A DNA stretch of 64,000 nt from an uncultured Bacilli bacterium (lineage in GTDB: Bacteria; Bacillota_I; Bacilli_A; RF39; UBA660): contig CANRPF010000004.1 of NCBI GenBank assembly GCA_947632375.1, positions 1,019 to 65,018 on the forward strand, given 5' to 3'. The notes under the pieces were generated by a model, which was not told the origin of the DNA, made no database searches, and worked only from the letters and a program-made list of their open reading frames with translations. Both the position numbers and the translations under genes were made by a program. Shown here piece after piece: positions 1-64,000 of this stretch. How positions within the stretch are numbered: the first letter of the stretch is position 1; every line of letters begins with the position of its first letter.

Positions 1-48
1 ATTATTATATGGATAATTCATATAGTAATTTGGATTATAATAATTCAT
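1..48 (-). CDS. 5' part of a Tyr/Asn-rich ORF running off the window edge (MNYYNPNYYMNYPYNN...)
   Basis: GGAG RBS then ATG at 48; open to position 1. Confidence 0.55.
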   Translation of the reverse strand, partial: MNYYNPNYYMNYPYNN

Positions 49-248
49 ATAAATATCTCCTTTACTTGTTCTTTTGACATTACTATATAAAATTTTAATT
101 AAAACTTCTTTCAGAACTTGTCCTAAATTTTTATTAAAATTTTAAAATTTAGCACATAACTAAAGTTTAAGTAAAGGGATTAACATTTTTACATTTTGGG
201 AATTGTTTAGATTTTAGAGTTAAAATAATAGCAGAACTGCTTAACAAA

Positions 249-280
249 ATAAAAAAATAGGGAATCTTTCGATTCCCTAT
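249..280 (-). terminator. Rho-independent terminator at end of late operon
   Basis: ATAGGGAATC/GATTCCCTAT stem followed by T-run on minus strand. Confidence 0.75.
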
Positions 281-534
281 TCTAATATACATTCAACTAA
301 AGTCTTTTCATCTTCATTCTGTGAAAATTTAATTGAAGTAATATGAGTATCTTGAAATTGTAACATACCAGTTTTGCCAATTTCAAAATTTTCTCCGTCT
401 AATGAGACATAATGTCTAGTTTTTGTACTAATACCTATTTCTTTAATATATAAAAAATCAGAGCTACTTATACGATTAACTATCTCTTCATTCGCAGCAA
501 AAGGACCTTTTATTTGAATCATTTTTTCATTCAT
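277..534 (-). CDS. Small virion/tail-associated protein, similar to C-terminal domain of 6518..7216
   Basis: IGI...LDGENFEIGKTGML...ITSIKF vs VGI...LNGEEMHVGRTGIY...IKTIGF. Confidence 0.6.
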   Translation of the reverse strand: MNEKMIQIKGPFAANEEIVNRISSSDFLYIKEIGISTKTRHYVSLDGENFEIGKTGMLQFQDTHITSIKFSQNEDEKTLVECILE

Positions 535-659
535 GATTGTGGGTCGTCCTCCACTTGTCCGTCTATTTCAGCAGTAGCGTTAATTTTTTGTTCTACTTCC
601 TTAATCTGCGCTTCAATTTTCGTATAGTCATCTCCGCTTGAAGTATATACTCTACCCAT
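531..659 (-). CDS. 42-aa hypothetical protein (MGRVYTSSGDDY...), not in ORF track
   Basis: GGAGG RBS overlapping RT stop; ATGA overlap with next gene. Confidence 0.6.
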   Translation of the reverse strand: MGRVYTSSGDDYTKIEAQIKEVEQKINATAEIDGQVEDDPQS

Positions 660-671
660 AATTGTTCCTCC

Positions 672-1829
672 TTATGCGGCATATTGTAGCTTTTCTATTT
701 CTTCTCTCATTCTATCTATTGAAAACAAATCAGAATATTGTCGCTCTAGTTTCCATTGAGTTTTTCTACTTTGTTTGCCTTTAAAATAACCTCGCATAGA
801 TTGATGAGATTGTTCAATCATATCTAAAGTAATTTCACCCATAATATATAACTTATACATCTTTTTCATTCTTCTTCTTGTACGAGTTACATATTTTCTA
901 CTTACGTTTCTTACGACTTTGCCAGTTGATGTTAGATAATATTGTGTTTTTAAGAATGTAAAACTATGTGTTAATTTAACAATATGAATTTTATCTTCAT
1001 TTAAAATTATTCCTACTTCTGCACATTTCTTTCTAATTTCTTCTAAGCAATATAGTAAATATTCTTTACTTTCGTGTATTAAATAACTATCATCCATATA
1101 TCTAGCATAATATTTAATGTTTAAGACTTCAGTAATAAAATGGTCTACTTTATTAGGATAGTTAATTGCAAATGTTTGATTTGTCTCACTTCCTAAGCCT
1201 AAACTTTTTTCTCCATATGGTTCAACTGACTGTTTAATTAAATTTAATATTCTTTTATCATAAATCTTCTGTTCCATATCTTCATAGATAGGCTCATGAA
1301 GAATATTATCAAAATAACCTTTATAATCTATTAGAACTATATATCCATCTCTACCATGTTCTCTATAAAATTTACTTAAATGTTTTACTAAAGCCTTGTG
1401 ATGGAAATCAGTTCCTTTATGTTTTAAGCTAGCTCCATTATAATAAATAAGAGAGTTAGTAATTATTGGTATTAAACAATTTGTATTTAATGATTTTAAT
1501 ACAACTCGTTCACTAATATGAACGCTTCTAATTCTACGTACCTTACCTCTCTCACACAGTGTAAATTCATAAAAGCCTTTAGATATACTTTGGCCATTTC
1601 TTAATAGTCTGCGTGCTTTGTATATCTTCTCAAATATATCTACATCATATCTTTGTGTACTTGCCTTCCAACTTACACTTTTCTTACATTGTTGAAATGA
1701 ATTATATAAATTTTCAAAAGAAATTACATCATCAAAATTTCCATATTGCTCATTTAATTTCTTCTTTTTCTCTAATCTTTTAGCTTCGCGTCTTTGACGC
1801 CTAGCAGCATGTCGTTCCTCACTAGTCAC
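672..1829 (-). CDS. DGR reverse transcriptase (likely GTG start at 1829, MTSEERH..., 385 aa)
   Basis: RT motifs ERGKVRRI, IDYKGYFDNI, GLGSETNQ, YARYMDD, FTFL; AGAGGAG RBS before GTG; adjacent TR and avd. Confidence 0.93.
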   Translation of the reverse strand: MTSEERHAARRQRREAKRLEKKKKLNEQYGNFDDVISFENLYNSFQQCKKSVSWKASTQRYDVDIFEKIYKARRLLRNGQSISKGFYEFTLCERGKVRRIRSVHISERVVLKSLNTNCLIPIITNSLIYYNGASLKHKGTDFHHKALVKHLSKFYREHGRDGYIVLIDYKGYFDNILHEPIYEDMEQKIYDKRILNLIKQSVEPYGEKSLGLGSETNQTFAINYPNKVDHFITEVLNIKYYARYMDDSYLIHESKEYLLYCLEEIRKKCAEVGIILNEDKIHIVKLTHSFTFLKTQYYLTSTGKVVRNVSRKYVTRTRRRMKKMYKLYIMGEITLDMIEQSHQSMRGYFKGKQSRKTQWKLERQYSDLFSIDRMREEIEKLQYAA

Positions 1830-2256
1830 AATGACGCTCCTCTCTAATATAAAAAAATAATGTGTACTACGAGCCTTATTCAGGTGTGGTAGTACACTAT
1901 ATTCTGTCTCACGGTACTTATGTATTTTACCTTCTTTGTGCCAAAGGGTATGGGCATGAAAATAAGGATAATACATGAACCTTATCCATGCAAGCAGCGT
2001 CCGCCCACCCCATCAGAATACTCATTCGCGAGATATGCATCCCGACCCGTCACTTTCTCATATGGTAATATTAAAATATGTTATATTATATTATTTACGC
2101 TTGTACTGCGTTGGAGTCTCAATAAACTCTTGATGGTTTGATAATAAATCTATCAAACTTGATTTCAGCTTGTATCTTACTGGTAAAAAGACCTTAAATA
2201 GCCTACTTTGACTATACATACCGGGCCGCGCGAAGCGCGTCCCTTGTTACCATATC

Positions 2257-2374
2257 CACACAGGAACCCCATTCGAGTTGGTAGCCGTGTTGTTGTTGGC
2301 ATTCCCGTTGTTGTTGACATTACAGCAGTTAGTAGAGTTACCCGAGTTCACAGAACACAACCACCAGTTGTAGC
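2257..2374 (-). repeat. DGR template repeat (TR), 118 bp
   Basis: Gap-free alignment to 3165..3282; AAC/AAT-rich (reads NWWLCSVNSGNSTNCCNVNNNGNANNNTATNSNGVPV). Confidence 0.96.
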
Positions 2375-2466
2375 TTTTTTTATACAACTGCTCAACTCAC
2401 AACAAGGCATCCACCACGAAAAGAATGGGTGACCCCGAGAACATAGAAAGTAACGTATATATAAAA

Positions 2467-2904
2467 CTAAGAAATGTTAGCTAATCTATTAGCACGCTTC
2501 TTAGCAATAATATCTAATTCACGTTTAATTAACCCTTGTTCGTCAACAATCATTCCTACAACTCTTTCATAAGGGTTAATCTTAAAGAAGTATTGACCTC
2601 TAGCTGAAGCCAATTCAGATAAAATTTGCTTACACGCATCTAGCATATTAAGCAAAGCCTCTTTCTTGCGGTAATATATGAAATCAGTTTCATCTGACTG
2701 ATTTTTACAATTATCATATACATAACCATTGTCTATTAGTGTTCTACACTTATCTATCATTGGTATTGCATATACATACCTATATTTCTTAGGTATAATT
2801 TTTTCATTCATAACCATTTTGGTTACTTCTGTTCTAATTTTAAAAGCTGTATTTAAAAACTCAATTTCAGAAGTTTCTCTGTCCTTTACTAAAACATTAC
2901 TCAT
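2467..2904 (-). CDS. avd: DGR accessory variability determinant (Avd-like four-helix bundle)
   Basis: 145 aa, basic and helical, IPKKYRY motif, immediately upstream of TR. Confidence 0.8.
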   Translation of the reverse strand: MSNVLVKDRETSEIEFLNTAFKIRTEVTKMVMNEKIIPKKYRYVYAIPMIDKCRTLIDNGYVYDNCKNQSDETDFIYYRKKEALLNMLDACKQILSELASARGQYFFKINPYERVVGMIVDEQGLIKRELDIIAKKRANRLANIS

Positions 2905-3100
2905 TTTCTGCTAACTGAGCCTCTAATTCATTGATTCTGTCTCTCCAGCTCTGTCTTTCAGCTTTAATAGAAGCATATTCCTCTTCAGGAATTAATCCTT
3001 CAGAATGCTTGGTTGCTTGATAATCTGTCTGGTTCAACAAAATTTTATACATGTTAATGTCGTTCATAATATTATCAATTTCAAGTGGTGTTAATTTCAT
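2897..3100 (-). CDS. Small tail-fibre chaperone-like protein
   Basis: LNQTDY...K..EG...EEY...ERQSWRDRINELE pattern common after phage fibre genes. Confidence 0.55.
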   Translation of the reverse strand: MKLTPLEIDNIMNDINMYKILLNQTDYQATKHSEGLIPEEEYASIKAERQSWRDRINELEAQLAENE

Positions 3101-3127
3101 AATTTTGTCCTAACCTTTCAAAATTTT

Positions 3128-4000
3128 TTAACCGCCTATTTTAGTTGTTGCAGCAGTTCTGAAGCACACAGGAACCCCAAGCGAGCCGGCAGCCGTGGCG
3201 TCGTTGGCATGCCCGTGGTAGTCGACATAACAGCAGCAAGTAGAGTTACCCGAGTCCACAGAACACAACCACCAGCTGCAGCGACTGCCACCATTTCCTT
3301 TACCTTTAATTCTATGTTTCCAGCTATTTGCGAACAATGGATATTGAACAGCCTGTGTTGAACCATAACCTTTTTGTCCCCAAACATTAGTACCAAATAC
3401 TTCATATTCACTTGGAAGCCATAATCTACCCATTGGATACCAGTGCCAACCAGTTGATTCAGTTAAATCTTGTCCTACCCCTTGCTGATGTCCACGTCTT
3501 TCCAAAATATTGATTTTATTTATAATTACATCTTTTACTTCTTGTGGTAGTTTTTCATAAATAGTTTCAAGGTCTTGATAAATGTGAGACTGTAACCACG
3601 GAACATCAGTTCCTTTATCTGGATTTTGTGCTTCTTCAAAAAAAGCGTTATTAGTAGCTGTTAAGTTCCATTGATGTAAGTCATTTAAGCAATCTCTACT
3701 AATCCAATCAATATGATGTGGAACTGGATTTAAAGCAGTTGTATCATAATCACCATGAACTTCTGTCCAACCAGTATTATAATGAGTATCAATACCAGCA
3801 ATTTCCATGATAACTTTTTCTTCGCCGACTTGAATTTCCTTAAAGTCTCCAACTCTAATATCACTATAGTCACCATCTCTACTCATATTTTTCAGGTCAT
3901 CCCATGTATAAGCAGATAAATCTCTGCCTTCATACATCTGAGGGCCTTCCATGCCAATATTATACTCCTTGCCATTTAATGCCAATTTTGTAATTGCCAT
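3128..4000 (-). CDS. DGR target protein, putative receptor-binding C-type-lectin-fold (DUF6273-like) protein
   Basis: LWLPSEYEVFG, YPLF, WWL.S and GVPVCF motifs; VR at C-terminus; last gene of tail module. Confidence 0.85.
   Translation of the reverse strand: MAITKLALNGKEYNIGMEGPQMYEGRDLSAYTWDDLKNMSRDGDYSDIRVGDFKEIQVGEEKVIMEIAGIDTHYNTGWTEVHGDYDTTALNPVPHHIDWISRDCLNDLHQWNLTATNNAFFEEAQNPDKGTDVPWLQSHIYQDLETIYEKLPQEVKDVIINKINILERRGHQQGVGQDLTESTGWHWYPMGRLWLPSEYEVFGTNVWGQKGYGSTQAVQYPLFANSWKHRIKGKGNGGSRCSWWLCSVDSGNSTCCCYVDYHGHANDATAAGSLGVPVCFRTAATTKIGG
3165..3282 (-). repeat. DGR variable repeat (VR)
   Basis: 18 mismatches to TR, all at TR adenines on the coding strand. Confidence 0.96.
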
Positions 4001-4011
4001 AGTTTTCTCCT

Positions 4012-4773
4012 TTACTCTTTATATCCATTTTTTACTATCAATTTCTGACCTGCTTCATCTATTTCAAACAGCTCAGGAACTAAAGTCAATACATTAGGTT
4101 TTAAAGAAGAATGATATGCAGTATTGATAAAAGAAAATAACAATGTATCTTTATCTCTCAACTTAAATATATTCTTCTGTAAATATTCAATAGTTACTAA
4201 ATCTTTGCCCTCTTGAGGCTCTCCTCCACCTTGTACAATCTTAGTCTCATCATCAGGTAAAATATGCGTTTCATCAGCATCTAATTTCCATAAAGGTATA
4301 TCTGCTGGAATTGGCATAGAACCTAATACTATACCAACAGTAATATCAGAAGTGGGTTGACTGTAGGCAGTAAATATTACTTCTCCATTACCAGTCTCAA
4401 TATAACCATGAGATAAAATAGCAAAATTTTTAGTATACTCTGCTTCCTCTTGTGCTGTTGCATCTTGTTTCATTAAACCAACTAAAAGACCATTTCTATC
4501 AGAAATTTGTTCAGATTCAACGGTTTGAGTATATGTACCATTTTCTCCTTGGCTAACCCAACTTTCTTTTTTAACCTCAATAGGAACTAAAATACTACCT
4601 TTATCTATTTCAACAATAATATTATCTAATTTTGTTTCAAGGTCAATGCCCTCTTTTAAAAGAACAAATTCACCTTTTGCTCCTAAAGGATAAGTAACAA
4701 AAGAGCCATCTGCCTTTTTTAAATTAAGAGTTCTTACGACCTTATCTTTTGGTATATCATATTTTGGTGGCAT
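4012..4773 (-). CDS. Tail fibre/adaptor protein
   Basis: W......YTQTV...P..DITV repeat-like fibre domain; synteny. Confidence 0.5.
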   Translation of the reverse strand: MPPKYDIPKDKVVRTLNLKKADGSFVTYPLGAKGEFVLLKEGIDLETKLDNIIVEIDKGSILVPIEVKKESWVSQGENGTYTQTVESEQISDRNGLLVGLMKQDATAQEEAEYTKNFAILSHGYIETGNGEVIFTAYSQPTSDITVGIVLGSMPIPADIPLWKLDADETHILPDDETKIVQGGGEPQEGKDLVTIEYLQKNIFKLRDKDTLLFSFINTAYHSSLKPNVLTLVPELFEIDEAGQKLIVKNGYKE

Positions 4774-4787
4774 AATTTACTCCTTTC

Positions 4788-6503
4788 TTATCCTTCAGGA
4801 GCGACAATCTTTTCTTCAACTCTAAACCATACACCATCTGGTTCTAGTTTTTCATATTTTTCGCTCTCAGTTTCTTCACCAACTGCAATTATATGACCTA
4901 TTTCTAATTGTAAAGTACCTAAATAATACCAACCTTTATATTTTCCATTCAATAAACTATAATCAAAACCGTAAAACAATTTTCCATGTTTGTCCAATCC
5001 AACTGTTACAACTTTACCTGCTAAATTAGTAGTATATTCTTCATCAACATATAAAGTTTGTCCATTTATTTCAAGTATTGCTTTACCCTGTTCATCAACA
5101 GTATATCCAAGTCCATTTGGATAATGTTCATTTAAATATTCAATAGTTTGTTCAATAGAATTTATTTTATCTCCAAGCTCAGCTTCAGTAAGATTTAGAC
5201 CAATCAATATACCATCATAATCTTTAACTGAACCTAAATCTTGCCAATCTAATTCATTATGATAACCAGTTCCGCTTGGTCCTTTATAATTCTGTCCACT
5301 TTCTTGAATTTGCTTGCGCTTTTCAGGGTCACTATATTTAACAATTAAATGAAAGTCTTCTGTGACTTCTGCTTTTATTATATAATTTATAGGATTACCA
5401 ATCTTTTCCTTTTCACCAGTGTTATAAGTAATTTCAAACTTCTGGTCACCAGTACCTTCGGTTTCCCCAGTATCAATAATTACTGAATCAATCCATTTAA
5501 CTACTGGTTCTTCTAATACCTTATCTTCGCCATGAGCAAAGTGTAATGTAATCTTACCATCTTCACTTATATCAAGACCACTTAACCATTTTAAATTCAA
5601 TGTTTCATCATCATTATGAGTATATGTTAAATGAATCAAACCTTCATCATCAATAAAAATACTCTCAATGACATTATAATCACCAACATATTGAGTAACT
5701 GGTTCACCAGTTTCATTCTTATCATAATGCTCATAATCAATGACCCATACAGAACGATGATTTTCTGCATCATCTTCTTGACCAGTGTATGTCTCAATAG
5801 TAATCTCTGTATCACCAGCATCAACTACTCTTAAATTCTTAAAAGTATCACCTTTAATACCTTTAGGAATCGCAATATGCCACTGTTCAAAGAAAGGATG
5901 CGCACCATCATCTTCTCTAGTAATTAAATCAGTATTAGTAAATCCAGCTTCCTCACTATCTCTATTATAATAAGGACTTTCTGATTTAGCTGTAAAATCA
6001 ATTACTGGATATGGTAACTGGAAACCAACATAAGCTGTACAATCATCATTATTTGGAGTTCTAACAGAATAACAATTCCATTTAATTACATCATTAAATG
6101 TATCTTCCTCTTCTCCGCCATCTATCTTACCTGGCACCAATGCCTCATTATCTACTGACCAATCACCTTCAGAATATCTATATTGTACGCCTTCTTCTTT
6201 TGGCATATCTTTAATATTCTTATAAGTATCTAATTCTACATGAGGAGCCTTACCTGCTGGTCCTACAATAGTACCAACATATTGGGCACCACCCATCTCA
6301 TTAGTATAATCATAACCACGTCTAAATATTTTACCATTATCTTTGTCATTTTTATCTTCTGTGTTAATTAACACATATTCATTAAAGTGAACCGCCTCAA
6401 ATTCAGGTCCTTTCTGAAAATCTTTGACCATCGCTGCGATAGACAAATAGGACTTGGATATTACAAAGGAAAATCCACTACGACCACCATAGAAGCTATC
6501 CAT
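4788..6503 (-). CDS. Tail-tip/baseplate structural protein
   Basis: Acidic 571 aa, GPAG and IPKGIKGD segments; synteny. Confidence 0.5.
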   Translation of the reverse strand: MDSFYGGRSGFSFVISKSYLSIAAMVKDFQKGPEFEAVHFNEYVLINTEDKNDKDNGKIFRRGYDYTNEMGGAQYVGTIVGPAGKAPHVELDTYKNIKDMPKEEGVQYRYSEGDWSVDNEALVPGKIDGGEEEDTFNDVIKWNCYSVRTPNNDDCTAYVGFQLPYPVIDFTAKSESPYYNRDSEEAGFTNTDLITREDDGAHPFFEQWHIAIPKGIKGDTFKNLRVVDAGDTEITIETYTGQEDDAENHRSVWVIDYEHYDKNETGEPVTQYVGDYNVIESIFIDDEGLIHLTYTHNDDETLNLKWLSGLDISEDGKITLHFAHGEDKVLEEPVVKWIDSVIIDTGETEGTGDQKFEITYNTGEKEKIGNPINYIIKAEVTEDFHLIVKYSDPEKRKQIQESGQNYKGPSGTGYHNELDWQDLGSVKDYDGILIGLNLTEAELGDKINSIEQTIEYLNEHYPNGLGYTVDEQGKAILEINGQTLYVDEEYTTNLAGKVVTVGLDKHGKLFYGFDYSLLNGKYKGWYYLGTLQLEIGHIIAVGEETESEKYEKLEPDGVWFRVEEKIVAPEG

Positions 6504-6517
6504 CTACTTTTACCTCC

Positions 6518-7216
6518 TTAATAATATTTAAAGTCCATAGTAAAATAATCTAAGCCATCTTGTGTAACAAGCGACTCTTTCAAGACAAAGCCAATAGTCT
6601 TGATTGTAATATCATCATAATATAACTCATAAATACCTGTTCTACCAACATGCATTTCTTCTCCATTAAGAACAAACAATAATCCAGGTGGACCTTGAAT
6701 ACCCACTTTTTTTAATCCATTCTTAATAGAATATTTACTTTTCAAGTATGAATCTATTATATTAGTCACAGAATCAAATCTCTCTATGTTAATTTTCATA
6801 AATCTACCATTTGTTTTATCTTCATTATACATTGTGAAATCCAACGCGTCTCTTCTTAATTCAAATACAACTCTGTCATAGATTGCATTAGGATTAAAAA
6901 TTAACTCAAAATATGTTTCTCCTTCACCTTGAGGAACTATATATGTTCTTACAGATTGTACATCTTCTTGAGTCATTTCACTATGTTCTAGTTTAATAGT
7001 AAATTTTTGTTGAGAGTCTGGAAGTTGTGTAACACTAAAAGCTAGATAATAACTCTGTAGTGAACTAATAGGGCTTGATTCATCCAATTCTAATTCAGGG
7101 TCATAGAAGTCAATTATATCAGTTTCCTGTAACTTTTTACCTATCTTATAAGTTACTGGCGCTGTATAATTATCTACTTGCGTTCTTCTAAATTGACCTA
7201 TATTGAACGTAGCCAT
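6518..7216 (-). CDS. Tail-tip structural protein
   Basis: Beta-rich ORF in tail operon. Confidence 0.45.
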   Translation of the reverse strand: MATFNIGQFRRTQVDNYTAPVTYKIGKKLQETDIIDFYDPELELDESSPISSLQSYYLAFSVTQLPDSQQKFTIKLEHSEMTQEDVQSVRTYIVPQGEGETYFELIFNPNAIYDRVVFELRRDALDFTMYNEDKTNGRFMKINIERFDSVTNIIDSYLKSKYSIKNGLKKVGIQGPPGLLFVLNGEEMHVGRTGIYELYYDDITIKTIGFVLKESLVTQDGLDYFTMDFKYY

Positions 7217-7235
7217 TTTCCTTTTATCTCCTTCC

Positions 7236-9254
7236 TTACAATCTATCTAAAGCACGAGTGCAAGCTAATGTCATTGTGCTACTAATATCAAGAGGAATGG
7301 TAATTGTATTTATCATATAATCACCATGTATATCACTTTCAGAATCTTCCACCGAAATTCTTGTATTAGGTTCAAGATATAATACTGGTAAACTATTTAC
7401 AGAAATACTTTCATTATAGCTAGTATACTGATATAGTAATTCTCTAACTAATACATATGCTGAATTAAAACTACCACCAATAGCAAGCAAACTATATATA
7501 TTATCATTAACTTGTATATAATCTTGACCTTGTGCTTCACATTCGGCTCTTAAATCTCCAATCAATGGGTCGCTAGTATTTAATATAATTAAATCAGGGA
7601 TTTCTGGTTCAAATACACAATTAATACTATCATCAACTACAATTTTCTGGCGACGACCAATATTTTGAATGCTTAATTCTCCAATGGCTGCGCTTGTATC
7701 AATAAAATCTAAATAATAATCTATATCACTCTGATATTTTAAAGTTTCATCAAAGAATTTACCATTTTGAACATCATACAATTTAGGCCATTCATTCTTT
7801 AATTCAGTATAATAATAATTACTTTTAGTGGCCAATGGGTCACTGGCGCAACCAGATAAATATAGTTCATCACGCCAATCTTTAGTAGTAACTTGCTGTA
7901 AGCCAATAGTCAACAAGTTATATTGTTTATTTTCATAATCCCACTCATATACTTTACCAGTTGAAGTATCCATATAAAATACTTCTTGTTGACCAACCGC
8001 AGGAAATTGATTCATTGACGCAAACTTTAATGGACATTTAGCTTTAGTCAATCCATCAAGAGGGTCAGTATAAAAGAAACAATCATAAGTATTACCAACA
8101 GTTGGTTTCTTATCAATAGCAAGATGATAACGAATAGGTACATTATTACCATTTGCATCTTCCTTCATTCCCCATACAATATAATCATTTTTAATCATAT
8201 TATATTGTGGAGTATTATTATATGCAGTAATAAGTACACCATCATCAAATGTATATATTGCCTTACCTTTAGACATATCAATGACATAATCATCTTTAGT
8301 CATCTGGTCTAATACTACGGTAGCTTGACTAGTATTGATATAATTCTTTTTTTCTTGGAATATAAAATTCCCTTCAACATCATAAAAATACTCATAATTA
8401 CCCAGTACTCCAAGAATCTGGTCTAATATATCACAAACTGAATTGCCTGCATCTCCAATCAACTCACCAGGATAAGTAAAATCAGTATATATATAACCAA
8501 TATCATCACCATATTCATACATCTTATAAGTACCTGCGGAAGCCGCCTCACTGGCGTCAGTAGTCGGGGTATATTGTACAGTACCGCCGTCCGCGCGTTC
8601 AATAATATATAAAGGTGACGAACCAGTCCACTTCATAACTTGTTTTACTCTTGTATCAAGGTCATGAATAATAATCTTCGGTATTTGTTCTCCACCGAAG
8701 TGATTAACTAATTCATATATAATCTGATAAATAGTTGGTTTTAATGTAACATACTTACCATTCTCATCTATTGTATCGTACTCATGAAATACTGTTGAAG
8801 CAGGAATTGTTCCACCAACCTCTCCATTCAATAAACACATCTTATCTCTTAATTGTAATGCTATATTTACCCCATCAAGAGAATGAGAAATGGACGGCGA
8901 ACCCATTACATAAATTCCCATTGGAAACCATAAAATGGAATATTGCGTATATTCATCAGTAGTATTAACATAACCAATTTCTACACTAACTTTTTTATTT
9001 ATAGAAAACAAGTTATCTACATTTGTTAAATCATTATCACCATTATAAGCTACTAGCGATAAATTACAGGTTCTTCTAACAGATGAATTACCATCTAATG
9101 TAATACTACCGCCAGTAGCTCTTCCTTCTATTGATTGTATTGGTGTTTCATCATAATTCAAAACAGTTATTTTTACATACTGTTCTTTATTTTTCAATCT
9201 ATCAATTTTTTGTAAGAAAGTAGAGTTTTTTAAGTAAGGATATGTTTTTTTCAT
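7236..9254 (-). CDS. Baseplate hub/Tal-like tail protein (DUF5048-like)
   Basis: GGSITLDGNSSVRRTCNL, LRDKMCLLNG, YFYDVEGNFIFQ, LEPNTRI motifs. Confidence 0.6.
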   Translation of the reverse strand: MKKTYPYLKNSTFLQKIDRLKNKEQYVKITVLNYDETPIQSIEGRATGGSITLDGNSSVRRTCNLSLVAYNGDNDLTNVDNLFSINKKVSVEIGYVNTTDEYTQYSILWFPMGIYVMGSPSISHSLDGVNIALQLRDKMCLLNGEVGGTIPASTVFHEYDTIDENGKYVTLKPTIYQIIYELVNHFGGEQIPKIIIHDLDTRVKQVMKWTGSSPLYIIERADGGTVQYTPTTDASEAASAGTYKMYEYGDDIGYIYTDFTYPGELIGDAGNSVCDILDQILGVLGNYEYFYDVEGNFIFQEKKNYINTSQATVVLDQMTKDDYVIDMSKGKAIYTFDDGVLITAYNNTPQYNMIKNDYIVWGMKEDANGNNVPIRYHLAIDKKPTVGNTYDCFFYTDPLDGLTKAKCPLKFASMNQFPAVGQQEVFYMDTSTGKVYEWDYENKQYNLLTIGLQQVTTKDWRDELYLSGCASDPLATKSNYYYTELKNEWPKLYDVQNGKFFDETLKYQSDIDYYLDFIDTSAAIGELSIQNIGRRQKIVVDDSINCVFEPEIPDLIILNTSDPLIGDLRAECEAQGQDYIQVNDNIYSLLAIGGSFNSAYVLVRELLYQYTSYNESISVNSLPVLYLEPNTRISVEDSESDIHGDYMINTITIPLDISSTMTLACTRALDRL

Positions 9255-9256
9255 AC

Positions 9257-11998
9257 TTAATACTCTCCTTTCACAGTTTCACTTATATAATCAACTAGAG
9301 CATCTACTGGACATATTACATCGTGCGCATCAGAGAATATATACCATTTACTATTAAAATAAATATATTGATTCCCTTCATTTTCCAATATTGTTCTAAT
9401 TCTTAATAAATAGCTATCCTTTATTGTATCAATCGGTTTACTAATTAGATTTTTTTGACTTTCAGTTAATATACCTTCAGCACCAGTAATTGTATATACA
9501 CCATTCTTAACTGGGTCTTTAACAGCCTCAAATGAATTATATACTTCATTCATCATGATATACTCATCATCACGAGCTTCATCTCTACCTTCTGGAGACT
9601 CAGCTAAATGAATACCGTCAAGATAAGCACCCATAATAACAGTATCTTCATCAAAAAACTCTAACGAACCAGTTGGTCCAATTATATGACGATAATATCT
9701 ATCATCATACATATCTTTTACATATACTACGGTACCAGGAGCTGCTTCAACTATCATTCTATCAATAGAAAGAAGTTTTTGATAGAATGCACTCACATTT
9801 ACTCTATACTTTAAATATATATCATCTGATAAAGACTCTTCAACATTAAATTTACCATATAACTGCCCAGCGACAGTATTATAATAATATTTAGAGGCTA
9901 ATACCTTTGGATTCTCCTTTGCTGTTAAAACTGCAACATAATCAAATTCCACCTCAGTTTCAACAGGAAAACGAATAGAGGTAACAGCAGTACCTTCATC
10001 AGATAATTCATAAAAACCTCTAGGACTAACAATAATTGGCTCACCATTTATATAAACAATATGACCATAAGCTAAATCTTCGGGGCGGGCTTGCGACCCA
10101 CTGGCGTCTTCTAGCTTGGTCCATGGCTTCAATGACCCATCCGCCGCGGTTTCAATTAAGTATGGGTCATCTCTAAATTCCAACTTTAATGCTCTAAAAT
10201 ACTCTAATTCATTCACAAAATTTTCTTCAACCATTTCTGCGTATTTATCTCTAACAACATTAAATAAATCTTCATCCTTAGTATAAGTACCCATTAGTTG
10301 ACCAACTTTATCATATGTATGCTCAACTATCTCTTGATAATGGCCTATATCCAAAATACCATATTTATTATAATTCTCTATCGAACATTCATCAATTTCA
10401 TATGCCATCGCAGAGAAAGAATATAACATACGACTTAGTGTTTGATTAGGAGTAAAATTAACATCCATCAATCTAACTAATATATTACCTTCAGTCGTTG
10501 AGCGAAAAAGTTTAACAGTATTTTCATATAAAAAATCCATTACCTTTTCTCTAAATTCTCTTTCATAAATATAATCATACCACATATTTATGTTTTGCTC
10601 AGTGTTATAATCTTCATAAGCAACAACATTATTTTTATATATGTTTTCTTTATTTAAGAAAACTCCTTCTTCGTCACACCACCATGTAATTAAACCATTG
10701 ATAGGAAACTGCTTATAATAAACACTTCCATTTCTTCTAAAGAAAGGATATTTTGAACCAATAGTTTCTGTAATAGAATCAGAAACAGTCCGCTTAAAAG
10801 AGCTAATATTAGGGTCATATCTTAATCTGACTTGCATGTTCCCTCTTGTTAAGAACATATCTTTTAATTCTATCATATCTGCATGGTTTGTAACAATAGC
10901 TAAACTTCTATCTCCATTACTATCTACTGTCTGTGCGGCATATTTGTAAAATACTCCACTTTTAACAGTATAGTCGCTCCATGTATAAGTCAAATTTTCA
11001 TTTAACTCATTAGCAACTAAAGCATTATGAACGTCTTCCCATAAAGTAAAATCAGTCTCACTTGAGGCTCTTCTAATTACTATATTATTAACAAAAATTT
11101 CATTTCTTTTAGATTTAATAGTAACGTCAATACATCCTAAATCTACGTTTGTTTCTGTTGTTATTGTAGCATTAAAATCTCCTAAATTATGTAAAACAAT
11201 AAAAAATTTTCTATGGAAAGTTGAATCTGTATATTCATTATCTGTAGTAAAAGAAAAATACACAGTATAAATTATGCTTTCTTCAAATAGATATGGTAAT
11301 AAATAATTTATTTCATTAGGATGGTCATAATGATTAGCAATTATTTCACCAGAATCAAATACCAACTCTTTTGAAGATGTGTCATAAAAAGTGAACCGAT
11401 AAGATTTCAATCTTTCTGACTCATTCTGTGCTATATTGCCATTTTCATCTAACCACACTATTCTACCAACAAAATTGATATTAAAAGCAGGAAATTCAAT
11501 TAACTGCTCTTCATCTATGTCTGTAAAATCTCGTATATCCACCATTGGTCTTGAGATGCCTTTAATTAAGCATACTCTTGACCACTCAGAGAAATACTTT
11601 TGATTATCTATTAACCAACCAGCGATTTTACCATCCGCAGGAGGGGTAGATGCTTTCATACCAGTAAAACGTATTTGTACTTTATAAAATTGATTGATTT
11701 CAAACTTGCCACCATCAATATCTGATTGAGGAATAATTTCAATATAATACTTATCATCATCCACTCTTTCAGCATCAATTTTTAATTCAGTAATCATTAC
11801 TCCAGTAGGATATTTAGTTCCATTTAATACTGAAGCATTTGTATTCTGATTATTAACAACTACTTGTACGTTTTTAATTTCTTGACTTGTATTATAAGCA
11901 GATAAAGAAAAATATACTCTACAAGGGTCAGTGTGTATGAATGCGGGCATCCACGTTGAAGTTTCTGGTGGATATAAATTATTTTCAATTCCAATCAT
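9257..11998 (-). CDS. Distal tail/baseplate protein with FN3-like domain
   Basis: WSDYTVKSGVFYKY FN3-like segment; TETIGSKYPFF, LFRSTTEGNILV, YSFSAMAYE. Confidence 0.55.
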   Translation of the reverse strand: MIGIENNLYPPETSTWMPAFIHTDPCRVYFSLSAYNTSQEIKNVQVVVNNQNTNASVLNGTKYPTGVMITELKIDAERVDDDKYYIEIIPQSDIDGGKFEINQFYKVQIRFTGMKASTPPADGKIAGWLIDNQKYFSEWSRVCLIKGISRPMVDIRDFTDIDEEQLIEFPAFNINFVGRIVWLDENGNIAQNESERLKSYRFTFYDTSSKELVFDSGEIIANHYDHPNEINYLLPYLFEESIIYTVYFSFTTDNEYTDSTFHRKFFIVLHNLGDFNATITTETNVDLGCIDVTIKSKRNEIFVNNIVIRRASSETDFTLWEDVHNALVANELNENLTYTWSDYTVKSGVFYKYAAQTVDSNGDRSLAIVTNHADMIELKDMFLTRGNMQVRLRYDPNISSFKRTVSDSITETIGSKYPFFRRNGSVYYKQFPINGLITWWCDEEGVFLNKENIYKNNVVAYEDYNTEQNINMWYDYIYEREFREKVMDFLYENTVKLFRSTTEGNILVRLMDVNFTPNQTLSRMLYSFSAMAYEIDECSIENYNKYGILDIGHYQEIVEHTYDKVGQLMGTYTKDEDLFNVVRDKYAEMVEENFVNELEYFRALKLEFRDDPYLIETAADGSLKPWTKLEDASGSQARPEDLAYGHIVYINGEPIIVSPRGFYELSDEGTAVTSIRFPVETEVEFDYVAVLTAKENPKVLASKYYYNTVAGQLYGKFNVEESLSDDIYLKYRVNVSAFYQKLLSIDRMIVEAAPGTVVYVKDMYDDRYYRHIIGPTGSLEFFDEDTVIMGAYLDGIHLAESPEGRDEARDDEYIMMNEVYNSFEAVKDPVKNGVYTITGAEGILTESQKNLISKPIDTIKDSYLLRIRTILENEGNQYIYFNSKWYIFSDAHDVICPVDALVDYISETVKGEY

Positions 11999-12028
11999 AC
12001 TGCATAACTCCTTTTATCTCTCTTATCT

Positions 12029-12499
12029 TCATTCTGTTGGAGGTTGCTTTGGCAAGGCTCTCAATTCTTCCATTAAAGTATGCACAAAACTATTACCGCC
12101 TTCTTCTTTATAATGCACATAACGTTTTTCTACAGACTCTAAACTGTAATCATCAATCCACTTTCTTGTATAACAAAAGAAGTGATGTTCCTTAACAATA
12201 AAAGCCTTAATATCATCTTTATCTGATTCAGTTAAAACTTGTATACGAGCCTGTAGATTATCTATATTTTGCTCCAATTTATCTTGAGCTTCCATTACCT
12301 GATTTAATTGTTCTCCAAGTTGATTTAATTTTTCATCAAGTTGATTTTTCTCACACTGTTCATCTGTTTCTTTTTGAAATATTTGCTTTAGTCTTGCATA
12401 AGCCCAATCATAAAAATTAACGCAACCTTTTATAGCAAAAGCTAGAACAATAGTAAAACCAAGAATTTGCTGTATTGAATAATTATCTAATAATTCCAT
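12029..12499 (-). CDS. Membrane protein with coiled coil, possible holin
   Basis: N-terminal TM helix, coiled coil, Y...GGN motif. Confidence 0.5.
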   Translation of the reverse strand: MELLDNYSIQQILGFTIVLAFAIKGCVNFYDWAYARLKQIFQKETDEQCEKNQLDEKLNQLGEQLNQVMEAQDKLEQNIDNLQARIQVLTESDKDDIKAFIVKEHHFFCYTRKWIDDYSLESVEKRYVHYKEEGGNSFVHTLMEELRALPKQPPTE

Positions 12500-12570
12500 C
12501 TTGCAAACATTTTCCTCCTTTACTATAAAATTATAAAATTATGGCAATAAGATAAAAAGGAGTTGCCCAA

Positions 12571-12783
12571 TTACTTGGACAACTCACCTTCATCAGATTT
12601 ATTTTCAGATACTCTCAAAGCATCTTCCTTTTCTTTAGCAAGCACGGTACTATTTACCTCACTTAATTCACCCATTAAATCTTTCATCATATAATAAACA
12701 AGAGAAATTGGTAAGCCGCTATCATTGATTTGCTTAACAATATTTTTTCTTAATTCTTCGCATTGTAAGTTAATACTACTCAT
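12571..12783 (-). CDS. Small hypothetical protein (start MSSINLQ)
   Basis: AAGGAG RBS before ATG at 12783. Confidence 0.6.
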   Translation of the reverse strand: MSSINLQCEELRKNIVKQINDSGLPISLVYYMMKDLMGELSEVNSTVLAKEKEDALRVSENKSDEGELSK

Positions 12784-12796
12784 CCTTTTATCTCCT

Positions 12797-15700
12797 TTAT
12801 TCACAATTACATTCTGGTATACTGTCAATTTGGTCTTGTAAATCACTACATCTTCGACCAATAGCAGAAATTACTTCTTTAAGTTTTTGATAAGTTGAAC
12901 CTTCAAATTCCATTCCACCGTCTAAAATTTCCAAATCTTTAACTCGTGTTAAACCTTGACCATTAACACCAAAAGCCATATCATCATCGCCTTCCCAACC
13001 GGCCCAAATCCAATATTGACCTGCATCAGCTAGCCTTGCAGAAATACCACTATAGCTATTAGTGAAACTTTCATCTGGATTTAATGAGTAAAATGCTGTA
13101 CGACTACCACCAGATGAACCAGCAGCTCTAGCACTCTGAATAGTAAATTCACCCATTGTAACTTCACTATCATCACAATAAAAGCATCCAACACGTAATG
13201 AGCTATCTCTCTCTTCTTCACTATCATTATCTAGCTTTAGACGACTAAAATAAGCTACACCATCTGTAGTTATATGCCAAGTTGGTCCAGTAATAGAACC
13301 ATCACTATTTAAAGAAATGCCGCCTCTGCTACCACTCTTAGAACGTAATCTATCTGCCTCAATAATCCATCCACCAATATCACCAGTAACAGAGTGTAAA
13401 TTACCATCTTTATCAACACTAAAATTACCATTACCATATCTAATCTCTGGTAATGTTAAATCAATCATCAATCCAGAACCTTTTCCTGTACTTCCCCCAT
13501 CTACATAATTACCGCTGTAAATTTGGGCGCGGTCCTGGGTTGGATCAATAATAATCTGGCCTTGTCCGCGTTTCCCGAACTCTGATTTACCAGTCTCCGC
13601 ATCTAAGAAAATAGTTCTCTCGCCATGTTCATAAGCAAACAAACCAATTTCTTTCTGGCCATAATTTTCTTTCACGACACCCATCAATAGACCAGTAAAA
13701 CTATTATCACTTTCTTTTTCACCTGCACCAATTTGTGGAGCTAAAATAACTCCACCTTCAGGGTCTATTTCTACGGTATTTCCGTCCCAGCTGTTTAACG
13801 CTGCATTGCCGTGGGTATCTAGATACAAATGGATAGGTATGTGGATGCGTGCTACCTCGGTTCCCGCGTGTTTTAAAATACATTCAAGAGCATTAGATTT
13901 ACATTCGCCATCATAATTATCTTCCAAACTGATAGCCTTCTGCGCTCTTGTTGTTACTATTGTTCTATTATCTACAATATAAACAGTTGTACCTAAATAC
14001 TTCCAATCATAATCAATAGCATAAGTAGGATTAATTTCCTCACTAACATCTTGACTATTTCCGCCGATTGTAAGATTTCTCACGACAAGAGTAAAAGGAT
14101 TAGTCTTATCATATGTTGGTCTACGACCATCATTCGCATAAATAGCAAATCTAAAACCTGTATAATCTTTTAAGTTCACGCGATAATTATTATTAGCTAG
14201 TTTAACTGAGATAATTGGAATTGTAGCTGTATATTCTACTTGTTCATAACGTAATGTACACTTAATAATATTTACTGGATTATCATCCCTAAATCCATTA
14301 AAGGTTATTTCTCCAGTAGAAGGATTCCGCACAGTAAATGCACTTACATCAGTTCTAGTTCTATTGGGTTGCCAATTTCCGTTATTATCTCTATATCTAT
14401 ATTTATTTAAAGGAATGCTCCATGTAATACTTGAAACTAAATGTCCTTCAGTTGAATTGCCATTAGTTGGACTATCAAAGATTAAGGTTTCATTATGCCA
14501 TAACTGAACTCTAAAGTAAACATTCGCGGCGGCCGGTGTAAAGTTCCACTCGGTTTGCCCATTAGATAATTGAGTTACGGTCGGATACAATGGCATCGTA
14601 GCACCACTTCTAACATTCGGAACAATTTTGCACATAAAATCAGTTCCATTTGTACCAGGTTCGCCCTCTTTGGTGAATGTTAGGTTGGTTTCCGCGCTTA
14701 ACAACATGCCTTTATATTCAACAGTTAAATGAATAGTATTTCTTTGGTAAGCAATATTATATCTATCTGCAATCTCATAGATAAATGACATTAAATTACT
14801 ATAAGTTGCGGTATCTGCTCCAACTACGCTAGGCGTATATGAATTAGGTATTTTAATCAATGTATTAGTTGTTGGCACCGTCCATTTAATATCTGCATGT
14901 TCAGCCACATCATCTTCTATTGGATTACCAAGATTATCAAATATAGTAAAGGTTAAAGCCTTTATTTGAATAGGCTGTTCTACAGTTTTACTTGCTGGAC
15001 TCACACCCGCTCCACTATATTTATATACATAGTTAGAATCATTAATAATTAAACTATATGCACCTTCAGCTTGCAAATTATTGCTTAGAACAATAGAGGC
15101 CATACCTAAATAAACGCTACCTTGATGTACTGCACACTGATATGTACTAAAGTTTGTTATAGTATTAACTTGAACTTTATGTAATGTATTGCCTTCAACA
15201 CGCATTATTAAATCATAATCTTTTAATTGTTTGGCTAATTCATCTAATCTACTCTGATTAGTTACTCTTGGAACAGAACCATTATTCATAGCTGTTGCTA
15301 AATCATCGTATTGTTTCTTTAAAGCATTATAAGCAGCATTCTGGTCTGCGGTCGCCGGTAATGTCTGGAAAGACCCAGAGTTATCAGTTACTGCCCAAGA
15401 ATAAGTGTATTCATTATGCTCAGCACCATTTACTAAACATTTTAAAGTAGGATGTCCTATATCAAAATAGAATTGCGTTCCCGCATCAGATGTAATAATA
15501 ATATCATAATTAGAGGATAAATTCTTAATTACAATTTCTTTATATATAACACTATTGTCATATATAGCTACACACTTATATCTTACTTCTTTAGCTACTA
15601 CATCACTCTTTTTAACTTTCCATACTGACTCTCCAGGTAGCCATTCAACTATATCTGCTTCAGTGTCAGCTTGTTTACCTAGCACATTATAATTATTTAA

Positions 15701-16750
15701 ACATTTCCATCCTTGTCCACCATATTTATTATAATATTGACTTGTAGGAACAATACTAACATCTTGCACAAACCAATAGAAGTCAATCTTCTGTGAATCG
15801 TAGTTTACAACACTACCTTTAACGCGGAGCTGCGCTTCAAGGCGCCTTATATCTGACTTAAGTGAGGAATTATCGAAGTATGTTCCTTGAGGGGTCACGA
15901 TTGAAAGACTATAATTACTAATATCACTATCACTCAATCTACTAACCGCACTAAATTCTAGGTTAGAAATAAATATATCAGCTTGCGGGACTGGCTCTTT
16001 AGAATGAACAAAGTTATTACAAAAAAGAGCTATATAGTTAATCTCTTTAAAGTTAGGTCCATCTATATCAAATATTGCATATTGATTTGTTGCATTGATT
16101 AGTTTATATGGATTACCAGTCATCTTATCAATATCTAAAACATAATCTCTAGTAACTACAGCACCAGTTGCATTATCATTAAAGTCTAGCGAAAAGATAA
16201 TACCATAGTTGCCTCGATACTGCTGTTCCGCGGCTAATGCAGTTTGGACCTGGATCCCGCACTTTACATTATTACTTACTTTTATATATTCGTTTAAATC
16301 AGTATAATTAACTGAAATTCTATTATGACTCATATCGTCCTTATCATAAAGGACAATTACTTCTCCACCTTTTTGATAAGAATGTAATCCAAATCGTTCA
16401 TTTGATGTAATACAATTCTTACCAACGGTATCATAGACGTCTTCTTGTTCTGTAACAGGTATATAGTTAATACCAAGTTTCTTGGCATTTCCAATAATGC
16501 GCTTGTCCCTTGACATATCATTTCCAGGTACAAGTACGTAAACACTGGCGCCCGTAGCATAACTAATATCTGTATTTTCTGAATAAGCATAAAATACCCC
16601 ATCTTGATATTTAACGCGGTATTTACCTATTGTTTTATCTGTACACTCAACTATGACAGCTTGAATAGTTTTATCATAGCCTGCATCTGCCACAGCTTTA
16701 TTAACTATTATGTCAATAGCTTGTAAAATATTATCTTCGAGCCTGCTCAT
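12797..16750 (-). CDS. Large minor tail protein / central fibre (1317 aa)
   Basis: Directly after tape measure; beta-rich; GDIGGW fibre motif. Confidence 0.65.
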   Translation of the reverse strand: MSRLEDNILQAIDIIVNKAVADAGYDKTIQAVIVECTDKTIGKYRVKYQDGVFYAYSENTDISYATGASVYVLVPGNDMSRDKRIIGNAKKLGINYIPVTEQEDVYDTVGKNCITSNERFGLHSYQKGGEVIVLYDKDDMSHNRISVNYTDLNEYIKVSNNVKCGIQVQTALAAEQQYRGNYGIIFSLDFNDNATGAVVTRDYVLDIDKMTGNPYKLINATNQYAIFDIDGPNFKEINYIALFCNNFVHSKEPVPQADIFISNLEFSAVSRLSDSDISNYSLSIVTPQGTYFDNSSLKSDIRRLEAQLRVKGSVVNYDSQKIDFYWFVQDVSIVPTSQYYNKYGGQGWKCLNNYNVLGKQADTEADIVEWLPGESVWKVKKSDVVAKEVRYKCVAIYDNSVIYKEIVIKNLSSNYDIIITSDAGTQFYFDIGHPTLKCLVNGAEHNEYTYSWAVTDNSGSFQTLPATADQNAAYNALKKQYDDLATAMNNGSVPRVTNQSRLDELAKQLKDYDLIMRVEGNTLHKVQVNTITNFSTYQCAVHQGSVYLGMASIVLSNNLQAEGAYSLIINDSNYVYKYSGAGVSPASKTVEQPIQIKALTFTIFDNLGNPIEDDVAEHADIKWTVPTTNTLIKIPNSYTPSVVGADTATYSNLMSFIYEIADRYNIAYQRNTIHLTVEYKGMLLSAETNLTFTKEGEPGTNGTDFMCKIVPNVRSGATMPLYPTVTQLSNGQTEWNFTPAAANVYFRVQLWHNETLIFDSPTNGNSTEGHLVSSITWSIPLNKYRYRDNNGNWQPNRTRTDVSAFTVRNPSTGEITFNGFRDDNPVNIIKCTLRYEQVEYTATIPIISVKLANNNYRVNLKDYTGFRFAIYANDGRRPTYDKTNPFTLVVRNLTIGGNSQDVSEEINPTYAIDYDWKYLGTTVYIVDNRTIVTTRAQKAISLEDNYDGECKSNALECILKHAGTEVARIHIPIHLYLDTHGNAALNSWDGNTVEIDPEGGVILAPQIGAGEKESDNSFTGLLMGVVKENYGQKEIGLFAYEHGERTIFLDAETGKSEFGKRGQGQIIIDPTQDRAQIYSGNYVDGGSTGKGSGLMIDLTLPEIRYGNGNFSVDKDGNLHSVTGDIGGWIIEADRLRSKSGSRGGISLNSDGSITGPTWHITTDGVAYFSRLKLDNDSEEERDSSLRVGCFYCDDSEVTMGEFTIQSARAAGSSGGSRTAFYSLNPDESFTNSYSGISARLADAGQYWIWAGWEGDDDMAFGVNGQGLTRVKDLEILDGGMEFEGSTYQKLKEVISAIGRRCSDLQDQIDSIPECNCE

Positions 16751-16830
16751 AGTTCAATTCTCCTTTTCTCTCATATTTCTACTCTACTTTAGTTTTTATA
16801 ATTAGTTATTAAAGAAAAATACCCAAAAAG

Positions 16831-16855
16831 AAAAAGGAGGACATAGGTCCTCCTT
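16831..16855 (-). terminator. Terminator after tape measure gene
   Basis: AAGGAGGAC/GTCCTCCTT stem + T-run on minus strand. Confidence 0.65.
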
Positions 16856-19800
16856 ATCTTCTATTATTGAAAGCATGCATTGAAGCCGCATTAACTAGAT
16901 TATTCAAAGCATCTTCAATTTCTTTAGAATCACGTACACCTGGGAACTCAGCTGTAATATGAACATTCTGGTCAACTGCATTATTATTATTTGGATAATT
17001 ATTATTAGTAATTCTTCCTAATCCACCTAATAAACTGCTAGTATGTATTGATGTGGCAGTATTTAAGTTATTTACTAATTCATCCATATGACGAACAATA
17101 TTAACAGCAGATAAAATATTCTTTGTATCTTCCTGATTTAATACTAATTCTTTTTCATGTAGAATTGCGGCCTTGCCGCCACCGCCAGCCCACTCACCAG
17201 TATAACCACCGGTGTCAAAATGAGATAGTGCAACATAACCACTTCTACCATTTAAAGAAACACGTACTGGATATTCTTTGCCTTTATAATAACTTACAAT
17301 CTTTGCATTACCAGGCGGAAAATCTTTAACTGGTAATGCGTTAATTGCAGATGGGGTAGAATACACATAATTTGGATGAATCCAATGAGTATCTCCCTTA
17401 TTATATCCTTTACCAGAGGCCCCTTTAAATAGATAAGAATTAGATGATGGACTTCCAGTTCTAGTGCCACCAGACCCGCCTGAACTAGAGCCTCCTCCAG
17501 ACGAACTATTACTACTGCTACCACTAGAAGAATTACTTCTATTTTGTAATACATTAGCACCAATATTACTACTTGCAGAAGATTCATAACCATCGTCCCA
17601 ATCAGCATCAGCATTAGCGGCTTGTCTAGCTTGAGCCAACTCATAAGCAGCTTTAGCAGCTTCTTTTGCAGCTTCCATGACTCTATCATATTCATCTTTC
17701 ATATCTTCCAAAGAAGAAATTACATCTTTAATAGCTGGTATTAAATCATCTCTATATTTAGAAATTAGATTATCATTTTCATCAATTAACTCCCTAGTAT
17801 CATCTGTACCTTCTGTAATGCCATCTTGCAAAGCCTCAAAAGTAACGTCAGCTGCATCCTCAACATCACTTAAATCATTTTGATATTCTTGAGTAGTTTC
17901 ACTTAATTCACTAAAGGCTTCAGAACAAACTGGAACTAATCCACCTTCACCGGCTATTTTTTCAGCCATATGTTCAACTCCAGAATCCCATTGAGGAATT
18001 AAGCTATTCATCAACTCATCTTGCTCTTGCTGAGACATGTCTTTAAAGTTTTGAACATCTGTATCATATAACAAAGCTAAATCATTAAACGCAGAATCAT
18101 ATAGATTACTTCTAATATACTCATTTTCTGTGATAATACCAATTATTAATTCGCCATACTGTTCAGTCAATAACTGTTGCTTCTTTAGTCTTGCTTCTGG
18201 ATCAAGAGTAGGATCAAGATAAAGCTCTTTTACCTTGTCTTGAAATTCCTCATACATGCTGTATAAGTCATCAAGATTCTGAACATATTGATTCTTATCA
18301 AAATTATATAAATCATTCTGAGCCTGTAACAGTTCCTGTCTCTTTTGTTCCAATTCATCTTCATCAGAAACATACTGATATGTATAATTACCCTGAGAGT
18401 CTCTTCTTAAACGCAAGTTAGTCTTAGTTTGTTGAGCATTCTCTAAAGCTAATTGCTTTAAGGTTAATTCATACATCATATTAGCACGCTCAACATCATA
18501 CTCAGTCAATTTATCTTTCTCACGTAAGTAAGCTAATTGCTGGTCCATCACGTCCTTTAATTTTTGTTGAGCAACTAAATCATCGGTATTTGCAATACCT
18601 TCAAGATATTTATTTTCTAATTCTTGAAGTGCTTGCATTTTATTGATATTATCTAAATATCTTTCTGAGTTCTTATTGATTAAATCCCATTCTTCACCAA
18701 CATAGTCTAATCCTAAACCGCCAGTAACTTTATCATTTAATTTATCAAAAATCTGTTCAATTAAATTACTATATTTATCAATAATATTCTCAACTGATTC
18801 TTCAACCTTGTCATTTAATTCTTCTAATGAATCTTGCCATTCTTCAATCCATTTCTTGCGGGCTTCAGGGTCAGTTTCTAACTTCATCATTTCATTAGCA
18901 TAGTTGACTCTTTCACGTAAGAACTTTAATTCTTCATTATTATTAGTTTGTATTTGTCTATAATACCTATCCATATCTGCATAAGCATCATCACCATACA
19001 ATAAGCCAACTAAGTTCATGTCATGATTCAATAAATCATTGATATATTCAAACTGGTCTACATGGTCATCAAATTCATCAATAGCTTGGTCAATCATATC
19101 AAGATAAGATTCTTTAATTTCTTCCTCTAAATCTTGCATATCTTCAAGCTGATTCATTAGTTCAGTATAATAATTTTGTAAATCTTCTAATGCTTTTTGT
19201 GAATTTTTACCATATACATCACTATATCCATCATCAGCTAGGGCTTCGACTTCATCCATTGTCTTATTGACTTGCTCAGTTAACGCTTCAATAGGGCCAG
19301 TTCCTGTATCATATGTTTCAAAATATGAGAAATAATCATCTAAGTTTGCACGTGCATTACCAAGAATATCATCATCTTTAATTTCATCTAAGACTTTGCG
19401 GCGGAACTCGTTAAAATCACGTTCAGCCTCGGCCATGTCAAGACGAATTTCGACCTCCGCGGTAAACTTCTTAATATTGATTTCAATTTGTCTGTCTACT
19501 GCATCCTCAATTTGGTCTTCTAAATCAAAGATTTCTGTTTTAATAGTGTCATATCTTTCGATATTCTTTTCTAACTCATCATAATCTTTTTGAGCTTGCT
19601 CGATAGTATCTTTGAATTTCTCCTGTTCCTCAGCAGACATTGCATTATACTGGTCAATTAAATTATTTACATAATCTAATTTAGCCTGTAAAACGGCAGT
19701 ATAATTAGTTAAATATCCCTCAGAATCAAATGTTGCACCTTCAGCAGCTAATGTATTTCTTAATTCAGCAGCTTCTTCTTTTTCTAGTCTAATCTTATTT

Positions 19801-22800
19801 TCATAAACAGCCTTTTGTTTTTCTAATATATCTAACTGTTCATTCAAATTATCTAATAAATCTTCTCCTGCAAGTTTTTCTTGGTCTCGCTGCACTCTTT
19901 CGAGACTCTTATCTAACTTTTCTACTTGCTGATTTATATCGTGATAGCGGTCTGCCTGTTTTTCAACATATTTTTCAACTGCGGGTTCTTTTCCGCCCCC
20001 GCCTCCTCCGCCGCCACTTTTACCTTTACTACGACGCGCTTTACCTGCGGAGCCTCCGCCATTCTTAGCTTGACTAAACTTAAAGCCTCCACCTGAAGAC
20101 TTTTTAGCAGATGTGACCTTTAAACTAAAAGCTGTATTTTCCTTAGTAGCAGTAGCTTCCATTGGCGCTGGCTCATAAGTAATACTAGGAATATTATACG
20201 TAACAGGCGTTCCAGTTAATGGGTCAACACTATCTACACTTTCTGTGGTTGTATGAGCAATAGCACCCATATATTCATGAGTTTCATTAGCTGTTGTATT
20301 GACTTGTTCAACTTCAGCATCGACACCCATAGAAGCTAAATAATCTGTAGCTTGTGCTGCTGACATGCCGGCAGCATTTACCATGTTACTTAATCCATTT
20401 AAGAATCCAGTGTCATCTAGGTTAGCACCAATTTCAATATCATTAAAGTTTTCTCCATTGATAATCTGGTTATTTAACCAAGCAACATCTTCAGCAAACT
20501 GAGCAGTATCAATCCCGCATTTTACAAGTATATCTTGGCCAGCCCTAGATAATAACTCATCATATGCTTCAATATCTCCATCAATAGCTTTATGCATTAG
20601 TTCAAGATTATCTGCACTCTGCAAAAATTCATCAGATAATGAACTTCCATTCATATCCAATAAATCAGCATAAGAATCTCTTAAATCATCTATAATTTCA
20701 GCCTGGTCTTGCAGGTCTCCGCTTTGCAAAGCTGACAACCAATCTTCATAATTATCTGCAACTTCTTTACAAGCATCATCAAATCTTAAAATAGCCTCAG
20801 CTACGTCTTCAGCAGCTTCTTCATCTTCTTTTAAACTATCTGCTAGTTCAGTACCAATACCTTCACTACTATCTGCAACATCTTGAATAACATCGCGTAA
20901 ATCAGATAATGCTTCTGGGTCTATATCTTCATCTAAAGTATTTTGTAATTCTTTTAACCTTTCATTGAAAGCTTCAAGACTTACATCACCTAAATGTTGT
21001 TCTAATTCATCTATTGTATCATAAGATGAAAGTAAGGTGCGTTCCCATGCAAGAGCAGAATTATTATTAGCATCAATTAACTCCGATGAATTTGCAAAAG
21101 CATCTCCAAGCCCGCCTACCATATCAGCAATCTCTTGCAAATCATCTGGGTCCATAAACCCAGTTTCTAATTCTTGTCTCCACTTATCTATTTTTAATGC
21201 GGTTTCCTCTGACTGGTCACCTAAAGCCACTATTAAATCAATTTGCTGTTGAACTTCTTTTGTATTATAATGGCCTTTTCCGTCCTCACCAGTATACATT
21301 CTATTTGTTGCAAGGGTATCAAAATCATAACCCTGTACTGCTTGAATGTTTGAGTTTTGAGTTCTTAGAATATTGATCTGGTCTCTTAGAGTTCCAATGA
21401 AATCTTCTTGCACTGCTTTCTTTAAATCTTCTGCACTTCGCGTTAATTTATAAGTGCCATCAAGCATTTGTACAAAATAACTTTGACCAGCCTCGCCTAA
21501 TTTGGCATAATCTTCAGCACTGATGGTATCGCCAGATTTTAACTTATTTAATGTTTTAGATAATTCAGTAAAGTTTGAAGCCGCGGCGGCCGCGTTCTTT
21601 GCAGTATCATACAAGGTATTGTCAAATTCTTCTAGGCCCTCTAATGAACCTGAATTATATGCATCAATAGCCTCGTCTAATTTACCCATAGCCGAAGCCC
21701 GCGCCAATGTAGCTGCAACAAATTCTTGGTCATTCAAATTTAATTCAGATTTATCAAGTTTATCAAAAGCATCTTGCACAGATAATGCCATATCTTTAGC
21801 AATATTATCTGATGCCTCTTGCCATGAATCTGAAATAGTGCTAAGTTTATCTTGCAACTCCTCAGGAGTAGTGCCAAGTAACTCTAATTCAGATTGTAAA
21901 CTACTAACATCTAATTGACCTAAATTTTCGGCTTCTTGCTGAGTTAAAGAACCTATGTCATCAATTCCAGAAGCAACATTAAATAATGCTGTTTTTACAT
22001 TTTCACTATCCCCAGCTACTTTACCAATAGACTTAAATGCTTCAGCATAATCTTCAATACTATCTTTAGCTTGGTCTTGAGCTTCTTGCGCTGCTAAATA
22101 TGCTCTAGCAACTTTATCTGAAATTTGAATCCATTCTCCATCTTTCAGATAAGAACCCATATTATCGCCCTTATTTTTTGAGCGTTTATATCCCATAGCT
22201 TCAGCATAGGCTTCTTGGATTTGTTTATCAGTCTTACCTCCACTAAACTTACCCTGGTCTGCGTATCTATTAGAAGTTTCTTTATTGATTTCTTCTATTT
22301 TATCTCCAAGAACACTTGCTAATTGATTGCTAAATTCAGCATTAGCATATTGAGTATCCTCTAATAATGAGGTTCCAATAGATTCTCCTAAAATCTTATT
22401 ACTTTCAGTATTAGCTTTAACTGATTCTGATAAAGAAATTAACTCTCCAGTATTCTTTAATAAAGCATCTGCTTCTAATTGAGATATATCAGCACTCTCC
22501 ATTAAAGTTTGACTATTTTCAAGAATACTTGTACCATTTTTATCAATAGCATCTAATACTCTATTCATGCTCTCGCGAGATATTTCAGTACCAGTATAAG
22601 TTTCATCAACCATACCTGGAATAAAATATTTGTTCTTACGCACAAAATCTGTAATATCAGACCTATTTTGAGCGTCATTAGAAGTCATACTACTTAATAA
22701 TGATGCTCGATACATTGTAGCTACTTTTTCAGATTGAGCTTTTAATAAAGCGTCTTGACCTGCTTGAGAAATTTCAAGCATTCCATTGTCAGATTGGATA

Positions 22801-25670
22801 TAACTTGCTAATTGAGGATAAGTGTCTAATAATTCTAATACCTGATTATTAACTTCATTAAGTTTTTCTTTCCATTCATCAGTACCTTTAATTAAAGTAT
22901 CTAATCCGTCTCTTGCTTCTTGATACTGACTTAAGGAATTTTTTAATTCATCATAGCTATTTTTAATTTCGTCATAAGCATCTTTAACTTCTTTAGCTGC
23001 GGCGGCCGCCTTCTTCGCAGCATCAGAGTCAGCATTATATGCCTTAACCGCAAGATAAGCACCAACACCGATTGCTCCTAAAACTGCAACTACAGCAGCT
23101 GCGGCAGCAGCAAAAGTAGCTAAACCTGCTGCGCCAACCCCTCCAGCCGCAGTGCCAGCTCCAGCCGCAGCCTCGCCCATGGCAGTTGCGCCGCCAGCAG
23201 CAGCAGATGTGCCTGTAGTTAAAGTTTTTAATGCGGGCAATAATTGCTTAGCTGCTTTTAAATTAGAGATAATAAGTGGTAAGGATACTAATAATGTTGA
23301 GGTAACTCTTTCTACTTTTTCTCCAGTAGATAAAGTTTCATCGCCAAGTGTTTTTATTATACCACTTGTCGTTGTTAATAACATTGTTATAGAAGTCAAA
23401 CCATTAACAGCTTCAGAAATAGCCTTTTGTCTTGCTGCTCTGTTGATTTCTAATTGCTCAATATTTTCTAGTGCATTTCGCTGTTGTACTAAAGTATCTA
23501 ATTCGCCATTTTCAATCTGCTGTCTATATGTTAAAGCCTGATTTGCATTGTTAATACTTTGTTGATTTGACTGTAATAATTCTTTTTGTTCTATGATTGA
23601 ATTATTGATTTCTTCTTCACTTAAATCAACACTTCTAATTGTCTCTAATATATTTTCATATTGTCCATCAATTCCAAGTAATGTTTCAGATAAATTACTA
23701 TTTTCAGAAAAAATCTGCTCTCCAAGTTCTTGAATACGTTGATTATGTTTTACCTGTTCTTCTAATGGTAAACTACATAATTCAGTATACTCCAATAAAT
23801 CTTTTTGAGCTTGGACTTCTGTTTCTTTATATTCAAGACGATTTCTAATAGTTTGTGTACTTTCTTTTTCAGTAAATCCAATACCTTCTAGTAATTGACC
23901 ATAATTAGTAATACTTTGAATTTGTTGTTCTAATAAACCAATCTCTTGTTGTTGTGCTGTTAAAGCATTATATTGTTCAGAAGTTAATGCACTACGAACC
24001 TCTAATAATTGTTGAGCATATTTAACTTCTAAATCTACGGCAGAACCAGAAATAGTTTCACCCTGCGCGGCATGTGCATTGATAACATCTTGTTTCATTT
24101 GGATGGCATTATTATTAGCTTTCAATGCTTCCATATTTTGTATCTGTCTCTCAATAGCACCACCAATTTGGTTATTAAATACTTTAGCTACTAATGAACC
24201 AAAATATAAGAAACTAGCTCCTCCGCCACCAATACCTTGTAAGAAGTTATTAAAAACTCCTAATGCTCCTGTTAATGCTGAAGTAAAATCATTAACAGTA
24301 TCAGCATTAAACAAAATACTATATGTAGTTTCTGCTTCTGTTTTTAATTGCTGCAAATGAGCTTCAGTACTTTCCATATAAATATCTTGCTGGTCTTGTA
24401 AAGTACCCATAGCATTTGCAGATGTTTCTAATGCTTCATTATATGCGTCCCAGTTATCAAATAGCGCGAGTAAGTTGTTATACTGACGAGTTCCCGCCAT
24501 AGCCTGAGCCAAGAATACCTGCTGTTCACGAGACATTGTATTCCATTTATCTCCGACTTCCTCAATAACATCACCCATATCACGCAACTTATTATTTGCA
24601 TCAAGTACATTTACACCCATTTGAGCCATTTGCTCAGTATAATTATCAAGAGTAGTCTCAGTATCGAGACCAGCTTGAATATCTGACATACGAGCATATA
24701 CACTTCTTAATGCAACACCAACAGATTCAGGAGCTTGACGAGTAACTGAAATAATTGTTGCTAATTGCGCATTTAATTGGTCAACATCAACACCCATCAA
24801 GTTAGCTGCTGATGCAACTCGACTCATACCAACACTTAATTCTTCTAAGTCTGAAGCTGTTGTTGCAGCTACTGCTGCTAACTTATCTACATACAATTCA
24901 GCTTCATCAGCACTAACTTTATAACCGTTCCATACAGCAGTTAACTGCTCAGATACCGCTTGCGCATTTTGACCAGTAACGTTAGCTGCTTTTAATGTAG
25001 TTTCCGCTCTTGCAGCCACATCCTCGTCACTTAAACCTTGCTGATAATAAATCAAAGATGCGTTGGTATATGCCGTTGTGCTTTGACCAAGAGCCTTAGC
25101 AGCATTATTTGCCTTAACCGCAAACTTATCCATATCATCAGCAGATTTACTTGTAACTATTCTAATATCATTTAAACTTCTATCTAAATCTAATGTATAA
25201 TAATATGCTTTTTGAATAGAACCAGTAATATTATTAAATATACTTGAAGCAACTCCCCACTTGACAGTATTCGCCATTGAGGTTGCCATATCGTTTAATA
25301 ACTTACTACCTTGTTTTAATTGTAAATTTGTATTTAAAATAGATGAAGCAACTCTATTATAAGCCGCAGCGCCGGTAGCACCAGATGCCTCCATTGTGGC
25401 TTTTAAGTTAGCAACATTACCATATGATTCTTTAATACTAGAATTTAATCTACTTAAATCTAATTGTCCTAACTTACTATTCCATGCTTCATTTAATATT
25501 CCTTCTAACTGTTTTGCTGCACTCGCAGCTTCTCTTAATTCATTACTAATAGTACCAGATTTTATTGCATTTTTAGCTTCGTCTTGTACTTGTCTTAATG
25601 CCTGTGTGACTTCTGCTAATCCAGTTTTGTCAACAGTATAGCCAACTTGAACTTGAACTCTATTAGCCAT
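16854..25670 (-). CDS. Tail tape measure protein (2938 aa)
   Basis: TP901-type TMP core, long helical Ala-rich body, FDTGGYTG..AILHEKELVLN C-terminus. Confidence 0.92.
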   Translation of the reverse strand: MANRVQVQVGYTVDKTGLAEVTQALRQVQDEAKNAIKSGTISNELREAASAAKQLEGILNEAWNSKLGQLDLSRLNSSIKESYGNVANLKATMEASGATGAAAYNRVASSILNTNLQLKQGSKLLNDMATSMANTVKWGVASSIFNNITGSIQKAYYYTLDLDRSLNDIRIVTSKSADDMDKFAVKANNAAKALGQSTTAYTNASLIYYQQGLSDEDVAARAETTLKAANVTGQNAQAVSEQLTAVWNGYKVSADEAELYVDKLAAVAATTASDLEELSVGMSRVASAANLMGVDVDQLNAQLATIISVTRQAPESVGVALRSVYARMSDIQAGLDTETTLDNYTEQMAQMGVNVLDANNKLRDMGDVIEEVGDKWNTMSREQQVFLAQAMAGTRQYNNLLALFDNWDAYNEALETSANAMGTLQDQQDIYMESTEAHLQQLKTEAETTYSILFNADTVNDFTSALTGALGVFNNFLQGIGGGGASFLYFGSLVAKVFNNQIGGAIERQIQNMEALKANNNAIQMKQDVINAHAAQGETISGSAVDLEVKYAQQLLEVRSALTSEQYNALTAQQQEIGLLEQQIQSITNYGQLLEGIGFTEKESTQTIRNRLEYKETEVQAQKDLLEYTELCSLPLEEQVKHNQRIQELGEQIFSENSNLSETLLGIDGQYENILETIRSVDLSEEEINNSIIEQKELLQSNQQSINNANQALTYRQQIENGELDTLVQQRNALENIEQLEINRAARQKAISEAVNGLTSITMLLTTTSGIIKTLGDETLSTGEKVERVTSTLLVSLPLIISNLKAAKQLLPALKTLTTGTSAAAGGATAMGEAAAGAGTAAGGVGAAGLATFAAAAAAVVAVLGAIGVGAYLAVKAYNADSDAAKKAAAAAKEVKDAYDEIKNSYDELKNSLSQYQEARDGLDTLIKGTDEWKEKLNEVNNQVLELLDTYPQLASYIQSDNGMLEISQAGQDALLKAQSEKVATMYRASLLSSMTSNDAQNRSDITDFVRKNKYFIPGMVDETYTGTEISRESMNRVLDAIDKNGTSILENSQTLMESADISQLEADALLKNTGELISLSESVKANTESNKILGESIGTSLLEDTQYANAEFSNQLASVLGDKIEEINKETSNRYADQGKFSGGKTDKQIQEAYAEAMGYKRSKNKGDNMGSYLKDGEWIQISDKVARAYLAAQEAQDQAKDSIEDYAEAFKSIGKVAGDSENVKTALFNVASGIDDIGSLTQQEAENLGQLDVSSLQSELELLGTTPEELQDKLSTISDSWQEASDNIAKDMALSVQDAFDKLDKSELNLNDQEFVAATLARASAMGKLDEAIDAYNSGSLEGLEEFDNTLYDTAKNAAAAASNFTELSKTLNKLKSGDTISAEDYAKLGEAGQSYFVQMLDGTYKLTRSAEDLKKAVQEDFIGTLRDQINILRTQNSNIQAVQGYDFDTLATNRMYTGEDGKGHYNTKEVQQQIDLIVALGDQSEETALKIDKWRQELETGFMDPDDLQEIADMVGGLGDAFANSSELIDANNNSALAWERTLLSSYDTIDELEQHLGDVSLEAFNERLKELQNTLDEDIDPEALSDLRDVIQDVADSSEGIGTELADSLKEDEEAAEDVAEAILRFDDACKEVADNYEDWLSALQSGDLQDQAEIIDDLRDSYADLLDMNGSSLSDEFLQSADNLELMHKAIDGDIEAYDELLSRAGQDILVKCGIDTAQFAEDVAWLNNQIINGENFNDIEIGANLDDTGFLNGLSNMVNAAGMSAAQATDYLASMGVDAEVEQVNTTANETHEYMGAIAHTTTESVDSVDPLTGTPVTYNIPSITYEPAPMEATATKENTAFSLKVTSAKKSSGGGFKFSQAKNGGGSAGKARRSKGKSGGGGGGGGKEPAVEKYVEKQADRYHDINQQVEKLDKSLERVQRDQEKLAGEDLLDNLNEQLDILEKQKAVYENKIRLEKEEAAELRNTLAAEGATFDSEGYLTNYTAVLQAKLDYVNNLIDQYNAMSAEEQEKFKDTIEQAQKDYDELEKNIERYDTIKTEIFDLEDQIEDAVDRQIEINIKKFTAEVEIRLDMAEAERDFNEFRRKVLDEIKDDDILGNARANLDDYFSYFETYDTGTGPIEALTEQVNKTMDEVEALADDGYSDVYGKNSQKALEDLQNYYTELMNQLEDMQDLEEEIKESYLDMIDQAIDEFDDHVDQFEYINDLLNHDMNLVGLLYGDDAYADMDRYYRQIQTNNNEELKFLRERVNYANEMMKLETDPEARKKWIEEWQDSLEELNDKVEESVENIIDKYSNLIEQIFDKLNDKVTGGLGLDYVGEEWDLINKNSERYLDNINKMQALQELENKYLEGIANTDDLVAQQKLKDVMDQQLAYLREKDKLTEYDVERANMMYELTLKQLALENAQQTKTNLRLRRDSQGNYTYQYVSDEDELEQKRQELLQAQNDLYNFDKNQYVQNLDDLYSMYEEFQDKVKELYLDPTLDPEARLKKQQLLTEQYGELIIGIITENEYIRSNLYDSAFNDLALLYDTDVQNFKDMSQQEQDELMNSLIPQWDSGVEHMAEKIAGEGGLVPVCSEAFSELSETTQEYQNDLSDVEDAADVTFEALQDGITEGTDDTRELIDENDNLISKYRDDLIPAIKDVISSLEDMKDEYDRVMEAAKEAAKAAYELAQARQAANADADWDDGYESSASSNIGANVLQNRSNSSSGSSSNSSSGGGSSSGGSGGTRTGSPSSNSYLFKGASGKGYNKGDTHWIHPNYVYSTPSAINALPVKDFPPGNAKIVSYYKGKEYPVRVSLNGRSGYVALSHFDTGGYTGEWAGGGGKAAILHEKELVLNQEDTKNILSAVNIVRHMDELVNNLNTATSIHTSSLLGGLGRITNNNYPNNNNAVDQNVHITAEFPGVRDSKEIEDALNNLVNAASMHAFNNRR

Positions 25671-25768
25671 ATAATCCTTTTACCTCCTTTAAAGAAGCTA
25701 AACATAAAAATAATGCCTTTACTATCATATTATGATAATAAAGGCATTTCAATTAACGTATTTTGACC

Positions 25769-26338
25769 TTACTTGCCGTCATCTAATACTTGCAAGTTAG
25801 CTCTCATTCCTGGTATAGGTCTTCCTCCATTTGCGGCTTCCGCAAACTTAATGACCTCTTGATATTTACTTGGGTCAAAACTATCTACAATCTGGCGGGC
25901 GGCCTCGGCATTAGCTGGAAGATCCTGGATTAAACTTTGAATGATCGCGGCCGCGCTATTTCTATATTTCATATTATCCTTAATCAATGATTGAAGATAT
26001 GAAAACAATAAATCATATTCTTCTTCATTCATTTTATTTAAAAATGCACGCATAAAACCGCTATTAACTAACTTATCATATAAAATTTCTTCATTAGCTC
26101 TATCTTCATCAGAAAATTCAATGTCTGTATACATATATACTAGATGTAAATGAAAGAATATATCAACTTTAATTGGATTATATAAACCATCCTCTTTAGA
26201 TTTTTGTAAAGTAATCATAATTAAATCATATTTATCTCTAATGGGAATGTATGATTTTACTTGCACCGTCTTACCATTAAAGTTAAAAGTCGTATTTTCT
26301 TCTTTTACCTTAATTTGCAAATCAGAAAATTTTACCAT
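25769..26338 (-). CDS. Probable tail assembly chaperone
   Basis: Directly upstream of tape measure gene. Confidence 0.5.
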   Translation of the reverse strand: MVKFSDLQIKVKEENTTFNFNGKTVQVKSYIPIRDKYDLIMITLQKSKEDGLYNPIKVDIFFHLHLVYMYTDIEFSDEDRANEEILYDKLVNSGFMRAFLNKMNEEEYDLLFSYLQSLIKDNMKYRNSAAAIIQSLIQDLPANAEAARQIVDSFDPSKYQEVIKFAEAANGGRPIPGMRANLQVLDDGK

Positions 26339-26373
26339 AAACTTTTTCTCCTTTTATCTCATTTCTTATTTAT

Positions 26374-26402
26374 ATTATACCACAAAAATTTTTATTTGTC
26401 AA
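26374..26402 (-). promoter_or_regulatory. Sigma-A promoter TTGACA-17-TATAAT
   Basis: Perfect consensus upstream of 25769..26338. Confidence 0.75.
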
Positions 26403-26413
26403 GTATTAGAATT

Positions 26414-27478
26414 TTATATTGTGGTGGCTTGTATTATATCATTATAAATTTCTTTCTCAATATCGCCAACCAATTCTTTATTTCTTGTTCTAGCTCTAGC
26501 ATGTAATTTCTGCTTTTCCTTTAATAAAGCCTGTTTATCAAAAGTAGCATCAGATATAACCTTTTTTGCCATAATAATCAACTGTCTAGCACTCAAAGCG
26601 GAAGCTCCCGCAGATTTAATACCATATTCTATATTGCCAACTGTTACGTCTCCTGCTAACATACCAGACTCATTATCTACATTAAAAGTTTCATGCACGA
26701 ACGCTTCAACATTTAATTCAATATCACTATTAAAATCTGGACTTTTCTTATTTAATAATACAATAGCAGCATAAGTTTCGTTAATATCACCCTCAGCGCT
26801 AATAAAAGCATGATGCCAGACTCTGCTAGGATTTTGCCATAATACAATACGATTATTATGTTTTCTGCTTACTCTATATCTAAATAATACTTCTTTATAA
26901 GTAGTTTTTAAACCAATAAGATTAAAATTAAACGCCTCATCTACTTTCAATCTTTCCATGGATGTTTCTAAATCTTTTTGAGTTGGATTATAACGTGCAA
27001 CAAAATTATTTGTTCTTGAAGCTACATCATATTTTAATAAGTCTTCATCTTTAATTTCATAAAGTTCTGGTTCACCGTTATTATTCTCATAAACAAAAAC
27101 CATTACTACTTTTTGGCCAATAAAAGCATTCAGAGCAGCCTGAAACTTAAATGTTGCAGCATAAAAACGCTTTGGAATATCGCTCCGTAAAAATACAGAT
27201 TGTTGCTCTTTGTTTTGTATATATTCTTCTATCTCTGAATAATTAGCATTAGCTCTTCTTAAATTTCTTTGTCTTTGTAATAAATTCTGAAATTGTTGAA
27301 TCTCAACTGAAAGCGCGGAGACCTCGATTAAATACTCATTAGCCGCCGCCCGCAGTTGTTGTATATCTATTTCTACTGCGTCTTTCAATGGTGTGTCTAT
27401 TGCATTTAATTGTTCATTAGTTATAATATCTGCTGTACTTTCTTCTAATTCTACTGAAATTCCATTTGCGTTAATCAA
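26414..27478 (-). CDS. Hypothetical protein (TTG start)
   Basis: 354-aa ORF, GGAGG RBS. Confidence 0.7.
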   Translation of the reverse strand: MINANGISVELEESTADIITNEQLNAIDTPLKDAVEIDIQQLRAAANEYLIEVSALSVEIQQFQNLLQRQRNLRRANANYSEIEEYIQNKEQQSVFLRSDIPKRFYAATFKFQAALNAFIGQKVVMVFVYENNNGEPELYEIKDEDLLKYDVASRTNNFVARYNPTQKDLETSMERLKVDEAFNFNLIGLKTTYKEVLFRYRVSRKHNNRIVLWQNPSRVWHHAFISAEGDINETYAAIVLLNKKSPDFNSDIELNVEAFVHETFNVDNESGMLAGDVTVGNIEYGIKSAGASALSARQLIIMAKKVISDATFDKQALLKEKQKLHARARTRNKELVGDIEKEIYNDIIQATTI

Positions 27479-27495
27479 ATTATATGCCTCCTTAT

Positions 27496-27526
27496 AAAAA
27501 AATAAAGGGAGGACTTAGTCCTCCCT
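27496..27526 (-). terminator. Terminator after major tail gene
   Basis: AGGGAGGAC/GTCCTCCCT stem + T-run. Confidence 0.7.
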
Positions 27527-27537
27527 ATTATAATTTA

Positions 27538-28899
27538 TTAGTTTTTAGCATCTTTGAAAGTTACATTGTCAAAGTGTAACTCTGATTCAGCAATTTTATG
27601 TGTATCATCTTGTGTAGAATCGCTATCATAGAAAGTTACTTTAATATCATTGATGATTTGTTTACCATCTTGACTAGCAACTCTTGCTACAATAATTGGG
27701 TCATAATCTACTATTTTAGCTGGACTATTATAGTCCCCGTGTGAAGTGGTACTCTTCTCCATTTTCATCTTCTTTGCATTAGGTACATCTACTGTAACTG
27801 GGAAATAGAAGCCACTTTGTTCACTGGAGTCGCTGCTGAACGTAGTCCATTCTGTTACTTTCTTCATTGTAGCAGTAACATTACCTAAGTCTGTAATAAC
27901 AGGAACGTCCTCTAATAAGTCAGCAGCCGTCTTTCCGTCGCCCTCTTCACCAATCTTTATCTCCATCTTCAAATCAACAGCCTTGAATGGAGAAACACTA
28001 TCGGTATCAGCTTCTGGAATAGACTCCTCATCATTATGTGGAAATACAGGTAGCATAGTAGAACCAGCAGCATGTGGGTCATTGATAATCTGAATAGCAC
28101 ACAATACTTTACGTCTTGGCTCAAAGTATGTATATCCTGGGAATGCATCCATTACAAAGCTAAATGTTGATGGGTCACCAGTTGATGCCATTGAGAAAGT
28201 AAAGTTAGACTGAATCTTAACATTCGGGAATGTCAATTCAGCAGGCATATCGAAACCATCATTTTGACGTCTAAATAGCGTACTAGCTTCAACATAGTAA
28301 TAACCACCAAAGTTCTCAGCGTCAATCTGCAATTCATCTACAACAGTAGAATTTTTAACTACATAATAATCAACAAAATAAGATTTACTAGCTGGAATTG
28401 TACCAGTAAGTTTCTTACCAGTTTTTTCATCAACTCTTAGACCTTCCAACATAGTTCCTTCAATAGAACCATCTTCCTCGGCCTGAACAGCGAAGATAGG
28501 TGCAGTTGGACAAATCTTTTCATCTTCATTCAAAGCATCAGTTAAATCGATTTCATCTTTGCTACTATAAGCCTGAGATGTTCTATGAACATGCACTTGA
28601 TTATTAGCATAATTACCCTGGAATAGACCTGCACCAGATAGGATTGCAAATCCCATAGGTGAAAGTAAAGCATCTTCAACTGTAAATGTTAAAGTTTTTT
28701 CACCTTCCCAAGCTACCAAACGAGTATTACCTTTACCACCAGTAGCATATACTGTAGTAGCAGCGCCTTCCATAGTAGAGGTCTTAGCTGAATCGATGTA
28801 AAGAACTGGCTGGCCTTTCTTAAACCATTTATCACCAATCTTTGTGTCTGCTTTTGCCTTAAATACAACATCGCAAATTTCGCGTACACCGAATTTCAT
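27538..28899 (-). CDS. Major tail (tube) protein with C-terminal extra domain
   Basis: MKFGVREICDV...YATGGKGN...W..EKTLTFTVEDAL...GDPSTF; strong RBS and terminator. Confidence 0.75.
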   Translation of the reverse strand: MKFGVREICDVVFKAKADTKIGDKWFKKGQPVLYIDSAKTSTMEGAATTVYATGGKGNTRLVAWEGEKTLTFTVEDALLSPMGFAILSGAGLFQGNYANNQVHVHRTSQAYSSKDEIDLTDALNEDEKICPTAPIFAVQAEEDGSIEGTMLEGLRVDEKTGKKLTGTIPASKSYFVDYYVVKNSTVVDELQIDAENFGGYYYVEASTLFRRQNDGFDMPAELTFPNVKIQSNFTFSMASTGDPSTFSFVMDAFPGYTYFEPRRKVLCAIQIINDPHAAGSTMLPVFPHNDEESIPEADTDSVSPFKAVDLKMEIKIGEEGDGKTAADLLEDVPVITDLGNVTATMKKVTEWTTFSSDSSEQSGFYFPVTVDVPNAKKMKMEKSTTSHGDYNSPAKIVDYDPIIVARVASQDGKQIINDIKVTFYDSDSTQDDTHKIAESELHFDNVTFKDAKN

Positions 28900-28934
28900 T
28901 TAAAATTTCCTCCTTATTGAAATTTTATTTAAAC

Positions 28935-29675
28935 TTAGTGGATGTCTTTCATCCAATTCTCAACTTCTTCTAAATCTTTTGCTCCAACTAACTTCATTTG
29001 GAAGTAAGCGTCAAAATCAGTCTTTAAATTAAAGCGTTCAAATTCATCAAAAAGTTGATAAACAGTATACTGCAAAAGAGAATCTATTGATTTAGATTCT
29101 CCTACTGCTAATATAGAAATATAACGACTTAATACAGCTACCTTTTCTGGATTTTCACCCTTTAATTCGGCAGCTCTTTTTCTTCCCCGCATTAACTTTT
29201 CAGCAATTTCTTTGGCTTTACTACCTTGAGGGTTGTAAGCTAAATCGTCTTTACTTTTTCTATCTAAGCAAAACATTTTTACTAAAATAGTTTTAAATTC
29301 TTCAAAATTTAACTTACTAATAAAATGCGGAGGTTCATTTTTTTTAATTAGTGCTATACCATTATCATTTAATTGAATATTATACTCTGGAAATAATAAA
29401 GTTAAAACCATCATTGCACTAACTTTGTTTTGCTTTAAAGCCGTATTTTTATCCCTCATTATTGACATAAATACTTCAAAATTAGTCTTATTCTCTAAAC
29501 TAATTTTGTCCTCAGTATTTAAAATATCTTTAGAAAAATTTAATAAACCACAACCTGTAAAAAAAGCCTCTTCACCTATATATGCTATTTCTTTTATAGT
29601 AGGTTGATGTATACTGACTTGTGCTTCCACAAAAGGAATATCAATACCAGATAAAAGCTGCAATTCATTTAACAT
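28935..29675 (-). CDS. Neck/tail-region hypothetical protein
   Basis: Synteny between head and tail genes. Confidence 0.55.
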   Translation of the reverse strand: MLNELQLLSGIDIPFVEAQVSIHQPTIKEIAYIGEEAFFTGCGLLNFSKDILNTEDKISLENKTNFEVFMSIMRDKNTALKQNKVSAMMVLTLLFPEYNIQLNDNGIALIKKNEPPHFISKLNFEEFKTILVKMFCLDRKSKDDLAYNPQGSKAKEIAEKLMRGRKRAAELKGENPEKVAVLSRYISILAVGESKSIDSLLQYTVYQLFDEFERFNLKTDFDAYFQMKLVGAKDLEEVENWMKDIH

Positions 29676-30259
29676 TAGTCTTTATCTGGTATTTGGTCAT
29701 CGCTGCCATGAATTGCCTTATAAGTTAATGTATATCCAGATAAATCTTCACTTAAAATCAATTCATTACACCCTGCAAATTGAAATGTACCAATACCAGT
29801 CAACCTCGTTCTATTTAAAAGACCATCTATATAACCTGCTATTTTTAATGGTCTCAATCTATAATTTCCTATGTCCCAATAGTCAGTATGACAAACTATG
29901 TCGAAAGTTACAATACAATCACGAAACTCTGGATTCGTAGGATTAGGAGTAAAATTATCAAAAGTAAGGATGATATATGCTTTCACTTCCTCATGTTCAG
30001 GCAAACGAATTTTTGGTTCTAATTTAATATATCCTTCATCCCTTAACTTTCCTAAATCCATCTCTTTTAGTTTAGCTAAGTATTCTGGATTTTCTTTATC
30101 ATCCAAACAATCTTTAGTGTTAATAACTAATAACCTTTTTAAAATATCACTATAAGGCTGACTCTCTATAAAGAGTCTCCTTAATATCCTCTCAGTGTCT
30201 TTTTCACAAGAGAGAAAAGATGAAGTAATAGGTCTTGTTAAAATCAAATCTCTCTTCAT
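29675..30259 (-). CDS. Putative tail terminator/neck protein
   Basis: FDIVCH.D.W....RP motif; synteny. Confidence 0.5.
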   Translation of the reverse strand: MKRDLILTRPITSSFLSCEKDTERILRRLFIESQPYSDILKRLLVINTKDCLDDKENPEYLAKLKEMDLGKLRDEGYIKLEPKIRLPEHEEVKAYIILTFDNFTPNPTNPEFRDCIVTFDIVCHTDYWDIGNYRLRPLKIAGYIDGLLNRTRLTGIGTFQFAGCNELILSEDLSGYTLTYKAIHGSDDQIPDKD

Positions 30260-30278
30260 ATTTAACTCCTTTTATCTC

Positions 30279-31238
30279 TTAAAATGATTTAATTGTTATA
30301 GGTAAAGTAATATCTGGCTCTCCATCTCTAGTATAAGTTAAAGTAAATGTACCACTTTTACCAGAAACTATATTTAAGGACGCGGTTTGTGGGTCTTGCG
30401 CGCTTATGGTTGCCTTTCGTGAATCAACGGACCAGGTACCGCCGCCCGCATTTTTTATTGTATATATACAATCCATATCAAAGACTCTAACTTCTTTAGG
30501 ACCTTCAATATAGATACTATCTTTATCAATCTCAGGTTCTGGTTGTGGTTTAGCTTGCATATCTTTTTCTATTGTATTATTATACCATTCGCCTAAATTG
30601 ATTTCAATAACACCATCACCATGATATGGGTCTACTGTTTTAACTTCCCACATATTGCCATCAATTTCAACCTTTTGAAATCTATGAAAAAAGGCTAATG
30701 TTTCTTCATTTTTCGTAACATATATAATCAATGAGTAGTTAATATCATTCCACTCATCACCCTTTTTCTGATTCCATTGAATCGTAGTTTCGACAGGACC
30801 CCTGATATAAATTTTATATTTTTTACCATTTATATCAACTTCAGATTCACATTTACGTATATCAGCTCTGAAATAAGCAGTTTCTTCTGGATATCTTAGA
30901 TAGACTATCCAAAAAGAGTTATCCTCCACCCATTCAAAAACATCTCCTGGCTTTATTCCAGTTTCTTCTTCTCCCTCAGTTGTTTTACCAACTTTAGGTT
31001 TATTTAAACATATATCTCTATATGGAATAGAAAGTATTTTATTATCATAATCAGGTTTTAAATTATCAGGATTTATTAAACATCTAAACTCTCGACCATC
31101 TGCTAAACGAGCGGTCTCTGCTTGATAAGAGTATAAGAGTGCCTTCTTAAGCGCTCTAAGTTTATCTTCTTTCATCCTTTGACCTTGATTCCCGCCCTGA
31201 TAATTTAATCTACTTTTTAGATTTTCTAAGCTAGACAT
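30279..31238 (-). CDS. Putative head closure protein with Ig-like C-terminus
   Basis: IKPGDVFEW...WIV motif; synteny. Confidence 0.5.
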   Translation of the reverse strand: MSSLENLKSRLNYQGGNQGQRMKEDKLRALKKALLYSYQAETARLADGREFRCLINPDNLKPDYDNKILSIPYRDICLNKPKVGKTTEGEEETGIKPGDVFEWVEDNSFWIVYLRYPEETAYFRADIRKCESEVDINGKKYKIYIRGPVETTIQWNQKKGDEWNDINYSLIIYVTKNEETLAFFHRFQKVEIDGNMWEVKTVDPYHGDGVIEINLGEWYNNTIEKDMQAKPQPEPEIDKDSIYIEGPKEVRVFDMDCIYTIKNAGGGTWSVDSRKATISAQDPQTASLNIVSGKSGTFTLTYTRDGEPDITLPITIKSF

Positions 31239-31239
31239 A

Positions 31240-31569
31240 TTATACCTCCTTCAGAGGCATAATAGCCTTCTTTAAATTATCTATTAAACCCAAGCATTCA
31301 AAAATTGTTCTTCTAAACATCATAAAATCATCTGGACCAGTAAGAGTAAATAATCCTTCAAGTTTACATAATAAACTAAATAATGTTTCATGTTCATTTA
31401 TTAAGAGACTATCCATACCTGCAAATTCTTCTATAATTGTGCCCAATGGCTTCTCCCAATCAACATTTTCTTCGCGGTTGGGCAAAAGTTTATAAGTTTG
31501 ATTCGTTAACCGCTTCAAATTAGCTTGAATAGCACTATTATCAATATCAGCATTATATTTAATTATCAT
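31240..31569 (-). CDS. Hypothetical head-completion-region protein
   Basis: ORF coupled to neighbours. Confidence 0.55.
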   Translation of the reverse strand: MIIKYNADIDNSAIQANLKRLTNQTYKLLPNREENVDWEKPLGTIIEEFAGMDSLLINEHETLFSLLCKLEGLFTLTGPDDFMMFRRTIFECLGLIDNLKKAIMPLKEV

Positions 31570-32126
31570 AAAATCACCTCATCTGGAGGTTCTATGATAA
31601 TGCCCATAGTGGAACGCATAATACCATCTTTATCAGGTTTTCTTCTCTTGTATAATCTCTGTAAATGAAAACCTTCACGCTCATAATCTTTCTTCAACGT
31701 TAAAATCTTTTGCATATGATTAGCTTGTGATGTAAACTTAAAGTCAGTTCCACTGTATTTCATTCTAGTATTTTCAATACTAGCTAATTGTTGGCTTAGC
31801 CATTCAACAATCATATATACTGCAAGTATATTAACCTCTTCTAAATTAAAAGCACTATTAAAATGTCCATCTGAATAAATGCGTGCTTGTACTTGATGAT
31901 AATTACTCTCGACTCCACAATAAGTTACAATATCTTCACAATCATTACCTAATTCATAGTCAAAAATATCAACTCGTGGAAATTCAAACTTAGGAATAGC
32001 AGCAATTAAAAGGTCTTGCAAATGTGCAAAAGTTTCCAATTCAGTCCATTCCATATACATATCATCAGTAATTTTAGTTAAAAAACAATCATAAATTCTT
32101 GAGAAAGGTGTAGTTTGATTAGCCAT
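31566..32126 (-). CDS. Putative head-tail adaptor
   Basis: TPFSRIYDCFLTKITD...DFKFTSQANH; synteny. Confidence 0.55.
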   Translation of the reverse strand: MANQTTPFSRIYDCFLTKITDDMYMEWTELETFAHLQDLLIAAIPKFEFPRVDIFDYELGNDCEDIVTYCGVESNYHQVQARIYSDGHFNSAFNLEEVNILAVYMIVEWLSQQLASIENTRMKYSGTDFKFTSQANHMQKILTLKKDYEREGFHLQRLYKRRKPDKDGIMRSTMGIIIEPPDEVIL

Positions 32127-32144
32127 ATTACACCTCCAATTAAA

Positions 32145-32738
32145 TTACTCTTTAATTGTAGTTACTTTATATTTTGGAGTTGTTCTACGTTGCGGGACTT
32201 CGCTTTCTGAGTTAACAGCTGGAATCGCTGCTCTTCTGCCCTCGGTTTTTGTCTTATCACCAGTGCCCGCATCATCAGTTTCTCCATCATATTTAGTATT
32301 TTTTACTTTAATAACACTAGCAACATCAAAACCAGTCTTATCTAATAATGCCTGTCTCTTGCTTACATCATTAAGAGGTAGGTCAACAGATATTTTCTTG
32401 ACTATATCAATAGTTCCTTCTGGAGCAAAATCTAAACAATCAAGAAATTCATCTAATGTTCCAGTTTCTAACAACTTCTTAATATCTTCTTCTGTATAAT
32501 AATATTCAGGTTGTACTTCTAGTCCTAATTCTTTTAATGCTTCTTCATTTCTAATTACTAGATAATTTTGCAAAATAGGCATGCCGCCTGGAATGAAAGA
32601 AAGAGCTTCAAGTTCTTCAAAAGAAATGTCTTTTGTTTCTTTTGCTGAGAATTGACGGTCTACTCTTAACTCAGGAATATAATAACCAACTCTTCCTGTA
32701 CATCTATTTACAACCTTAATCATTGTATCCTTATTCAT
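32145..32738 (-). CDS. Hypothetical protein after capsid gene
   Basis: ORF with RBS. Confidence 0.6.
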   Translation of the reverse strand: MNKDTMIKVVNRCTGRVGYYIPELRVDRQFSAKETKDISFEELEALSFIPGGMPILQNYLVIRNEEALKELGLEVQPEYYYTEEDIKKLLETGTLDEFLDCLDFAPEGTIDIVKKISVDLPLNDVSKRQALLDKTGFDVASVIKVKNTKYDGETDDAGTGDKTKTEGRRAAIPAVNSESEVPQRRTTPKYKVTTIKE

Positions 32739-32759
32739 TTTTTCTCCTTTTATCTCTTA

Positions 32760-32810
32760 AAAAAAATTGGGAGAATAAAAATAATATCTCTATTAAATTT
32801 TATTCTCCCT
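32760..32810 (-). terminator. Terminator after major capsid gene
   Basis: GGGAGAATAAAA/TTTTATTCTCCC stem + T-run. Confidence 0.65.
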
Positions 32811-32821
32811 ATATCTCAAAA

Positions 32822-33859
32822 TTACATATTCTTACTCAAAGAGGTATTCTCATAAATGCAGATACCTGGATGCATTAAGTAAGTAGCAACTCCAACTTTC
32901 TGATAAGTCTGGATTTCATTTGACCAGTCTCTGTTGTCAAAAGATTTTACCTGAGCGGTTCCTTCAAAAGCAACCTTAACTGGCTTTTCAGTTCCTGTAG
33001 GAAGAATGTAAGCATATCTTGGGTCAATTACCTTTGTAGCATTTGTTTCATCTTCAAAAGATTGAGGAAGAATAATTACTCTGTGACCCTTATAATTTGC
33101 AAAATAACCATTATTCCAAATTTCTTCCTTCATAGTATTAGAAGCCCAAGAAGCATCTGATGGTAACATTGTAGCAGCAAATTCAAATGTGCAATAAATA
33201 GTAGCTCTACCATATGCATCGGCTACTGATAACAATTTATCCATCTCTGTCTCTTTGAAAGAAGATTGGTGAGTTACATTATGAGCGCCAACTGCGTTAA
33301 TCATAGACTCAAGAGCCTTAGCGATTTCACGATAAATAGCCTCATCCATACCCTCAAGCACTAAACTATAATAATCATTCATAGTGATTCTACCATCAAG
33401 TAGCTCTTCCCATTCTACTCTAGCAGCTCCACCGATTGCGCTTGTTGGAACTTCCAATGTATAACCATCTAGCTTGAAGGTTTCATAACGACCAGCCAAA
33501 CCAACTTTGGTTACAAACTGTTTTGCTCTCTTCTTAGATGCTTCACTAATTCTTACTCTAAATACAGGTGTTACACCTTGTGCATAAGTCTGAATGTCAG
33601 CGAAGTCACCATAACGCTGTAAAACTTTAACAGGTAATACTTCTGTTAATCCAACTTCCATCAAGGTAAAGATTAAATTCTGATTATCGCGGAAGCTCTG
33701 TGTATCTTTACCCAATTCATTTAATTCCTTAATAAATGTAGCTTCCAATGCAGATGCTGATAACTTCTGGTCTCCAACTGTAAATGTCATAGAAGGATTT
33801 AAAGAAGCCTTAGCACTAGCTCTTGCCAATTCAATTAAACTATTCTTATCTAATGCCAT
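32822..33859 (-). CDS. Major capsid protein
   Basis: 345 aa, downstream of scaffold and decoration genes, followed by terminator. Confidence 0.8.
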   Translation of the reverse strand: MALDKNSLIELARASAKASLNPSMTFTVGDQKLSASALEATFIKELNELGKDTQSFRDNQNLIFTLMEVGLTEVLPVKVLQRYGDFADIQTYAQGVTPVFRVRISEASKKRAKQFVTKVGLAGRYETFKLDGYTLEVPTSAIGGAARVEWEELLDGRITMNDYYSLVLEGMDEAIYREIAKALESMINAVGAHNVTHQSSFKETEMDKLLSVADAYGRATIYCTFEFAATMLPSDASWASNTMKEEIWNNGYFANYKGHRVIILPQSFEDETNATKVIDPRYAYILPTGTEKPVKVAFEGTAQVKSFDNRDWSNEIQTYQKVGVATYLMHPGICIYENTSLSKNM

Positions 33860-33876
33860 AGTATTTTCCTCCTATA

Positions 33877-34467
33877 TTATTTAATTCTCATAATCTTTAG
33901 ACCTTGCTGGCCATCAGGCATTGTGTATCTCTTAGCAACCTGGAATACAGGAGAGTTACTCTTCTCTTCTTCAGCATGATTCTCATACTTTTTAAGATAC
34001 CCAGTTTTTTCATCTACACACAAATATTCAACAGTATCATAATCAACATCAGATGTTACTTTAGCGTCAGCGCCGCCTTCATTTTTACCAAAGCAGTTAG
34101 TTGTATAAATATCGCCAAGCAATACTGAAATTAATCTAGGATACATAGCACCCTTAGCACCACTCAAATCATTCTTTTTCATATCAAAGCGGCCAGGAAT
34201 GTACTTATCTCTAATCATAGCGAAATCTTTATGAGACTGTTTTCTTTCATCATAAAGTTTTTCTTCGTTATAAATTAACATCCATTCACCTTTACCAGTA
34301 AGGTTTACCTCACCTGTTGCATAATCATATTTAGCAAATCTACCATTTTCAATAACATCGCCCATAGCATCGGCAGTAGGTAGCTGTGCTAAAATCTGAC
34401 CAGTAACAATACCAGAAAGATGATTAGGCTCAACTTGGCCAAAACCAATTCTTGTAATATTAGCCAT
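33877..34467 (-). CDS. Capsid decoration/cement protein
   Basis: GFGQVEPNHL...ENG...GDIYTTN...TMPDGQ; between scaffold and MCP. Confidence 0.6.
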   Translation of the reverse strand: MANITRIGFGQVEPNHLSGIVTGQILAQLPTADAMGDVIENGRFAKYDYATGEVNLTGKGEWMLIYNEEKLYDERKQSHKDFAMIRDKYIPGRFDMKKNDLSGAKGAMYPRLISVLLGDIYTTNCFGKNEGGADAKVTSDVDYDTVEYLCVDEKTGYLKKYENHAEEEKSNSPVFQVAKRYTMPDGQQGLKIMRIK

Positions 34468-34493
34468 GTTTCTATCCTCCTATTTATAATCAA

Positions 34494-35867
34494 TTAAGCA
34501 TTTATTTGTTGTTCTGTTTCACGTACAGCCTTAACCCAATCAGGTAAATTAGCAGGACTGTCACTAGAAATACTGTACGTAATCACACCAGGTTTATCAG
34601 AAGAATCACTATCTTTTTCCTTATCATTTTCTTTGTCTTTCTTCTGATTTTCTAGTTCAAGTTGTTTGTTTGTATAGATAACAGAAAGTTTTGATTGAAT
34701 TTCATCTAAACTATATTTAGATTTATTATCAATTACATCCTTCTTGTCTTCTGCTGACAACATAAAGAATCTTTCAATCATCTTATCTTTCTTCTCATTC
34801 TCAATTTGATTTTTAAACTCAACTAGAGATTGATAAGCGGTTTCCATTTCATTATACTTCTTAGATAACTCATTATACTGTGTTTCTAAAACTGTATATT
34901 TCTTTTTATCATCGTCATCATCATCTTGACAAGCATTCTTTGTAACTTTCTCTTTATCCTCTTTGTCTTTATCTTCTTCAGAAGATTCTTCAGTAGGCTT
35001 TTTCTCTTCTTCATCTTCTTTCTTTTCAAAAGAAGTCTCAGCACTACCTTCTTCTGTAGAAACATTATTTTCTGCGGTATTATTTTGTTCTAAATTGTCC
35101 TGAGTAGCAGAAAATTTTACTTCTTCTTGCTGCTCAGTAGTTACCTGAACATTAGTTTCTACCATCTTGGCTCCTCCTTCTAACGCAAATTTTAACTCTT
35201 GCATCATAGTATAAAGAGTTTGCGAAAAATTATTATCTATTGTAAAATTCTTACTGACTTCTGGAGCAGTAACAGTTGAACCTTCAAAGCATGGCTCAAC
35301 ATCTTTTCCTAAAATACATAACTTTGAAAATATCGCGTCATGTATAATAAAAAATTCTATATTTTTATTATAATCTTCTGCCCAATGACCTTCACAAGTA
35401 TCATCATCTAACTCCATTGAGTGTGGACGACCTTCATCAATAACCCGTTGACATTCTTCAAATTGTCCAGTCCATAAATAGCCAGTAGTCATTAAGTATT
35501 CACGCTCAGTAGTATTTCCAAATTCATCAGTTTCTTCAAATTTTTGAAACCATACTTTGGCATCTGGAGAAACAAAACCATATGGCTTAGTTAAACAATT
35601 AAATTGAATACCATCACCATCCCAGACCATCTGGTCTCCGTGGTCTCTGAAATCGCCTTTTTCCTCGTTATAGTATCCCACAATCGGGGCTCCGCGCAAG
35701 GTTTTAGCCATTTCAGTAGCCACTTCTTTATCAATATAACTTCTATTTCTGTTTTGTCCCAGATAAAATACTTTAATTTCACAAGCTGACATTAAAGGAT
35801 TTATGTCCAAAGGTTGTAAATTGATAAATTCTGGATTACTAATTGAAGCAAAAGAAACTTTACTCAT
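34494..35867 (-). CDS. Prohead protease/scaffold fusion
   Basis: N-terminal NRNRS, H, SME, LCILG..VEPCFEGS; acidic coiled-coil C-terminus. Confidence 0.75.
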   Translation of the reverse strand: MSKVSFASISNPEFINLQPLDINPLMSACEIKVFYLGQNRNRSYIDKEVATEMAKTLRGAPIVGYYNEEKGDFRDHGDQMVWDGDGIQFNCLTKPYGFVSPDAKVWFQKFEETDEFGNTTEREYLMTTGYLWTGQFEECQRVIDEGRPHSMELDDDTCEGHWAEDYNKNIEFFIIHDAIFSKLCILGKDVEPCFEGSTVTAPEVSKNFTIDNNFSQTLYTMMQELKFALEGGAKMVETNVQVTTEQQEEVKFSATQDNLEQNNTAENNVSTEEGSAETSFEKKEDEEEKKPTEESSEEDKDKEDKEKVTKNACQDDDDDDKKKYTVLETQYNELSKKYNEMETAYQSLVEFKNQIENEKKDKMIERFFMLSAEDKKDVIDNKSKYSLDEIQSKLSVIYTNKQLELENQKKDKENDKEKDSDSSDKPGVITYSISSDSPANLPDWVKAVRETEQQINA

Positions 35868-35882
35868 ACTATTTGCCTCCTA

Positions 35883-37469
35883 TTAGTTCATTGATTCTCT
35901 ATTTTGAATAGTCTTTTCTGACTTTTCATCATCTGGCTTTTCATTTCTTCCTACTTCTCCATTTCCCTCTGTATTACTTCCATTTCTACTTTTATTTAAA
36001 GCATCAACATTCATAGTGCTAGACATCAATGGAGGAATAAAGATATTAACTAAATCTAATATCTCATTTTCAAAGTAAGCATTAGCCAAGATTGAACTTT
36101 GACTTTGACCAAGAGCAATTTGAGGTAACATTTTAGAATAGCCTAGTTGTGTTTGTTCTTTATACAACTTAGCCATATCCTTATAATTGTAAATAGTAGT
36201 TGTTAAAATTTGTACCTTAAAATATACCTTTTTAGGAGTTTTATTAAAAGGTTTTATTATATCATTTAAAAATGCTTCAAATTGCACCAGTAAATTATAC
36301 ATAGATGCTTCATCGTTTAATATAGATTTCTCAAGAGCAATATTACCATCTGTATTAAACTGCATTTGAGATACACCAGCTTCATTATATACGCCACGTT
36401 CAACTTTTGCTAATTCATCGCTACTATTTGTATTACTATTATCAGACATATCTGCAACATCTACGTCAGCAAAAGTAGTCAATACTTCTAGACCTAATGC
36501 ATCTCCAAGCATGCGAACCGCGTTATTATGCAGTTGTTGAGCTTCATCTACATCAAATACTAAATCCCCATTCTTATCTATTGGCATTTTTTGAATAACT
36601 AAACGTAATAATTTTTGTGCCATTCTTTTCTTATCTAAACCCTTAGCATCATCTAAATCAATAATTGCTGGAATGACAGAAATAAAAGCAGGAAAATCTT
36701 CATCATTGATATTAAATTTAATAACACATGTTGGGTCTAAGCAATACCAACCACTTGTATCTCCAGCATAATCTGGTGGTAATTTTCCTTCTTTATATAA
36801 AATATAACCACGTTTAAATTCTTTAGGAAATAGTTCTAATATACGCATTTTTTGAATAGAATCAGTAAATAAATCATCAAAATAACGCATATTAAATTCT
36901 ACTACAGGATGTCCATCAACAAAAAACCTAGTTCTACAATATTTTGGCGGAAGCTCTTGAATATATGCCGTATTATCTTTTTGAATTATATAACCATAAT
37001 AACATCCATATCTAATTACTTTAAGAGCAACTTCACCCAAAAAACGCTTTACTTGGAAATTATCTAAAAATAATAATACTTTATTGAAATCATCAACAAT
37101 TTTTTCTTTCTTAATGCTATTTGAATTTTGGTTAATGTATGGCGTAACCATCCAATCATATCTATATAAGTAAGCCATATAGCGACAAAGACGAGAATAA
37201 ATACCACTTGTTTTATAAAAGAAATCAGAAATTTCTCTCATATCATCATAATTACCATTATTGATAGCTCGCATTATAAATTCTTTATCGCCCAAACGTG
37301 GATTGACTTTCTTATATACATTCAAATCATAAATAGCATCTTTTAAAATTTTTGAATTAAGTTTTATCTTAGAAAAGTCAACTGGATTATAGCCAGCAGG
37401 TGAATATCTGTCATCAGTAGGTACCATATTAAAGCCTTTTTTCTTTATTTCTTGTATCCTATTAACCAC
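35883..37469 (-). CDS. Portal protein
   Basis: 528 aa between terminase and protease; PL.SS.T C-terminal motif. Confidence 0.8.
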   Translation of the reverse strand: MVNRIQEIKKKGFNMVPTDDRYSPAGYNPVDFSKIKLNSKILKDAIYDLNVYKKVNPRLGDKEFIMRAINNGNYDDMREISDFFYKTSGIYSRLCRYMAYLYRYDWMVTPYINQNSNSIKKEKIVDDFNKVLLFLDNFQVKRFLGEVALKVIRYGCYYGYIIQKDNTAYIQELPPKYCRTRFFVDGHPVVEFNMRYFDDLFTDSIQKMRILELFPKEFKRGYILYKEGKLPPDYAGDTSGWYCLDPTCVIKFNINDEDFPAFISVIPAIIDLDDAKGLDKKRMAQKLLRLVIQKMPIDKNGDLVFDVDEAQQLHNNAVRMLGDALGLEVLTTFADVDVADMSDNSNTNSSDELAKVERGVYNEAGVSQMQFNTDGNIALEKSILNDEASMYNLLVQFEAFLNDIIKPFNKTPKKVYFKVQILTTTIYNYKDMAKLYKEQTQLGYSKMLPQIALGQSQSSILANAYFENEILDLVNIFIPPLMSSTMNVDALNKSRNGSNTEGNGEVGRNEKPDDEKSEKTIQNRESMN

Positions 37470-37587
37470 AATTACACCTCGTTCTTTCTAACAATAGTAT
37501 ACCAAAAATTTTGAGTCTTGTCAATTTTTGCTATACTTATATATTTAATATATAAATAAAAGGCGCGGAGACCAAGATTAGTGGCGC

Positions 37588-37944
37588 TTAGTACCCCGCC
37601 GCCCGCATTATATAATCATAGTCTACTCGACCCTCATCCCAATATGGTATAGCAACAAGCGTAATATCATGTTTTGCACAATATTCTCTTTTTTGCATAT
37701 CATTAAACTGTTGTTTTCTTAATCCAGATAATCCGCCAAATTTACTCTTAGCTTCATAATGTTGTATACCTTGGAATTCTATTAAAAAGTCTAAGTCTCT
37801 ATTGTCATCAAAGACAGCAAAGTCAAATCTCAAGGGTCTACCATTTGTGCTGACCAAATCTGGAAAACTATATTCTTCTTCAAAAATCAATCCAGCTTGT
37901 TGTAAAATTTCTTCTATTTTAATTTCTCCTCGGCTAGCACGCAT
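37588..37944 (-). CDS. PD-(D/E)XK, Vsr/DUF559-like endonuclease
   Basis: SRGE..I, LRFDF, IEFQGIQHY, D..KREYC, IPYW. Confidence 0.75.
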   Translation of the reverse strand: MRASRGEIKIEEILQQAGLIFEEEYSFPDLVSTNGRPLRFDFAVFDDNRDLDFLIEFQGIQHYEAKSKFGGLSGLRKQQFNDMQKREYCAKHDITLVAIPYWDEGRVDYDYIMRAAGY

Positions 37945-38000
37945 TATTGTATCCTCCTTAAACTTCTATTGTAATATAAAAAATATTTCTAGCCATTTAA

Positions 38001-39155
38001 TTAACCATGACCAAAAAACATGAAATCTTTTATATCCCTCTTTTTACGTTTATTCTTTAAATCTTCATCTTTCTTCACATAATATAATCCATATTCAAAA
38101 GCAGAAAATTTATCCTTTTTAATACCTTTAGAAGATTGTTTTAAAATAATATTTACACCCTCATTTTCTTCTACAAGATTTAACATTTGTTCTCTTAATA
38201 TAGTAGTTAATGTATATGGTTTTAAATATTCAGCACGTTTTTCTGGGTCCATTGTTTGTCCCATCTTGGTTGATAATAATTTACCTTTCGCCGTAGTTTC
38301 ATCAATTAAGAATTTTATTTTGCCACTAGATAATTGAGTTTGAATATATGTATGTGCTTCTGTATTGATTGGAGCATTAGCTTTAATTAAATACATAGCA
38401 TTTTCTTCAACACCAATACCTTTAATTTTTTTATATGGCTCTGTTACATCTTCAGAAGTTCCACCTTCAACCCCAAAAGGCGGAAGTTCATCTCCAGTTT
38501 CTGGGTCTACCTGTGCCTTAATCATAAAGTCAATTAAACCAGCACCGAGACCATTAGCATCAATAGCACAGATTCTAGCTTTATATTTATAATATAATTT
38601 CTTAATGTTAATAGCTTGCATTTCAAAATCTTCTGCTTCATAAGTATATAAATTCACTAAAGATTTAATACTAGCTCCTTGAGGTTGAGGTGTAACTTTA
38701 ATAACACAAGCCTCTGTTGTACATTTGAAACGACCTACATCAACACCAATAACATAATATCCATTTTTGGATGTTCTTCCACTATATTCATGTTCTGCTT
38801 GTAAAAGAACTCTATATTTATCAAACTTTTCTGAATCAAAGAAAGCATTTTCAGCATCTCCAGACCATTCTGACTCATATTCACGAGCAAAAGAAGCATC
38901 ATTATAAGTACCATCAAGCTTTAATTCCTCAATGAAACTGCGCTGTAATAACTTTTCCATTACTGGAACACGCCAAGTCCCGCCTAATACAATCGCTTCT
39001 TCTGGTTCAATAATTTGCTGAATTAAGGTCTGAATCAACTTTTCGTATGCGAACGTACTCTTCCAACCTGCGGTAGTAACAAAAATCTGACTTTTATTTA
39101 CTAATTCTTCTTCATGGCGGGAACCATCTGGAAGGCGCCTGTTAACGTTCATTGT
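38001..39155 (-). CDS. terL: Terminase large subunit, exon 2 (C-terminal ATPase part + RNase H-like nuclease)
   Basis: TTAG coupling motif, FAREYESEW, GVDVGR, IDANGLG, KDKFSA. Confidence 0.88.
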   Translation of the reverse strand, partial: TMNVNRRLPDGSRHEEELVNKSQIFVTTAGWKSTFAYEKLIQTLIQQIIEPEEAIVLGGTWRVPVMEKLLQRSFIEELKLDGTYNDASFAREYESEWSGDAENAFFDSEKFDKYRVLLQAEHEYSGRTSKNGYYVIGVDVGRFKCTTEACVIKVTPQPQGASIKSLVNLYTYEAEDFEMQAINIKKLYYKYKARICAIDANGLGAGLIDFMIKAQVDPETGDELPPFGVEGGTSEDVTEPYKKIKGIGVEENAMYLIKANAPINTEAHTYIQTQLSSGKIKFLIDETTAKGKLLSTKMGQTMDPEKRAEYLKPYTLTTILREQMLNLVEENEGVNIILKQSSKGIKKDKFSAFEYGLYYVKKDEDLKNKRKKRDIKDFMFFGHG

Positions 39156-40180
39156 CAAAAGGATATTTATTCAATATCCTCTTGGACTATCTCTTCAACT
39201 AACTTCCATTTATAACCTTTATGTCTAATATTTGTGCCACTACAAACTCTACTTATTGCTGAAGATGTTCCATGAACTGCCTCAGCAGCAGCTTTAAAAC
39301 TTGGATAAATATTTAATATATTACCATCTTCATCACATTGAGCAACTCTTTTTCCAGTTATAAATAATTTTTGAACTTTTATCACATCTTGTATATCATC
39401 AGCATATCTCCATTGGTAATCATTAGCAGTTTGTCTTTTTCTTTGACAACACATTGTAATCTTACTTTGCGACCCGCCAGTTTGTCGAGCAGCTTCAGTA
39501 GCACTTTCGAATGTCATCATTTTTTCTCCATCTAAATTATATTGAATAACAGCTTTTTTTCTTCCATTATTCATTAATCCAGTTTTTACCGCATGTTGAG
39601 TGTTTTCAGAAGGAGTAACCCATTCAAGATTTTCAACATTATTGTCATCACGTTTACCATTAATATGATTAACATAAGGCTTATTATCTGGATTATCTAT
39701 ATATGTTTCTGCTACTAATCGGTGAACACGCATTCTTTTTTGGTGTCCCTCAATTAATAATGTTACAAACTTATAATCTTGCTGAATTGATTGCGATAAT
39801 ATATAGTTATTAGTATCTTTTCTTACCTCTCCGCAATCTGATATACTATAATCTGTTTCTTTACCATTAAAAATATATTTCTTCCACATCTAAAGCATCC
39901 TCCTTGTTTATCGGACTTATCCCATCTATGAATACTTCATTTTCGGAATAAATATATTTATTAACTTTGTCCAAAGTGTTAGTTGCGGCGCGCTTGGAGT
40001 TGCGATAAACTCAACCCTACTTGGCTACACTCATCACCAATAGTCTCTACACCTTCCTATAAACATAGGCTTGGCACGGTATTTTTGACTGTCCACCGTT
40101 AGCCGCATTTATGCGACACCCTTTTATCATAGGTTCACGCCGTTTTCACTAACAGCTCACGCTGCTAGGCCCCAGAATCT
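39156..40180 (-). mobile_element. Group I intron (1025 nt) in terL
   Basis: Exon ends ...CCU with P1 CCCU/AG-AUU-CUGGGG U.G pair; AUACCGUGCCAAG, GUAGAGACUA and GAAGAGAUAGUCC core elements; terminal G; splicing restores frame EVIIP|TMNVNRR. Confidence 0.9.
39167..39889 (-). CDS. Intron-encoded HNH homing endonuclease (NUMOD4/HNH/NUMOD1-type)
   Basis: VHRLVA, VNHINGKRDDNNVENLEW..EN..HA, two F.S...AA repeats. Confidence 0.9.
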   Translation of the reverse strand: MWKKYIFNGKETDYSISDCGEVRKDTNNYILSQSIQQDYKFVTLLIEGHQKRMRVHRLVAETYIDNPDNKPYVNHINGKRDDNNVENLEWVTPSENTQHAVKTGLMNNGRKKAVIQYNLDGEKMMTFESATEAARQTGGSQSKITMCCQRKRQTANDYQWRYADDIQDVIKVQKLFITGKRVAQCDEDGNILNIYPSFKAAAEAVHGTSSAISRVCSGTNIRHKGYKWKLVEEIVQEDIE

Positions 40181-40777
40181 AGGGATTATTACTTCATTCA
40201 ACATTGTCTGGTCAACTAGAATACATTCCTCTACGAGTCCACCTGTAGCACGCTTACCACGAGAAGACTGTCTTGCTGCCATAATATCAAGTACACTTCC
40301 ACTCTTAAAAATATACTCAACGTTATCCTTAGAAGATTTAGACTTACCTCTTTCCCAGTTAATTTCATTCTTTAAACCTGGGATAAGTTTACACAATTCT
40401 TCTACCTTTTCTCTTGCGATTCCCGCGGCCTGCTCTTTTCCTCCTGTTGTTACGAATAAGTGACTGCCAGGATATAAGATACAACGAATCATTAAAATAA
40501 GCACAGATAAGAAAGATTTTGAATAAGCACGCGGAAATGTAGCATACGCGTATCTATGACGCATGACCGCGCGTAGAAAAACCCTTTGATAAAAATATAA
40601 TTGAAAGTTTTCTGGATTATCGCCACATAAAAACTCTACAAACATATCTGGATACTCACGCCAATAGGCGATATACTGCCTGAGAACAGGAATAATCGCC
40701 TTTAATCTTTCTTCTGATATGCCTACTTTTTGCATATTTTTATTTTCTGATAACTCTAATAATTTAGCTAATGCCAT
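40181..40777 (-). CDS. terL: Terminase large subunit, exon 1 (start MALAKLL)
   Basis: LYFYQ, FPRAYSKS Walker-A-like, SRGKRA, GLVEE Walker-B-like. Confidence 0.85.
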
Positions 40778-41969
40778 AGTCAGACTCCTTTCCATACATT
40801 AACTGCATGTCTTTTTCCTTTTGTTCTTCGGCCTGACCATAATATTCTTCATAATCAGCATCATCAAGCACATCATGCTCATCATCAAAATCATATTCAT
40901 CGTCTTGTTCACGCATTTCTTTCTGAATCTGAAGTTTCTTGATAGAATCTTCAATTTGCTGTCCAAAACCTAAATCTTGTGTAACTAACTTACGAACATA
41001 ATTGTTCATATCCTTTAAAGTTAAGTCTACTTTATCTTGTGGTATATCTGTAGCAAAACGAGGAATAAATCCTTCTTTTTCACACATAGCCACAACTTGT
41101 GATATAGAATCAACAAAATTGCTTTTCTGTTCTTTATTCTGTGCTGCTGTAAACTTTGCGGACTTTCGCAAAGTATCATATACCCTAGATAGTTTTTGGA
41201 ATCCGTCCATATCTCCAATATCTATGGCATTATTCATTTTTAATGCTGTTTTACAAATAAGCATCAAAGTTTGGTCAGAGTCTGGGTCATTAACCTCAAA
41301 TGCATTACACATTTCAACATAAGTTTTTTCTAGTTTAACTAACTCATCTAACTTATAAAGTCTTCCCCACTTCATAACAAGATACAATTTATCATCATCT
41401 GTTAATTCCGCCCCAACATCAGGCAATTCATCTTCACTCATAAAATTAGACTCATTATATGGATTATTATCACCAATAATCTGGGGTTGAGGCGCATAGA
41501 CCGGGGCTTCCGCGTGTAGCGTTTCAACACTTACCAAAGTTTTATATTGCGCTTCTGTAATTTCACCATTTTCATACTGCCGCGCTAACTCCGCCTCAGC
41601 ATTTTTCTGTTGAGCGACGGCCGCAGCTACCTTTTCTTCATTTTCTTTTTTAATCCTCTCAGTATCTGCCCACGTATAATCTTTAAATTGTTTCAACTTC
41701 ATTTTTGAAAGATATTTTCCAAATACTGACATACCGTTCATTTTAGTTGGACTTTTTGCGTAGGCTCTATCTCTTAATACATTCCACTCCTGCTCTATAT
41801 ATGGAACATCCATTTTCTCCAAGAGCCAAAGGAATGTATCAGGATTAAAATTATCTATGTGCATGGTAAGACATTTCTTACATAATTCAGTTCTTTCACC
41901 ATTCTTATATGTATAGAAATTGTCTTCATCCATTGTCTTATGACATTTTTCACAAGTACAACTTGACAT
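40764..41969 (-). CDS. Zn-finger protein, probable terminase small subunit
   Basis: CxxC...CxxC N-terminus, KWG motif, overlaps terL start. Confidence 0.5.
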   Translation of the reverse strand: MSSCTCEKCHKTMDEDNFYTYKNGERTELCKKCLTMHIDNFNPDTFLWLLEKMDVPYIEQEWNVLRDRAYAKSPTKMNGMSVFGKYLSKMKLKQFKDYTWADTERIKKENEEKVAAAVAQQKNAEAELARQYENGEITEAQYKTLVSVETLHAEAPVYAPQPQIIGDNNPYNESNFMSEDELPDVGAELTDDDKLYLVMKWGRLYKLDELVKLEKTYVEMCNAFEVNDPDSDQTLMLICKTALKMNNAIDIGDMDGFQKLSRVYDTLRKSAKFTAAQNKEQKSNFVDSISQVVAMCEKEGFIPRFATDIPQDKVDLTLKDMNNYVRKLVTQDLGFGQQIEDSIKKLQIQKEMREQDDEYDFDDEHDVLDDADYEEYYGQAEEQKEKDMQLMYGKESDYGIS

Positions 41970-41975
41970 ATAATA

Positions 41976-43121
41976 TCATCCTTTCTTTTTATTTCGACAT
42001 TCTTTACATATGCTATAATAGCCATCTTTACTTGTCTTATTTTTAGAAAAGAATCTATTATGCGCTAATTTAATTTGTCCACATCTACTACAACGTTTCC
42101 ATTTACCTTTTTCAACCATAGTATAATGCCAAATTAAATAATCATCTTGAGCTTGTTCCGCAAGTAATTTAGGAATTTTATTGCGCCACAAGGAAGATAT
42201 ATATTCAACAGAATGTTTAATACCGTGCTTTTCATATAATAATTGTTGGATTTCTACATTTTGCTTACCGTCAATTTTATAAATCAATAAATCATAATAT
42301 AATGGATACTTGTCTTTTAATGTTTTTTCTATTAAATTATCTAAATCTTCCATCATAAAATAAGAATCACTCCAAAATTTGCCATAACTATCTTCTTTTA
42401 AACGAGAATAATTACACAAAAGAGCAGAAACATGTTTTGGGTCAAATAGTGTTATAATACCATCGCTTTTAACCTGTCCATCTTCTGTTATTGTCACATG
42501 CTCATTCATATTTAAACCAGAAAAACTTTTAGTCCCGTTAATAAAACACATGGGCTGCCGCGCGGAGTTCTTAATTACATATTGGTCCTGCCGCATTTCA
42601 ATAAGTTGTTTCTTTAATAAATACTTCTTTTTACCCATAGCTCTTTTCTCTTGTTCTTCTACAACTGAGATAGCTTCTCGTAATTCTTTTAAAGCTGGTA
42701 TAGAATCAATATCTTCTTGAGTGATACTAATTTTTGGCGTAAAAATTATGTTTTTATCATTAGCTATCATATTATATATACCATCTTCACCATTCTCTAG
42801 CTGGCAAGCTAAGCCTTGGAAAGAAGTTTCCCGCTTATTAACAGTTATCATCCTATTGTCTGTTAATATCTTTTTCTGTTTCCGCTCTTCTTTATCCATG
42901 GCAAAAATAATATAATCAGCTAATATCTCTAAATATCTTGGGGTTAATTGCTCAGGAGGCGTTTCATCTATAATTAACTTAACCAATTCATTTCGCTCTT
43001 TTGGGTCAGTTAAAGAGAAATCTAGTTTCCGCACTGGCTTAATATCTTCTTCTGCCATATGATTCTCTATTGTTTCCCCATCAAGAGCAAGAATGTCTTT
43101 TTCATCTTCTACATTTGTCAT
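41976..43121 (-). CDS. Putative transcription factor (sigma region-4-like HTH + C-terminal Zn ribbon)
   Basis: KIDGKQNVEIQ...YISSLW; CSRC...CKEC; own sigma-A promoter at 43152-43179. Confidence 0.5.
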   Translation of the reverse strand: MTNVEDEKDILALDGETIENHMAEEDIKPVRKLDFSLTDPKERNELVKLIIDETPPEQLTPRYLEILADYIIFAMDKEERKQKKILTDNRMITVNKRETSFQGLACQLENGEDGIYNMIANDKNIIFTPKISITQEDIDSIPALKELREAISVVEEQEKRAMGKKKYLLKKQLIEMRQDQYVIKNSARQPMCFINGTKSFSGLNMNEHVTITEDGQVKSDGIITLFDPKHVSALLCNYSRLKEDSYGKFWSDSYFMMEDLDNLIEKTLKDKYPLYYDLLIYKIDGKQNVEIQQLLYEKHGIKHSVEYISSLWRNKIPKLLAEQAQDDYLIWHYTMVEKGKWKRCSRCGQIKLAHNRFFSKNKTSKDGYYSICKECRNKKKG

Positions 43122-43319
43122 AAAGGCTCTCCTTTCTACCCTATATTACCAGTATACCAAAAATTTTTTCTCTTGTCAATTTTTACTTTAATTGATTTTT
43201 CATTAAAAATTTGTTATAATATTTATATAAGATAAAAACAAGAGAAAGGATAAAGGCGGCGACCGCCCCTCGAAGCGCTTTATAGCTTACTGAGTGGCGT
43301 CTTACACCTCGGTTTCCGC

Positions 43320-43751
43320 GTGTTTAGTAGCAATCAAAAACTTGAAATTAGTGGTGAACTTAATTTTGGAGAGAGCTTATATCAAGCATTAAAGTTTGGG
43401 CTTGAAAGGCATGGAGGTTATGCTGGTTATTCTATTGGACAGAGAAGATTGATATTTCAAATTGTTAAAGATAAATATTATGTGGGTTATATTTATCATA
43501 ATATGCCAGTGCCAGAGGGTTGGCAAGAATATCAATTTGATTTTAGTGATTTTATTGTAGCTCAAATAATCGAACAATTTTTGCAAAAACAAGAATATCA
43601 ACATGAAGATGCAGGAGATGGTTCTTATAATAAGGGCTTTTTAATGAAAGCTGTACCAGAATATATTTGTTTTGGACATGATGGCGAAATAAAGAATCCT
43701 ATTCATGCTATTCTTGTATTTGAACCATATACAGTATTTTATAGTAAATAG
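43320..43751 (+). CDS. Hypothetical protein
   Basis: 143-aa ORF; start uncertain. Confidence 0.6.
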   Translation: MFSSNQKLEISGELNFGESLYQALKFGLERHGGYAGYSIGQRRLIFQIVKDKYYVGYIYHNMPVPEGWQEYQFDFSDFIVAQIIEQFLQKQEYQHEDAGDGSYNKGFLMKAVPEYICFGHDGEIKNPIHAILVFEPYTVFYSK

Positions 43752-43764
43752 AGAGGATATAAAG

Positions 43765-44124
43765 ATGAAGGTTATTATAGCTGGTTCCCGCACCTTTGAT
43801 AATTATGATTTATTATGTGAAACCATGGCTCATTTGTTAGATGACGGACTAGCTAGAGGCAGAGAAATTGAAATAGTATGCGGTGGTGCGAAGGGTGCAG
43901 ATGCGTTAGGAGCGCGTTGGGCAAAAGAGTTTAATTATCCTATTAAATATTTTTTAGCAGATTGGAATAAATATGGTAAAGCTGCTGGGATTATAAGAAA
44001 TAAACAAATGGGTGATTATGCTGATTATTTGATTGCCTTTTGGGATGGTAAAAGTAGAGGAACTAAGCATATGATTGAATATATGAAAAATGTTAATAAG
44101 CATGGGACGGTGATTATATGTTAA
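43765..44124 (+). CDS. SLOG-superfamily (YspA/DUF2493-like) protein
   Basis: IIAGSR, GGAKGAD, AAGIIRN, AFWDGKSRGT. Confidence 0.85.
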   Translation: MKVIIAGSRTFDNYDLLCETMAHLLDDGLARGREIEIVCGGAKGADALGARWAKEFNYPIKYFLADWNKYGKAAGIIRNKQMGDYADYLIAFWDGKSRGTKHMIEYMKNVNKHGTVIIC

Positions 44125-44312
44125 GATATAAATGTTATATATGTGATAAAAGAGTTGAGAGTGGGCTTGATTTAAGTGATACTATATATATTCCAGAAGA
44201 AAATGGTAAGGATGTTGAGTATCAGGTATGTCCAGATTGTTCAAAAAAGTTTTTAAAACGATTGGCTAATGCAAAGAAAGATATTTTTCAGGAGATGATG
44301 AACAATGTTTAA
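44118..44312 (+). CDS. Small Zn-ribbon protein
   Basis: CYIC...CPDC. Confidence 0.6.
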   Translation: MLRYKCYICDKRVESGLDLSDTIYIPEENGKDVEYQVCPDCSKKFLKRLANAKKDIFQEMMNNV

Positions 44313-44514
44313 TAGAATGAAATGTTATGTTTGTGGAACTGATATAGAGATTCCAGACGAAGATTTGAAAAAAAATGTTGCTCAAGAACAATATGGCTTT
44401 CCTTGTAAATATTTTTTATGTGAAAAATGTTATAAATCATATGTAGAAAGAATTTCTGGTGTTACAGCGAAAACCTTGAGCCTAATGAAAGAATTTTACA
44501 AGCATAAAGAATAA
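44305..44514 (+). CDS. Small Zn-ribbon protein, similar to preceding gene
   Basis: CYVC...CEKC. Confidence 0.6.
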   Translation: MFNRMKCYVCGTDIEIPDEDLKKNVAQEQYGFPCKYFLCEKCYKSYVERISGVTAKTLSLMKEFYKHKE

Positions 44515-45050
44515 CTATATTTTAATTTAAAATAATATATCGTATTTCAGTTTTGAAAATACATTTGGAGATTTTTTTGTCGAGGCAAAACCAGATTCAC
44601 GCATCTTCAAACTAAAATCCCGAAATTATACCCCGGATACTTTCTATGCAAACACTGCGTAGAGTAGCATCATTCATCGACGTCGCGATGTCAAAGCACC
44701 GCCCTCTAAAGCTATAAAGAAGTAGTCAAAGCTCTTCAACAGATGCAGACAGTATGATAAGATAAGAATAATCACTTCATCACAAGAGAATGATAAGTTA
44801 TTCAATAAATCATTAACAATAATTTATTATAATTATTTATTTATTATAAACAATACATTTTGCTATTAGCATGCTACGCTGGCGCGCTGTGGGTCGCAGC
44901 GAGCCGAGGCATCTGATACTTAGCATGTTGCACAATTTTTCGCCAGAATTTTTGTGCAACATGCCTATTGACGTTTTCCCGTAGGTGTGTTATACTATAC
45001 TCAAGATAAGAGGAGAGAATACATAAGAGTATACTAAAGGAGGTCACACC

Positions 45051-45203
45051 ATGGAGAAGATGTATACAAAGACATTCCGATACAAAGGACAAATGATAAA
45101 CTACTTTAATAAACTTAAAAAGAATCCTAATGTTACTTGCTTTGCTGGGTTCTTCTGTGACTGTGGTAGCTATGCTATACACTATTGGTATACAAAGGCT
45201 TGA
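45051..45203 (+). CDS. 50-aa early protein (MEKMYTKTF...)
   Basis: Promoter + AAGGAGG; stop overlaps next -35. Confidence 0.7.
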   Translation: MEKMYTKTFRYKGQMINYFNKLKKNPNVTCFAGFFCDCGSYAIHYWYTKA

Positions 45204-45260
45204 CAACATGATGATAATGTGTTATAATAATAGTACAATAAGAAAGAGAGGAAACATGTT

Positions 45261-45533
45261 ATGATGATGAAGAAGTATCAAATAACCTTGTATTGTACAA
45301 CAGGAGAGTACAGACCTGTTAGTTGTATTATCATTAGAGACGCAGAGGAAATAACTAGAATAGGAGAACAGGCTTTTAAAGATAAGCTGAAAAGAGATGG
45401 GATACAAAAGATATGCGCTCAGAGAAGCTGGGGTAAGGCTGATTTGTTAAGGTATCATTATACAAAGATGAAAATGAGAGAGTATGATGAACAAAAGATA
45501 AAAGAAGCAAGAGAAAAGAAAGAAAATAAATAA
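45261..45533 (+). CDS. Early hypothetical protein
   Basis: Promoter + GAGG RBS. Confidence 0.7.
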   Translation: MMMKKYQITLYCTTGEYRPVSCIIIRDAEEITRIGEQAFKDKLKRDGIQKICAQRSWGKADLLRYHYTKMKMREYDEQKIKEAREKKENK

Positions 45534-45665
45534 ACCTTTATTTTGGGAACGCGGGAAGCGAGGTATGAAGCGCCATTGACCTTGCCTTCCCGCGTCTTTA
45601 CTTGAAATGTTTTAAAAATTTTGGTATAATAATAGTATAAAAAGAATAGAGAAAGGAGCAAAACC

Positions 45666-45836
45666 ATGGGTAAGATAACTCTTGATGAAATGTCTGCTTT
45701 GCGTCTTGTGCTTAACTATGTTAGTGTAAAAGACTTGCTCACGTGTGCCATGACAGGCTTTGCAGAAAAGCAAGACACACGTTCACAAGATAATGCAGAT
45801 GTTTGCTACAAAGCAATCAACTCATTCCTTGAATAA
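45666..45836 (+). CDS. 56-aa early protein (MGKITLDE...)
   Basis: Promoter + AAGGAG. Confidence 0.65.
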   Translation: MGKITLDEMSALRLVLNYVSVKDLLTCAMTGFAEKQDTRSQDNADVCYKAINSFLE

Positions 45837-46126
45837 CAGGGAGAGCGCCTACGGTCGTAGGTAGCTCGGTTCGCTCCATGTAACATTAGTCCAGACTTTT
45901 CTTTTTGAGAGTCTGGGCTTTTTTGTCGTTAAGCGGGTTCCCGCATTTAATGCAAAGGTGTAAGCACGCGCACACGGTCGAGCCTAAGCCGTTTCCGCGC
46001 TTTAGTGTAGTACAGTAATAAATTGTTGAAGCAACAAAGATTTTAAAAAATTTTTAAAAAAACTCTTGACAACGTAAAACAAATGTGTTAAGATATAATC
46101 AGAAAGAGGAAAGAGAGGAAAACAAA

Positions 46127-46333
46127 ATGAAGTTCTTAACCATTCAAGAGTATGAAAACATTAAGGTTTATGAATTAGATGATACCACTTATAGAAAGAT
46201 TGAAAGAGCATTTGTTTCAAGGCTCGGGGAAAGGGTAGGTAAGAGGATACTTGAAAGATACCTTGAAAAGAAAGTAAGCGAACTTACTTGCCAGAGTTAT
46301 GTTGATGTTATGTCACTCCTCACAATCCTGTGA
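46127..46333 (+). CDS. Early hypothetical protein (MKFLTIQE...)
   Basis: Promoter + GAGG. Confidence 0.7.
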   Translation: MKFLTIQEYENIKVYELDDTTYRKIERAFVSRLGERVGKRILERYLEKKVSELTCQSYVDVMSLLTIL

Positions 46334-46421
46334 GGAGTTGACAAAAAATTTAAAAAAACTATTGACAAATAAAGTTCTACGTGTTATAATTAAATTACAA
46401 AAAAGGAAAGGAAGAAAAACA

Positions 46422-46595
46422 ATGACATTAGAAGAAAAAATTGAAGTTGTAAAAATTCTGAAAGCGCAAGATGAGATTATTCAAAAACTAATTGCTGAAA
46501 GAGAAGCATTAAAAGCAAAATGTAGGGAAGCAAAATGTTATGAAGAAGTTTGGAAAATGTTATTCAGTGATTATGAAAGCCACTTCCAATTTTAA
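46422..46595 (+). CDS. Early hypothetical protein (MTLEEKIE...)
   Basis: Promoter + RBS + terminator. Confidence 0.7.
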   Translation: MTLEEKIEVVKILKAQDEIIQKLIAEREALKAKCREAKCYEEVWKMLFSDYESHFQF

Positions 46596-46820
46596 AGCAG
46601 GTAATAAACCTGCTTTTTAATTACCACCAAGCGCGGTCGCCGCTGCCCGAAAAATTATATCACGTGTGAGGCAAGTTTGTCAAGAAGAAAATAAAAAAAT
46701 TTTAAGTAATTATTTTTGCTCCCGAAATGAAAAAAATTTAAAAAAGTTGTTGACAAATACGTTTGTACGTGCTATAATGTATTCAGAGTTAAGGAGAACA
46801 ACAAAACAGGAGGAAACAAA

Positions 46821-46907
46821 ATGATGTGGGACGTGACTTGTGAAGAACTGTATTGGGCAGAGGCGGAGATAGAGGAACTTATGAAGGAAATGAGTGAGAA
46901 GGCATAA
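46821..46907 (+). CDS. 28-aa acidic peptide (MMWDVTCEELYWAEAEIEELMKEMSEKA)
   Basis: Own promoter and GGAGG RBS. Confidence 0.6.
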   Translation: MMWDVTCEELYWAEAEIEELMKEMSEKA

Positions 46908-47004
46908 GCCTTCCGCTCCACCTTAAAAAAATAAAAAAGTTATTGACAATATAAGAAAAAAGTGTTATAATAAATACAGAGTTAAGGAAAGAGAGGAATT
47001 TTAA

Positions 47005-47169
47005 ATGAGAGAGCAAGAAATGGAAAATATGGCTGAAAGACTTCAAGAGTTACTTAAGGAATGTGAAGAAAAAGGCTTTAAGGTAAGAGTATCTTCTTTG
47101 CTTAATGAGGGAGATGAAATCACTGAGGCGGTTACATCAATGGATTATACACAAATTACTTTGTGGTAA
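47005..47169 (+). CDS. 54-aa early protein, paralog of 52955..53134
   Basis: Promoter + RBS; LLK.C..K...VR.S..L..GD.ITE motif. Confidence 0.7.
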   Translation: MREQEMENMAERLQELLKECEEKGFKVRVSSLLNEGDEITEAVTSMDYTQITLW

Positions 47170-47219
47170 CTCTTGACAAATTAAAAGAAATATGCTATAA
47201 TAAATACAGAGTTAAGGAA

Positions 47220-47380
47220 AGCGGAATAAAAGCCCACTTCCAGCAGAAGGTGGCGACGGTGGAGAAGCCGAAGGCGCATAGTTGCCGCAGTAAGACCATG
47301 TAAGAACTTCTTCCGCTATATAAATAGTAGGGCAAAGACAACGCACAACCCTTGAAAGTGCGGGTGGACTGGACGAGGGT
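47220..47380 (+). ncRNA. Multi-pseudoknot structured RNA, copy 1
   Basis: Own promoter; shares core and covarying helices with 47872..48023. Confidence 0.75.
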
Positions 47381-47404
47381 AAAATAAACCAAAGGAGAAA
47401 AATA

Positions 47405-47662
47405 ATGAAAAGATTTTTTGTAACAATGTTGTTTCTAGTAGGTTTTGTTGGTTCTATGTTAATTGAAAATACTTATAATAGAACCGCAAGAGTTTATAGT
47501 GTAAAGCATGGAGTAACAACCTTCGAGGATAAGACAGGCAACCTTTGGGAGTATGAAACTACAGATTTTGAACAGGACAGCGAAGTTATTTTGATTATGT
47601 TCACAAACCACACAGACAATAATATTCATGATGATGAAATTATAAAAGTAATGGTTAAATAA
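47405..47662 (+). CDS. Early protein with N-terminal signal/TM segment
   Basis: Hydrophobic N-terminus; RBS. Confidence 0.7.
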   Translation: MKRFFVTMLFLVGFVGSMLIENTYNRTARVYSVKHGVTTFEDKTGNLWEYETTDFEQDSEVILIMFTNHTDNNIHDDEIIKVMVK

Positions 47663-47871
47663 GCAGGGCACAAACCCTGCTTTTCTTGCGGTCGGCGCGA
47701 GCACGTACGCTACTCTTCGTGCGAGCGCCGAGATTCTATTATACCACGAGGCTAGCAATTTGTCAAGAGAAAAATAAAAAATATTTTTTAAAAAATTTTT
47801 CCCAAAATGCTTGACAAGTTAGACTGGCCGTGCTATAATGTATTTACAAGGTAAGGGAAAACCTCAAAATC

Positions 47872-48023
47872 CGACGGTGTAAAGCCCTCTCCCAGCAAGC
47901 GGTTATTAGTAAGTCCACGCAAAGTTGTGGCGAATCAAAGAAACATCAAAATCCGCTCCGTCGTTAATAGTAGGGCAAAAACAACTTGTATCCCTTGAAA
48001 GCAAGTGTGGACTGGGCGAGGGA
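47872..48023 (+). ncRNA. Multi-pseudoknot structured RNA, copy 2
   Basis: Own promoter, no RBS-led ORF; covariation with copy 1. Confidence 0.75.
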
Positions 48024-48099
48024 ATTTTAAAAAAAATGCTTGACATGTTTAACAAAAAGTGTTATAATAAGAGTATCAAAGGAAAAGGAGATAACAACA

Positions 48100-48261
48100 A
48101 TGACAAAGACTAGAGAAGCACTGATTGACGAAATGATTAGAATGTATGGTTTTGAAGCTGAAGAAACTATTGAATTTGCTGAACTTGCGGAAAGTCTTCC
48201 CGCCTCTACTTTACATGACTACCTGTTAGAAGTTCTGGTTGATTGCCACAAGCATTTTTAA
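48100..48261 (+). CDS. Early hypothetical protein (MTKTREAL...)
   Basis: Promoter + AAGGAG. Confidence 0.7.
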   Translation: MTKTREALIDEMIRMYGFEAEETIEFAELAESLPASTLHDYLLEVLVDCHKHF

Positions 48262-48329
48262 AAAAATGCTTGACAACGTATAGAAAAAATGGTATAATTA
48301 AACCATCAAAAGAAAAGGAGAAAATAAAT

Positions 48330-48545
48330 ATGAAAGAAAACATAAGGTACACAATTTGGATAGTAAAAAGGAATCAGCACCTGTACTTCAATAATGTAAA
48401 GGAAGCCTTTAGAACTTTCTATAAGCTGGCTAGACTTGGAGAGTCTGTATCACTCAGCGACAGAACTATGAAAAATATATTCCGGAGATGTCGAATGTCA
48501 GCAAATGACAAATATGAACAAGGCAAAATCAGATACTACAATTAG
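48330..48545 (+). CDS. Early hypothetical protein (MKENIRY...)
   Basis: Promoter + AAGGAG + terminator. Confidence 0.7.
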   Translation: MKENIRYTIWIVKRNQHLYFNNVKEAFRTFYKLARLGESVSLSDRTMKNIFRRCRMSANDKYEQGKIRYYN

Positions 48546-48793
48546 AAGGGCGGGAACGCCCTTTTTTCTACTATAGACCTTGCCCAAGATTCGGCGGGCC
48601 GCTTGTGCTCGGCACGGCCCGCTTCGCCACTTCGCCGCATTAAAGCGTAAAACTGTGGCGCTTTAGTCTGATAAAGTGGTAACGTGATACTTCCCGAAAT
48701 CAAAAAATTTTTTAAAAAATTTTCAAAAAATGCTTGACACCGTGCGCCCCATGTGCTATAATTAAACCATCAAGAGAGAGGAAGGTACAGACC

Positions 48794-49240
48794 ATGACAA
48801 AGGAAACTATGATTCGTAATTATCGGAAGTTCAGCGCGGCGGACAGCTATATCTTGGGATTCATCTATAAGCATGAGGTATATATGGCAGAGGTTGAGGA
48901 AATAATGCCTCGTTTTATGCGGGTTGAGCATGAATCAAGTAAGCATGGCGGTTCTGCAAAACTTCAGTTAAGACTTACAAAAAAATATCAAGAACAGCTT
49001 ATGAGAAAAGGCGCGGTTTGCTTAGGTTCAGAAGAAATTCTCAACGGTGAATATAACAAAGGTGTAGAATTTGAAAGAATTATCAATGAAATAAATGGTA
49101 AAGATTTTAGAGGAAAAGATAATGTTCCGTTTTATATTGAGGGTGATTTAAATATCAATGGTAAAGAAGTCCAGGTTAAATTCAACGGTGCGCAAATTGT
49201 AGTTGAAAGAACTTTAAAAAATCTTCAGAAGCGGAAATAG
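48794..49240 (+). CDS. Early hypothetical protein, possible PD-(D/E)XK-like fold
   Basis: NKGVEFE...GD......VQVK pattern. Confidence 0.6.
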   Translation: MTKETMIRNYRKFSAADSYILGFIYKHEVYMAEVEEIMPRFMRVEHESSKHGGSAKLQLRLTKKYQEQLMRKGAVCLGSEEILNGEYNKGVEFERIINEINGKDFRGKDNVPFYIEGDLNINGKEVQVKFNGAQIVVERTLKNLQKRK

Positions 49241-49331
49241 AAATCCGCTTCTGAAAAAATAAAAAAACTATTGACAAAATAAAATAAAAGTGTTATAATA
49301 AATATAGAAAAAAGGAAGAGAGGAAAACAAA

Positions 49332-49793
49332 ATGACAAAGGCTTTAGTTTTTGATATGGATGGCACTCTGGCAGACCTTTATGGAGTGGATAATTGGTTA
49401 AATGAACTGAGAAGCGAAAATCCTCGCCCTTATGAGGTTGCTTGTCCGCTTTATAATATGGAAATCCTCAATGCGATTCTTGTAATCTTAAAAGAATGTG
49501 GTTGGGAAATTGTAATAACAAGTTGGTTAGCAAAGGAAGCTAGTAAAGAATATGATATGAAAGTTAGAGAAGCGAAAAAGGCTTGGCTTGAAAAATATAA
49601 CTTCCCTTATGATGAAATTCATCTTGTAAAATATGGAACAACCAAAGCGGATTGCACTAGAAAAAAAGGTGGTTTTCAAATTCTGGTTGATGATAATGAA
49701 AAAGTCAGAAAAGGCTGGACATTAGGAGATACAATTAACGCTAATGAGGATATAATTCCTAGCTTGCTGGAGCTTTTGGGCGCGGAAGTGTAA
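49332..49793 (+). CDS. HAD-superfamily phosphatase, 5'(3')-nucleotidase-like
   Basis: FDMDGT motif I, ITS, K, LVDD. Confidence 0.8.
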   Translation: MTKALVFDMDGTLADLYGVDNWLNELRSENPRPYEVACPLYNMEILNAILVILKECGWEIVITSWLAKEASKEYDMKVREAKKAWLEKYNFPYDEIHLVKYGTTKADCTRKKGGFQILVDDNEKVRKGWTLGDTINANEDIIPSLLELLGAEV

Positions 49794-49876
49794 AAACTTC
49801 CGCCCCGTGCAAAAAAAAAGTATTGACAAATAATTAAAATAATGCTATAATTAAACTATCAAAGGAGGAATGAAAG

Positions 49877-50092
49877 ATGTTTAAAAAGTTAGCTTATAAG
49901 ATTGTATTAAATGATTTGAGTAAATGTGGAATGTTTGTTGGCAAATATGATGCTAGAAATGGCAAAGAAGATTTTATGTATGGTATTTCTACAGTAATGG
50001 AGAGTATAGCTTACCATGTGAGCGATAAAGTTGGGGACAACTTCTCTGATACCTTCATTAAAAACATGATAGCAAGTGAGGACAGGGTTTGA
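49877..50092 (+). CDS. Early hypothetical protein
   Basis: Promoter + GGAGG + terminator. Confidence 0.7.
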   Translation: MFKKLAYKIVLNDLSKCGMFVGKYDARNGKEDFMYGISTVMESIAYHVSDKVGDNFSDTFIKNMIASEDRV

Positions 50093-50278
50093 CCCCGTCC
50101 TTTTTATAAATGAAGCCGGCGGGGCGCGCACGTTCCTTGCGCGCCGAAAAATCCATTATACCACACGCCGCCAATTTTGTCAAGGGAAAAATGATAAAAT
50201 AATTAACAAAAATAATTCCCGAAATTTGTGCATTTTGCCTATTGCGCTTTTTAGTGGTCTGTGCTATACTGTATAATG

Positions 50279-50370
50279 TCAGGAGGGAACAGGGTGTCAG
50301 GTTTCTAACAAGTACAGGTGGCTGATTTCAAAATGAGATTGGTTGCTTCGGAAAAGAAAAACAGCCCAAA
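50279..50370 (+). ncRNA. Putative small RNA upstream of wHTH paralog 1
   Basis: Promoter with no ORF; closing helix GGGTGT/ACAGCCC and GU-rich hairpin. Confidence 0.45.
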
Positions 50371-50457
50371 AAATCAAAAAAGATTTTTAAAAAACTCTTG
50401 ACAAAGAAAACTAAATATGATATAATAAATACATCAAAAGAAAAGGAGAGATGAGTT

Positions 50458-50820
50458 ATGACGAAGATGACTAAGAGAGATTGGTATGGTAGACTGGCGA
50501 AGATTGTTGAGGATTCTAATGCCTCTGATAAGGGCGAGGCTCTTGCCTTTATTGCCCATCAGGTAGAACTGCTTGACAATCGCTCTAGCAACACTAAGCC
50601 GACGAAGAACCAGCAGGCTAATGTTGGTATCTCTGAAAGCATTAAGGTTGCGCTGGGTAACGCTGGTAGGGCTGTTACTGTAACCGAACTGCTGACTGAT
50701 TCCACTCTGAGCGGTTTCACCAATCAGAAAATTTCCTCTCTGCTTAGGCAGATGGTGGAAAAGGGCGAAGTGATTCGCACTGAGGAAAAAAAGAAAGCCT
50801 ACTTCTCCCTTGCGGAGTAG
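50458..50820 (+). CDS. Winged-helix-like protein, paralog 1
   Basis: KPT..Q.AN, T.TEL, TNQK.S.LL, KKKAYFSLAE shared with 54333 and 55612. Confidence 0.75.
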   Translation: MTKMTKRDWYGRLAKIVEDSNASDKGEALAFIAHQVELLDNRSSNTKPTKNQQANVGISESIKVALGNAGRAVTVTELLTDSTLSGFTNQKISSLLRQMVEKGEVIRTEEKKKAYFSLAE

Positions 50821-50841
50821 TAGGCACCCCGAAAGGGGATA

Positions 50842-64000: not shown

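Follow-up and report, generated by a model that had tools for sequence, protein, structure and literature searches.

Within the window (the whole stretch of DNA that was analysed, 64,000 nucleotides long), two diverged copies of one structured RNA lie in a block of small plus-strand ORFs served by host-type promoters (Table 1). The first-pass annotation had read them as a compact multi-pseudoknot RNA present twice, each copy following its own promoter. Both copies proved to be real, with the limits it had assigned to them, and a perfect consensus promoter was found 5' of each. A promoter scan of the region returned 11 promoter-like sites compared with 4.6 expected, and almost every gene in these phages has its own promoter. 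The window phage, which is a gut phage, encodes its own sigma factor. It also carries a reverse transcriptase (RT) at 672-1976 on the minus strand, with an RT-2 RNA (Rfam), 45 kb from the copies. Rfam at the gathering score, applied to the whole window, identified RT-2 and one tRNA only, both away from the copies.

The ORF of 85 aa located 3' of copy 1 has no Pfam or PHROG match and is not conserved behind other copies of the RNA. No terminator was found between copy 2 and the next promoter and ORF. The earlier statement that the transcript of copy 2 includes no downstream ORF is thus not supported, and the argument for a trans role that was drawn from it is weak.

Table 1. Positions in the window of the two RNA copies, their paired elements and the adjoining features
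Feature	Position	Strand	Remarks
Promoter of copy 1	47173..47201	+	TTGACA-17-TATAAT with TG extension; 12/12 sigma-70 consensus matches
Copy 1	47220..47380	+	Canonical 5' domain and class I 3' domain; model R1 91.9 bits, 5'-domain model R2 64.1 bits; row in the 28-sequence alignment
Copy 1, P1 5' strand	47220..47226	+	AGCGGAA; partner TTCCGCT 47311-47317
Copy 1, PK1 5' strand	47232..47235	+	GCCC; partner GGGC 47330-47333
Copy 1, PK2 5' strand	47239..47243	+	TCCAG; partner CTGGA 47369-47373
Copy 1, P2	47246..47310	+	GAAG 47246-47249 / CTTC 47307-47310; variable apical domain and GTAAGA joiner 47290-47295 inside
Copy 1, conserved joiner	47326..47341	+	AGTA-GGGC-AAAGACAA; contains the PK1 3' strand; AGTA and AA.A invariant
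Copy 1, P4 hairpin	47342..47362	+	CGCAC/GTGCG; PK3 5' strand (ACCCTTG) 47348-47354 within loop AACCCTTGAAA
Copy 1, PK3 3' strand	47374..47380	+	CGAGGGT; partner is the P4 loop
85-aa ORF 3' of copy 1	47405..47662	+	Hydrophobic N-terminal segment (by eye)
Terminator-like hairpin after the 85-aa ORF	47663-47690		By eye
Promoter of copy 2	47811..47839	+	TTGACA-17-TATAAT with TG extension; 12/12 sigma-70 consensus matches
Copy 2	47872..48023	+	Model R1 88.2 bits; missed by 5'-domain model R2; in the 28-sequence alignment
Copy 2, P1	47872-47877/47958-47963	+	CGACGG/CCGTCG
Copy 2, PK1	47884-47887/47973-47976	+	GCCC/GGGC
Copy 2, PK2	47891-47895/48012-48016	+	CCCAG/CTGGG
Copy 2, P2	47898-47902/47953-47957	+	AGCGG/CCGCT
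Copy 2, P4	47985-47989/48001-48005	+	CTTGT/GCAAG
Copy 2, PK3	47991-47997/48017-48023	+	TCCCTTG/CGAGGGA

The blocks AAAGCCC.CT.CCAGCA, AATAGTAGGGCAAA.ACAAC, CCCTTGAAAG and GTGGACTGG.CGAGGG, which the first-pass annotation listed as common to both copies, align with each other. A further listed block, AGTAAG.CCA.G, lies 3' of the P3 hairpin in copy 1 and 5' of P3 in copy 2, and its position is therefore not homologous. The apical domain of copy 2 is rearranged and lacks the GTAAGA joiner. The pairings proposed for P1, P2, P4, PK2 and PK3 are present in both copies with different letters, and that of PK1 is identical in the two (Table 1). The energies of nested folds, which omit the pseudoknots, are ordinary (Z-scores of -1.21 and 0.05 for copies 1 and 2, respectively). 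In a strain variant of copy 1, 47248 A>G occurs together with 47308 T>C, a compensatory replacement of an A-T by a G-C pair in P2; no 3'-domain change was found among the changes listed for this variant, which are a partial set. A natural variant with a single hybrid copy was also identified, which shows that one copy is enough.

Relatives of the RNA and covariation of its helices

Homologues were identified in 31 of 36 metagenome pattern matches and at eight IMG/VR loci. They are mostly ~145-170 nt long, with one of 210 nt, and occur as one or two copies per genome. Two diverged paralogues are present in G154, as in the window phage, and the L101 copy sits in a complete 109-kb phage record. 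The class II members (L294, L298, L300 and L304) keep the plan of the RNA with different letters; the plan is also kept in the class III copy L311, in which PK2 is TCGCG/CGCGA and PK3 is GGGGA/TCCCC. The patterns with which homologues were found fix ACAAC, CCTTGAAAG and GTGGAC, so the invariance of these blocks is partly due to ascertainment. Among the matches listed for the loose patterns CCTTGAAAGN{4,7}GTGGAC and ACAACN{5,9}YYTTGAAARN{3,8}GTGGA, most were due to chance, and they were sifted with model R1 and regexes. The pattern GGGCAAANACAACN{14,30}GTGGAC yielded 21 matches, L001 alone being real.

No member was found with model R1 in 150 other genomes of the family of the host bin, or with the class I pattern in the species-representative genome collection, which gave one chance match (L293). 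The last viral scan returned six chance matches besides the members already known. A blastn search of 46900-48400 against 50,697 phage records gave one irrelevant 53-nt match, of a promoter-like stretch to a small virus record. From the sequences collected, the RNA family appears to be phage-specific. A candidate from G026 (31.3 bits with model R1) was rejected as AT-rich and probably coding DNA.

The fold is built from P1, an asymmetric internal loop of ~20 nt, P2 and an apical junction whose GTAAGA joiner is nearly invariant, followed by an A-rich conserved joiner (AGTA-PK1b-AAAGA) and the 3' hairpin P4. Residues of the internal loop form PK1 (4 bp) with the A-rich joiner and PK2 (5 bp) with a segment 3' of P4, and PK3 (6-7 bp) joins the loop of P4 to the 3' tail. 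PK1 and PK2 have a continuous 5' strand in common, and PK2 and PK3 a continuous 3' strand. The strand order supported by covariation is P1-PK1a-PK2a-P2...P2'-P1'-PK1b-P4-PK3a-P4'-PK2b-PK3b.

The homologues retain the proposed pairs: in 28 distinct members, pairing is 100% for PK1, PK2 and P4 and 96.4% for PK3. In these 28 sequences, compensatory change was observed in 12 of the 21 pairs of PK1-PK3 and P4, corresponding to 3/4 pairs in PK1, 4/5 in PK2, 3/5 in P4 and 2/7 in PK3, the remaining five PK3 pairs being fixed by the search pattern. Over all cells of the alignment, 88.0% were paired, compared with 72.8% in shuffles (none of 500 reached 88.0%) and 32-40% when the partners were slid; these cells are not independent events, because many of the sequences come from few related assemblies. 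With class II included (25 sequences), P1 was 82.9% paired, with five of its seven pairs changed on both sides, and the values for P2 and PK1 were 88-90% and 100%, respectively. The GCCC/GGGC pairing of the window copies is replaced with GGTC/GACC or GGTG/CACC in relatives. Compensatory changes across about 30 relatives thus bear out the suggestion of about three pseudoknots with conserved joiners.

Novelty and genomic setting

The models of Rfam 15 include hammerhead, twister, twister-sister, pistol, hatchet, HDV, glmS, riboswitches, ROOL, GOLLD, raiA, tmRNA, RNase P and 6S. All 4227 models were searched against 47100-48150 at E values up to 10, and gave seven weak matches, none on either copy. 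At the gathering score, 20 member loci gave tRNAs only, none on the RNA, and in 10 member loci searched at E values up to 10 no match overlapped the RNA on its strand. The first-pass annotation had seen no resemblance to hammerhead, twister, pistol, HDV, glmS or a riboswitch, and the corresponding models indeed gave no match on any copy. As for a tRNA or tmRNA identity, the Rfam tRNA matches adjoin the RNA but never lie on it. ARAGORN found no tRNA or tmRNA in the window, L001, L030 or L101, yet the Rfam tRNA model matches beside the L030 RNA. A coding reading was rejected, since 27 of the 28 sequences have stops in all three sense frames and their length differences are not multiples of three. 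Searches of the literature for the conserved strings, in DNA and RNA letters, gave chance primer-like matches only, and searches on the topic found no description of this phage RNA. We conclude that these sequences almost certainly constitute a real and novel family of structured RNA. The family is uncatalogued in the sense of having no Rfam 15 match; it may have an unnamed entry in uncurated viral-RNA catalogues, such as one of 10,006 candidates (PMC10690425).

The sequences behind the RNA are varied. A tRNA begins 4-16 nt 3' of the RNA in seven of the 20 loci scanned with Rfam, and 77 nt 3' in an eighth. In L277, L298 and L311, inspection by eye revealed a terminator hairpin and T-run directly 3' of the RNA, followed by a new promoter, and promoters were also seen by eye upstream of most relatives. 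Other copies are followed by unrelated ORFs or by the next promoter. Across 28 elements, the closest downstream ORFs show no relationship to one another apart from one weak plausible pair (L263/L278); two other short matches between downstream ORFs were rejected as spurious frames across downstream tRNA genes. Many copies run into an RBS and ORF without a terminator and would therefore be 5' leaders unless processed, and some lie 12-25 nt upstream of an RBS. A polypurine leader is present at the 5' ends; polypurine 5' leaders of a similar kind stabilise Bacillus phage mRNAs. With the window counted, a HAD phosphatase-like ORF is present in 15 of 36 member loci, a DEDDh-exonuclease-like ORF in 13 and two unknown ORFs in 11 each, but these recurrences are synteny rather than evidence of partnership, because the phages are related.

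Possible modes of action and comparison with known systems

RNAs of this size in which covariation supports three pseudoknots, and which have a multi-helix junction and long invariant joiners, have mostly proved to be ribozymes, riboswitch aptamers or ribonucleoprotein cores. The copies described here appear to behave as discrete RNA genes, and would be best read as a new family of structured sRNA that is encoded by phages, expressed early, stable and active through its folded core. We assign a probability of roughly 0.45 to the RNA being an autonomous trans-acting molecule, and not a cis leader, ribozyme or riboswitch. Early and strong transcription by the host sigma-A RNA polymerase would start at the consensus promoter of the RNA itself. 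The 3' end of the RNA would be generated by an intrinsic terminator or, alternatively, by RNase P, which cuts tRNA 5' leaders, acting on the tRNA 4-16 nt downstream. The freed, stable RNA would then act in trans, and the knotted core with its invariant unpaired purines may provide a specific surface or pocket that binds a small ligand or a protein of host or phage while the host is being taken over. The ends of the transcript, its stability and its abundance are features that we infer from sequence. A trans role had been put forward in the first-pass annotation on the basis of copy 2 lacking a downstream ORF; that basis is weak, and the role is favoured instead because a terminator or tRNA lies directly behind some relatives and because the downstream genes are mutually unrelated. 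Against the trans-acting reading, each copy comes first behind its promoter, which fits a cis element too, although nearly all genes of these phages have a promoter of their own; two diverged paralogues are also what would be expected of a cis element serving separate transcription units; lambdoid phages have two put or nut sites.

HK022 put and Bacillus EAR are cis-acting processive antitermination RNAs, and EAR is pseudoknotted. The RNA may similarly be a promoter-proximal leader that, as a folded nascent RNA, remains with or acts on its own unit, by making RNA polymerase resistant to termination or by shielding downstream RNA such as tRNA arrays and small mRNAs from decay, a reading that we consider unlikely. 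Like put and EAR, which are promoter-proximal folded RNAs that act on any downstream cargo, the copies come first after a strong promoter and ahead of tRNAs, ORFs or the next unit. In the window phage and in G154, the two diverged copies would each serve one of two neighbouring units, just as putL and putR make two per phage genome. Untranslated tRNA arrays (L291) are of the type for which rRNA operons depend on antitermination, and the P4 loop CCCTTGAAAG appears faintly like the Firmicute boxA. However, the letters in question form base pairs of PK3 and covary there, unlike a protein-bound single strand. The unit of copy 1 consists of just one 85-aa ORF and therefore leaves little to antiterminate, and a polypurine 5' leader is already present. 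The terminators directly 3' of the RNA in three members, each followed by a new promoter, fit a self-contained gene better, although for antitermination of the put or EAR type they can be read either way. A difference is also seen in that put consists of two simple stem-loops, and in that some members here stand directly before a terminator and a new promoter. No copy has an Rfam match, and the Rfam models probably include EAR.

It would be a speculative and rather improbable outcome for the family to represent a new catalytic or ligand-binding class of RNA serving host takeover, as a self-cleaving ribozyme, an aptamer "sponge", or a decoy disarming a host defence or a tRNA-directed nuclease. 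If the sponge or decoy proved true, the two diverged paralogues per genome would amount to dosage or split specificity. A new self-cleaving ribozyme, cutting the primary transcript at a fixed site and, for example, releasing the RNA from its 5' leader or from a tRNA or mRNA behind it, seems distinctly unlikely. The complexity of the RNA, which has three pseudoknots and a junction as well as many invariant unpaired purines within ~150 nt, is ribozyme-like, but no known ribozyme model matches and the strand order (A-B-C-D-D'-A'-B'-E-F-E'-C'-F') is unlike the plans of HDV, twister, pistol, hatchet and glmS. Moreover, the RNA and the tRNA are separated by a variable 4-16 nt, so a ribozyme cannot make the mature tRNA 5' end, and there is no evident need for cleavage, since RNase P or terminators already supply ends. 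HDV-like ribozymes form a nested double pseudoknot and cleave at their own 5' end; their order is P1-P2-P3-P3'-P1'-P4-P4'-P2', which differs from that found here, and no HDV-type model matches. The setting in phages and beside tRNAs, where small ribozymes are common, does resemble that of the HDV-like theta ribozymes, which are reported to be small double-pseudoknot RNAs directly beside tRNA genes of gut phages (PMC10879173). The theta ribozymes, however, lie downstream of the tRNAs and are about half the size, whereas the RNA described here lies upstream.

The compact pseudoknotted core with conserved joiners is also found in many aptamers. A ligand-binding RNA, either a riboswitch timing early transcription or an abundant sponge that takes up a small molecule, for instance a nucleotide second messenger used in host defence, would accord with the presumed early expression from a strong promoter and with the position of some copies 12-25 nt before an RBS. 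We nevertheless regard it as very unlikely: the functionally related downstream genes of riboswitches are absent, the RNA being followed by tRNAs, unrelated ORFs, terminators or promoters, no alternative pairing with an expression platform was seen by eye, and no riboswitch model matches. For the sponge, we know of no precedent.

The least credible proposal, to which we give hardly any weight, is that the RNA imitates a type III antitoxin or serves as a decoy for a defence protein, or that it is a template RNA for the phage RT. A decoy is one form of trans-acting RNA. Antitoxins of the ToxI/CptI type consist of tandem direct repeats of ~34-45 nt, which the toxin cuts into units. The antitoxin-like mimic suggested in the first-pass annotation fails on these defining features: within 46800-48400, tandem repeats are limited to an A/T run of a promoter spacer and a 9-nt repeat of an ORF, with none in the RNAs, and no ToxN/CptN-type endoribonuclease gene is conserved beside the RNA, the 85-aa ORF having no domain match and the downstream ORFs of the 28 elements being unrelated. 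The template reading draws on the RT and RT-2 RNA of the window phage and on the UG27 ncRNA units of gut phages, which are reported to be ~149-167 nt long and to have a main hairpin with an asymmetric internal loop that bears short conserved motifs, a basal hairpin and a pseudoknot (10.64898/2026.09.22.753630). That description also sets UG27 apart from the RNA here: its units, which vary greatly in sequence, are arrayed next to an RT and two accessory genes, whereas the present RNA has long conserved blocks and occurs once or twice, with the RT far away, as in the window, or absent. PF00078 had no match in three records searched, including the complete 109-kb L101 record, which has the RNA.

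Other parallels to the proposed trans-acting RNA are found among RNAs linked to phage tRNA genes. ROOL and GOLLD often lie beside tRNA genes. Like the RNA described here, these large RNAs of phages and Firmicutes are ornate, phage-borne and of unknown function; they are the subject of a cryo-EM study (10.1101/2024.12.08.627333). They differ in their length (~580-800 nt versus ~150 nt), and their Rfam models match no copy; nothing in the present sequences points to multimeric cages. The "species 1 and 2" of phage T4 are small stable non-tRNA RNAs of unknown function, co-transcribed with tRNAs and freed by tRNA-processing enzymes. They are located at the end of a tRNA cluster and the RNA described here at the head, the host phylum differs, and a relation in sequence or structure is not expected. 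The present family appears to be phage-specific, has perfect and presumably early promoters for the host polymerase, often heads tRNA operons and is absent from Rfam 15. Its small size should suit it to crystallography or cryo-EM, as well as to simple cleavage, ligand-binding and protein pull-down tests. So small and tractable an RNA therefore provides an entry to the old question of the role of non-tRNA stable RNAs in phage tRNA clusters.

The RNA fold and its support

The two copies of the RNA lie within 46900-48400, inside a run of short plus-strand ORFs, nearly every one of which has its own perfect sigma-70-type promoter. They can be aligned over their full length with a mean column identity of 77%, and identity clusters in the blocks named by the first-pass annotation, whose proposal of two diverged copies is borne out and can be widened to a whole family comprising three subclasses (classes I-III, with the same plan and different sequences). 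A promoter of its own had also been claimed for each copy and was found in perfect form, and every helix proposed is possible in both copies, from differing sequences.

From 5' to 3', the element consists of helix P1; an asymmetric loop of about 20 nt (consensus GTAAT.AGGTCACTCTCCGCAGA) containing the 5' strands of pseudoknots PK1 and PK2; helix P2; an apical domain; P2' and then P1' (the 3' strands); the joiner TATA..A...AGTA, followed by the PK1 3' strand and AAAGA(CAAC); the P4 hairpin, the loop of which contains the PK3 5' strand; and GTGTGGA, followed by the 3' strands of PK2 and then PK3. In most members, the apical domain is a three-way junction, built from CAAAG, a small hairpin (P2a), hairpin P3 and GTAAGA, a joiner that is nearly invariant. 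Since one continuous 5' strand is common to PK1 and PK2, and one continuous 3' strand to PK2 and PK3, the three pseudoknot helices could stack as a single knotted core. Copy 1 follows the canonical plan, its apical hairpin being elongated. Copy 2, which was missed by the covariance model of the 5' domain, retains P1, P2, P4 and all three pseudoknots, with a rearranged apical domain lacking GTAAGA. The stability of nested minimum-free-energy folds, which leave pseudoknots out, was not unusual (z = -1.21 for copy 1 and 0.05 for copy 2).

The fold was assessed in two alignments. A4 contains 28 distinct full-length sequences, three truncated copies (L269, L285, L289) being left out and identical sequences merged (L101 into L030; L274, L284, L287 and L290 into L262), and A5 contains 25 5' domains, including class II members, better aligned there than in A4. 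The full model, pseudoknots included, paired 88.0% of 1066 cells in A4, versus 72.8% in shuffled controls (0 of 500 reached the observed value) and 32-40% with slid partners. Many sequences come from few related assemblies, so the cells are not independent events; despite this relatedness, several different pair types per helix were found in different lineages. Because ACAAC, CCTTGAAAG and GTGGAC were prescribed by the scan patterns, ascertainment accounts for part of the invariance of these blocks and of five PK3 pairs.

Pairing support by helix
Helix	Alignment	Cells paired	Pairs changed on both sides	Pair sets
PK1	A4	100%	3/4	GGTC/GACC, GCCC/GGGC, GCCC/GGGT, GGTG/CACC
PK1	A5	100%	3/4	as in A4
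PK2	A4	100%	4/5	CTCCG/CGGAG, TCCAG/CTGGA, CCCAG/CTGGG, CCGTG/CACGG, CTCTG/CAGAG
PK3	A4	96.4%	2/7	CCCTTG/CGAGGG, GCCTTG/CGAGGC
P4	A4	100%	3/5	vary freely
P1	A5	82.9%	5/7	vary freely
P2	A5	88-90%	3/4	vary freely
P2a	A5	76-87%	1/3	GCC/GGT, GGC/GCC

By eye, the class III copy (L311) has every element rebuilt with new letters (P1 CACGGG/CCCGTG, PK2 TCGCG/CGCGA, P4 GCCGA/TCGGC, PK3 GGGGA/TCCCC). In a strain variant of copy 1 present in two DNA runs, 47248 A>G and 47308 T>C convert an A-T pair of P2 to G-C; among the changes listed none falls in the 3' domain, and 21 further substitutions and 4 indels lie beyond that list.

Relatives and copy number

Homologues were sought by scanning for exact patterns and with R1, a covariance model built on the 3' domain. 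The class I pattern matched only three IMG/VR contigs (L001, and L030 and L101, with identical elements). Four class II loci from IMG/VR (L294, L298, L300, L304) share the 5' domain and joiner and have a different 3' hairpin, and the complete 127.6-kb phage record containing L304 also carries L311, far more diverged. The metagenome scan returned 36 stretches, 31 of them true members and 5 chance matches. A related class I pattern gave nothing real in the species-representative genome collection, and R1 gave no credible match in 150 further genomes from the family to which the bin belongs. The RNA family is rare.

There is one copy in a complete 109-kb record, and there are two diverged copies in the 127.6-kb record and two in the window. 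A 2180-nt contig from DNA run X9 joins 47348 to 47992, skipping 643 nt; this natural variant has just one RNA copy, a hybrid joined through the conserved 3' domains, and lacks the 85-aa ORF and the promoter and 5' domain of copy 2. One copy therefore suffices.

Genomic surroundings

Inspection by eye placed promoters upstream of nearly all relatives, in the order promoter, usually a polypurine leader, often a variable hairpin, then P1. The 1.4 kb of 46943-48298 (+) hold five perfect TTGACA-17-TATAAT promoters, all with TG and an A/T-rich tract upstream, and each drives a very short unit; relatives display the same pattern, including promoter units of only a ~50-nt hairpin RNA (L030, ~13745-13690, -; also 5' of the element in L300 and L304). 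The minus-strand promoter between the copies faces two hairpins and could yield an RNA of roughly 60-70 nt, convergent with the 85-aa ORF behind copy 1.

Features of the window
Feature	Position	Strand	Remarks
RT ORF, 434 aa	672-1976	-	RVT_1; phrog_1423
RT-2 RNA (RF03077)	1879-2090	-	61.7 bits; overlaps start of RT ORF
DUF6273 protein	3128-4000	-	
2938-aa ORF	16854-25670	-	structural block
Phage sigma factor	41976-43121	-	phrog_5767, E 4.7e-53
Copy 1 promoter	ends 47201	+	perfect TTGACA-17-TATAAT, TG extension
Copy 1	47220-47380	+	starts 19 nt past promoter
Terminator-like hairpin	47663-47690		
GC-rich hairpin	~47693-47735		
Minus-strand promoter	47766-47738	-	perfect, 12/12
Copy 2 promoter	ends 47839	+	perfect TTGACA-17-TATAAT, TG extension
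Copy 2	47872-48023	+	starts 33 nt past promoter
HAD-type phosphatase ORF	49332-49793	+	DMDGT motif; near RNA in 15/36 member loci, window counted
tRNA-like gene, 60 nt	50842-50901	+	50.2 bits, Rfam tRNA model
DEDDh-like exonuclease ORF	51635-52351	+	phrog_20187; motifs by eye; near RNA in 13/36 member loci, window counted

The portal, terminase-like and virion genes of the window phage are on the minus strand and it has its own sigma factor, which places the RNA in the early, host-polymerase part of the genome. HAD phosphatase-like and DEDDh-type exonuclease-like ORFs and two unknown ORFs recur within a few kb of the RNA; these phages are related, so this recurrence represents shared synteny. 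The HAD-type ORF weakly matches polynucleotide-kinase phosphatase and 5'-3' deoxyribonucleotidase families. The region 672-4000 (-) looks like a diversity-generating-retroelement-type cassette adjoining tail genes. The tRNA-like gene has acceptor, D and T arms and an anticodon region of 2 nt, versus 13 in the model; ARAGORN called no tRNA in the window.

Among 20 member loci searched with Rfam, a tRNA match lies 4-16 nt 3' of the element in seven (L030, L272, L273, L279, L280, L291, with a whole tRNA array, and L266) and 77 nt behind it in L261. Three of these matches, directly behind the RNA, are 102 nt long (L030 13247-13348, -; L272 1939-2040; L273 1339-1440), in which a GCT anticodon and a variable region of unusual length can be seen by eye; that of L030 was not called by ARAGORN. 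At the tRNA place of other loci, 15-40 nt behind the RNA, L258, L285 and L286 share a motif, roughly TCCAACCC.TT.CGGA, which may be another small RNA. A GC-rich hairpin and T-run stand directly 3' of the element in L277, L298 and L311 (by eye).

Possible roles and comparison with known RNAs

A conserved knotted fold stands behind its own strong early promoters, and the downstream neighbours are varied and unrelated, with terminators or tRNAs directly behind many copies. We tentatively favor, with a probability of about 0.45, an RNA made as a discrete, abundant and stable species, which RNase P would free where a tRNA comes next and whose folded core would act in trans on a small molecule or protein while the host is taken over. 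Copy 1 and several relatives are followed by an RBS and ORF, copy 2 and L001 by the next promoter, and the nearest downstream ORFs of the 28 elements are mutually unrelated, with one weak plausible match. A cis-acting leader, with the transcription complex or the stability of downstream RNA as its target, appears unlikely.

A new self-cleaving ribozyme is less probable still, and an aptamer or riboswitch would be somewhat more surprising again; no Rfam 15 family matched the RNA. We consider an RT template or antitoxin mimic very improbable. The window RT and RT-2 RNA are 45 kb from the RNA, and the complete 109-kb phage carries the RNA without an RVT_1 match. Membership among the type III antitoxins, to which the first-pass annotation had likened the RNA, was rejected, as the elements contain no tandem repeats and no toxin was found. 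A coding reading was also discarded: 27 of the 28 sequences carry stops in each of the three sense frames, in nine neither strand is open in any frame, and the lengths (150, 151, 152 and 153 nt) differ by non-multiples of three.

The searchable literature, queried in full text for conserved strings and by topic, returned no description of the RNA, and its claimed novelty holds against this literature and Rfam 15. The motif could be present without a name in a catalogue (PMC10690425) of 10,006 viral RNA candidates. The ncRNA units of UG27, compared by their description in a 2026 preprint (10.64898/2026.09.22.753630), resemble this RNA in size, gut-phage habitat and the combination of an asymmetric loop with a pseudoknot, but differ from it in forming arrays beside their own RT and in their high sequence diversity.
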